IMG/VR virus record: IMGVR_UViG_2531839476_000009
Span: 1 to 9,273 of that record
Origin: a virus
Taxonomy: Duplodnaviria > Heunggongvirae > Uroviricota > Caudoviricetes
Length of the DNA: 9,273 bases
Direction: 5' to 3' (one strand)
Shown: positions 1 to 9,273 of the stretch, one piece after another
How positions within the stretch are numbered: the first letter of the stretch is position 1
Layout of the letters: each line of letters starts with the position of its first letter
Notes under the pieces: generated by a model
What the model was told of the DNA's origin: nothing
The model's input: only the letters and a program-made list of their open reading frames with translations
Databases searched by the model: none
Program-made: the position numbers and the translations under genes

Positions 1-1
1 A

Positions 2-571
2 ATGACCCCGAATTTTGCGACCACCATGACTAACGCGCTTGCGGGTAAGCAACCGAAGGATGCCACCCTGACGGCGCTGGCGGAGCTTGCTACATCAGCA
101 GATAAACTCCCATATTTTACAGGGGCAGATCGTGCCGCGTTAACCGCGTTGACAAGTGTTGGACGTGCCATTCTTGGTAAAACCAGCACTCAGGGAGTTC
201 TTGATTACCTTGGTTTGGGAGAAGCGGCGAAAAGGGATGTGGGCACAGGAGAAAATCAGATACCGGATATGTCAGCCTGGAAAAGAAATCCGAGTTCTAA
301 TCGCTGGAGAAAATTGCCTGATGGAACCATCATTCAAATGGGAATATCAGCATCAGGGCCATTAGGCTCACCTGTAAATATCACCCTGCCGATATCTTTC
401 AGCAATACCAATTATTGTGTTGTTGCATCGTACGATAATGCACGGTCAGGTGTGTCAACAATGGTTAGTTTTGCAGCGTTACCTGTTTCACCATCGCAAT
501 TTTCCCTGATGTCATCTGTGACTGAGCAAGGAATAAATCCTTTTGCTTACTGGATTGCTTTTGGAGATTAA
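2..571 (+). CDS. Tail fibre protein, C-terminal part (5' end lies upstream of the window); constant region up to about residue 72, then the currently expressed variable receptor-binding tip
   Basis: ORF open from the window start, stop TAA 569-571. The crossover site at 198-223 lies in frame inside it and encodes ...DYLGLGE.... It is directly followed by a tail-fibre assembly gene, the Mu S-U / P2 H-G arrangement. Confidence 0.85.
   Translation: MTPNFATTMTNALAGKQPKDATLTALAELATSADKLPYFTGADRAALTALTSVGRAILGKTSTQGVLDYLGLGEAAKRDVGTGENQIPDMSAWKRNPSSNRWRKLPDGTIIQMGISASGPLGSPVNITLPISFSNTNYCVVASYDNARSGVSTMVSFAALPVSPSQFSLMSSVTEQGINPFAYWIAFGD
198..223. repeat. Left crossover site for the serine DNA invertase (gix/pix/cix/hix-like, 26 bp)
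   Basis: ttcttgattaccttggtttgggagaa. Its inner half plus core forms a perfect 15-bp inverted repeat (210-224 ttggtttgggagaag) with 2062-2076. Imperfect dyad half-sites flank a central 2 bp, as in the Gin/Hin site family. Confidence 0.75.
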
Positions 572-574
572 TAA

Positions 575-994
575 ATGGATAGATACTTCTATTCACAAAA
601 AGAAAATGGTTTTTTTACCGATTTAAATAAAGCACCTTCAGATGCTGTTGAGATAACCACGGATGAATGGCTGTTACTACTGGATGGTCAGGATAATGGC
701 ATGAAAATAGTCAGCAATCAGGAGGGATATCCGGTTTTGACAGAGCAACCACCTTTATCAAAAGAAAACCTTATTGCATTGGCGGATTTGAAAAAAAGAA
801 AACTTATTAATGAAGCCAACGAGCACATGAACAGCAGACAATGGCCAGGTAAAGCGGCGATTGGTCGCCTGAAAGGTGAGGAACTGGCGCAATATAATTT
901 GTGGCTGGATTATCTGGACGCACTGGAACTGGTCGATACTTCCGGTGCGCCAGATATTGAATGGCCTACGCCTCCGGCAGTTCAGGCCAGATGA
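575..994 (+). CDS. Tail fibre assembly protein (chaperone for the + orientation fibre tip)
   Basis: ATG at 575, 4 nt after the fibre stop. C-terminal motif ...LWLDYLDALELVDTSGAPDIEWPTPP resembles the conserved Tfa C-terminus. Sits where Mu U / P2 G would be. Confidence 0.8.
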   Translation: MDRYFYSQKENGFFTDLNKAPSDAVEITTDEWLLLLDGQDNGMKIVSNQEGYPVLTEQPPLSKENLIALADLKKRKLINEANEHMNSRQWPGKAAIGRLKGEELAQYNLWLDYLDALELVDTSGAPDIEWPTPPAVQAR

Positions 995-1571
995 CGTCCG
1001 GCGCTGTGCTGGTATCTGTTGCCGTCACCGCGTCAATGTAATCCAGCACAGCGTTAAGTCGGGGGTTTTCTGTCTGCATCAGCTTCCGCCCGGCCTGCAA
1101 TTTCAGTTGAATCAGACTAATGGAAGCCATTGCAGTATCAATCAGTGACTGACGCTGTGCTTCTGCCGCGCCTACTGCGGCGCTATGCTGTGCCTCAGTA
1201 TCTGTCACCCATTTCTCACCATCCCATTCATCGTATGGCGTTAACGGGGCGATAGTGGTTGTATTTTCAGGATAATCACCCGGAGCTGTGATTTCTTTCG
1301 ATTCTCCTGTTTCGGTGCTATAGATGATTTCACCGCGATGGTCTGGCACATATTCCCATGAGTTAAAATCTGCAGAACGGCAGATTGCATAACCAGCTTT
1401 ATGTGTAACTGGTGCATCTAAACAAGAACATGCCGGGATACCGACGCCGACAGCGAGATATTCAGTTGATGTAGAAATATATTCCCGCGTTTCACCATCA
1501 TAATTATAAACGGTAATATCTCCCGCTTTTATGGCAATGAGTTCGCTATTTAATACAGCTTTATTCATCAT
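966..1571 (-). CDS. Tail fibre assembly protein (alternative, for the - orientation fibre tip)
   Basis: N-terminus MMNKAVLNSELIAIKAGDITVYNYDGETREY... and C-terminus ...LNAVLDYIDAV...APDVIWPELP are typical of enterobacterial Tfa/gpG-family proteins. Start overlaps the upstream fibre stop (ATGA). Confidence 0.85.
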   Translation of the reverse strand: MMNKAVLNSELIAIKAGDITVYNYDGETREYISTSTEYLAVGVGIPACSCLDAPVTHKAGYAICRSADFNSWEYVPDHRGEIIYSTETGESKEITAPGDYPENTTTIAPLTPYDEWDGEKWVTDTEAQHSAAVGAAEAQRQSLIDTAMASISLIQLKLQAGRKLMQTENPRLNAVLDYIDAVTATDTSTAPDVIWPELPEA

Positions 1572-2088
1572 GCGGCCCTTACAATATAATTAAAAGCGAT
1601 GTTACGAGGACGAGTTTCTGTACCTACATTTTCACTAATTTCACCATAACGTTTAACACTACGAGAGCTAATAGCTCGTAGTGAGGAAGGCACATTAAGA
1701 CCGGGTTCGTCCGTTTTAACTATTCCCCCGTCACCGTATGTAGCCAGTATTCCTGGGTTTACTCCTTCCCGTGCACTTCCTGCGGCGAGTCCGTCCCCTG
1801 TCCATAATTCCATATAGTGTGCATGGTCCAAAATTGTGTGTGGCTGCCAATTAAGCAAAGCGCGACCAGTATCAATCCCGCGACCGTCATCCCAGCCACG
1901 AATAAATTCACCGCGTAAATCAGGCAATTTATTGGTCGGGTAAGCCTTTGCCAGTTCCGGGTATTCTTCAGCAGAAAAAGCCGCACCATTGCATTTCAGC
2001 CAGCCTGTTGGCGGAGTGGCTGAAGGCCACGGAACAGGCACCCCAACCGGTAATGCAGAGCCTTCTCCCAAACCAACGTTTAAGAAAA
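1568..2088 (-). CDS. Alternative tail-fibre variable C-terminal cassette (promoterless here; would fuse to the constant fibre region after inversion)
   Basis: Reading frame runs through the right crossover site and encodes the same LGLGE junction as the expressed fibre. Contains a tail-collar-like motif (PVGVPVPWPSATPPTGWLKCNGAAFSAEEYPELAKAYP). The ATG at 2116 in the ORF track is unlikely to be a real start. Confidence 0.8.
2063..2088. repeat. Right crossover site for the serine DNA invertase (26 bp)
   Basis: ttctcccaaaccaacgtttaagaaaa, 14/14 identical to the reverse complement of the inner half plus core of the left site. Lies 55 bp upstream of the invertase ATG. Confidence 0.75.
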
Positions 2089-2143
2089 TGCAGAGATTAC
2101 GGCTAACTGGCATCATCCCCGGTTTTTATTCAGGGGATCCATC

Positions 2144-2743
2144 ATGCTTATTGGCTATGTCCGCGTATCAACAAATGACCAGAATACAGAATTGCAGCGT
2201 AACGCGCTGGAGTGCGCAGGATGTGAACTAATTTTTGAAGATAAAATCAGCGGAACGAAATCAGCCAGACCGGGATTGAAAAAACTGATCAGAACGCTAT
2301 CAGAAGGAGATACGCTGGTTGTCTGGAAGCTGGACAGACTGGGCAGAAGTATGAAACACCTGATCACGCTTATTGAGGAATTGCGGGAAAAAGGTGTTAA
2401 TTTCCGTAGTCTGACGGACAGCATTGACACATCAACACCCATGGGGCGTTTCTTTTTTCACGTCATGGGGGCTTTAGCCGAAATGGAACGTGAATTAATT
2501 GTAGAGCGTACACTGGCCGGGCTGGCAGCAGCACGCGCACAAGGACGCATTGGCGGACGTCGCCCGAAGTTGACAAAAGAACAACACGAGCAAATAGCGA
2601 GGTTGATTAAAAACGGTCATGACAGGAAACAACTGGCGATCATTTACGACATCGGCATATCGACGATTTATCGTTATCACCCTGTAGGCGATATACAGGC
2701 TGAAGAAACAACCAGGCAGACTCAGGAAAATGAAAACCGCTAA
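2144..2743 (+). CDS. Site-specific DNA invertase, serine recombinase of the Gin/Pin/Cin/Hin family
   Basis: N-terminus MLIGYVRVSTNDQN... with catalytic-serine motif, ...VVWKLDRLGRS..., ...GRFFFHVMGALAEMERELI...RIGGRRPKLT... and a C-terminal helix-turn-helix region. SD aggggat lies upstream of the ATG. Very close to Gin/Pin as I recall them. Confidence 0.95.
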   Translation: MLIGYVRVSTNDQNTELQRNALECAGCELIFEDKISGTKSARPGLKKLIRTLSEGDTLVVWKLDRLGRSMKHLITLIEELREKGVNFRSLTDSIDTSTPMGRFFFHVMGALAEMERELIVERTLAGLAAARAQGRIGGRRPKLTKEQHEQIARLIKNGHDRKQLAIIYDIGISTIYRYHPVGDIQAEETTRQTQENENR

Positions 2744-2762
2744 TCTGACCATTAGCGGTTTT
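2733..2762. terminator. Probable bidirectional rho-independent terminator between the convergent invertase and gpU genes
   Basis: Perfect 12-bp stem aaaaccgctaat / attagcggtttt with a 6-nt loop. It overlaps the invertase stop codon and has T-rich flanks on both strands. Confidence 0.6.
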
Positions 2763-2769
2763 GCGTTAA

Positions 2770-3264
2770 TCAAAACAGCCCTTTAACGGAGCTGGCCGCG
2801 CTGTTAAGGGATGATGTGACCTTATCTTTGAAGCCGGACAGCATATCACTGAACGATGAGGATTGCAGGCGCTCCCGCAAATCCTCATCACAGCGTTCAA
2901 GGGTCAGTGAAAATTCTATCTTTTTCGCCTTACCGTAGCGATCAAACTCGGAACGGGTCGTATTCGTTCCAGTCAGGACATACATGCCGTAAATCTGCCC
3001 GACGCCATCAATCAAAGGCCAGGGTCGTCCTGTATAAGCCTGCGTGGTCAGCAGCGACAGCGACACTTCGCCACCTGTAATTTCAGGATAAAGCACACCA
3101 GAAAGAACGATGCGATCATCACCTGCACCGATATACTGCCAGCTTGCTGAACGGTTAATGCGTTCATTTTTCACATGCCGCCAGCTTTTGTTTTGCTGTA
3201 ACTGCTGATGCGGCAGCGTGCGCAGCTCAAAAACAAACATGCCGTAGATCATCATCATGGCCAT
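2770..3264 (-). CDS. Tail protein gpU-like
   Basis: 164 aa. N-terminus ...MMMIYGMFVFELRTLPHQQLQ...SWRH... and ...IEFSLTLER... resemble P2 gpU. Lies immediately downstream of the tape-measure gene. Confidence 0.9.
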   Translation of the reverse strand: MAMMMIYGMFVFELRTLPHQQLQQNKSWRHVKNERINRSASWQYIGAGDDRIVLSGVLYPEITGGEVSLSLLTTQAYTGRPWPLIDGVGQIYGMYVLTGTNTTRSEFDRYGKAKKIEFSLTLERCDEDLRERLQSSSFSDMLSGFKDKVTSSLNSAASSVKGLF

Positions 3265-3270
3265 GACTCC

Positions 3271-6086
3271 TCAATCTTTATCGTAAAAACTGCCACGCCC
3301 GGCACGGGCGCGCCGTTCCATTTCTGCCCTGACCATTTCACCGACCAGTTTCGCCAGTTCGCGGGGATTCTGCGTAACAACGTTATGCAGATGAACATGA
3401 ATTTCACCACCAAATTCGGAGGCAACAGGCTCCCGGTTACGGGAAGTTACAGGAACTGATGCCACTGGAGATCGTATAGCCTCCGCCACCGGGCGGGAGC
3501 TGGCCGCAACAACAGTGACCAGCGCCGGAGGCAGCGGAGCCGGGACCACGGGTGTGATATTAATTGCGGGGGCAGGCTTACTGACCTGCGCAATCTTCCG
3601 CTCCTGCCACTCCCCACGAACAGCAAGTGCGCGGGGCAGGTTCTTAAAGACAATATCGCCGGGGCCAATGCGTTTTTTCGTCTCATCAACCAGCTTACCT
3701 GTGTTATCAGCAATTTTGCTGAGTCTGCGTAGCGTCCCGGTATTGCTGTCTGTGAGCGGTTTGTTGTCTTTGGGTTTATCACCTCCGGTGCCATTGCCAT
3801 TTTCCACAGGCTTCGGCGGATTGATTTTCGCAAGGTCCCCCTGAAGCAAGGCAACCTTGTCCTGAAGAATGGCCGCACGCTGTGCGTCTTCGATTTTCTT
3901 GCGCGCCTTTTCCGCTTCATCCGGAAGGACGCCAAGTTTTTCAAGTATCCACGCCAGCGTATCCAGTAGCATTTTTGCAGGTGTCAGAACAAGCTGTAAC
4001 GCACCGCCAAGAACGTTACCGAATATCTCGCCAGCACTGGTACATTTATCCAGCGTTTCCTTGCTGGACTCCATCGGTGACAGCAGCGATTTAAACCAGT
4101 TAAACACCTGGCTGATCCCGCTTCCGATTGCGTCAAAAACAGGACCAAACCGTTCAAAGGTTTCGCGCAACGGGGTCAGCCTTTCCATAATCCCGCTGAA
4201 CACCCCGGCAAAAATGCCCTGATGGGATCCCAGTATTTCCAGATAAGAACGGCAGCTCCGGCAAGCGCAGCCACGATAAGACCAACCGGACTGAACAGCG
4301 CCCCGATAGCGCCTCCCAGTAAAGAAACGGAACCCGTCACCATTCCCCATAGTGCTGGCAGGACCCTGACAGCATTCATTGATCCGGTCAGGAGAGAAAA
4401 ACCAAGACGCAGTTTTGCCAGCGGACCAGCAAGCACACCAATAGCCAGCGACAACGAGCCAACCGTTGCAGTCATTGCCAGCAACGCACCGCCTGCTATC
4501 AGTAGCTGGCGCGTCAGTGCCGGATGGGCCTGCGCCAGCGCCGTCACCCTTGATACCACCCGCGCGAGCCACTGCGTGACAGAACGCAGCGGACCGTCAA
4601 TCAGATCTGCAATGCGGATGCGCAACCCTTCCCATGCACTGCCGAGTGATTTCAGATCGCCGTCAAGGTTGTTGGCCATAACCTTTGCTGTGCGTTCAGC
4701 CTCACCGCGCGCGCCTTCAAGTTCTTTTCTCAGTTTGGGTAAGGAACCGTCACCCGCTGCATCAACGAGCGCCATAAACGATGTGAAAGCCTCTTCTCCG
4801 GCAATGTCCTTAAAGAACGATACCCGGTCAACTTCCCCGTATTTGCGGGTGGCTTTATAAAGGTCGGCCAGCACATCCTCCATCGGGCGCATTTTGCCCC
4901 CGGCATCCGAGACGGACACGCCCAGCTCTTTCAGAGCTTCTGCCGCCGCCTTTGGCGGTGATGCCAGACGAGCCAGGCTGGCACGCATTGCCGTCCCGGC
5001 ATCACTCCCTCTGATGCCCATATTCGCCAGCACGCCAGCCATCGCTGCGGCCTGCTCCAGCGATATTCCCAGCTTACCCGCCACCGGACCTGCATATTTC
5101 ATGGTTTCGCCCAGTGCGCGAAGGTCAGTGTTGGTACGGGTAAACGCTGCGGTGAGTGTGTCACCGACCCGGTCCATCTGGTCAGCAGAAAGGCCGAACT
5201 GCGTCAGGATATTTGAGCCAATATCCGCCGTCTCGCCGAGATCCATGCCGCCAGCCGTTGCCATGCTCAGCACGCCCGGAAGCGCAGCCTGAATGGCCTG
5301 CGGTGTGAAGCCAGCCATTGCAAGAAATGCCTGCCCACTGGCGGCATCGCCTGCGGTGAACTGCGTTTCAGAGCCAAGTTTTAACGCCTGCTCACGCAGC
5401 GCCTTAAACTGCGGGCTGTTCTGGTCGATTCGCGTCAGTGCCTGAACGCGGGACATCTCTTTCCCGAACCCGATCGCAGGCTGCAAAAAACGCCCGGCAG
5501 CATAGCCGCCAGCCGCTGCCGCACCAATTGCCAGCGCACCACCTGTTTTCAGTTTTCCCGCGGTTTCCTGCGCGCGCGAATACCGCTCACGCGCCCGCGT
5601 TACACGCGCAAGCGCCTGCCGTTCGCGTTCAAGCTGGTTGTTGTACTGTTCGGTGCGTCTGATGGCCTGCTGGATGGTGTTATCGCTGCCTGTCAGGGAA
5701 ATGCCGTGGCGTTTCAGCTCTCCGCCAAGCTCCCGCATTTTCTGAATTTCCCGTGTACGCGATTCATTCAGGCGTTCAAGCCGGGTGCTTAACTGCTGCA
5801 TCAGCTTTTGTTGTTTTTCGCTGAGCACTGTACCCGTGCGTTGTAACTGATTAAGGGCGTTAAGCTGGCGTCGTGCTTTCACGACGCCAGCATCCGCTTT
5901 ACTGACAGCGTCGCGGGCGCGCTCAAATGATCGCGCCTGACGCTCGAGATTTTTGATCGCCCCCTGCGTTCGCTGGATGGAGTCACCAAACTGCCCCATC
6001 AGGCGGCGGGCGTTTTCGGCAGGTCGGGTCAGCCTGTCAACGGCGCTGAAAGCGACCCGGATATCAAGAGTCTTCATTGTCTGCAT
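3271..6086 (-). CDS. Tail tape measure protein (gpT-like); reading frame interrupted by a 1-nt frameshift near 4210-4214
   Basis: Two overlapping ORFs (4176-6113 and 3271-4572) in different frames. Both carry tape-measure-like sequence; the upstream piece ends in a hydrophobic segment and the downstream frame only reads sensibly from about 4200. Start is probably the ATG at 6086 or 6077, overlapping the E' stop; the track start at 6113 is a GTG. Confidence 0.85.
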
Positions 6087-6593
6087 TCCCGCTGCGAAGT
6101 GCCGCCCGCTCACGCCAGCTAACCACTTCGCCGGGCGTCATCATGAAGATTTCGGCGGGCGACCAGTTAAAAATGGCGGCAATATCCGCCACAAAGTCTT
6201 CTATGTGCTCAAAGCACACAACCGTGATCAGGCTTCCGTCGCCTGTTCGTTCTTCCCGCCAGAGTCCGCACCGCTCAAAAAATTTACGGCAACCACACAT
6301 AACTGAATAAAGTCACGGGATGCCATTTTTTTGATCGTCACTTCATCCAGTCGCGGTGATGTCACGCGTGACAGCAGCGTAAACATGGATTCCGCTTTCA
6401 GATTCAGCACATCAGACAGCGACAAATCTCGCAGAGATCCAGCCTGCTCAATAGCCCCGGTGATCTCCACATACGTGATTTTTTCGCCGCCTCGCTCAAT
6501 GGGTTGGGTAAGTTTTACGCCACGCTCACTGGTTTCTTTCACAGTGTCAGTAACTACCGTGTTTTCGGTATCGATGTTTTTCGTCTCTTTCAT
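6064..6593 (-). CDS. gpE+E' tail assembly chaperone fusion produced by programmed -1 ribosomal frameshift (about 176 aa)
   Basis: E ORF (6228-6593) and E' ORF (6064-6300) overlap with E' in the -1 frame. The slippery heptamer T TTT TTG sits in the zero frame inside the overlap. Position is immediately upstream of the tape-measure gene, as for P2 E/E' and lambda G/GT. Confidence 0.7.
6228..6593 (-). CDS. gpE-like tail assembly chaperone (non-frameshifted product)
   Basis: 121-aa ORF with SD aaggag 8 nt upstream of the ATG, located between the tube and tape-measure genes. Confidence 0.85.
   Translation of the reverse strand: MKETKNIDTENTVVTDTVKETSERGVKLTQPIERGGEKITYVEITGAIEQAGSLRDLSLSDVLNLKAESMFTLLSRVTSPRLDEVTIKKMASRDFIQLCVVAVNFLSGADSGGKNEQATEA
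6276..6282 (-). promoter_or_regulatory. Slippery heptamer T TTT TTG for the E/E' -1 frameshift
   Basis: Minus-strand sequence aaT TTT TTG agc read in the E frame as N-F-L-S; after a -1 slip the E' frame reads F-F-E-R-C-G-L. Confidence 0.7.
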
Positions 6594-6614
6594 CAGGAAA
6601 CTCCTTTCAGTCAG

Positions 6615-6635
6615 AGGCGACGCACTGCGTCGCCT
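6615..6635 (-). other. Intercistronic hairpin between tube and gpE genes (possible mRNA-stability or attenuator element)
   Basis: aggcgacgc-act-gcgtcgcct, a 9-bp perfect stem with no following U-tract on the coding strand. Confidence 0.35.
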
Positions 6636-6647
6636 GCATATTACTTA

Positions 6648-7159
6648 TCAGCCAAGCCCAAGCGCGGAACGGATGCGATCGGGCACAATGTCCTTGCCGT
6701 CCTTCCGGTAGATGTGGTTCAACAGGTCGATTTCCCACAGCGGGCGATCGTTAACGCTCAGCTTGTAGTAGGTGTTTTTGACAGCGTAAGTGTGTGATGT
6801 GGCTTCGCCCTGTTTGGCTTCCCCCATATCAATTTCCGTCACACGCCCGCGCATCTCGATTTCATACAGATCGCTTTCTGCATCGGTGTAGTATTCACCC
6901 GCAAAACGCAGCAGCGTGCCGTCAATCGTGCCGCCATACTTAAGGAACAGCTCACGAACTGCGCCCCCCATGACAAAGCTCGCATCAAGCGCGGAGTCAT
7001 CCAGGCCGAGATCAATACTTACCGCTCCCATCATGCCACACCCCGGTAGCTGTCGGTTTTGCGCGTCAGCTTAGGCAAAGTGACGGACGTCACCTTACCC
7101 ACTTCGTTTTCACCATCCACAAACAGCGTAAAAAAGCGAAGATGTTTTGGCACAGCCAT
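6648..7159 (-). CDS. Tail tube protein (FII-like); reading frame interrupted by a 1-nt frameshift near 7038-7045
   Basis: The 128-aa ORF (6648-7034) contains ...DLGLDD...LRFAG...EIEMRGR..EIDMGEAKQGE..., resembling P2 FII but without its N-terminus. The missing N-terminus (MAVPKHLRFFTLFVDGENEVGKVTSVTLPKLTRKTDSYRG) is encoded in another frame, starting at an ATG at 7159-7157 that overlaps the sheath stop (TGATG). Confidence 0.85.
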
Positions 7160-8343
7160 CAGGCACCTCCCAGCACCGCAAATGCGGGGCCAAAGAATTC
7201 ATCAGTAAACGTCTGGTAAAGCTCCATGTCTTCCAGCGGGGGAACAGGCGTATATTTGTAGCGAATACGCACACGCCCCTGACGTAAATCCGTGGTGCTG
7301 TTATCCACCACGTCATACCAGCACTCCGCGCCAATCAGTTTCCCGGCAGTAACCAGTGAATCCAGTTTTGCCCTGATGGCACTGATAACATCCTTCACGT
7401 TCGCAGGCGTCAGTGGACTGTCGATGGTTTCAAACTGCGCTTCCGCAATTGAATCAGCCAGCACCTGTGCGGTTCGGGTATACACCTCAAAGATGTAGGC
7501 GTTCGTTTCCGGTGTGCGGTTGCCCCAGAAGCGGAACCCGTTGCGACGAATAATGGTCGTGATTTCTTTGTTGTTGAGGCTGTTGGCATCGCTGTCTTCG
7601 GCCTGCAACGACCAGAACACTTGCCTCGACATCCCCAGCACATTTTTAACCGGAACGTTGGACAGTGATTTGTGCCACCCCTGCTCAATGGTCAATGTAC
7701 GCACGAAGGCCGCACGCATAAGCAGGCGCGGGGAACGTTCGTTTTTGCCACTTTTCGGGTTGTAGGCGATGAAGTCCGGCCATAAGAGCATCACCTCACG
7801 TTCGTTGAATTTCTGGCGGTAGGTAATCGCCTCAGCCATCGTGTTACAGCCGTGACAGGAGGCATACACAAACGCGCGCAGTTTACCTGCAATCACGCAC
7901 ACGGATTTTGTTACCGCCTCCGTGTCCAGCTCCGGCGCGGCCAGAATACGCGGACGGTATCCGATGCTTTCATCCTGCTCTGCAACAAGCAGCGCATACA
8001 TCCCCGTATAGCTGCCGTCATCCTCAGAACCACCGATAACCAGTTGATCCTGCGTTTTTCCGTCTTCTTCTTTGTGTTCAGCCACGCGAACGACGATCAC
8101 CTTTGTGCTCACCTGGTCTGCGATGGCCTTAAGCGCACGATAAAGCGTCCCCGTTGTTCCGCATTTTCCCAGCACGTCATTGACGCGGGTCAGCAGTGTG
8201 GGCTTGTTCAGCGGGAACAGCTCCGCGTCCGCATCATCCGCCGTTGCCACGATACCGATAACACTGGAATCAACATCATTAATCGCTGTTACCAGGTCGG
8301 TACTTTCCGTAACACGGGCACCATGAAAACGAGTTTCACTCAT
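7159..8343 (-). CDS. Tail sheath protein (FI-like)
   Basis: 394 aa. Motifs ...FPLNKP..., ...RILA.P.LDT..., ...LLWPDF..., ...EQGWHK.LSN..., ...IRRNGFRFWGNRT..., ...YTRTAQV..., ...YKYTPVPPLE... resemble P2 FI. SD aagggg lies upstream of the ATG. Confidence 0.95.
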   Translation of the reverse strand: MSETRFHGARVTESTDLVTAINDVDSSVIGIVATADDADAELFPLNKPTLLTRVNDVLGKCGTTGTLYRALKAIADQVSTKVIVVRVAEHKEEDGKTQDQLVIGGSEDDGSYTGMYALLVAEQDESIGYRPRILAAPELDTEAVTKSVCVIAGKLRAFVYASCHGCNTMAEAITYRQKFNEREVMLLWPDFIAYNPKSGKNERSPRLLMRAAFVRTLTIEQGWHKSLSNVPVKNVLGMSRQVFWSLQAEDSDANSLNNKEITTIIRRNGFRFWGNRTPETNAYIFEVYTRTAQVLADSIAEAQFETIDSPLTPANVKDVISAIRAKLDSLVTAGKLIGAECWYDVVDNSTTDLRQGRVRIRYKYTPVPPLEDMELYQTFTDEFFGPAFAVLGGA

Positions 8344-8500
8344 AGCTTCAGCCCCTTGTATCCGTTAAATGATTCGGCAACAATCATCACCCAGCACGCG
8401 CGTAATCTCACCCCTGCGCCGTTCTCCCGCCACCGCGACAACAAAAAGCAGTAACCCCCTCCGCACGCACATGCGACCATGCCGCACAGGGAGGGAACAG
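8344..8500. promoter_or_regulatory. Divergent intergenic region between sheath (-) and gpD-like (+) genes; presumed promoter region
   Basis: 157-bp non-coding gap between two divergent starts, each with a good SD. No confident -35/-10 or Ogr-type late promoter motif could be placed by eye. Confidence 0.3.
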
Positions 8501-9241
8501 ATGACCGACACCACCATGCAATTGCTCAGTCAGGGCACAGACCCCGTGAAAATGCCGGATTTTGATATTCTCGCGGAGGGTAAAACGCTGTCAGGCGTGG
8601 CAGAGCGCCTGATGAGCCTGTCACTGACCGACAACCGGGGATTTGAAGCGGACCAGCTCACCATCACGCTGGATGATGCGGATGGTCAGTTGCAGCTACC
8701 GCCACGGGGCGCGCGCCTGACGGTTCTCATTGGCTGGAAAGGAGAACCGCTGACAGAAAAAGGCACTTACATTGTTGATGAAATCGCTCACGAAGGACCG
8801 CCGGACAGGCTGACTGTTTCAGCCAGAAGCGCAGATTTTCGGGATGAATTTAACGTTAAACGTGAGGTGTCCTGGCATGATGTGACCGTTGAGCGTGTGG
8901 TATCCGCCATCGCTCATCGGTATGGTCTGAAACCGCAAATCAGCGAAATGCTGATGGATATCGAAATCGACCACGCCGACCAGACCGAAGAAAGCGACAT
9001 GTCCTTCCTTACGCGCATGGCGGAAATGCTGGGCGCAATCACCACGGTAAAAAGCGGTAATCTGTTATTCATCATGCCCGGTGGTGGCGTGAACGCACAG
9101 GGCCAGCCGTTGCCATCGTTCGCCATCACACGCAGCAGCGGCGATCGCCATCAGTTCCGCATTGCTGACCGCGAGGCGTATACGGGGGTACGCGCTTACT
9201 GGCTTGATCTTAATTACGGGAAAAAGAAAAAGTCAGCGTGA
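8501..9241 (+). CDS. gpD-like tail protein (late control gene D family), N-terminal 246 aa; possibly truncated
   Basis: ATG at 8501 preceded by SD gggaggg. Motif ...LSLTDNRGFEADQLTITLDDADGQLQLPPRGARLTVLIGWKG... is typical of gpD/VgrG-type N-terminal domains. The in-frame Met at 8369 in the ORF track lacks an RBS. Confidence 0.8.
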   Translation: MTDTTMQLLSQGTDPVKMPDFDILAEGKTLSGVAERLMSLSLTDNRGFEADQLTITLDDADGQLQLPPRGARLTVLIGWKGEPLTEKGTYIVDEIAHEGPPDRLTVSARSADFRDEFNVKREVSWHDVTVERVVSAIAHRYGLKPQISEMLMDIEIDHADQTEESDMSFLTRMAEMLGAITTVKSGNLLFIMPGGGVNAQGQPLPSFAITRSSGDRHQFRIADREAYTGVRAYWLDLNYGKKKKSA

Positions 9242-9273
9242 AACGCCGCAAACCGCCAAAACCGAAAAAGAGA

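Follow-up and report, generated by a model that had tools for sequence, protein, structure and literature searches.

The described systems closest to the locus considered here are Escherichia phage P88 (Xuanwuvirus P88, Peduoviridae, NC_026014) and the invertible switches Gin/G of Mu, Cin/C of P1, Pin/P of e14, and Hin. In P88, the fibre gene H, tfa, tfa′, an alternative fibre tip, and the invertase are followed by the genes U-T-E′-E-FII-FI on the opposite strand and by D, and the tape-measure (2,808 nt), tube (513 nt), and D (1,101 nt) genes are unbroken. The same order and orientation are found in the window, that is, the whole 9,273-bp stretch of DNA analysed, which corresponds to the entire contig AKNI01000029.1 of the draft genome GCA_000268205.1 (E. 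coli EPEC C342-62, 2012). The alignable 78% of the window is 95.8% identical to P88; the cargo of the invertible segment (fibre tips and tfa) differs in P88 and gives no alignment. The FI-to-U block is inverted relative to H and D, with the invertase in between, which is the P88 arrangement, and the window is colinear with NC_026014. The contig encodes a prophage tail module of P88-like type (Xuanwuvirus, P2-type), whose tail-fibre segment is invertible by a Gin/Pin-type system. Pfam searches on its own gene calls return Phage_sheath_1, Phage_tube, Phage_P2_GpE, PhageMin_Tail, Phage_P2_GpU, and Phage_GPD, and the P2-type tail set (sheath FI, tube FII, chaperones E/E+E′, tape measure T, U, and D) is fully represented.

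The 3′ part of H (1-571, plus strand) comprises a constant part up to about position 210 and the currently joined variable tip, which is of the Gp53-like_C type. The partner of this tip is a tail-fibre assembly protein of 139 aa (575-994, plus strand), found as the exact protein on 800 contigs. An alternative assembly protein (966-1571, 200-201 aa) and a silent second fibre tip, of the Collar type (1568-2116), are encoded on the minus strand; the latter is joined to H in two relatives, L006 and L007, in which the segment has the other orientation. A serine DNA invertase of 199 aa (2144-2743, plus strand; exact protein on 801 contigs) contains the Resolvase (PF00239) and HTH_7 (PF02796) domains, and its N-terminus MLIGYVRVSTNDQ places a serine at position 9 (MLIGYVRVST). 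The two 26-bp crossover sites, at 198-223 (TTCTTGATTACC-TT-GGTTTGGGAGAA, core 210-211) and 2063-2088 (TTCTCCCAAACC-AA-CGTTTAAGAAAA, core 2075-2076), have inner half-sites that are perfect inverted repeats and cores that read TT and AA. Positions 207-2079 occur in reverse orientation in L006 and L007 at 99.9% identity, with mismatches only at 209 and 2077; because both fall in the outer half-sites, the exchange is placed in the crossover cores. The first-pass annotation of this DNA had allowed for an active invertase switch, and active it looks, the segment being flipped with respect to otherwise identical prophages.

The likeness to Gin, Cin, Pin, and Hin extends to the Resolvase and HTH_7 architecture with Ser9, to the pair of inverted 26-bp sites, each with a 2-bp core, that enclose a segment of 1.87 kb, to the two alternative fibre tips with one assembly chaperone each, and to inversion observed between identical sequences, here those of the window and L006/L007. 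Cluster mates of the invertase at ≥90% identity bear the name “DNA-invertase, prophage e14.” Unlike the switches of Mu, P1, and e14, that of the window resides in a P2-type myovirus. Besides the invertase and both tfa genes, gpU (2770-3264, minus strand) and gpE had been called intact, and each of these proteins indeed exactly equals proteins on 20 to 1,000 contigs. The gpE region (6064-6593, minus strand) consists of gpE at 6228-6593 and an overlapping E′ frame at 6064-6300. Within the overlap, minus-strand positions 6276-6282 form a P2-type slippery heptamer, T_TTT_TTG, in the frame of E, and the overlap is predicted to be a natural programmed −1 frameshift rather than damage.

The tape measure, the tube, and gpD had been reported, gpD with less certainty, to lack one base each, and comparison with P88, NZ_LR882997, CP035819, and others confirms it. 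The tape-measure gene (3271-6077, minus strand) is split in two by one missing A in the run at 4210-4214, which is A5 in the window and A6 in intact relatives (2,807 vs 2,808 nt); once repaired, its protein of 935 aa is identical to P0136 of other genomes. None of 5,426 complete E. coli genomes and no IMG/VR contig has the window allele, and an extra base relative to the window is seen in 117 of 119 aligned relatives. The A5 allele occurs in no other locus, and other 10-nt variants at the site are present only in L004 and L029, both error-ridden assemblies. The tube gene FII (6648-7159, minus strand), split into products of 42 and 128 aa, measures 512 nt against 513 nt in intact relatives, and its repaired product of 170 aa is identical to P0137, found on 148 contigs. 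The break had been placed in the C4 run at 7041-7044, but the real site is the adjoining CC pair, where GCCACCACCCC has become GCCACACCCC by loss of a C at 7039/7040. This allele is likewise found in 0 of 5,426 complete E. coli genomes and 0 IMG/VR contigs, and among relatives the deletion recurs once, in L004, an error-ridden NCTC PacBio contig.

Four further changes accompany the three previously reported: a +1/−1 pair in the sheath gene, a second A6 to A5 change in gpD, and an extra C at the contig start. The last lies in H at 6-9 (C4 vs C3), six bases into the contig, and would put H out of frame with its off-contig 5′ part; it is private with respect to 17 relatives and otherwise present only in L004. 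Altogether, seven single-base indels are present in 9.3 kb, or 1 per 1.3 kb. From these sequence comparisons, the broken tail genes would most probably reflect sporadic single-base errors of draft assembly in an otherwise intact, ordinary P88/P2-type prophage. For the indels in the tape measure, the tube, the sheath pair, and the fibre edge, an artefactual origin is, taken one by one, very probable.

Five independent assemblies (L006-L010), including the complete genome CP035819.1, show zero substitutions relative to window positions 1-7188 and have intact tail genes. Over this interval, the window differs from them only by the C gained at 6, the A lost from the 4210 run, the C lost at 7039, and the flipped fibre segment. 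The prophage at fabB-flk in CP035819.1 and the four other assemblies matches the window exactly in its tape-measure, tube, gpU, gpE, invertase, and tfa proteins; unlike in the window, all genes are intact and the fibre segment has the opposite orientation. Ten pairwise comparisons of clean relatives give about 100-170 substitutions each and zero frameshifting indels. Natural divergence is the reverse of what is seen in the window, three indels without a substitution in 7.2 kb. Relative to some relatives, the window also has indels at 2763 and 2768; these are natural variants, common to the nearest relatives.

From 7189 onward, 42 substitutions separate the window from L006-L010, marking a mosaic breakpoint at the tube/sheath junction. 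A contig that is chimeric, or collapsed from two prophage copies, could account for this breakpoint. No near-identical relative for 7189-9273 was found among loci retrieved through the truncated gpD, through intact gpD, or in IMG/VR, the best sheath match being at 98.7%, so that the argument from indels and substitutions is weaker in this part. Both sheath indels remain private to the window even against that best match. The sheath gene FI (7159-8343, minus strand), whose reading frame is open, had been considered intact; it has, however, gained an A at 7687-7688 and lost a T at 7738-7739, and this +1/−1 pair, 51 nt apart, puts 17 codons out of frame. The conserved TFPAPAYACGLRAYIDH reads RSPRLLMRAAFVRTLTI in the window, with 17 conserved residues garbled, and both changes are absent from all 157-158 relatives.

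Private substitutions were also considered as an error signature. When about 28 relatives were compared, seven looked private, all of them transversions, and four of the five coding ones fell at third codon positions, so that this early set looked natural. With about 160 relatives, four are still private (7621, 7902, 8394, and 8434), again all transversions, and the two coding ones, at 7621 and 7902 in the sheath, are non-synonymous at otherwise invariant sites. The signal is suggestive, but the sites are too few to be relied upon.

Genuine decay had been put forward as the alternative, in which all frameshifts are real in C342-62 and the element is a degraded cryptic prophage with a still working invertase switch. 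Such mutations could have built up in the strain over decades in storage, for example, or through a mutator background deficient in mismatch repair. The lesions are all run-length changes, as expected from replication slippage, the four private transversions beside the sheath indels indicate that this region diverged somehow, and other genomes do have broken P88-like tube and D genes. Against these points stand the three indels with zero substitutions over 7.2 kb and the state of the repaired genes, for which pN/pS is 0.05-0.10 (tape measure), 0.03-0.10 (tube), 0.15-0.19 (sheath), and 0-0.08 (gpD); values of 0-0.19 indicate that selection is not relaxed. The window contains no IS element, larger deletion, or nonsense mutation, and its genes are all present, in the same order as in P88 and L006. 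A load of seven indels per 9.3 kb is impossible genome-wide, as it would break almost every gene, and to our knowledge nothing would target such indels to a prophage. A neutral +1/−1 pair just 51 nt apart is also improbable as two independent real events. Inheritance of the lesions by independent related assemblies is not seen for the tape measure and the sheath, and for the tube it is limited to L004; the gpD A5 recurs widely. Decay of the whole element is accordingly very improbable, the case being less firm for gpD alone.

The gpD gene, encoding the baseplate hub, is represented by its 5′ two-thirds (8501-9273, plus strand) and is cut by the contig end. At 9227-9231 the window has A5 where relatives have A6, which leads to a stop at 9239-9241; a second A5 in place of A6 lies at 9265-9269, eight bases before the contig end. 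The two changes are probably errors and could be a real allele, a judgement clearly less firm than that on the other indels. If the gpD lesion or lesions were a genuine circulating allele and the tape-measure, tube, sheath, and fibre-end indels artefacts, a mixed situation that seems rather unlikely, the prophage would have no full-length baseplate hub and would make no tails unless rescued by ribosomal slippage. The exact truncated protein of 246 aa occurs on 165 contigs (186 index blocks), which represent at least five different chromosomal insertion sites. Several of its carriers have every other gene intact, namely, L016-L019 and L032, a RefSeq complete genome in which the gene is annotated “frameshifted.” L015 shares both A5 runs on an identical haplotype, comprising the last 190 nt of the window, and this sharing could mean common descent of a real gpD allele.

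Other observations weigh against such an allele. Both A5 and A6 are found for every insertion site sampled, and both altered runs lie less than 50 nt from the contig end. Allele counts in complete genomes by megablast with 41-42-nt queries proved unreliable, returning A5 in 2 genomes and A6 in none despite known carriers, presumably because of low-complexity masking, and exact-pattern scans of IMG/VR were used in their place. By these scans, A5 is present in 5 contigs against at least 120 with A6, i.e., in no more than 4%, and all five fall within one range of early IMG genome identifiers, a single early import batch (Fisher p = 2e-4). Three drafts of 2011-2012 with consecutive-era prefixes (AFDR, AIFQ, and AKNI) all carry A5, and one of them, L013, has further deletions in A/T runs. 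The near-identical sister contigs L021 and L023 differ by 1 substitution and 4 indels, one of which is the gpD run. The A-rich tract is miscalled in many other assemblies, and recurrent miscalling fits the recurrence of A5 at least as well as descent does.

It is also conceivable, though hardly probable, that the A5 allele is real and tolerated through ribosomal slippage. On the A5 sequence GGG AAA AAG AAA AAG TCA GCG TGA, a −1 slip on G_AAA_AAG would give ...K K K K V S V..., the exact wild-type protein. Few copies of the baseplate hub per virion suffice (P2 gpD, T4 gp27), so that low-level slippage could keep prophages with this allele viable; this would account for A5 prophages that are otherwise intact and sit at many insertion sites. 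Downstream of the run, a search for RNA structure that might stimulate frameshifting found none (z = +0.3 to +1.4).

Under the preferred reading, that of assembly errors, the kind of error can be narrowed. All three breaks had been attributed to homopolymer runs; this holds for the tape measure and gpD (A5 vs A6) and fails for the tube, which is broken at a CC pair. In the same way, sequencing error as proposed earlier agrees with the substitution-free intact relatives and the private lesions, whereas systematic undercalling of homopolymers does not agree with the runs themselves. Of the 51 runs of ≥5 nt in the window, 11 measure ≥6 nt, and all of these agree with relatives; only 3 of about 14 true runs of ≥6 nt are shortened. 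Runs of 1-3 bases hold four of the seven indels, a distribution atypical of classical homopolymer error, and three of the seven are found within 50 nt of a contig end.

Draft genomes from these years came largely from pyrosequencing. The literature on the strain and accessions gave nothing usable on the platform of AKNI01. As in pyrosequencing-era or uncorrected long-read consensus errors, the changes are of one base, mostly deletions, free of substitutions, and private to one assembly; unlike homopolymer consensus errors, they are not proportional to run length and affect runs of 1-3 bases. Low local read coverage or quality may be the cause. The same pattern is recognised in L004, L013, L021, and L051: L051 shows 5 one-base deletions against 6 substitutions, and the 3 deletions of L013 all fall in A/T runs of ≥6 nt.

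In reality, the tail module of this P88-like element is most likely complete and its fibre switch functional, and the prophage itself may well be able to build tails. The deposited sequence alone does not justify scoring AKNI01000029.1 as a defective or “cryptic” prophage or calling its genes pseudogenes. The A-rich tract of gpD (AAAAAGAAAAAAG) and the G-tract of the tube gather spurious or recurrent frameshifts across public assemblies, and surveys of prophage decay will count too many pseudogenes as a result. A shared tube frameshift was also considered as proof of a real allele in the window and was rejected: in L003 and L021-L030 the event is a different one, a G7 run that has contracted on other haplotypes. 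The tube G-tract of other lineages does contain real frameshifts.

The window covers, in reverse complement, the entire contig AKNI01000029.1 from the draft genome GCA_000268205.1 of E. coli EPEC C342-62, and thousands of E. coli genomes match it. Among phages, Escherichia phage P88 and other members of Xuanwuvirus match best, with about 95-96% identity over the aligned 78% of the window, and gene order is the same as in P88. As in that phage, the 3′ part of the fibre gene H leads into a fibre-assembly gene at the start of the window. The opposite strand carries another assembly gene with another fibre tip, and a serine invertase comes next. The genes for gpU, tape measure, E′/E, tube and sheath are on the minus strand, and gpD, on the plus strand, extends past the contig end. 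The E/E′ overlap contains a slippery heptamer, T_TTT_TTG, in the gpE frame at 6276-6282 (minus strand), and the E′ frame runs on to 6064. Judged by its sequence, this overlap is a normal P2-type programmed frameshift and the one natural frame discontinuity of the window.

The other frame disruptions are real in the deposited sequence, and the first-pass annotation understated them. The breaks that it described in tape measure, tube and gpD all exist, each being the loss of one base relative to intact relatives. The tape measure is one A short (A5 at 4210-4214, A6 in the relatives), the tube is one C short at 7039/7040 (GCCACCACCCC becomes GCCACACCCC), and gpD is one A short (A5 at 9227-9231), hence a stop at 9239-9241. 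Their placement at homopolymer runs is correct for the two A-runs, but the tube deletion adjoins a C4 run and lies outside it. The sheath, which had been called intact, differs from relatives by one A too many at 7687-7688 and one T too few at 7738-7739; its ORF is still open, with 17 residues of a conserved stretch garbled (TFPAPAYACGLRAYIDH becomes RSPRLLMRAAFVRTLTI). With an extra C at 6-9 in H, six bases off the contig start, and a second A6 to A5 change in gpD at 9265-9269, eight bases off the contig end (reference: the matching haplotype in the related locus L037), there are four changes beyond the three first reported. Comparison with some relatives also shows indels at 2763 and 2768; the closest relatives share them, and they are natural variants.

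The tape measure and tube genes were repaired by adding the missing base and matched against the proteins of other genomes, where both find exact matches. The repaired tape measure is encoded on L006-L010, related loci from five assemblies, complete genome CP035819.1 among them, which hold a complete prophage with all tail genes intact. Over window positions 1-7188 there is no substitution relative to these loci, and the only differences are the added C at 6, the missing A in the 4210 run, the missing C at 7039 and a flipped segment at 207-2079. Three indels and no substitution in 7.2 kb is the opposite of what natural divergence would produce. Clean relatives of the same length class, compared with one another in ten pairs, differ by about 100-170 substitutions per pair, with frameshifting indels in none; the window differs from each of these relatives by four such indels. 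From 7189 onward, 42 substitutions in 2.1 kb separate the window from L006-L010, which indicates a mosaic breakpoint at the tube/sheath junction. This breakpoint is sharp (about 7159-7189) and may have arisen by natural recombination between P88-like prophages or by chimeric assembly of the contig from two prophage copies.

The flipped segment bears out the earlier suggestion of an active invertase switch. The switch enzyme, a serine invertase with Resolvase and HTH_7 domains and Ser9, occurs in identical form on 801 contigs. There are two 26-bp sites, one at 198-223 and the other at 2063-2088; their inner halves are perfect inverted repeats, and their cores are TT/AA. In L006 and L007 (14000-15872) the 1.87-kb segment at 210-2076 is inverted with 99.9% identity in otherwise identical prophages, and mismatches are limited to 209 and 2077, both in outer half-sites; this maps the exchange to the 2-bp cores. 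H is joined in the window to a Gp53-like tip with a 139-aa assembly protein, and in L006/L007 to a Collar-type tip with a 200-aa assembly protein. At the sequence level, this inversion is direct evidence of an active switch in the lineage, with the textbook behaviour of Gin, Cin and Pin. In three other related loci (L021-L023, about 12889-13611), a gene for a SopE-type guanine-nucleotide exchange factor (SopE_N and SopE_GEF) lies between gpU and the fibre genes, in the place that the invertase takes in the window.

The breaks are best explained by sporadic errors in the consensus of a draft contig, from a prophage that is otherwise intact and of a well-known kind; we consider this quite probable. 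True decay of several genes, under which the breaks would be genuine pseudogenes, appears very improbable. Seven single-base indels in 9.3 kb amount to about one per 1.3 kb, a density that could not be a genome-wide mutation load, and we know of no mechanism that would target such changes to a prophage. The window contains no IS element, larger deletion or nonsense codon. Compared with many relatives, the repaired genes have pN/pS values of 0.05-0.10 (tape measure), 0.03-0.10 (tube), 0.15-0.19 (sheath), 0-0.08 (gpD) and 0.04-0.12 (gpU). Homopolymer-length error had been proposed at the outset; error is retained here, but not systematic undercalling, since among the 51 homopolymers of at least 5 nt in the window all 11 runs of at least 6 nt match the relatives. 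Only three runs of true length 6 are shortened (4210, 9227 and 9265), four of the seven indels sit in runs of one to three bases, and three of the seven are no more than 50 nt from a contig end. The pattern looks sporadic, as thin or poor read support would give. This signature recurs in other drafts: L051 shows five one-base deletions and six substitutions relative to its nearest relative, in L013 there are three deletions, each in an A/T run of at least 6 nt, and the sister contigs L021 and L023 differ by one substitution and four indels.

The lesions are also largely private. The tape-measure and tube alleles of the window occur in none of 5,426 complete E. coli genomes, nor in IMG/VR. Among about 120-165 related loci compared as a panel, one more base is present at the tape-measure site in 117 of 119, and no other locus carries the A5 allele of the window; other shortened variants are confined to L004 and L029, both error-ridden assemblies. 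In this panel the only other carrier of the tube variant is L004, an NCTC PacBio contig with many indels of its own, and both sheath indels are absent from all relatives compared (157-158). Four substitutions (7621, 7902, 8394 and 8434), all transversions, are private among about 160 relatives. The two coding ones alter sheath Q241 and V148, non-synonymously and at otherwise invariant sites. All four cluster with the private sheath indels, which suggests a patch of low-quality consensus.

Other tubes split into 42 + 128 aa (L003, L021-L030) were considered as the same event and differ from it, being contractions of a seven-base G run (coding strand) found only on haplotypes other than that of the window. 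In L021-L030 this run lies in a Gly-Gly-Gly tract, and its shortening by one base leaves an ATGA stop-start overlap. Loci of this group include AP018796.1 and both prophage copies of GCA_047262345.1. Several assemblies have the change, some of them otherwise clean, and it may reflect either systematic long-read error or a real pseudogene that recurs.

The case of gpD is less one-sided. Exactly the same 246-aa truncated gpD is found on 165 contigs, which represent several chromosomal insertion sites. Among the carriers, L016-L019 and the genome of strain EC04, in which RefSeq marks gpD as frameshifted, are clean in other respects, and L015 has both A5 runs on a 190-nt haplotype identical to that of the window. 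However, A5 and A6 are both present at every insertion site sampled, the near-identical sister contigs L021 and L023 are not alike at this run, and in IMG/VR at least 120 contigs have A6 but 5 have A5, these five all with genome identifiers from a single early range (Fisher p = 2e-4). We lean towards an artefact for the gpD change of the window too; a mixed case, with gpD alone truly broken, seems unlikely. A −1 ribosomal slip on G_AAA_AAG (context GGGAAAAAGAAAAAGTCA) would give back the exact wild-type reading, and is kept only as a low-probability idea because no stimulatory RNA structure was found downstream of the run.

The A-rich tract of gpD (AAAAAGAAAAAAG ... CCGAAAAAAGAG; window 9221-9231 and 9265-9269) lacks one A in numerous public assemblies that cover unrelated prophage lineages and different insertion sites. 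Within the set of IMG/VR contigs scanned, the shortened form is concentrated in one early genome-identifier batch, and it is found in error-prone NCBI and Logan assemblies too; the tract is likely a database-wide source of false gpD pseudogenes. For gpD, the RefSeq annotation of many complete genomes gives a 266-aa 'VgrG/Pvc8 family' protein that begins at an internal start, and adds a small pseudo-CDS on the antisense strand. Both loci checked (L001 11391-12632; L036 9017-10258) have the full 369-aa ORF open, so this call is an annotation quirk and not a truncation.

Beyond gpD, the window stops short of the gpD-ogr gap, where relatives carry cargo that varies by lineage: a 340-aa protein with a faint HEPN match (L006 5324-6346), SIR2_2 with DUF87 (L015 11276-14724), a 500-aa PIN_4 protein (L017 6247-7749) and a pair of 195 and 185 aa (L039 3844-4991). 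The gap resembles the variable hotspot known in P2-like phages.

Follow-up and report, generated by a model that had tools for sequence, protein, structure and literature searches.

The closest described relative of the locus reported here is the P segment of the e14 prophage remnant in Escherichia coli K-12, a system first described in 1985, in which StfP, TfaP, TfaE, and StfE lie between the crossover sites pixL and pixR in the order tip, tfa, tfa', alternative tip, with the invertase PinE encoded outside the segment, as in our locus. The Mu G/Gin, P1 C/Cin, and Salmonella H/Hin systems share with it the enzyme family and the 26-bp site architecture. Mu and P1 also follow the same logic of alternative fibre C termini with their chaperones, but their segments are larger (3 kb and 4.2 kb, respectively), their half-sites differ, their tips are unrelated, and the core in Mu is GA, whereas Hin flips a promoter and not a coding end. 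Systems of the Gin/Hin type use a cis-acting enhancer, with two Fis sites spaced by about 48 bp and embedded in the 5' part of the invertase gene. Inversion has been confirmed by sequencing and PCR for the e14 P segment and for tail-fibre loci of P2-like prophages (PMC4272514, PMC12529663), including the experimentally demonstrated phase variation of the P2-like prophage tail-fibre loci of EPEC E2348/69 (PMC4272514).

We analysed a stretch of viral DNA of 9,273 nucleotides (IMG/VR record IMGVR_UViG_2531839476_000009, positions 1 to 9,273; hereafter the window), in which a preliminary description had proposed a complete invertible tail-fibre switch at 198-2088 in the arrangement of the Mu G segment. 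The locus is very probably a tail-fibre switch of the Pin/Gin family, that is, of the Fis-dependent serine invertases, in a P88-like prophage of the P2 family in E. coli, and it is an ordinary, textbook example of a system that is already known. The layout is indeed shared with Mu, but the closest relative is the pix/Pin system of e14, and the core is AA/TT, not GA/TC. Likewise, the proposed extent holds for the sites, but the functional unit is larger, adding the invertase gene at 2144-2743 and a likely enhancer in its 5' end. The features of the locus are the following, in window coordinates:

1-209, plus strand: 3' part of the fibre constant region (P2 gpH-type tail-fibre gene, whose start lies about 920 nt before the window)
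198-223, plus strand: left crossover site, pixL-type, TTCTTGATTACC TT GGTTTGGGAGAA, with its 2-bp core at 210-211
210-2076: invertible segment, 1867 bp core to core; E. coli WS3294A has it inverted, at 99.9% identity and with unchanged flanks
224-571, plus strand: tip A, with a Gp53-like C-terminal domain (Pfam PF21882 Gp53-like_C, 3.2e-13), fused to the fibre in this orientation
575-994, plus strand: tfa A, assembly chaperone for tip A, 139 aa (Pfam Caudo_TAP, 3.4e-25)
966-1571, minus strand: tfa B, chaperone for tip B, 201 aa, TfaE-like (Pfam Caudo_TAP, 8.5e-30), called tfaE in relatives
1568-2062, minus strand: tip B, with a tail-collar domain, StfE-like (Pfam Collar PF07484, 1.3e-15), unfused in this orientation
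2063-2088, plus strand: right crossover site, pixR-type, TTCTCCCAAACC AA CGTTTAAGAAAA, with its core at 2075-2076
2077-2116, minus strand: fixed 14-codon leader, MMPVSRNLCIFLNV, with its ATG at 2116, heading a stand-alone ORF with whichever tip is unfused
2144-2743, plus strand: serine DNA invertase of the Pin/Gin/Hin/Cin family, 199 aa (Pfam Resolvase, 8.9e-52, and HTH_7, 1.4e-12)
2165-2228: candidate recombinational enhancer with two G-N13-C Fis-type cores, GTATCAACAAATGAC at 2165-2179 and GCGCAGGATGTGAAC at 2214-2228
2733-2762: hairpin with a perfect 12-bp stem between the convergent invertase and gpU genes, probably a bidirectional terminator ending the module

Two pix-Type Crossover Sites Bound the Segment

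Crossover sites of the Gin/Hin/Cin/Pin family come as two inverted 26-bp sites, each with imperfect 12-bp half-sites flanking a 2-bp core, the two cores being identical in the same sense. Alignment with sites extracted from e14, Mu, P1, P88, and pro483, a check proposed in the preliminary description, shows this 12+2+12 layout at 198-223 and 2063-2088 and places both sites in the pix type, with an AA/TT core and the TTCTCCCAAACC inner half-site. The perfect 15-nt inverted repeat lies where it had first been placed (210-224 / 2062-2076) and reaches 18 nt (207-224 / 2062-2079) with a single mismatch at 209. The 15-mer, CTTCTCCCAAACCAA, is present in exactly two copies in the window, one per strand, and was absent from all 200 dinucleotide-preserving shuffles. 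The right site is identical to e14 K-12 pixR and to its pro483 counterpart at 25/26 bases, while the left site has the inner half-site and core of e14 pixL, pro483, and CH425 and differs from e14 in its outer half. Against the published e14 inverted repeats, TTGGTTTGGGAGAAGG / CCTTCTCCCAAACCAA (PMC12529663), the window repeats agree at 15/16 and 16/16 bases. The Mu G segment itself (gix/Gin, with core GA/TC, half-sites TTATCCAAAACC / TTCCTGTAAACC, and genes S/U and S'/U') was rejected as the identity of the locus on account of its different core and half-sites.

A mismatch-tolerant pattern search combined with a half-site scan of the whole window found no crossover sites beyond these two; weak site-like matches with three mismatches, at 555-568 and 6819-6832, are within chance expectation. 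Multiple-inversion systems have more than two crossover sites and so give more than two variants, and shufflons additionally need a tyrosine recombinase. With two sites only and a serine-type recombinase, the window does not belong with Rci shufflons, Min of p15B, or the four-variant locus of P2-like EPEC prophages.

Inversion Exchanges Unrelated Tips in Frame

Between the sites, the gene order first proposed (tip, tfa, tfa', alternative tip) is borne out by Pfam, with Gp53-like_C, two Caudo_TAP, and Collar matches. The two tips had been described as unrelated, with a collar motif on the minus-strand tip alone, and they do fall into different Pfam families and share no BLASTP similarity. Tip A, at 30% identity to K-12 StfP, is the counterpart of the StfP C terminus, and tip B is 59% identical to K-12 StfE, so that the tips of e14 and of the window belong to the same families, Gp53-like and collar, although distal tips have diverged. 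The two chaperones are related solely over their C-terminal ~68 residues (34% identity), and the 3' end of tfa B overlaps tfa A by 29 nt. The segment compares in size with the published 1797 bp of e14, but the window cassette belongs to a P2-family myovirus with a long gpH-type fibre, whereas K-12 e14 has the short StfP. K-12 e14 DNA matches the window at 827-1620 and 1859-2584 only (81-88%), while other e14-like and P2-like cassettes of E. coli are 92-94% identical across 207-2584. Upstream of the segment, the phage P88 fibre gene is 90% identical to window positions 7-124.

The left site lies in frame within the fibre gene, where ctt-gat-tac-cTT-ggt-ttg-gga-gaa is translated as L D Y L G L G E. 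The preliminary description had placed an LGLGE junction at both sites; it stands at the left site (DYLGLGE), but the minus-strand copy at the right site encodes N-V-G-L-G-E (gTT) before inversion, and the Leu codon arises on exchange, from the C of the left flank and the TT core. The reading frame is preserved in both cases, as seen when we inverted the segment in silico at the 2-bp core, checked the junctions codon by codon, and translated the flipped sequence. Relatives have full-length CDS annotations for both fusion fibres: strain 504838, with a near-identical prophage, has a 1494-nt "phage tail protein" CDS that terminates at window position 570, and in WS3294A a 1641-nt CDS encodes a 546-aa fibre whose C terminus is tip B, the fusion predicted from the window differing from it at 2/238 aa. 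Each tip has a Caudo_TAP gene 3' of it, as in C-terminus switches of the Mu G, P1 C, and e14 P type.

Each orientation also leaves a minus-strand ORF running from the ATG at 2116 through the fixed leader into the unfused tip. Its analogue in e14 of K-12 is StfE/StfE2 (PMC12529663), and in WS3294A it carries the PGAP annotation "gp53-like domain-containing protein". A consensus scan found no leftward sigma-70-like promoter into this ORF. Tip B is presumably silent in the present orientation, a qualification that we make because the ORF that contains it stands alone and has an ATG of its own.

The Adjacent Invertase Looks Active

Invertases of this family have ~185-200 aa, with a catalytic N-terminal domain whose nucleophilic Ser is at about position 9-10 and a helix-turn-helix domain at the C terminus; the gene next to the right site encodes the Resolvase and HTH_7 domains with the Ser at S9. 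The protein matches the Gin structures 4m6f and 3uj3 with E ~1e-91 (2.5e-91 for 4m6f, over residues 1-185), has the catalytic residues Y5, R7, S9, D64, R65, and R68 all in place, and is wild-type at H106 and M114. In Hin, K47, R48, K51, Q151, R154, and L155 contact Fis and the enhancer and are specifically conserved in Fis-dependent invertases (PMC3798978); their window equivalents, with numbering offset by -1, are K46, K47, R50, Q150, R153, and L154. Two outcomes had been named beforehand as refuting a switch, an inactive invertase together with a lack of reads for the inverted orientation, and sites that do not align with the Gin/Hin family; neither was observed. The enzyme is full-length with both residue sets present and, judged from its residues, looks active.

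The protein is a mosaic, with 109/120 identities to PinE over its N-terminal 120 aa, whereas residues 121-185 agree better with the P88 invertase (57/65) than with PinE (41/65), and its C terminus is 15 aa longer than in PinE. We therefore discarded the assignment to a Pin-type invertase over the full length: only the catalytic domain is Pin-like, and the DNA-binding domain is P88/Hin-like. Cross-complementation within the Pin/Gin/Hin/Cin family is known. Because the DNA-binding domain is not Pin-like, it is on this family trait that we assume an affinity of the enzyme for pix-type half-sites. The consensus scan gave no sigma-70-like promoter for the invertase either.

The two Fis-type cores in the 5' part of the gene are identical at 15/15 and 14/15 bases to the same positions in Mu gin, which we take to be the mapped Gin enhancer, and they lie 49 bp apart, centre to centre, against the canonical ~48 bp. 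Conservation of synonymous codons peaks at this candidate enhancer. The first core is ~97 bp from the right crossover core, the corresponding distance in hin being ~100 bp (PMC3798978).

From the characterised Gin, Hin, and Pin, we infer the following course for the reaction, including its dependence on Fis and the enhancer, the cleavage chemistry, the location of the promoter, and the effect on host range. Dimers of the invertase would bind both 26-bp sites and, together with Fis on the enhancer, would assemble an invertasome on supercoiled DNA. Both sites would be cut at their 2-bp cores, and a 180° rotation of one subunit pair, followed by religation, would flip the segment. The orientation in the window would express the Gp53-like tip with tfa A, and the flipped orientation the collar-type tip with tfa B. 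The constant N-terminal part of the fibre lies outside the segment, as would the late promoter, so each orientation would yield a single fibre with a single chaperone. Two receptor specificities would then be represented in the lysate of a mixed population, and the tip swap probably changes the host range of the phage.

Both Orientations Occur across E. coli Strains

The opposite orientation, which the preliminary description had proposed to look for in the source strain, is present in other copies of this prophage among public E. coli assemblies. The flipped construct aligned in one piece over all 2800 nt to WS3294A and CE0021a (99.8-100%), while the native orientation of the window matched 504838 and LR882997 (99.5-99.7%). 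In two apparently clonal hospital isolates, CH425 and CH423, the flanks are 100% identical over 16.3 kb, and the only difference is a clean inversion of the cassette, which is 94% identical to that of the window. Both orientations of the segment thus exist in nature.

Inverted repeats in principle permit inversion by RecA-dependent homologous recombination, and assemblers may choose either orientation of a mixed population, but we find it hardly credible that the orientation differences arose in either way. The repeats share 15-18 bp only, well below the length for efficient RecA recombination, and they coincide exactly with 26-bp sites of the Gin/Hin type adjoining a matching invertase; an assembler confused by a mixed population would itself be evidence of switching.

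It is possible, if doubtful, that inversion is carried out mainly or only in trans by invertases encoded elsewhere (PinE, PinQ, or those of other prophages), with the adjacent gene dispensable or inactive. The clean inversion between CH425 and CH423 occurred despite an adjacent invertase that is a 200-nt frameshifted remnant, and in the e14-like cassette of O103:H2 strain 12009 pinE is frameshifted, while its relatives are found in both orientations. Furthermore, E. coli genomes with a match carry a median of two such loci, and inversion in trans has been shown for the e14 P segment with PinQ of prophage Qin (PMC12529663). The window invertase, on the other hand, is intact in the respects given above, and an identical invertase protein is encoded in at least three prophages (those of the window, WS3294A, and 504838) that between them represent both orientations. 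Action in trans is also compatible with action in cis.

A P88-Type Backbone with an Exchanged Module

The backbone is that of a P88-like (Xuanwuvirus) prophage of the P2 family: Escherichia phage P88 (Xuanwuvirus, Peduoviridae) is 95.8% identical over window 2133-9268 and shares its unusual arrangement, in which U-T-E-FII-FI follow the invertase on the minus strand and gpD is encoded on the plus strand, as well as the type of the invertase DNA-binding domain. Other P2-family cassettes (pro483, the P2-like prophages of EPEC E2348/69, and CH425/CH423) are likewise placed after gpI/gpH in the late operon; in pro483 and CH425/CH423 the sites are of the pix type, with inner half-site and core identical to those of the window, and the invertase lies immediately downstream. 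In pro483 and CH425, however, the sheath, tube, E, T, U, and D genes follow the canonical P2 order on one strand, whereas the FI-U block of the window is on the opposite strand. A second inversion of this tail block (5.6 kb, 2770-8343, minus strand) by the same invertase was considered and rejected, since no site-like inverted repeats flank it; given that the functional phage P88 has the same layout, the minus-strand arrangement is a trait of the genus and not a rearrangement.

On this backbone, P88 itself carries a Mu-like cassette, in which the sites are gix-type (TTCCTGTAAACC GA GGTTTTAGATAA, core GA), the catalytic domain is Gin-like, and the tips are different and without DNA similarity to the window. 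The presence of a Mu-like cassette in P88 and of a pix-type cassette in the window therefore indicates that the whole inversion module has been swapped.

The window copy of the prophage may be defective. Relative to both close relatives, WS3294A and 504838, it has 1-nt indels in four tail genes: one at 4209 breaks the tape-measure gene into two ORFs (4176-6113 and 3271-4572), one at 7038 truncates the tube gene, and others lie at 7687/7737 in the sheath gene and at 9226 in gpD. For this reason it may make no virions, and the switch may consequently have no effect on host range here. We think it unlikely that the prophage is decaying and the switch a relic, with inversion still possible but no particles and no host-range function in the source strain. 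The prophage of 504838 has frameshifts of its own, in the tape-measure gene and the silent tip, which would fit such decay, but the indels at 4209 and 9226, at least, fall within A runs, as is typical of sequencing error, and all the affected tail genes are intact in WS3294A. Moreover, the switch region (1-2800) has no indel relative to WS3294A, at 99.9% identity.

Annotation and Wider Readings

The finding opens no new question, and its value lies mainly in annotation. The locus is best recorded as one programmed unit comprising two fibre isoforms with their two chaperones, an invertase, a pair of pix sites, and an enhancer, rather than as pseudogenes or pieces of a "phage tail protein", and a difference in orientation between assemblies is not to be taken for a misassembly or a strain difference. 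It also provides a clean natural example of a P88-type backbone with either a gix/Gin-type or a pix/Pin-type module.

A more far-reaching interpretation concerns the stand-alone ORF, which could provide a second output of the switch; if the prophage copy is defective, the host could retain the cassette as a receptor-masking defence toggled by the recombinase and not as a device for phage host range. StfE2 from the inverted P segment of K-12 has been reported to block adsorption of phage T2 (PMC12529663), but we regard such a role here as quite improbable. In a milder variant, inversion modules may pass as a whole from one prophage backbone to another, unrelated one, breaking on one side at the crossover site itself: homology to the e14-like cassettes sets in at window 206-207, at a distance of 3-4 nt from the core, and runs out near 2584 in the invertase gene.

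Structure of the Invertible Segment

The switch is a P segment of the e14 type, with pix sites and a Pin-family invertase as in the cryptic K-12 prophage e14, carried within a P88-like prophage of the P2 family. This kind of switch is already known, having first been described in the 1980s, and phase variation of such systems in E. coli has been confirmed by sequencing (PMC4272514, PMC12529663). The preliminary description's observation of two inverted sites bracketing alternative fibre tips is confirmed, and its interpretation as a tail-fibre switch is supported. Four genes, two tips and two assembly genes, lie between the crossover sites, and the invertase gene is placed just beyond the segment:

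198-223, left crossover site, 26 bp, TTCTTGATTACC-TT-GGTTTGGGAGAA
224-571, plus strand, fibre tip A (Pfam Gp53-like_C)
575-994, plus strand, tail-fibre assembly gene tfa A (Caudo_TAP)
966-1571, minus strand, second, convergent assembly gene tfa B (Caudo_TAP)
1568-2062, minus strand, tip B (Pfam tail Collar)
2063-2088, right crossover site, 26 bp, TTCTCCCAAACC-AA-CGTTTAAGAAAA
2144-2743, plus strand, serine recombinase, 199 aa (Resolvase and HTH_7 domains)
2165-2179, candidate G-N13-C core 1 (15/15 identical to Mu gin)
2214-2228, candidate G-N13-C core 2 (14/15 identical to Mu gin)

The sequence bears out both 26-bp sites at the positions first proposed, as well as the perfect 15-nt inverted repeat (210-224 / 2062-2076), which reaches 18 nt if one mismatch (position 209) is allowed. 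The 15-mer has exactly two copies in the window, on opposite strands, and occurs in none of 200 dinucleotide-preserving shuffles. Common to both sites are the inner half-site and the 2-bp core, the outer half-sites being unlike, so the sites are unaltered by inversion. Checked against the Gin/Hin-type family, using sites taken from reference records by one same scan, they align and are pix-type: pixR of e14 equals the right site at 25/26 bases, with inner half-site and core identical, and the e14 inverted repeats as printed (PMC12529663) match the window sites.

Crossover sites in reference records
e14 (K-12): CTCTCGAAAACC TT GGTTTGGGAGAA / TTCTCCCAAACC AA CGTTTATGAAAA
pro483 (P2-family Escherichia phage): TTCTCGCATACC TT GGTTTGGGAGAA / TTCTCCCAAACC AA CGTTTATGAAAA
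Mu: TTATCCAAAACC TC GGTTTACAGGAA / TTCCTGTAAACC GA GGTTTTGGATAA
P1: CAATCCTAAACC TT GGTTTAAGAGAA / TTCTCTTAAACC AA GGTATTGGATAA

Sequence comparison detects no similarity between tips A and B, and the two chaperones are alike only over their C-terminal ~68 residues (34% identity). Pfam agrees with the earlier reading that only the unfused tip has a collar-like motif. The e14 protein StfP is the counterpart of tip A (30% identity) and StfE that of tip B (59%), whose collar part is conserved and whose distal part has diverged. The LGLGE junction, thought to be encoded identically at both sites, is in frame at the left site (L-D-Y-L-G-L-G-E); the minus strand of the right site reads N-V-G-L-G-E before inversion, one residue off. 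After exchange at the TT/AA core, cTT is followed directly by GGT-TTG-GGA-GAA with no shift of frame, and translation of the sequence flipped in silico (...DYLGLGEGSALPVGVPVPWPS...) is open until a stop.

Both Orientations Occur in E. coli Genomes

With the segment inverted in silico as predicted, we screened 5,426 complete E. coli genomes. Strains WS3294A and CE0021a match the flipped construct in one piece over all 2800 nt (99.8-100%), and 504838 and LR882997 match the unflipped window, likewise in one piece (99.5-99.7%); counting looser relatives (coverage at least 80%), 14 genomes have the window orientation and 10 the opposite one. In pairwise BLAST of WS3294A with the window the flanks are collinear and 207-2079 is reversed at 99.9%, the window, WS3294A, and 504838 encode identical invertase proteins, and the predicted fusion fibre differs from the annotated 546-aa WS3294A fibre at 2/238 residues.

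A short-timescale case of inversion is provided by CH425 and CH423, two isolates from one hospital, whose cassette is about 94% identical to the window segment and shares its inner half-site and core. Their flanks (8,028 nt and 8,271 nt, 16.3 kb) are 100% identical, and the sole difference is a clean inversion of the 1.87-kb segment (locus positions 8002-9892). The adjoining invertase is only a 200-nt frameshifted remnant, so such segments can be flipped in trans, which implies that an invertase from another part of the genome acted here; PinQ is reported to act in trans on the e14 segment (PMC12529663).

Strain 504838, the closest relative with matching orientation, has a frameshift within a run of C in its unfused collar tip (L001, our 504838 locus, 21567-22069; window 1725, CCCCC versus CCCC in 504838), and flipping there would result in a truncated fibre.

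Invertase and Candidate Enhancer

Residues 1-185 of the invertase align to solved Gin structures (E about 1e-91), and the protein also matches the Hin DNA-binding domain (E = 1.6e-11). It retains Y5, R7, S9, D64, R65, and R68, together with wild-type H106 and M114, positions at which Gin yields hyperactive, enhancer-independent mutants. Also retained are the equivalents of Hin K47, R48, K51, Q151, R154, and L155, whose conservation is reported to be specific to Fis/enhancer-dependent invertases (PMC3798978). Judged by its sequence, the protein is mosaic, its catalytic domain being Pin-like and its DNA-binding domain P88/Hin-like: residues 1-120 are identical to pro483 at 111/120 positions and to PinE at 109/120, and residues 121-185 match P88 at 57/65 and PinE at only 41/65, the switch in similarity falling around window 2500-2584.

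Over its first ~90 nt the gene aligns at nearly every base with Mu gin, P88, pro483, and e14 pin, and about 97 bp separate the G-N13-C core at 2165-2179 from the crossover core, the equivalent distance in hin being about 100 bp (PMC3798978). Where the amino acid is invariant across six invertase genes, codon identity stands at 0.71 over codons 1-15, 0.55 over codons 16-45, and 0.24-0.51 beyond, a pattern compatible with a cis element inside the coding sequence. On sequence grounds, the 5' end of the invertase gene holds a likely enhancer with putative Fis sites.

Prophage Backbone and Module Exchange

The near-identical prophage of 504838 is a P2-family element with a GPO scaffold, P2-type capsid, gpV/W/J/I, and a 1494-nt gpH-type fibre. 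Downstream of the invertase, the minus strand of window 2770-8343 encodes gpU, tape measure (T), E, tube (FII), and sheath (FI), and gpD follows on the plus strand (8501-9273), so that the gpU-FI tail block runs opposite to fibre, invertase, and gpD. This layout is the reverse of the canonical P2 order of pro483, whereas the Xuanwuvirus phage P88 shares the window's layout exactly, with 95.8% identity over 2133-9268; the orientation is therefore a trait of the genus or lineage, and a search for site-like inverted repeats flanking 2770-8343 found none.

In the equivalent position P88 has a Mu-like module with gix-type sites and core GA (invertase at L007, the P88 locus, 9001-9588). From 206-207 to about 2584 the window's module is common, at 92-94%, to e14-like and P2-like elements of other E. 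coli. The same backbone thus holds a Mu-like module in P88 and a pix-type one here, indicating exchange of the whole inversion module, and the invertase mosaic corresponds to the module's end at about 2584.

Possible Decay of This Copy

Compared with WS3294A and also with 504838, the window differs by 1-nt indels at 4209, 7038, 7687, 7737, 9226, and 9270. The two relatives agree at all of these except 4209, where WS3294A carries an additional A and 504838 an additional T. The indel at 4209 breaks the tape-measure gene into two ORFs (4176-6113 and 3271-4572), that at 7038 leaves the tube gene without its N terminus (ORF 6648-7034, versus 513 nt), those at 7687 and 7737 shift about 17 codons within the sheath gene, and that at 9226 makes gpD terminate prematurely at 9241. 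Because 4209 and 9226, at least, fall within A runs, the indels may be either sequencing errors or prophage decay; if real, they would mean no particles from this copy.

Stand-Alone ORF and Control Elements

A stand-alone minus-strand ORF (1568-2116) has its own ATG at 2116 and a fixed 14-aa leader, and in each orientation it holds whichever tip lacks fibre fusion. PGAP annotates it in WS3294A, and its e14 analogue is StfE/StfE2, of which StfE2 is reported to have an anti-T2 role, blocking adsorption (PMC12529663). By analogy with StfE2 the ORF might be expressed, so the term "silent" in the preliminary description is presumptive for the unfused tip. Promoter searches in the window found none for this ORF (minus strand) or for the invertase gene.

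The convergent invertase and gpU genes are separated by a hairpin with a perfect 12-bp stem (2733-2762, AAAACCGCTAAT / ATTAGCGGTTTT), probably a bidirectional terminator, whose left arm contains the invertase stop codon. Another hairpin with a T run after it (2105-2124) occupies part of the gap from the right crossover site to the start codon of the invertase gene. An alignment with Mu, P88, pro483, and e14 shows conservation of the bases on either side of it (TGGCAT...TTTT), and the hairpin may shield the invertase gene from read-through or belong to its control region.

Follow-up and report, generated by a model that had tools for sequence, protein, structure and literature searches.

The divergent arrangement of tail genes in the DNA analysed here is the normal, inherited order of one branch of P2-like phages, comprising P88, SEN4/5, KSP20 and their relatives. 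The window, a 9,273-nucleotide stretch covering positions 1 to 9,273 of the Caudoviricetes record IMGVR_UViG_2531839476_000009, is very probably the tail region of a P88-like (Xuanwuvirus-type) prophage of the Peduoviridae, in which the FI-FII-E/E'-T-U block was inverted once in a common ancestor and has been inherited in that state ever since. In the map of the lineage, the genes O...V, W, J, I, H and G run rightward to a probable bidirectional terminator, U, T, E', E, FII and FI run leftward, and a predicted control region of ~155 bp separates FI from D and ogr, which again run rightward. The initial annotation had offered three readings of this layout. A lineage-specific architecture is the one that stands, while a recent in-place inversion and a misassembly do not withstand comparison with 1358 bacterial genomes and with functional phages.

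The open reading frames and their Pfam matches place U, T, E/E', FII and FI on the minus strand and the invertase and gpD on the plus strand. The minus-strand block begins with gpU (2770–3264; Phage_P2_GpU, 1.2e-38; 47% identity to P2 U), followed by a broken gpT tape-measure gene read as two overlapping ORFs (3271–6077; PhageMin_Tail) and by the chaperone gpE (6228–6593) with its −1 frameshift extension E', which reaches 6064 and carries the Phage_P2_GpE match in its own frame (6064–6593 in all). A broken gpFII tail-tube gene (6648–7159; Phage_tube, on the residues encoded by 6648–7034) and the gpFI tail-sheath gene, whose ORF is intact (7159–8343; Phage_sheath_1 and 1C; 43% identity to P2 FI), complete the block. 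gpD, the late control D or baseplate hub gene (8501–9273; Phage_GPD), lies on the plus strand and runs past the end of the window; its counterparts in P88 and in E. coli LR882997 are annotated as D or tail protein. Exactly 157 bp separate the FI start codon (CAT on the plus strand, 8341–8343) from the ATG of D at 8501. These gene positions agree with the initial annotation, which had set the sheath-to-U block on the minus strand, opposite to the invertase and gpD, with U meeting the invertase at a hairpin (2733–2762) and the sheath gene diverging from gpD across the 157-bp gap at 8344–8500.

Homologues of FI, FII, E/E', T, U and D are all present, as judged by Pfam and by BLASTP against P2 (31–47% identity), and make up the P2-like (Peduoviridae) contractile-tail core module. 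The seven tail genes keep the internal order of the P2 F operon (PF: FI FII E E' T U D, then ogr), with the same range of protein identity (31–47%) and the same TTTTTTG frameshift site in E/E'. In the window this slippery heptamer lies at 6282–6276 on the minus strand and the E' frame is −1 relative to E, as expected if E and E' are produced by programmed −1 frameshifting at TTTTTTG. What is absent is the canonical P2 order, in which FI through U and D are co-oriented and follow H and G: here FI–U lie on the minus strand and H, G and D on the plus strand. In P2 the genes J I H G ... FI FII E E' T U D ogr all occupy one strand, so the inversion of the block with respect to P2 is genuine. The F operon of P2 is co-oriented with H-G and includes D, with U and D overlapping. 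In the window, by contrast, FI–U occupy the opposite strand, and D and ogr would form a separate divergent unit with its own ribosome-binding site and a candidate −10 element; ogr is found downstream of D in relatives. The co-oriented order ascribed earlier to P2-type clusters thus holds for P2 itself, all on one strand, and does not hold for every P2-like phage.

In a whole-locus alignment against related prophages, as the initial annotation had proposed, the window proves 96–97% identical to and collinear with P88 (genus Xuanwuvirus), Citrobacter phage phiSM and many E. coli prophages. P88 (Xuanwuvirus P88, NC_026014/KP063541) has the same gene order and strands as the window, from H through the invertase and U-T-E-FII-FI (−) to D (+), at 95.8% nucleotide identity over the alignable 78%, and it shares the 157-bp FI|D gap and the terminator hairpin. 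It differs in the variable cassettes of the tail fibre, which make up the ~22% of the window without alignment, and lacks the private 1-nt indels that the window carries in T, FII and D. Xuanwuvirus P884B11 and further phages are likewise collinear, the best full-length match reaches 97.2% identity, and 97 complete E. coli genomes match the window collinearly over its whole length. Identity and collinearity with P88, compared over the 9.3-kb window rather than over a whole genome, would assign the window to Xuanwuvirus. The initial annotation had also named functional close relatives with a native divergent order as evidence against an anomaly, and such relatives exist: P88 (PMC5285337), phiSM (PMC6456863) and SEN5 (PMC5261728) all form plaques, and SEN4/5 are inducible or plaque-forming.

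The divergent layout extends well beyond this genus. A species-level survey covered 56 loci from different species, sorted by FI identity. All 23 loci with a P88-type sheath (FI at least 66% identical) are divergent and show the order ogr- D- | FI+ FII+ E+ T+ U+ | H- I- J-, and all 33 P2-type loci (FI at most 46% identical) are co-oriented. The divergent loci come from Salmonella, Citrobacter, Edwardsiella, Enterobacter, Kosakonia, Symbiopectobacterium, Mixta, Pantoea, Erwinia, Izhakiella, Kluyvera, Trabulsiella and Serratia. Salmonella phage SEN5 (genus Senquatrovirus) and Serratia phage KSP20 are divergent as well; SEN4/SEN5 and KSP20, together with prophage PP4, share the D|FI arrangement at 53–67% FI identity with the window. 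The SEN4/5 subcluster was reportedly defined by Casjens and Grose in 2016. The departure from the P2 order is thus a trait of the P88/SEN4/KSP20 clade and is no bar to membership of the window in the Peduoviridae. The arrangement is the usual one in a very widespread prophage family and calls for no separate explanation. For annotation, this means that the P2 gene order is unfit as a template for all Peduoviridae and that FI|D divergence can serve as a quick diagnostic of the P88/SEN4/KSP20 branch. The papers on P88, phiSM, SEN4/5 and PP4/KSP20 and a 2026 survey of P2-like phages make no mention of the inversion, orientation or order of these genes.

Neighbour-joining trees of FI and D place the inverted-layout loci in one clade (24/24 on the FI tree, 22/22 on the D tree) free of co-oriented loci, a pattern indicating one ancient inversion. 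The co-oriented order is taken as the ancestral one on three grounds: midpoint rooting, a single outgroup locus (L058) that is co-oriented, and the order general among the other contractile-tail clusters. The protein identities between P88 and P2 suggest that the ancestral event was an in-place inversion rather than an import, being 46% for FI, 42% for FII, 46% for U and 33% for T inside the block and 49% for D, 47% for Q, 44% for P, 41% for N and 47% for V outside it. We regard as unlikely the alternative by which the ancestor took an FI–U cassette from another contractile-tail phage and inserted it in reverse. Module replacement of this kind would fit the mosaic nature of P2-like phages, the much closer similarity of H and I of P88 to P2 (64%) than that of the remaining genome, and the separate tail-module rearrangement known at locus L037. 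The FI–U proteins, however, have diverged from P2 as much as the flanking D, V, W, N, P and Q, the loci fall in the same clade on the FI and D trees, and FI, U, D and J diverge in step inside that clade.

An invertase gene adjoins one boundary of the block, and the reach of this enzyme bears on two of the remaining explanations. The serine DNA invertase (2144–2743, plus strand; Resolvase, 8.9e-52, and HTH_7, 1.4e-12) is of the Gin/Pin/Cin/Hin type. To its left lies the C-terminal variable part of the tail-fibre gene H (2–571, plus strand), the copy now joined to the constant part, whose product is 70% identical to P2 H residues 312–387 and which is annotated as tail fibre in P88 and LR882997. 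A tail-fibre assembly gene (G/tfa) in active orientation follows at 575–994 (plus strand; tail fiber assembly protein in P88 and LR882997). The minus strand carries an alternative, tfaE-like assembly gene (966–1571; tfaE in the LR882997 annotation) and an alternative C-terminal fibre cassette in silent orientation (1568–2116; Collar domain). Two gix/pix-like crossover sites form an inverted repeat around these cassettes, the left one, TTCTCCCAAACCAAGGT, at 207–223 on the minus strand and the right one, TTCTCCCAAACCAACGT, found by inverted-repeat and site searches at 2063–2079 on the plus strand. A search of the window with the crossover sequence TTCTCCCAAACCAASGT returned these two matches at up to 3 mismatches, where 0.04 were expected; no third copy appeared in the window at that threshold, and neither end of the 5.6-kb block bears a site. 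Compared with each other in inverted orientation, the two junctions share an exact match of at most 9 nt, a length reached in 26 of 300 shuffles. The system thus resembles the Gin, Cin, Pin and Hin segments (Mu G, P1 C, e14 P) in pairing a serine invertase with two inverted crossover sites that flank alternative fibre tips and their chaperones. It covers 207–2079 only, and the 5.6-kb tail block lies outside it and has no such sites. The invertase would act solely on the 1.9 kb of tail-fibre DNA that this pair of sites encloses.

Against this background, a recent, strain-specific in-place inversion of about 5.6 kb, by short inverted repeats or by the adjoining invertase, is extremely improbable. 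The orientation of the block relative to P2 and the position of the invertase gene would suit such an event. Yet the same orientation is found in P88, phiSM, SEN5, KSP20, 1358 E. coli genomes and the 23 loci of other species, the crossover sites are at neither boundary, and the inverted repetition between the junctions is at chance level. The view taken in the initial annotation, that gix-like sites and repeats are missing from the boundaries, is borne out by both searches. So is its caution about the invertase, which we take not to be involved because the crossover sites at 207–223 and 2063–2079 flank the tail-fibre segment only and because most members of the lineage have no invertase: 20 of the 23 inverted-layout loci lack a match, and SEN5 has none between U and the fibre genes. 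Nothing other than proximity to the invertase would favour an inverton, with the block flipping back and forth as a programmed switch for tail production, and we give this reading next to no weight. Flanking inverted repeats are absent, and the FI|D junction has a single orientation in at least 98.9% of carrier E. coli genomes (1358/1373). Every species locus (23/23), SEN5 and KSP20 show one orientation too, and the two orientations are not seen side by side among close relatives.

That the source genome was misassembled at 2740–2780 and 8340–8510 is hardly conceivable. Of 5426 complete E. coli genomes, 1358 (about a quarter) carry the FI|D junction without a break, which rules out both an assembly error and an event peculiar to one strain; for the invertase|U junction the number is 631. 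In these hundreds to more than a thousand independent complete genomes, and in sequenced virion DNA, the junctions match at 95–100% identity. Several single-base homopolymer indels in the window do suggest imperfect sequence quality, but errors at the level of single bases are no sign of structural errors. T has lost 1 nt after 4209 (A6 to A5), which breaks its frame, a lesion present in none of 1220 E. coli genomes; FII lacks 1 nt after 7038 when compared with P88 and LR882997; and in D the loss of 1 nt after 9226 brings the frame to a stop at 9241. In FI, about 17 codons are out of frame between indels at 7686 (+1) and 7737 (−1), and the invertase has a 9-bp in-frame deletion relative to LR882997. 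The virion genes of the window are therefore not all intact, with T, FII and D broken in comparison with P88 and LR882997. The frameshifts in these three genes are private to the window and reflect either a dead prophage or an error-prone assembly; if they are real, this copy would make no tails, whatever its gene order.

With the block inverted, FI and D diverge from each other, and the sequence between them (8344–8500) looks like a bidirectional late promoter. Its length is kept, at ~150–157 bp (131 bp in one case) in 20 species loci and SEN5, the gap in SEN5 again being 157 bp, and the alignment contains conserved blocks. We aligned 21 sequences for promoter motifs, with SEN5 added as the 22nd. 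The region contains a predicted Ogr-type activator dyad, TCT-N12-ACA (extended, ACAACAAAAA; 8423–8440, centre at 8431.5), whose form (T/C)(C/G)T-N12-ACA recurs in 21/21 aligned sequences. A perfect TGT-N12-ACA dyad is present in locus L020 and, with the same geometry, in SEN5; the window contains no perfect copy, and the search with one mismatch allowed returned the conserved TCT-N12-ACA. A candidate −10 element for a leftward FI promoter (GATGAT, 8383–8388, minus strand) retains ATNAT in 21/21 aligned sequences and lies 46.5 bp from the dyad centre. On the other side, a candidate extended −10 element for a rightward D promoter (TGc GACCAT, 8472–8480, plus strand) follows the pattern TGn-NANNNT in 21/21, 46–47 bp from the centre, with TGn preceding the right-hand hexamer in the 21 aligned sequences. 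The spacing from the dyad to the −10-like elements is 46–47 bp on each side in all 22 sequences, while the intervening sequence varies. The same extended dyad motif occurs in the P|O divergent region of P88. Across the P88 genome the short dyad is not enriched (4 matches against 1.8 expected, not significant alone), and the case for the dyad accordingly draws on its position, conservation and spacing. A scan with the sigma-70 consensus found no promoter-like site in the gap, as expected of promoters that depend on an activator and have no −35 element.

These features suggest that the 157-bp gap acts as one shared bidirectional late promoter like PP/PO of P2. In P2 the mapping is experimental, with a shared Ogr site at 3057–3087 and starts at 3016 and 3127, 55–56 bp away. 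The counterpart in the window is predicted only, with −10 elements 46.5 and 46 bp from the dyad centre; in both cases the divergent region measures ~155–175 bp and has one dyad. Control by Ogr through a dyad upstream of FI is a feature of the P2 F operon and is likewise predicted here; the binding of Ogr to the dyad and the positions of the transcription starts are both deduced from sequence. One dyad-symmetric activator site of the Ogr type would lie ~55 bp from each of two divergent transcription starts. Given a single site, one bound activator could switch on FI–U leftward and D-ogr rightward, and we predict that the sheath-to-U operon and D-ogr may both be driven from this one conserved site within the 157-bp gap.

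On balance we lean slightly towards a scenario in which the ancestral inversion set the dyad-symmetric PF activator site beside gpD and so created a second bidirectional, single-site, Ogr-dependent late promoter, whose geometry has stayed the same (~46 bp from the site to either −10 element) in at least three groups of phages and in over a dozen genera of enterobacteria. The P88 lineage would then have the PP/PO-like design twice, at P|O and at FI|D. If this is true, two shared sites, P|O and FI|D, serve all late genes of the P88/SEN4/KSP20 branch, compared with three sites in P2, and D-ogr is an Ogr-activated, self-reinforcing unit. We did not find a shared FI|D late promoter described in the papers on P88, phiSM, SEN4/5 and PP4/KSP20 or in the 2026 survey.

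At the other end of the block, a perfect 12-bp stem with A4/T4 flanks (2733–2762) is the probable bidirectional intrinsic terminator common to the invertase and the FI–U operon. It takes in the stop codon of the invertase gene and stops 7 nt short of that of U, and its folding energy is −16.9 kcal/mol on the plus strand (z −4.9) and −15.6 kcal/mol on the minus strand (z −3.8). This hairpin would end both the FI–U and the invertase transcripts. Many other members of the lineage carry G+C-rich hairpins of unrelated sequence after the U stop codon, several of them flanked by A/T runs.

The window's gene map, drawn from an ORF list and a Pfam scan, opens with the C-terminal part of the tail-fibre gene H (2-571, plus strand) and a fibre-assembly gene (575-994, plus), both from the ORF list. 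These are followed by an alternative assembly gene (966-1571, minus; ORF list), an alternative fibre tip (1568-2116, minus; both sources), and a serine invertase (2144-2743, plus; Pfam). Both sources also place gpU (2770-3264), the tape measure T (3271-6077), E and E' (6064-6593), the tube FII (6648-7159), and the sheath FI (7159-8343) on the minus strand, and gpD on the plus strand from 8501, with 157 bp separating the FI and D starts. The TTTTTTG -1 frameshift signal of P2 E/E' is also retained (6282-6276, minus). ORF list, Pfam, start-to-start distance, and hairpin position all agree exactly with the coordinates of the initial annotation. The annotated P2 genome carries J I H G and then FI FII E E' T U D ogr on a single strand throughout, so the FI-U block is truly inverted relative to P2, as had been noted. 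The window proteins share 31-47% identity with their P2 counterparts.

The initial annotation left three explanations for this arrangement: an in-place inversion, a lineage-specific architecture, or a misassembly. Whole-window megablast against phage records identifies P88 (genus Xuanwuvirus) as collinear at 95.8% identity, and Citrobacter phage phiSM, Xuanwuvirus P884B11, and other phages are collinear as well. The P88 annotation has the same order and strands: fibre (plus), alternative fibre (minus), invertase (plus), U T E FII FI (minus), and D (plus). P88 is inducible and plaque-forming (PMC5285337), and phiSM is temperate, spontaneously released, and plaque-forming (PMC6456863); the divergent order is thus native to functional relatives, and the block is not an aberrant arrangement. 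The E. coli chromosome LR882997, the best E. coli match over the full window, is 97.2% identical to it with identical order, within a complete prophage adjoining raiA and bamD. Among 5426 complete E. coli genomes, a junction-spanning query finds the FI|D junction contiguous in 1358 and the invertase|U junction in 631, which excludes both a misassembly at the junctions and a strain-specific event and leaves the lineage-specific architecture standing.

Two records of these relatives carry features of their own. The phiSM virions are reported to resemble siphoviruses, their long tails being non-contractile (PMC6456863), whereas the deposited genome (OR565851) aligns collinearly to the window, with 95% identity over the genes for sheath, tube, T, U, and D, from which a P2-type contractile tail is predicted. 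In LR882997 (locus coordinates 23779-24632), the annotated gpD is a CDS shortened to 801 nt and preceded by a pseudogene fragment; damaged D genes may be common among P88-type prophages.

To place the layout in a wider context, a sheath-protein search limited to one genome per species yielded 56 loci, onto which P88 and P2 proteins were placed by local tblastn. A single layout, ogr- D- / FI+ FII+ E+ T+ U+ / H- I- J-, is shared by all 23 loci with FI identity of at least 66%, which come from Salmonella, Citrobacter, Edwardsiella, Enterobacter, Kosakonia, Symbiopectobacterium, Mixta, Pantoea, Erwinia, Izhakiella, Kluyvera, Trabulsiella, and Serratia. P2-like co-orientation occurs in all 33 loci with FI identity of at most 46%, alpha-, beta-, and gammaproteobacteria among them. 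In the phage collection, D also diverges from FI in Salmonella phage SEN5 (genus Senquatrovirus; FI 53-56%) and Serratia phage KSP20 (FI 65%). Separate neighbor-joining trees of FI and D each unite the inverted-layout loci in one clade with no co-oriented locus nested inside.

The simplest account of these distributions is that the block was inverted in place once, long ago, in the ancestor of the P88/SEN4/KSP20 branch. Replacement of the cassette by one in reverse orientation, likewise ancient, is a weak alternative, since P88 and P2 are as similar inside the block (FI 46, FII 42, U 46, T 33% identity) as they are in the flanking virion genes (D 49, Q 47, P 44, N 41, V 47%). The neighboring invertase is ruled out as the cause. 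Its crossover sequence, TTCTCCCAAACCAASGT, occurs only at 207-223 (minus) and 2063-2079 (plus), with no third copy in the window at up to three mismatches. These sites enclose the usual tail-fibre invertible segment, which is complete in the window (207-2079) and carries two assembly chaperones, encoded by genes with a tail-to-tail overlap at 966-994, along with two alternative fibre tips. The longest match between the two block junctions is 9 nt, a length equalled in 26 of 300 shuffles, bearing out the earlier remark that gix-like sites and repeats are absent from the boundaries. Moreover, an invertase match is limited to three of the 23 loci with the inverted layout, and none is annotated at the corresponding position in SEN5.

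Two compared loci stand apart. A 226-kb contig labelled 'Vagococcus sp. WN89Y', a Gram-positive genus (NZ_JBQPOM010000071.1), carries a P88-type prophage (FI 93%, other tail proteins 97-99% identity); contamination from an enterobacterium or a mislabelled assembly is the probable explanation. An alphaproteobacterial P2-like locus from an Asticcacaulis MAG (5843-15000) has FI..U-D co-oriented, with I and J downstream on the opposite strand, an independent tail-module rearrangement unlike the P88-type one.

The FI|D gap is near-constant in length, about 150-157 bp in 20 species loci and SEN5 (131 bp in two loci when the nearest in-frame ATG is used). Its alignment reveals a conserved (T/C)(C/G)T-N12-ACA dyad followed by ACAAAAA; the window copy is TCT-N12-ACA (8423-8440), and locus L020 and SEN5 have a perfect TGT-N12-ACA. 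An FI-side ATNAT element lies 46.5 bp from the dyad center and a D-side -10-like hexamer 46-47 bp from it, each in 21/21 aligned sequences and SEN5. The hexamer is preceded by TGn in the aligned sequences and by TGnn in SEN5. The FI start codon lies at a variable distance, and the sequence between dyad and -10-like elements likewise varies. In the window, the candidate elements are GATGAT (8388-8383, minus) and the extended -10 TGcGACCAT (8472-8480, plus). With a -10 hexamer centered 46 bp from the site, we infer that transcription would start about 55 bp from the dyad on each side, near 8376 (minus) and 8487 (plus). This predicted geometry matches that of the divergent P2 late promoters PP and PO, which share one activator site (3057-3087) between experimentally annotated starts at 3016 and 3127. 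The divergent P|O region of P88 (154 bp; 2517-2672 of the compared locus, 14152-14305 of the genome) carries TCT-N12-ACAACAAAAGC, the same extended motif, flanked at 45 and 47 bp by -10-like elements.

Given the constant spacing, the PP/PO-like geometry, and the P|O motif, our proposal is that the gap serves as a second late promoter, bidirectional and dependent on Ogr, the P2-type late activator; from it FI-U would be transcribed to the left and D-ogr to the right. Since S and V overlap in P88, a separate PV promoter seems to be absent, and the lineage's late genes may all run from two shared sites. A plain sigma-70 scan returns nothing in the gap, which is the expected outcome where promoters have no -35 element, and the short dyad by itself shows no genome-wide enrichment. 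Between the convergent invertase and U lies a hairpin (2733-2762) whose 12-bp stem is perfect and bordered by A and T runs. On each strand it folds significantly more stably than shuffled sequences do, and it would end both the leftward operon and the invertase transcript. Unrelated G+C-rich hairpins, several with A/T-run flanks, directly follow the U stop in many other lineage members.

Public records have shown the inverted architecture ever since KSP20 was deposited (AB452988). As P88, SEN4/5, phiSM, and thousands of prophages are annotated with this map, it is a known and ordinary feature. A search of openly accessible literature turned up no discussion of the inversion or of an FI|D control region; the P88, phiSM, SEN4/5, PP4, and 2026 P2-survey papers are silent on both. 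Some novelty attaches only to the predicted late promoter, bidirectional and shared, which is an easily tested variant of the known P2 design.

Compared with both P88 and LR882997, the window contains single-base deletions that break T (after 4209; A6 to A5) and FII (after 7038; CC to C) and truncate D (after 9226; in an A-run). An indel pair in FI (+1 at 7686, -1 at 7737) shifts about 17 codons, with positions 5 and 2334 also affected. The T lesion is found in none of the 1220 E. coli genomes carrying that stretch. Some indels fall within short homopolymer runs, and the set as a whole stems either from sequencing errors in homopolymers or from decay that this copy of the prophage has recently undergone. 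The invertase has a 9-bp in-frame deletion relative to LR882997.

Follow-up and report, generated by a model that had tools for sequence, protein, structure and literature searches.

The tail genes of P88-like prophages follow the order sheath, tube, gpE, GpE-domain ORF, tape measure, gpU and invertase. In P2 the gpE/gpE+E' pair, the analogue of lambda G/GT, has a T-rich slippery heptamer and immediately precedes the tape-measure gene. The stretch of DNA analysed here (9,273 nt, hereafter the window) has the gene order of the P88-like prophages, and its tape-measure gene is the same gene as that of the P88-like tape measures (WP_053885562.1; YP_009113088.1 of phage P88), with DNA identities of 96.5–100%. 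The window corresponds to contig AKNI01000029.1 over its entire length, in reverse complement, from the draft assembly GCA_000268205.1 of E. coli EPEC C342-62, and its tape-measure gene is split in two by a single-base frame break.

Profile searches of the minus-strand products gave, in gene order, Phage_sheath (PF04984), Phage_tube (PF04985), a 121-aa gpE-like protein, a Phage_P2_GpE ORF, PhageMin_Tail and Phage_P2_GpU, after which the DNA invertase and the invertible tail-fibre genes follow. Judged by these assignments, the genes form a contractile-tail module of P2-like phage origin, and DNA searches place the prophage among the P88-like members of Xuanwuvirus, Peduoviridae. These searches returned 13 phage records at 91–98% identity and 1377 E. 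coli records, which come from 1375 of the 5426 complete genomes; the prophage family is very common in E. coli, and its tape-measure gene is an ordinary one. The 633-aa N-terminal product matched PF10145 PhageMin_Tail with 198 bits (cut-off 33.2; 1.8e-58), and the intact homologue equivalent to the repaired protein matched NCBIfam TIGR01760 tape_meas_TP901 with 290 bits (cut-off 28.8; 2.2e-86). In the same kind of profile search, the C-terminal fragment alone gave no family match. The split gene is preceded by the sheath and tube genes and the frameshifted chaperone pair and followed by gpU; its position and profile matches identify it as the tail tape-measure gene, the equivalent of P2 gpT.

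Beyond gpU, the tail-fibre/fibre-assembly segment at 207–2079 has the opposite orientation to that in E. coli WS3294A. It is flanked by 18-nt inverted repeats (207–224 and 2062–2079; 94% complementary) and adjoins a resolvase-family DNA invertase gene (2144..2743, plus strand). From its repeats and neighbourhood, the segment is classed as a Gin/Cin-type host-range switch that was captured in the other state.

The counterpart of the P2 gpE/gpE+E' site is a T_TTT_TTG heptamer at 6276–6282 (minus strand; AAT TTT TTG), which is in register with the zero frame and close to the end of the gpE-like gene. Shifting by −1 at this site joins gpE to PF06528 Phage_P2_GpE, and the fused frame terminates just past the start of the tape measure; by motif, register and location it is a genuine programmed −1 frameshift site of the P2 tail-chaperone type. 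A second T_TTT_TTG is located inside the tape-measure gene at 5484–5490 (minus strand; R-F-L, codons ~196–198), also in a −1-competent register. The 16-mer around it was found in 92 of 131 fetched loci, and its −1 frame stops after 26 codons. Altogether the window holds three copies of T_TTT_TTG versus 2.8 expected, which is chance level.

The upstream tape-measure ORF (6113..4176, minus strand) terminates in ...KYWDPIRAFLPGCSAGLWKG*, with a TGA stop at 4178–4176, exactly where the first-pass annotation had placed its end. As encoded, the fragment closes with ...KYWDPIRAF followed by LPGCSAGLWKG*; the 633-aa product consists of native residues 1–622 and these 11 out-of-frame residues, and residues 623–935 are lost. 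The downstream frame (closed at 3271) reads as nonsense upstream of ~4220 and continues as ...GIFAGVFSGIMERLTPLRETFERFGPVFDAIG..., and its translation agrees with the earlier statement that it makes sense from the junction on. Across the junction the coding strand reads CCC ATC AGG GCA TTT TTG CCG GGG TGT, in which the previously noted run of five Ts (coding strand cattttt) occupies 4214–4210 (Table 1). The downstream frame begins at GCC (4209), a single base ahead (5') of where the next zero-frame codon starts; thus, a −1 shift connects the two halves, in keeping with one missing base. Among the called genes, the C-terminal part was given a spurious GTG start at 4203, yielding 310 aa. As deposited, the locus holds two ORFs that part at codon 622–623 instead of the single long ORF of 935 aa seen in the lineage.

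Table 1. Positions in the window of the tape-measure frame break, of related tail genes and of single-base indels; the last column gives the state in relatives.
Feature	Position	Strand	Description	State in relatives
T5 run breaking the frame	4210..4214	-	coding strand cattttt-g	T6 = codons TTT TTT (F622 F623)
N-terminal tape-measure fragment	4176..6077	-	633 aa, GenBank EIQ70427.1	
C-terminal tape-measure part	3271..4209	-	312 codons (A624-D935) + stop, -1 frame versus upstream part	
Whole tape-measure gene	3271..6077	-	2807 nt	2808 nt
Tail-chaperone ORF, gpE-like	6593..6228	-	121 aa	
Tail-chaperone ORF, GpE domain	6300..6064	-	PF06528	
Split tail tube gene	6648..7159	-	pieces of 42 aa (7034-7159) and 128 aa (6648-7034)	
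Private indel, gpD-like gene	9271		CC->C (reverse-complement alignment)	non-window state in 75/75
Private indel, gpD-like gene	9232		T6->T5 (reverse-complement alignment; gene reads A)	non-window state in 84/87
Private indel, sheath	7740		AAA->AA	non-window state in 97/100
Private indel, sheath	7688		T->TT	non-window state in 100/100
Private indel, tube	7040		GG->G	non-window state in 96/108, two tallied gap placements
Private indel, tape measure	4215		T6->T5	non-window state in 129/129 (~120 selected on T6)
Indel, Gp53-like tail-fibre gene, contig edge	6		GGG->GGGG	versus both relatives covering it (L001, L006)

Addition of one T to the run gave ...IRAFFAGVFSGIMERL... and one uninterrupted ORF. 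Read from the ATG at 6077 (MKTLDIR...), the start used in all annotated relatives, the repaired protein comprises 935 aa plus stop and is identical at all residues to WP_053885562.1 from E. coli WS3294A. The proposal that one additional T would restore a continuous protein is therefore supported by an exact match, while the length of ~947 aa that accompanied it has to be corrected to 935 aa, as it had been counted from the upstream GTG at 6113 instead of the ATG at 6077. Because the N-terminal part matches PF10145/TIGR01760 and the repaired protein has an intact homologue of 100% identity, the two halves are, on these alignments, parts of one tape-measure protein, and chance reading does not explain the break.

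The closest match to the gene was found in E. coli WS3294A (NZ_CP035819.1), where 2844 nt aligned over the 2843-nt query at a reported identity of 100.0%, and this copy is annotated as a single 2808-nt gene (WP_053885562.1). A base-by-base comparison of the tape-measure genes revealed 0 mismatches and 1 gap. Over the longer stretch from 2062 to 7188 of the window there were 0 substitutions and two one-base gaps (T6->T5 at 4215 and GG->G at 7040). The alignment to intact homologues that had been suggested as a check showed one continuous 2808-nt gene with T6 across the junction in all annotated close relatives inspected. An intact 2808-nt tape-measure ORF was present in 103 of 107 relatives aligned over the full length (89.6–100% identity), and the gene was broken in the remaining 4, each at a different codon (224, 381, 877 and 933). 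No homologue had two separate genes at the position of the break in the window; such homologues would, according to the first-pass annotation, have spoken against its reading.

The T5 allele was searched for more widely. The 5426 complete E. coli genomes yielded 1199 matching records, in which an 81-mer with T5 had no exact match (best 98.8%, with a single gap) and no polymorphism in T-run length was seen; the corresponding 82-mer with T6 was exact in 443 records. A 27-mer with T5 gave 0 matches in IMG/VR viral contigs and 0 matches in JGI metagenome contigs, and the T6 27-mer gave at least 120 in IMG/VR. An exact look-up of the 633-aa product among ~15 billion proteins returned one contig, the window's own, and in its 90%-identity cluster of 13,557 members, 10 of the 15 members listed have 935 aa. 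The extra base at 4215 was present in all 129 aligned relatives, a count that is partly circular because ~120 of them were fetched with the T6 pattern.

The tape-measure lesion is one of several in the contig. In the comparison with nine annotated relatives (L001–L009), one and the same set of one-base indels sets the window apart from each of them wherever the alignments cover the sites. Since BLAST may set a gap at one end of a run or the other, private indels were tallied by summing adjacent gap positions. The tally gave six private indels of one base (4215, 7040, 7688, 7740, 9232 and 9271), for which, at the tallied gap placements, the window's state is not shared by 89–100% of 75–129 aligned relatives; the five tallies other than that at 4215 are independent of the T6 selection. 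The insertion at window position 6 is probably a seventh indel error. The window bases unmatched in any relative amounted to 3 substitutions in 7654 assessed positions, giving 6–7 private indels versus 3 private substitutions in the contig.

The lesions are spread over four tail genes, namely those for the gpD-like protein, sheath, tube and tape measure. The gpD-like (late-control-D / VgrG-like) gene (~8500..9241, plus strand) stops at 9241 and does not run off the contig end. In the sheath gene (8343..7159, minus strand), the deletion at 7740 and the insertion at 7688 are 52 nt apart and compensate each other; the ORF stays open, and at residues 203–220 (18 residues) the TFPASAYACGLRAYIDH-type consensus is replaced by RSPRLLMRAAFVRTLTI. 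The tube gene has lost one G near 7040, which changes GGGGTGGTGG to GGGGTGTGG, and both of its pieces match PF04985, at profile positions 1–38 and 40–165. The tape-measure break had been likened to an undercall in this tube gene. The likeness holds as to class, both being private one-base losses, and fails as to the run involved, because the tube site is a two-base run and no long homopolymer. Two other contigs with a 128-aa tube fragment were considered as cases of a real tube frameshift and rejected, the one on account of Ns in the scaffold beside an intact GGGGTGGTGG, the other on account of a contig edge. The similarity of the window to WS3294A is mosaic, with 0 mismatches over 2062–7188 versus 43 over 7189–9273. 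The boundary at 7189, between sheath and tube, suggests a recombination junction or a consensus that was collapsed from two related prophages.

Taken together, the split of the tape-measure gene is most probably a consensus indel error that arose in sequencing or assembly, and we infer a technical rather than a mutational cause. One T of a T6 run would have been under-called in the draft-genome contig; the real DNA would most likely contain the tape-measure gene in one unbroken piece of 2808 nt, coding for 935 aa. Positions 4210–4214 would then have no function, and the annotated CDSs of 633 aa and 310 aa would represent halves of one gene. The lesion was found in a single assembly, and its repair restores identity to the relatives. 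A real, very recent and likewise private one-base deletion, which would have turned the tape-measure gene into a pseudogene of the prophage, is the main alternative and appears unlikely. Its product would have 622 native and 11 aberrant residues and would lack 313 residues at the C-terminus; combined with the frameshift in the tube gene, such a deletion would abolish tail assembly by the prophage. For it speak the presence of the frame break in the deposited sequence, the nature of T6 runs as natural hotspots of replication slippage, and the common decay of prophage structural genes, those of the tail by frameshift, which also counts against a consensus error. Moreover, ~4% of the related loci (the 4 of 107) are broken in the tape measure too, though these may be errors as well, and the scatter of their breaks over four codons was counted for an error in the window. 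For several of the private indels the run measures 1–3 bases, which is atypical of the classic long-homopolymer error and likewise argues against an artefact. The balance between indels and substitutions points the other way. In mutation-accumulation studies of E. coli, substitutions outnumber spontaneous single-base indels roughly ten to one, and such indels are purged from coding DNA faster than substitutions. An excess of private indels of 2:1 thus fits an error profile and not evolution, and two frameshifts with 0 substitutions over ~5.1 kb versus the nearest relative fit an indel-prone consensus and not divergence. In addition, the compensated indel pair in the sheath gene would have no selective reason if tube and tape measure were already dead, and selection would hardly maintain a pattern that hits four genes and scrambles 18 sheath residues. 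The T5 allele was found nowhere else in E. coli, IMG/VR, JGI or the protein look-up. Between the truncation and the undercall that the first-pass annotation had left as options, the other private single-base indels in the contig favour the undercall. The sequencing platform was not found in the literature by strain name or by assembly/WGS accession; drafts of that period were often pyrosequenced, a circumstance that was not used as evidence.

A functional element at the break, be it a programmed −1 ribosomal frameshift, transcriptional slippage or a phase-variable homopolymer controlling the synthesis of the full-length tape measure, is highly improbable. The candidate slippage stretch GCATTTTTGCCGGGG contains A_TTT_TTG in the correct register, with 6 of 7 bases equal to the chaperone heptamer T_TTT_TTG 2 kb upstream, and a shift of −1 would bring the two frames together again. 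However, despite the right register the first heptamer position deviates from X_XXY_YYZ, which would prevent complete re-pairing by the P-site tRNA. The site is also not conserved, as the relatives have T6 and a continuous frame there, and the E. coli, IMG/VR and JGI collections yielded no further T5 copy. For the 89 nt downstream, the minimum free energy is −25.8 kcal/mol versus a shuffle mean of −26.4 (z = 0.17), i.e., no unusual fold. With the site absent from the relatives and nothing folding unusually downstream, a programmed event is unsupported, and a programmed frameshift at 4210–4214 was rejected on motif, conservation and downstream folding; the earlier remark that conserved slippery-site features are lacking agrees with this rejection. 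Runs of T5–T6 are far shorter than those known for transcriptional slippage or phase variation, and a phase-variable run is further contradicted by its constant length among strains (5–6 nt; 443 exact T6 82-mers and zero T5 81-mers). A combination, in which a real deletion is mitigated by low-level −1 slippage at A_TTT_TTG that would provide a little full-length tape measure with F623L, has a very slim chance of being correct; the prophage would in that case count as leaky in its tail production, not as dead.

A consensus error matters mainly for annotation hygiene, since GenBank lists two CDSs (EIQ70427.1 with 633 aa and its 310-aa neighbour) for one gene. The lesions of the contig, comprising the split tube gene, the scrambled sheath stretch, the truncated gpD gene and the tape measure, are best treated as probable errors, which is relevant when the intactness of prophages is judged or protein families are built. 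If the deletion were true, the contig would merely add one more defective P88-like prophage. Neither the artefact nor a mutation implies a new mechanism, and the finding raises no biological question.

In comparison with the P88-like tape measures, the copy in the window differs by the absence of one T of the T6 run, by which the gene is read as two ORFs. Unlike the site of P2 gpE/gpE+E', the tape-measure break is non-conserved, has an imperfect heptamer and is followed by no downstream structure. Escherichia phage 520873 (NC_049344.1) presents a comparable case, in which the same gene is also given as two CDSs (gp41 and gp40; 1537..2682 and 2730..4343 of locus L002). The phage is one of the four relatives with a broken tape measure. 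There, the two CDSs result from a one-base deletion in a GGG run, and the break lies elsewhere, at the equivalent of window ~5010 (codon 381), with the T6 kept at the equivalent of 4210–4214. The split in phage 520873 is probably itself an error or a pseudogene.

Follow-up and report, generated by a model that had tools for sequence, protein, structure and literature searches.

The window, by which the whole analysed stretch of 9,273 nt is meant, contains a row of phage tail genes, those for sheath, tube, E, E', tape measure protein and U (Table 1). E and E' are located between the tube gene (PF04985, 7159..6648) and the tape measure gene (PF10145, from 6077), on the same strand as both. By homology to phage P88, ATG 6077 is the start of the tape measure gene, which shares its first 14 nt with the end of E'. 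The segment 5900..6750 showed 98% DNA identity to the Escherichia phages 500465-2 and P88 and 87 to 88% identity to Xuanwuvirus P88_4B11 and Citrobacter phage Shae_phiSM, all of them Peduoviridae, and over the approximately 7.1 kb that were aligned to P88 the identity amounted to 95.8%. The closeness extends to the locus itself, as gpE of phage 500465-2 is identical to that of the window and the sequence AAATTTTTTG is likewise unchanged in P88 and 500465-2 (Xuanwuvirus and Gemsvirus). Judged from its sequence, the window is the tail module of a P88/500465-2-like prophage of the Peduoviridae.

Table 1. Features of the tail module and of the E/E' junction in the window.
Feature	Position	Strand	Basis and remarks
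Serine invertase	2144-2743	plus	PF00239 (resolvase)
gpU	3264..2770	minus	PF06995
Tape measure gene (T homologue)	3271..6077	minus	PF10145, P88 annotation; directly downstream of E'
Tape measure ORF as listed	6113..4176	minus	PF10145
Whole E+E' gene, predicted to be recoded	6064..6593	minus	176-aa fusion from -1 slip
E' extension, -1 frame (predicted)	6064..6276	minus	from re-read G 6276 to stop 6066..6064; translation
ATG-started -1-frame ORF, 78 aa	6300..6064	minus	ORF list; 73-nt overlap with gpE
Slippery heptamer T_TTT_TTG	6276..6282	minus	X_XXY_YYZ phase of gpE frame; homologous to annotated P2 site
Second heptamer A_AAT_TTT	6279..6285	minus	in phase, overlaps the first, one codon upstream; alternative or additional slip position
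gpE, zero-frame putative tail assembly chaperone, 121 aa	6228..6593	minus	ATG 6593, stop TGA 6230..6228; ORF list and translation
gpE Shine-Dalgarno sequence AAGGAG	6601..6606	minus	sequence read; anti-SD duplex -8.2 kcal/mol (background mean -2.35)
Tail tube gene (FII homologue)	6648..7159	minus	PF04985; adjoins gpE upstream
Tube C-terminal fragment	7034..6648	minus	PF04985
Sheath gene	8343..7159	minus	PF04984, PF22671 and PF17482 domains
gpD-like hub gene	8501-9273	plus	weak PF05954 match, below cut-off

The gpD-like hub gene is located on the opposite strand and is divergent from the sheath gene. The same placement is found in P88. P88-like phages differ in this from P2, where D follows U in the FETUD operon: their gene D is situated past the sheath gene and on the opposite strand.

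The original prediction had described an E' frame which overlaps E by 73 nt in the -1 frame, a heptamer T TTT TTG in zero-frame phase within this overlap (6282..6276), a position just upstream of the tape measure gene and, as the consequence of a slip, a fusion of about 176 aa alongside the 121-aa gpE. Recomputed coordinates, frame and phase agree with all of this; translation across the slip gives exactly 176 aa, and the order tube, E, E', tape measure is that of P2. With its first T, the heptamer takes up the last base of a zero-frame AAT codon, which results in the phase AA[T TTT TTG]. If no start codon is demanded, the -1 frame is open from 6312 and the overlap comprises 85 nt. The extension would add 70 residues to the gpE part, or 71 if the slip occurs on the second heptamer A_AAT_TTT (6285..6279). 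The latter was absent from the original prediction; with it, the window reads GT[A AAT TTT] TTG. The Shine-Dalgarno sequence in front of gpE is the only ribosome-binding site for both E and E+E'.

In phage P2, TTTTTTG is the site of the programmed -1 frameshift from which E and E+E' result (Christie et al. 2002, cited in passages of PMC3091744 and PMC5009743), with an E protein of 91 aa and an E+E' protein of 142 aa according to the passage on P2 in PMC3091744. In the GenBank record of P2, E is listed with 91 aa and E+E' as a joined CDS, and a site is designated '-1 translational frameshift', at which the sequence reads GG[T TTT TTG], so that heptamer and phase are identical to those of the window. 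The proposed correspondence to P2 E/E' was confirmed by alignment: in a BLASTP comparison, the predicted fusion matched the annotated gpE+E' of P2 colinearly and from end to end (E=3e-25, 31% identity), including its N-terminal gpE part. The junction V-x-F-L falls in the same alignment column in both proteins, and the in-phase T_TTT_TTG of the window is thereby located at the P2-homologous column.

The E' extension was recognized by the Pfam family PF06528 (Phage_P2_GpE) with 44.6 to 46.9 bits at a cut-off of 23 bits, a match obtained for all 5 of the 5 aligned fusions, and PHROG 1756 covers residues 103-174 of the fusion (E=8e-39). For gpE itself, PHROG 103 ('tail protein') was found with E=2e-35. 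The family PF10109 (Phage_TAC_7) scored 17.2 bits with the gpE of the window, which is under its cut-off of 25 bits; it matched 4 of 5 aligned relatives (best E=1.4e-12) and is carried by database relatives with approximately 50% identity. NCBIfam gave no match for E or the fusion, and a PDB profile search with the fusion alignment returned nothing at E<=1.

Beside the heptamer, its phase, the junction column and the PF06528 extension, the locus shares with P2 the position between the tube and tape measure genes and the overlap of the E' end with the start of T. It differs from P2 in the length of gpE (121 versus 91 aa), in the distance from the heptamer to the stop codon of E (54 nt versus 27 nt) and in the additional overlapping heptamer A_AAT_TTT. 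The similarity to G/GT of phage lambda is found in the two overlapping ORFs between the major tail or tube gene and the tape measure gene, and also in the RNA stimulator, which is usually absent in the G/GT-type class; the slippery sequence of lambda is a different one. A frameshift in the tail chaperone genes is conserved in long-tailed dsDNA phages (Xu, Hendrix and Duda 2004, as summarized in passages of PMC5009743 and PMC3091744), and the site is kept in other P2-like phages according to the passage on P2 in PMC3091744. The efficiency of P2-type frameshifting was given as 2- to 3-fold above that of lambda G/GT (PMC5009743). The two products of lambda arise in a fixed, low ratio; they bind to the tape measure protein and are not found in virions (PMC5009743).

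The heptamer by itself is weak evidence. TTTTTTG occurs three times in the window at an expectation of 2.8, and a further in-phase T_TTT_TTG is present inside the tape measure gene (5484-5490, minus strand), so that the motif alone is not diagnostic and the case has to rest on homology and conservation. For an overlap of 28 codons, the chance expectation amounts to about 0.1 for any in-phase X_XXY_YYZ and to about 0.002 for TTTTTTG.

To follow the site through related elements, species-representative genomes and IMG/VR were scanned with a fusion alignment, which yielded 160 loci. The scan loci, fetched phage and E. coli chromosome records and the window together gave 147 distinct E/E' junctions, and 139 of these possess an in-phase slippery heptamer in the overlap, a count that includes variants shifted by one codon. 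T_TTT_TTG was the only heptamer at 74 distinct loci and was accompanied by a second one (CCCTTTT, AAATTTT, GGGTTTT and others) at 25. TTTTTTA, TTTTTTC or TTTTTTT variants without TTTTTTG were present at 12 loci, A_AAT_TTT as sole heptamer at 9 (the sister Xuanwuvirus clade, AAATTTTATG) and C_CCT_TTC as sole heptamer at 19 (Klebsiella Reipivirus-type). Among the 8 junctions without any heptamer are contig ends, symbiont copies with visible degradation, variants in the length of the T run (L100 and L118) and a high-GC locus whose ORF boundaries were not traceable. A loss of the heptamer in related elements, which had been named as an argument against the original prediction, is thus not what the family displays.

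The conservation is concentrated on the run of T residues. Among 59 representatives with less than 88% identity, the six T positions showed an entropy of 0 to 0.12 bits, whereas the flanking positions mostly ranged around 1 to 1.7 bits. The first T was invariant in 59 of 59 representatives; in the codons looked at (Asn, Gly, Pro), it occupies a third position, and its replacement would leave the amino acid unchanged. The retention of the site at the homologous column of relatives shows that it is non-random.

Codon periodicity was analysed in an alignment of 22 sequences of the window-type clade. In the overlap, the third position of the -1 frame was the most variable one (entropy 1.18 versus 0.81 and 0.85 bits), and downstream of the E stop codon, where E' alone is coding, the same periodicity was observed (1.42 versus 0.52 and 0.74). 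The -1-frame periodicity begins right after the slip site, and a conserved peptide, G-W..ER.GDG, is encoded in the overlap stretch 19 codons upstream of GTG 6219. Comparative sequence data therefore indicate that the -1 frame is under coding selection from the slip site onward.

These data also bear on the question whether E' is an independent small gene, translated from GTG 6219 into a 'GpE family phage tail protein' of 51 aa. It is annotated in this way in P88, 500465-2, P88_4B11 and RefSeq chromosomes of E. coli (as a CDS of 156 nt in P88, 500465-2 and RefSeq), but both the periodicity and the G-W..ER.GDG peptide set in 19 codons before this start codon, at the slip site. Moreover, no Shine-Dalgarno sequence is present: the anti-SD pairing was -3.5 kcal/mol at GTG 6219 and +0.6 kcal/mol at ATG 6300 at a background mean of -2.35 kcal/mol, compared with -4.3 to -11.5 kcal/mol at real gene starts in the window. 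The start is not kept in other clades. In place of ATG 6300, the sister clade has a codon for Val, and the P2 record joins the homologous frames into one frameshift product. Because of the background-level pairing and the unconserved ATG 6300, independent initiation of E' is extremely unlikely. Neither a functional ribosome-binding site and start of its own nor a lack of homology to frameshift-extension domains, both of which had been regarded as speaking against a frameshift, could be attributed to E': the computed pairing of its candidate starts is at background level, and its extension matches PF06528.

A second way to join the two frames would be transcriptional slippage, in which an additional U is inserted by RNA polymerase at the T6 run, so that part of the mRNAs encode E+E' in a single frame. 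The site is a homopolymer, run-length variants occur in assemblies (L100 with T7, L118 with T8), and a few single-ORF fusion proteins are on record. Six T residues are short for efficient slippage by the RNA polymerase of E. coli, though, which counts against such a mechanism. Furthermore, the clades with interrupted T runs (TTTTATG and TTTCTTG) keep a phased X_XXY_YYZ heptamer one codon upstream. Codon phase is irrelevant to a polymerase, and its retention in these clades fits tRNA re-pairing and not homopolymer slippage. As the phase of the run is also fixed in 139 of 147 loci, transcriptional slippage is considered very improbable.

In two relatives from IMG/VR, L100 (~1740) and L118 (~1782), seven and eight T residues, respectively, were found at the slip site in place of six, and the T7 run of L100 places E and E' in one continuous ORF. 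The T run of the slip site is an indel hot spot in assemblies. In the window, the run has the same length, six T residues, as in intact phages.

Another homopolymer, an A7 run in gpE (6333..6327, minus strand, ATC AAA AAA ATG), was considered as slip site and rejected, because its phase does not correspond to X_XXY_YYZ and because, in the window, a stop codon follows in the -1 frame after 5 codons. The sister clade has an open -1 frame from the A7 run onward. Some database proteins (P0003-P0005, including a cluster of 15 members) are single-ORF fusions that switch frame at the A7 run (...IKKNVVTRFYSV...); these are probably homopolymer assembly errors.

In consideration of the homology and the conservation, it is highly probable that a P2-family (P88/500465-2-like) prophage recodes its tail assembly chaperone gene at this site to give E and E+E', and a programmed -1 mechanism in this lineage is supported by homology and strong comparative evidence. 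Ribosomes would start at the single start codon of gpE (ATG 6593 with the Shine-Dalgarno sequence AAGGAG), and most of them would terminate at TGA 6228 and release the 121-aa gpE. A minority would slip one base back on the U-rich sequence A-AAU-UUU-UUG (6285..6276) and read the -1 frame to 6064, which would result in the 176-aa E+E' protein, composed of the gpE N-terminus and a C-terminal Phage_P2_GpE domain. In analogy to lambda G/GT and P2 E/E+E', gpE and E+E' may serve as chaperones of the tape measure protein during tail assembly, present in a fixed ratio and not incorporated into the virion.

In the window, either or both of the overlapping heptamers may be used. The two alternative fusion products are of equal length and differ in one residue at the junction, with ...VNFFER... 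expected from A_AAU_UUU and ...VNFLER... from U_UUU_UUG; the predicted tryptic peptides of the junction are DFIQLCVVAVNFFER and DFIQLCVVAVNFLER, respectively. The distribution among the clades differs: P2-type loci carry U_UUU_UUG, the P88_4B11-type only A_AAU_UUU and the Klebsiella Reipivirus-type only C_CCU_UUC. It is possible, though somewhat less likely than not, that the upstream A_AAU_UUU, with AAU in the P site and UUU in the A site, is the main slip position in the window in place of U_UUU_UUG, the homologue of the P2 site. A_AAT_TTT is the sole heptamer in the Xuanwuvirus sister clade with AAATTTTATG (P88_4B11 and Shae_phiSM, 9 distinct loci), and the 19 distinct loci of the Klebsiella Reipivirus-like clade possess only C_CCT_TTC at the same upstream position. 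Reporter experiments in E. coli fit an upstream slip as well: A-site tetramers ranked A_AAG >> U_UUC > U_UUU, with U_UUG only 1.8- to 3.6-fold above background, and H_HH.U_UU.Y is among the efficient heptamers, whereas U_UU.U_UU.G is missing from that E. coli list (PMC4066793). On the other hand, in most of the family, including P2 with its mapped site, T_TTT_TTG follows GG, GC or similar and is the only heptamer, none being located upstream. As both heptamers are intact in the window, the sequence alone is compatible with a slip on either one.

Equally tentative is the idea that the tandem overlapping heptamers A_AAU_UUU and U_UUU_UUG act together without an RNA or Shine-Dalgarno stimulator and that the slip codon has moved by one between clades. 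If this holds true, the gpE family would represent a natural series for the drift of a frameshift site during which the ratio of E to E+E' is maintained.

The original prediction had proposed to look for a stimulatory structure downstream of the site, and here no conserved element emerged. Folding of the 60 and 80 nt after the heptamer was no better than that of shuffled sequences (z = +1.2 and -0.8), and RNAalifold with 22 diverse relatives gave -0.18 kcal/mol and no structure up to a distance of 70 nt from the site. Longer downstream spans reached z = -2.0 to -2.5, which is due to hairpins located at least 55 nt downstream; these were rejected as stimulators, being too far away to act. An Rfam scan of the window yielded no family at the gathering score. 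A conserved downstream stimulatory structure is consequently rejected on the basis of the shuffles and RNAalifold. This agrees with the report on P2, for which the passage in PMC3091744 describes a site without a downstream hairpin. Upstream of the heptamer, no SD-like stimulator was found in the window, the anti-SD pairing of -2.2 kcal/mol corresponding to background.

Just past the stop codon of gpE, approximately 55 nt after the slip site, a hairpin of 19 nt (UGUGUGCUUUGAGCACAUA, 6202-6220, minus strand) was observed. P88_4B11-type sequences share this hairpin, clades further away lack it, and no covariation was seen in it; it is probably a side effect of the codons for V-C-F-E-H-I.

The E genes of the P2-type contain an SD-like sequence, AAGGUGG, which ends about 4 nt upstream of TTTTTTG (L004, i.e. 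P2, 665-678, and 27 other loci). Its anti-SD pairing is -8.4 kcal/mol in P2 and -6.6 kcal/mol on average across the 28 P2-type loci, compared to a mean of -3.7 kcal/mol for the window-type loci, which lack AAGGUGG, and -2.2 kcal/mol for the window. The AAGGUGG of the P2-type loci may be a frameshift stimulator or may merely reflect the coding sequence for G-K-V-(V/I)-G.

The E/E' junction is not the only frame break in the window. In comparison to P88 and 500465-2, deletions of 1 nt in short runs were detected at ~7038 in the tube gene, at ~4214 in a T run of the tape measure gene and at ~9226 in gene D, and the reading frames of these three genes, which are intact in both phages, are broken by these window-specific single-base indels. 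The sheath gene contains a deletion and an insertion 50 nt apart (7737 and 7687), which compensate each other and leave about 17 codons re-framed. Nonsense mutations or larger deletions were absent from the approximately 7.1 kb aligned to P88. The original prediction had set the E/E' break apart from the others because of its canonical slippery site, and this distinction stands, as the others are window-specific 1-nt homopolymer deletions: the E/E' break is the designed one. The analysis thereby separates one intended frame break from homopolymer deletions that are specific to the window.

Because of the 1-nt deletions in the tube, tape measure and D genes, the copy in the window may be defective or mis-sequenced. 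The indel pattern could be caused by homopolymer sequencing errors or by early decay or pseudogenisation, both of which fit equally well. If the prophage copy is defective, the frameshift signal might be intact but idle, with E+E' not made or not useful. The three deletions and the indel pair of the sheath gene relative to P88 and 500465-2 would fit this, as would the observation that all 13 fetched relatives holding the exact stretch around 7038 are intact there and none shows the tube deletion. However, each lesion concerns a single base in a homopolymer or short run, for which a sequencing error is an equally good explanation, and the T6 run of the slip site has kept the length found in intact phages. 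An idle signal is regarded as rather unlikely.

The formation of two chaperones, E and E+E', from one start codon is well-known biology of P2-like phages and, beyond annotation, a textbook case. The main value of the present analysis is the correction of annotation: E and E' are better recorded as a single gene with recoding, whose two parts meet at the slip site, after the example of the P2 record. In the records of P88 and 500465-2, E' is a separate CDS of 156 nt and no frameshift is annotated, and the P88 paper does not mention a frameshift. Under the name 'tail protein' or 'GpE family phage tail protein', public records treat E' as a gene of its own (156 nt, 51 aa), and gpE is filed as 'hypothetical protein' or 'tail protein' in records of P88-like phages and RefSeq records of E. 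coli. Neighbouring genes carry questionable labels, too. The tube gene is designated 'head closure' in RefSeq phage records, and the record of Shae_phiSM gives the sheath gene as 'late control gene D protein' and leaves E' unannotated.

At the other end of the window, 18-nt inverted repeats were found at 207-224 and 2062-2079, which are 94% complementary and share the core TTGGTTTGGGAGAAG. They bound a segment of approximately 1.85 kb with oppositely oriented tail-fibre C-termini and tail-fibre assembly genes, and this segment adjoins the serine invertase gene. The arrangement of inverted repeats, segment and invertase looks like a host-range switch of the Gin/Cin/Pin type.

Follow-up and report, generated by a model that had tools for sequence, protein, structure and literature searches.

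A single-base frameshift in the tail tube gene of a P88-like Escherichia coli prophage, probably introduced by the draft assembly

The stretch of DNA under analysis (9,273 nt, hereafter the window) is identical in sequence to contig AKNI01000029.1 (assembly GCA_000268205.1), taken in full and reverse-complemented; the protein records EIQ70430.1 and EIQ70431.1 give the name of this assembly as Escherichia coli EPEC C342-62. A P88-like prophage (Xuanwuvirus, Peduoviridae; P2-like) is represented in the contig by its tail module, with gene D on the plus strand and the genes for the sheath, the tube, an E-type tail protein, GpE, the tape measure protein and U on the minus strand, while a Hin/Cin-type invertase and tail-fibre segments are located beyond U. 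The order sheath-tube-E-T-U is identical to that of phage P88 and of WS3294A. The sheath gene (FI type, 394 aa) occupies positions 7159-8343 on the minus strand, directly upstream of the tube. Downstream of the tube, a tail protein is encoded at the position of the E-type chaperone (6228-6593, minus strand) within the conserved sheath-tube-E-T order, and the tape measure gene, whose product has 935 aa in relatives, is found at 3271-6113 on the minus strand. At the far end of the window, a 1.87-kb tail-fibre segment (207-2076) lies in the orientation opposite to that of WS3294A; flanked by the inverted repeats TTGGTTTGGGAGAAG (approximately 210-224 and 2062-2076) and adjoining a Hin/Cin-family recombinase gene (2144-2743), it is a typical invertible host-range segment.

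Where relatives carry the tube gene, the window carries two minus-strand ORFs. The first of these (7159-7031) comprises 42 codons (MAVPKHLRFF...KTDSYRGVA) between an ATG at 7159-7157, which overlaps the stop codon of the sheath gene (ATGA), and a TGA at 7033-7031, and it was deposited as EIQ70431.1 ('major tail tube protein'). The second (7034-6648), deposited as EIQ70430.1, comprises 128 codons and a stop, and its ATG (7034-7032) overlaps the TGA of the first ORF, again as ATGA. Both products match the PF04985 (Phage_tube) profile above its curated gathering score of 22.4 bits: the 42-aa piece at profile positions 1-38 (38.4 bits, E 1.5e-9) and the 128-aa piece at positions 40-165 (100.2 bits, E 1.5e-28). 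Since these matches cover consecutive, non-overlapping parts of the profile, the two ORFs represent consecutive halves of a single-domain protein. An uninterrupted ORF of approximately 170 aa covering the whole domain is absent from the window and appears only when one G is restored, whereupon the repaired protein matches positions 1-165 of 165 (157.2 bits, E 4e-46).

In intact P2-like tails and in R-type pyocins, the tube protein polymerises around the tape measure protein on the baseplate, with the contractile sheath enclosing it, and the gene order of the window is of this P2 type, with the sheath immediately upstream of the tube and with E/GpE, tape measure and U downstream. In P88 (AIZ95156.1) and WS3294A (WP_000290446.1; Xuanwuvirus, Peduoviridae) the tube gene is situated at the same place, its start likewise overlaps the sheath stop, and it is likewise followed by the genes for the E-type tail protein, GpE, tape measure and U. 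The tube DNA of the window is 95.9% identical to that of P88 and, bar the missing G, 100% identical to that of WS3294A, the 128-aa fragment being identical to residues 43-170 of the WS3294A protein; however, the gene is unbroken in both relatives (170 aa), whereas that of the window is split into 42 and 128 aa. Similarly, while the repaired protein matches the full profile of the family of phage P2 gpFII, the window itself contains no single polypeptide that does so. The repaired protein is also homologous over residues 1-167 to the R-type pyocin tube PA0623/FIIR2 (3J9Q, 5W5E, 6PYT), with full-length homology at E 4.4e-25 to the solved structure of the R2 pyocin tube (3J9Q/5W5E), although the latter is part of a bacteriocin particle, not of a phage, and has diverged in sequence from the tube of the window. 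The conserved motif YR(A/G)GGM, which reads YRAGGM in the R2 pyocin tube, spans the exact break point. There is no doubt that the split gene of this P88-like prophage encodes the major tail tube protein (P2 FII type). An earlier note, made from the letters and ORFs of the window, had recognised a tail tube gene of FII type that a one-base frameshift divides in two, and this description is borne out by the PF04985 matches of both pieces and by the alignment; the coordinates that it gave for both ORFs and for the CCCC run at 7041-7044 are likewise correct.

Alignment located the lesion precisely. The coding strand of the window reads TAC CGG GGT GTG GCA TGA, while that of relatives reads TAC CGG GGT GGT GGC ATG ATG (YRGGGMM); the lost base is thus a G from the GG doublet that adjoins the GGGG run (coding strand GGGGT[G]GTGGC). 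On the plus strand this corresponds to a single C at 7039 between A7038 and A7040 (A-C-A at 7038-7040), where relatives have CC (A-CC-A). Across the site the deleted form is GGGGTGTGGC and the intact form GGGGTGGTGGC, and the sequence of the intact tube junction is GGTGGTGGC. The GGGG run itself (CCCC on the plus strand, 7041-7044) is as long as that of the closest relatives and is not where the mutation lies. Therefore, while the earlier note correctly sought the missing base near this run, its alternative of a change within the run does not hold, as the affected doublet adjoins the G4. Its expectation that one added base would restore a 170-aa protein is confirmed by alignment and translation, but the restored residue is Gly (...YRGGGMMGAV...) and not Cys (...YRGCGMMGAV...) as it had written. 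The repaired protein has 170 aa and is 100% identical to the WS3294A tube; because the repaired gene is identical throughout to a known 170-aa tube gene, the lesion is not a product of chance. In the tube region 1,373 E. coli records match the window, and all among the matches listed span 532 nt, against 531 nt in the window; isolated phages such as P88 also span 532 nt.

The deleted form proved to be exceedingly rare. Among 5,426 complete E. coli genomes, none matched a 33-nt probe carrying the deletion, while 764 contained the intact 34-nt control, at 820 places in all. In k-mer counts of the panel, the form of the window was present at one locus besides the window (L011, discussed below) and the repaired form at 70. 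Among the matches listed for the IMG/VR sample, 119 of 119 tube-gene matches had the intact 10-nt spacer; the 120th match to the pattern had a 7-nt spacer (CTTAAAG) unlike that of any tube allele. A separate IMG/VR scan for spacers shortened by one or two bases encountered none. Full-length IMG/VR tube genes gave a similar picture, with one of 114 among the matches listed being frameshifted anywhere (a +1 insertion at nt 44). The same search for spacers one or two bases short in the metagenome collection returned 39 matches, all of which were unrelated DNA matching by chance. The exact 128-aa product is also encoded by two metagenome contigs, which were rejected as frameshifts, as L005 is interrupted by a scaffold gap of Ns and L006 by the contig end; one of the two visibly reads GGTGGTGGC. 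The earlier note had also considered that relatives might genuinely start at the ATG at 7034 and lack the upstream segment. No such relatives were found: the gene is unbroken in 113 of the 114 IMG/VR genes and intact in the 764 complete genomes.

The tube lesion is not the only anomaly of the contig. Compared with WS3294A, positions 2062-7188 (5.1 kb) contain two single-base deletions and not a single substitution. One of the deletions is that of the tube G, while the other, a private A6 to A5 change in the tape measure gene (plus strand 4210-4214), splits this gene into ORFs of 633/645 aa and 310/433 aa. The A5 form was present at none of the panel loci, compared with 77 for the repaired form (k-mer count), and the 633-aa fragment occurs in the assembly collection only in the contig of the window. 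Additionally, the sheath gene bears a private additional A at 7687/7688 and a private T3 to T2 change at 7738-7740, 52 nt apart, which together preserve the length of 394 aa but place residues 203-219 out of frame and so scramble 17 invariant residues (RSPRLLMRAAFVRTLTI in the window versus the conserved TFPAPAYACGLRAYIDH in the protein alignment). Neither sheath indel was found at any panel locus, against 117 loci with the repaired form for the added A and 104 for the T2 change (k-mer counts), and in the assembly collection the scrambled sheath protein is again confined to the contig of the window. Close to these indels lie rare or private substitutions at 7621 and 7678, a clustering which suggests that the consensus is of low quality in this patch.

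The contig also contains four substitutions that are private with respect to approximately 120 related loci (7189, 7902, 8394 and 8434); all are transversions, three of them between G and C, a spectrum that is unusual for natural variation. In natural decay, substitutions outnumber indels and transitions predominate, and the combination seen here of short-run indels with rare transversion types looks like consensus noise. In total, three private indels are present in the contig besides the tube lesion, the tube deletion itself being common to one other, very noisy contig. Searches of the literature under the accession or the strain name yielded no account of the sequencing method. Elsewhere in the contig, both ends display further single-base indels relative to relatives (C3 to C4 at 6 and G2 to G1 at 9271).

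An exact-protein look-up identified the 42-aa product in two other assemblies, and an account of the split as purely a sequencing error was softened when the same division into 42 and 128 aa emerged there. The first of these, L011 (UGEA01000004.1, GCA_900449795.1; an NCTC contig), carries the identical deletion in a tube allele that differs at approximately 4% of positions. This contig has 16 private single-base indels in 7 kb, for which reason it constitutes weak confirmation; the clean comparators L001 and L010 have one and two apparent private indels, respectively, and one of these, which is common to L001, L010 and the list for the window and lies in the divergent N-terminus of the E gene, is taken as an alignment artefact. 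If the indels of L011 were evenly spread, the chance of an identical hit would be approximately 1%, and coincidence could reach a few percent on the assumption that G/C runs are favoured. The second assembly, L010 (a Logan assembly, SRR30896068), is otherwise clean and has lost a different single base at the same G-rich site (CGGGGGGTGGC) in a different allele, which nonetheless gives the same 42-aa product; this lesion is possibly a G7 to G6 change from a CGG GGG GGT GGC allele that is seen in IMG/VR.

Further breaks of the tube gene were found in protein fragments and in other lineages. The fragments P0017, P0018 and P0020 also end at codons 40-42, and N-terminal fragments breaking at these codons are recorded on 38 and 110 contigs, the cluster having been selected for fragment length and being biased accordingly. 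Within this length-selected cluster at least five distinct lesions fall within 12 nt (the deletion common to the window and L011, that of L010, and those of P0017, P0018 and P0020). A probe for the P0020 allele (YRGAA*), constructed with guessed flanks, found no match in complete genomes. In another lineage, alignment identified a G6 to G5 change at nt 192 of the tube gene in both L134 (Logan) and L138 (a chromosome-scale NCBI contig), while L139 (a chromosome-scale contig) displays the same gene-call split into 68 and 106 aa and L136 (Logan) the matching 106-aa fragment; the 68-aa C-terminal fragment is present on 218 contigs. The lineage of L134, L138 and L139 is a genuinely decayed prophage. 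Its tape measure gene is also split, and tube positions nt 25 and nt 336 are listed for it too. The L010 lesion, the breaks of P0017, P0018 and P0020 and the lesion of L134/L138 thus establish that genuine frameshifts of the tube gene exist, and the G-rich stretch may be somewhat mutable. The same pattern, in which an indel in a short run yields two adjacent ORFs of one family, is seen in other prophage tail genes with frameshifts, be they pseudogenes or the result of indel errors in draft or long-read assemblies; examples in the same gene are L134/L138 (G6 to G5, nt 192), L042 (an added G at nt 44) and L011, and the case of the window is no different in kind. Whichever cause applies, the identity of the gene and the nature of its lesion are of an ordinary, already understood kind.

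A second split gene in the window has a different standing. Gene D (PF05954) is represented by its N-terminal 246 codons at 8501-9241 on the plus strand, which end at the A5 allele of a AAAAAGAAAAA(A)G tract; the end of this ORF (9221-9241) reads GGG AAA AAG AAA AAG TCA GCG TGA, as opposed to the usual ...AAA AAA GTC AGC GTG, and the remainder restarts at an overlapping GTG, giving products of 246 and 123 aa. The A5 allele is also present in L133-L140 and in L010. It is considered real and widespread because 186 blocks of the collection contain the exact 246-aa product, among them Illumina-based Logan contigs and two chromosome contigs of more than 5 Mb. As a -1 slip on AAA AAG would recreate wild-type D exactly, the allele may be leaky; given the split allele, the prophage may have lost its function already and be under no constraint against decay. 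The PGAP annotation of many complete genomes presents gene D as an 801-nt 'VgrG/Pvc8 family' CDS with a small pseudo-CDS on the opposite strand (L001 6561-7361, L008 3151-3951). The full 369-codon D ORF starting with MTDTTMQ is open in both WS3294A and KSC9, and the 801-nt call is an annotation quirk and not a lesion.

In assessing the cause of the tube split, the gene identity, the exact lesion, the absence of the deleted form from finished genomes and the indel noise are observations, while the origin of the lesion in sequencing or assembly is inferred from them. The split is probably a single-base indel error of the draft assembly: one G of GGT GGT GGC is missing from the record, the frame then meets a TGA after 42 codons with the remaining 128 codons in the -1 frame, and the tube lesion would count as one of four private single-base indels, all in short runs of essential tail genes. 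This reading is favoured over a true mutation because the contig contains three further private indels and four private transversions and because the deletion is absent from finished genomes. Evidence to the contrary is formed by the identical deletion in a second assembly with a tube allele approximately 4% different (L011), by the existence of real tube frameshifts (L010; L134/L138), and by the already split allele of gene D. These same observations are what a real deletion in the strain would draw upon; under such a scenario the P88-like prophage would be a decaying, defective element with a tube pseudogene, producing the 42-aa peptide alone or perhaps also a 128-aa piece reinitiated at the ATGA, and accordingly neither a functional tube nor a tail. 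It would gain from the presence of the same deletion in an independently assembled, different allele, from the different deletion at the same G-rich spot of an otherwise clean Logan contig, from frameshifts of the tube gene common to independent assemblies of other E. coli lineages, from the recorded fragments broken at codons 40-42, and from the widespread split allele of gene D, which is compatible with relaxed selection. However, the deletion is absent from the finished genomes with their 820 intact copies, from IMG/VR and from the metagenome contigs, and is seen only in two indel-noisy contigs; two indels without any substitution over 5.1 kb, together with substitutions that are all transversions, are unlike natural decay, and the paired sheath indels 52 nt apart are hard to account for as neutral mutations. 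On balance a real deletion is the less likely explanation, though a serious rival. The earlier note had stated that tail assembly would be blocked, which presumes that the lesion is present in the organism; the private indels, the transversions and the absence from finished genomes make an error likelier, and an assembly error, which it had itself raised as a possibility, is the likelier cause here.

It could also be proposed that the split gene is functional, either through a -1 shift in CGG GGT that yields a full-length tube or through association of two fragments, the second being made by termination-reinitiation at the ATGA. The overlap of stop and start codons, together with an SD-like GGGGUG (-6.3 kcal/mol against the anti-SD) that precedes the ATG at 7034 by 8-13 nt, makes reinitiation at 7034 plausible as a prediction, and tRNA-Gly could formally slip by -1 from GGU to GGG. 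Nevertheless, the product of reinitiation would be a tube protein without profile positions 1-38, and the break separates these positions from the rest of a single-domain protein. Furthermore, no X XXY YYZ heptamer is present in approximately 7066-7031 (zero frame ...CGC AAA ACC GAC AGC TAC CGG GGT GTG GCA TGA), and the downstream RNA has a minimum free energy of -32.6 kcal/mol against a mean of -39.3 for shuffled sequences (z = +2.32), all 200 shuffles being at least as stable. The split is not conserved either, as the gene is unbroken in relatives, including the isolated phage P88, and neither finished genomes nor IMG/VR contain the deleted form. With no slippery site, no stimulatory structure and no conservation, programmed -1 frameshifting was rejected, and a working split protein of either kind is scarcely credible. 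A broader proposal, that the G-rich CGGGGTGGTGGC at codons 39-42 is a recurrent hotspot which silences P88-like tails, or that the split allele yields a working tube by reinitiation and association or by low-level -1 slippage, is also very improbable. The notion of a frameshift hotspot had been hinted at by the fragment cluster, and it was set aside in view of the unbiased scans, in which 119 of 119 among the matches listed were intact, no -1 or -2 form occurred in IMG/VR, and the metagenome matches were all due to chance.

If the tube split is an artefact, as appears probable, it is a matter of annotation only, and EIQ70430.1 and EIQ70431.1 together make up one tube protein; the split tape measure gene of this record and its scrambled sheath residues 203-219 warrant equal distrust. 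AKNI01000029.1 should therefore be regarded as unfit for inferring that the prophage is defective unless the reads confirm the lesions. Defective prophage remnants are common in E. coli, and, should the deletion be real, this prophage would be unable to build tails and would be such a defective remnant.

What the first reader, a model, noticed from the sequence alone, without database searches (positions are those of the whole stretch)
9218..9273. gpD-like gene stops after 246 aa at an A-rich run while the +1 frame stays open to the window end
P2 gpD is, as I recall, roughly 390 aa. Here the ORF ends ...YWLDLNYGKKKKSA* directly after gggaaaaagaaaaag (A5 runs at 9221-9225 and 9227-9231). One extra A would continue the frame as ...KEKVSVKRRKPPKPKK... 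to the window edge. Together with the tube and tape-measure breaks this makes three homopolymer-associated frame disruptions in 9.3 kb.
Basis: inference. Interest (0 to 1): 0.4.

Follow-up and report, generated by a model that had tools for sequence, protein, structure and literature searches.

The report
One-base loss breaks prophage gpD gene
A tail-hub gene (gpD) of a common P2-family E. coli prophage is cut short because one A is missing from a run of six, which is most likely a base-counting error in an old draft assembly or else an ordinary inactivating mutation, not a programmed recoding signal.

Summary
The gpD-like ORF runs 8501-9241 (246 aa, ...GKKKKSA*), with A5 runs at 9221-9225 and 9227-9231, and the other frame stays open to the end. 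Intact relatives (phage P88 / Xuanwuvirus prophages, 366-369 aa) read GGGAAAAAGAAAAAAGTC. The window lacks one A from the second run (A6 to A5), and the restored frame matches them exactly (GKKKKVSVKRRKPPKPKK...).

The window is a whole 9,273-bp contig of a draft assembly (AKNI01000029.1), so it cannot be extended. A second A6-to-A5 loss sits at 9265-9269. The contig also has four single-base indels seen nowhere else, in the tape measure, tube and sheath (two).

The short allele is in about 0.3% of complete E. coli genomes (2 against 644) and in none of the isolated phages. It recurs on several unrelated backgrounds. It clusters in one cohort of draft genomes and in contigs that carry other frameshifts.

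No stimulatory RNA structure follows the site, and the split layout is not conserved. My estimates are about 0.6 homopolymer miscall, 0.35 real pseudogenising deletion and under 0.05 recoding. Interest is low.

The parts
8501..9241 (+). Truncated gpD (baseplate hub / 'late control D') ORF of 246 aa, corresponding to residues 1-244 of the 369-aa intact protein plus two out-of-frame codons and a stop.
   Evidence: Translation. Pfam PF05954 Phage_GPD scores 29.7 bits over profile positions 48-207 of 305. The ORF is 99% identical to the intact WP_000132833-type gene.
9221..9232 (+). AAAAAGAAAAAG, the break point. Relatives have AAAAAGAAAAAAG, so one A is missing from the second run (9227-9231).
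   Evidence: Alignments; uniqueness.
9239..9241 (+). Premature TGA reached after the shift. It overlaps a GTG (9238-9240) from which gene callers start the orphan 123-aa C-terminal ORF in other assemblies.
9232..9269 (+). Continuation of gpD in the -1 frame (VSVKRRKPPKPKK), identical to intact relatives.
9265..9269 (+). Second A6-to-A5 contraction (parent CCGAAAAAAGAGAAAAGC, window CCGAAAAAGAGA), four bases from the contig end. It is shared only with L010.
4206..4210 (-). A6-to-A5 contraction (plus-strand letters) that splits the tape-measure gene into 633-aa and 310-aa ORFs. It is unique to this contig.
7037..7039 (-). Loss of one G from GGTGGTGGC (coding strand) that splits the tube gene into 42-aa and 128-aa ORFs. 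It is unique to this contig.
7687..7737 (-). A +A / -T pair that puts sheath residues 203-219 out of frame while keeping the ORF at 394 aa. It is unique to this contig.

Best explanation
The gene is an ordinary gpD (tail baseplate hub) gene of a P88-like (Xuanwuvirus, P2-family) prophage. Its reading frame is broken by the loss of one A from an A6 run inside a lysine-rich, length-variable loop. It is not a recoding site. As written it encodes a 246-aa fragment that lacks the last third of the hub fold. The most likely origin is a homopolymer-length undercall in this short contig from a draft assembly, so the strain's real gene would be intact at 369 aa. Shown here: the deletion, its position, the intact state of nearly all relatives, and the association of the short allele with a particular assembly cohort and with other frameshifts. 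Inferred: that the cause in this particular contig is sequencing error rather than mutation.
For: 1. The window is the entire 9,273-bp contig AKNI01000029.1 of GCA_000268205.1.
2. Three of about ten runs of 6 or more bases in 7.1 kb are one base short, all A6 to A5. Three further single-base indels are present. Four of these indels occur in no other assembly: the resulting sheath and tape-measure products are each on record only from this contig in a collection of about 15 billion proteins. The two other contigs that share the tube fragment lack the deletion.
3. In complete E. coli genomes, exact 82/83-mers give A5GA5 against A5GA6 counts of 1 against 374 on the window's background and 1 against 270 on the ST131-type background. 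One of the two short-allele records is annotated 'frameshifted'.
4. In IMG/VR there are 5 A5GA5 contigs against at least 120 A5GA6 contigs. All 5 come from one block of isolate-genome ids (2526-2534xxxxxx), against 18 of 120 for A5GA6 (Fisher p = 1.4e-4). They lie on at least four different sequence backgrounds, so they are independent events.
5. The three NCBI protein accessions shown for the exact 246-aa product are EGW70769.1, EHV23785.1 and EIQ70434.1; the one source name shown is E. coli STEC_C165-02. The NCBI draft assemblies found to encode it are AFDR01, AIFQ01 and the window's own AKNI01.
6. A5GA5 loci carry frameshifts in other tail genes more often than A5GA6 loci do: 4 of 16 against 3 of 112 (p = 0.005). 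Two of them also have split ftsK and one a split rarA, which marks those assemblies as error-laden.
7. L022, from the same id block, has a -1 and a +1 in neighbouring A runs of the same loop.
8. Isolated phage P88 has an intact 366-aa gpD. Among the other phage records, all those with the longer match are intact; the only broken ones are two predicted prophages riddled with frameshifts.
Against: The same double contraction (both A6 runs), with 190 nt identical to the window, occurs in L010 (GCA_974498925.1). In that assembly the tape measure, tube, sheath and flanking host genes are all intact. This argues for a real, heritable allele. Single A5GA5 alleles also occur in otherwise clean assemblies (L011-L014). 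I could not see reads, coverage or the sequencing platform. That the cohort is a homopolymer-error-prone one rests on my own recollection of those projects, not on a tool result. Six indels in 9.3 kb is also high for a consensus error rate and would fit a decaying prophage.
Confidence: 0.6

Rival explanations
1. This is a real inactivating mutation. Replication slippage removed one A from the A6 run, and later another from the second A6 run. gpD is then a pseudogene in a prophage that is decaying and has since picked up further frameshifts in the tape measure, tube and sheath genes.
For: The two-deletion haplotype is shared exactly with L010, an independent and otherwise clean assembly whose upstream gpD sequence differs from the window. 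The parent allele is identical over 281 nt apart from the two missing As, and occurs in at least 15 listed complete genomes (47 records at 99% identity or more). Clean assemblies with the single deletion exist (L011-L014). RefSeq annotates the same allele as a frameshifted pseudogene in strain EC04. Multiple hits in one prophage are what relaxed selection would produce.
Against: The four other indels are unique to this contig in a very large collection. The short allele clusters in one assembly cohort on unrelated backgrounds. It is nearly absent from complete genomes (2 against 644). The number of substitutions unique to this contig is modest (20 in 7.1 kb against 8 relatives) beside 4 unique indels.
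Confidence: 0.35
2. The break is tolerated or used. Ribosomes slip -1 on G_AAA_AAG (9226-9232) and make full-length gpD. Alternatively, the two halves are made separately, with the C-terminal half restarting at the GTG that overlaps the TGA, and they assemble into a working hub. Few hub copies are needed per tail, so a low yield might be enough.
For: In the 0 frame the site reads GGG_AAA_AAG_AAA_AAG, which contains two A_AAG motifs. A_AAG is described as -1 shift-prone in E. coli (PMC5009743, read). A -1 slip at the second motif would give GKKKKVSVKRR..., identical to the intact protein. The stop overlaps a GTG (GCGTGA). The break lies in a variable loop that is largely absent from the R2 pyocin homologue. 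The exact 246-aa product is on 165 contigs, many with otherwise intact prophages at different attachment sites.
Against: The split layout is not conserved: it is found in about 0.3% of complete genomes, and phage P88 is intact. The region downstream is less structured than shuffled sequence (z = +1.3; 188 of 200 shuffles fold at least as well). I see no strong Shine-Dalgarno-like sequence upstream of the slip site or of the GTG (sequence inspection). The heptamer is not of the X_XXY_YYZ form. In this window a second deletion 38 nt downstream would need a second, independent slip. The short allele is associated with error-laden contigs.
Confidence: 0.04

Closest known systems
gpD / 'late control D' baseplate hub proteins of P2-family phages (Pfam PF05954), here the Xuanwuvirus (phage P88) form; structural homologue is the R2 pyocin hub protein, PDB 6U5H chain C
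   Same: The N-terminal 244 residues are 99% identical to intact E. coli prophage and P88 gpD. The intact relative aligns from residue 18 to 356 with 6U5H_C (E = 5.7e-41). The gene context is the standard one for this phage group: sheath, tube, E/E', tape measure and U on one strand, D and ogr on the other.
   Different: The window's copy stops at residue 246 and lacks Pfam profile positions of about 218-304, which relatives encode in the next 123 codons.
Homopolymer-length errors in draft assemblies, and frameshifted pseudogenes at short mononucleotide runs
   Same: The change is a single-base contraction of an A6 run. It is sporadic on unrelated backgrounds, enriched in particular assembly cohorts, and co-occurs with other frameshifts, including in essential host genes in some assemblies.
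   Different: No difference of kind. The only open point is whether this particular copy is an error or a mutation.
Programmed -1 ribosomal frameshifting (E. coli dnaX A_AAA_AAG; the tail chaperone pair G/GT of lambda and E/E+E' of P2)
   Same: There is an A-rich, AAG-ending site in the 0 frame, with a stop two codons downstream, as in dnaX. The window also contains a true example for comparison: T_TTT_TTG at 6282-6276 on the minus strand, in the E gene.
   Different: The two-frame layout is not conserved, no stimulatory structure follows the site, and the heptamer is non-canonical (G_AAA_AAG). Nearly all relatives encode the protein in a single frame.

Membership tests
Phage_GPD (PF05954) baseplate hub | Significant match to the family profile or to a solved member, across the fold. 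| tested here: met
   The truncated ORF scores 29.7 bits, just under the 30.1-bit cut-off, and covers only profile positions 48-207. An intact relative that is 99% identical scores 63.7 bits over positions 48-304 and matches 6U5H_C at E = 5.7e-41.
Phage_GPD (PF05954) baseplate hub | A complete coding sequence able to give the whole hub protein. | tested here: not met
   A stop follows codon 246. The C-terminal 123 codons are in another frame, and a second 1-nt loss lies at 9265-9269.
Xuanwuvirus (P88-like) prophage tail module | Gene order and orientation: fibre segment, invertase, then U-T-E'-E-FII-FI on the opposite strand, then D and ogr. | tested here: met
   ogr itself lies beyond the contig end.
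Programmed -1 ribosomal frameshift site | Slippery heptamer X_XXY_YYZ in the 0 frame. | tested here: inconclusive
   The site is G_AAA_AAG, present twice. It contains the shift-prone A_AAG tetramer but is not a canonical heptamer.
Programmed -1 ribosomal frameshift site | The two-frame gene organisation is conserved among homologues. | tested here: not met
   Counts are 2 against 644 in complete genomes and 5 against at least 120 in IMG/VR, and phage P88 is intact.
Programmed -1 ribosomal frameshift site | A downstream stimulatory structure or an upstream SD-like stimulator. | tested here: not met
   The minimum free energy is -8.3 kcal/mol against a shuffle mean of -11.8 (z = +1.3). Only a 4-bp hairpin is predicted.
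Programmed -1 ribosomal frameshift site | A measured frameshift product. | not testable with these tools
   This needs a reporter assay or a western blot.
Transcriptional slippage site or phase-variable mononucleotide tract | A long run (about 8-9 or more) with frequent on/off length variants in the population. | tested here: not met
   The runs are A5/A6. The variant frequency is about 0.3% in complete genomes.

The most novel reading that the evidence does not exclude
The A5-G-A5 allele is a leaky frameshift allele that persists in natural prophages. A -1 slip on A_AAG would regenerate exactly the wild-type hub protein, and only a few hub copies per tail are needed. The allele could then act as a natural dimmer on tail production, or the two gpD halves could work as separate subunits.
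Probability: 0.04. Interest if true: 0.45.

Novelty: not a real feature. Interest (0 to 1): 0.08.

Why it matters
It matters mainly as a caution. The A5-G-A6 stretch in the lysine-rich loop of this very common E. coli prophage gene is a recurrent site of one-base length differences. Automated annotation therefore yields a 246-aa 'gpD' and an orphan 123-aa 'late control protein' in hundreds of contigs. Anyone who scores prophage intactness, or who mines for recoding sites, should not read this as biology without read-level support. If the deletion is real in this strain, it only means that this prophage can no longer build tails, which is common and expected.

Tried and rejected
1. Extending the window downstream is impossible. 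The window is the whole contig. I used relatives instead.
2. I looked for the window's own lineage through exact look-ups of its sheath, tube-fragment and tape-measure-fragment proteins. The sheath and tape-measure products are on record only from this contig. Two metagenome contigs share the 128-aa tube fragment, but only because of a scaffold gap and a contig end, and they do not carry the deletion.
3. I looked for viable phages with the split gene. P88 has an intact gpD. The only broken copies in the phage collection are two predicted prophages (520873, 503458) that are riddled with other frameshifts.
4. A 91-nt query across both A runs against complete genomes found nothing, probably because of low-complexity masking. 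I repeated it with 281 nt.
5. An exact scan of IMG/VR for the second deletion gave 0 hits.
6. The RNA fold showed no stimulatory structure. Rfam and tRNA scans of the window found nothing.
7. Literature searches turned up no report of recoding in gpD and no paper citing the assembly accession.
8. I tried to judge the quality of assembly L010 from its host flanks, without a decisive result.
9. I considered a +1 shift in the intact allele that would make a dnaX-like short product. I rejected it because no +1-prone motif is present.

Full report
**What is in the sequence**

An ORF starts at ATG 8501 and ends at TGA 9239-9241. It encodes 246 aa ending ...YWLDLNYGKKKKSA*. The string AAAAAGAAAAAG lies at 9221-9232, which gives A5 runs at 9221-9225 and 9227-9231. 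The neighbouring frame reads ...KEKVSVKRRKPPKPKKR to the last base. That frame is the one reached by adding a base to the DNA, or by a -1 ribosomal slip. It is open for only about 20 codons, so its openness alone would mean little.

**What the gene is**

The ORF matches Pfam Phage_GPD over profile positions 48-207 of 305. The window is the tail module of a P2-family prophage:
- two opposed tail-fibre tip and assembly cassettes, with a serine invertase;
- gpU, tape measure, E/E', tube and sheath on the minus strand;
- gpD on the plus strand.

DNA similar to the gpD region occurs in 1,380 of 5,426 complete E. coli genomes. It also occurs in phage P88 and other Xuanwuvirus records, with the same gene order and with ogr and hok downstream of D. 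Intact gpD in these relatives is 366-369 aa. It aligns from residue 18 to 356 with the R2 pyocin hub protein 6U5H_C (E = 5.7e-41). The break falls in a lysine-rich loop that varies in length among relatives (KPPKPKK or KPKK). The loop is mostly gapped against the pyocin protein.

**The lesion**

Intact relatives read TACGGGAAAAAGAAAAAAGTCAGC (A5-G-A6), giving GKKKKVSVKRRKPPKPKKEKSSS.... The window has A5-G-A5. One A is missing from the second run, and the downstream frame is identical to the intact protein.

There is also a second contraction. The parent allele, seen in complete genomes that are otherwise identical over 281 nt, has CCGAAAAAAGAGAAAAGC. The window has CCGAAAAAGAGA, four bases from its end. 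One added A would therefore restore only 13 codons.

**The window cannot be extended**

An exact look-up of its sheath protein shows that the window is the complete contig AKNI01000029.1 (9,273 bp) of draft assembly GCA_000268205.1.

**Other damage in the contig**

Compared with relatives at 97-98% identity, the window has:
- an A6-to-A5 loss that splits the tape measure, at about 4210;
- loss of one G from GGTGGTGGC that splits the tube, at about 7038;
- a +A (7687) and -T (7737) pair that puts sheath residues 203-219 out of frame.

These four indels are absent from all eight relatives aligned. The sheath and tape-measure products occur in no other assembly of the large protein collection. 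In all, 3 of about 10 runs of six or more bases are one base short.

**How common the short allele is**

| Collection | A5GA5 (short) | A5GA6 (intact) |
|---|---|---|
| Complete E. coli genomes, window's background (exact 82/83-mers) | 1 | 374 |
| Complete E. coli genomes, ST131-type background | 1 | 270 |

- The complete genomes give about 0.3% overall. One of the two short-allele records is annotated 'frameshifted'.
- All five IMG/VR short-allele contigs come from one block of isolate-genome ids, against 18 of 120 intact ones (Fisher p = 1.4e-4). They sit on at least four different sequence backgrounds.
- One of them (L022) has a -1 and a +1 in adjacent A runs of the same loop.
- The exact 246-aa product is on 165 contigs. 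The three NCBI accessions shown for it are EGW70769.1, EHV23785.1 and EIQ70434.1. The NCBI drafts found to encode it are AFDR01, AIFQ01 and AKNI01.
- Loci with the short allele carry frameshifts in other tail genes more often: 4 of 16 against 3 of 112 (p = 0.005).
- Two of those loci also have split ftsK and one a split rarA, so those assemblies are plainly error-laden.
- Phage P88 has an intact gpD.

**Interpretation**

The short allele arises again and again on unrelated backgrounds at low frequency, and it tracks particular assembly cohorts and error-laden contigs. That is the pattern of a homopolymer miscall hotspot.

Real deletions probably also exist:
- several otherwise clean assemblies carry the single deletion (L011-L014);
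- one clean assembly (L010) carries exactly the window's double deletion, with 190 nt identical to the window.

For this contig I put about 0.6 on artefact and 0.35 on a genuine pseudogene in a decaying prophage. The sharing with L010 discriminates less than it first seems. A contig in which 3 of 10 A6 runs are short would often hit both gpD runs by error.

**Recoding**

The mutant reads GGG_AAA_AAG_AAA_AAG in frame. A_AAG is described as a -1 shift-prone tetramer in E. coli (PMC5009743). A -1 slip at the second A_AAG would regenerate exactly the wild-type sequence, and the stop overlaps a GTG that could serve as a restart codon. Some leakiness is therefore conceivable for single-deletion alleles.

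Several findings argue against a programmed site:
- the two-frame layout is not conserved;
- the downstream RNA is less structured than shuffled sequence (z = +1.3);
- the heptamer is not canonical;
- this window would need two independent slips.

I give recoding about 0.04. By contrast, the window holds a genuine programmed site. T_TTT_TTG at 6282-6276 (minus strand) lies in frame in the E gene, and its -1 frame runs into the tape-measure start.

**Verdict**

This is an ordinary gpD gene with a one-base contraction of an A6 run. It is most likely an assembly error and otherwise a routine prophage pseudogene. Interest is low.

Noticed in passing
window 6228-6593 (minus strand); heptamer at 6282-6276: This looks like the genuine programmed -1 frameshift of the tail chaperone pair (P2 E / E+E'). 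T_TTT_TTG lies in the 0 frame of the 121-aa ORF. The -1 frame then stays open up to the ATGA overlap with the tape-measure start at 6077.
   Followed up: partly
window 1-2743: An invertible tail-fibre segment. 18-nt inverted repeats at 207-224 and 2062-2079 (94% complementary) flank two opposed fibre-tip plus Tfa cassettes (2-571 and 575-994 on plus; 1568-2116 and 966-1571 on minus). A Gin/Cin/Pin-type serine invertase gene lies next to them at 2144-2743.
   Followed up: partly
window 7687-7737 (sheath gene, minus strand): A compensated +A / -T pair puts sheath residues 203-219 out of frame (RSPRLLMRAAFVRTLTI instead of TFPAPAYACGLRAYIDH) while the ORF keeps its 394 aa. This protein is unique to the contig in the protein collection.
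   Followed up: yes
window 2770-8343 compared with 8501-9241: The sheath-tube-E-T-U block is on the opposite strand to D and ogr, unlike in P2 itself. This is the conserved layout of P88-like (Xuanwuvirus) prophages, not a rearrangement of this contig.
   Followed up: yes
L002, L004, L005, L147 (RefSeq annotation of intact relatives): Many records annotate the intact gpD only from an internal start (801 nt, 'contractile injection system protein, VgrG/Pvc8 family') together with a 93-nt antisense partial pseudo-CDS. The gpD DNA of one such record (L002) is nearly identical to a record annotated with the full 1,110-nt gene (L001). This is an annotation inconsistency.
   Followed up: partly
L008, L010, L011, L012 (between gpD and ogr): Relatives carry variable cargo between D and ogr: SIR2 plus DUF87, a PIN_4 protein, and unknown ORFs of 340 and 384 aa. 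The prophages also sit at different attachment sites (serS, ihfA/pheST, fabB/flk, uvrC). This looks like the P2-type hotspot for defence genes.
   Followed up: no
window 8394 and 8434: Two substitutions (G for C, and C for G) in the sheath-gpD intergenic region are found in none of the relatives compared.
   Followed up: no
L009 15631-16286: In the STEC_C165-02 draft, which also has the short gpD allele, the response-regulator gene next to uvrC (probably uvrY, by my reading of its position) is split into 166-aa and 51-aa ORFs. This may be another frameshift error or mutation in the same era of drafts.
   Followed up: no
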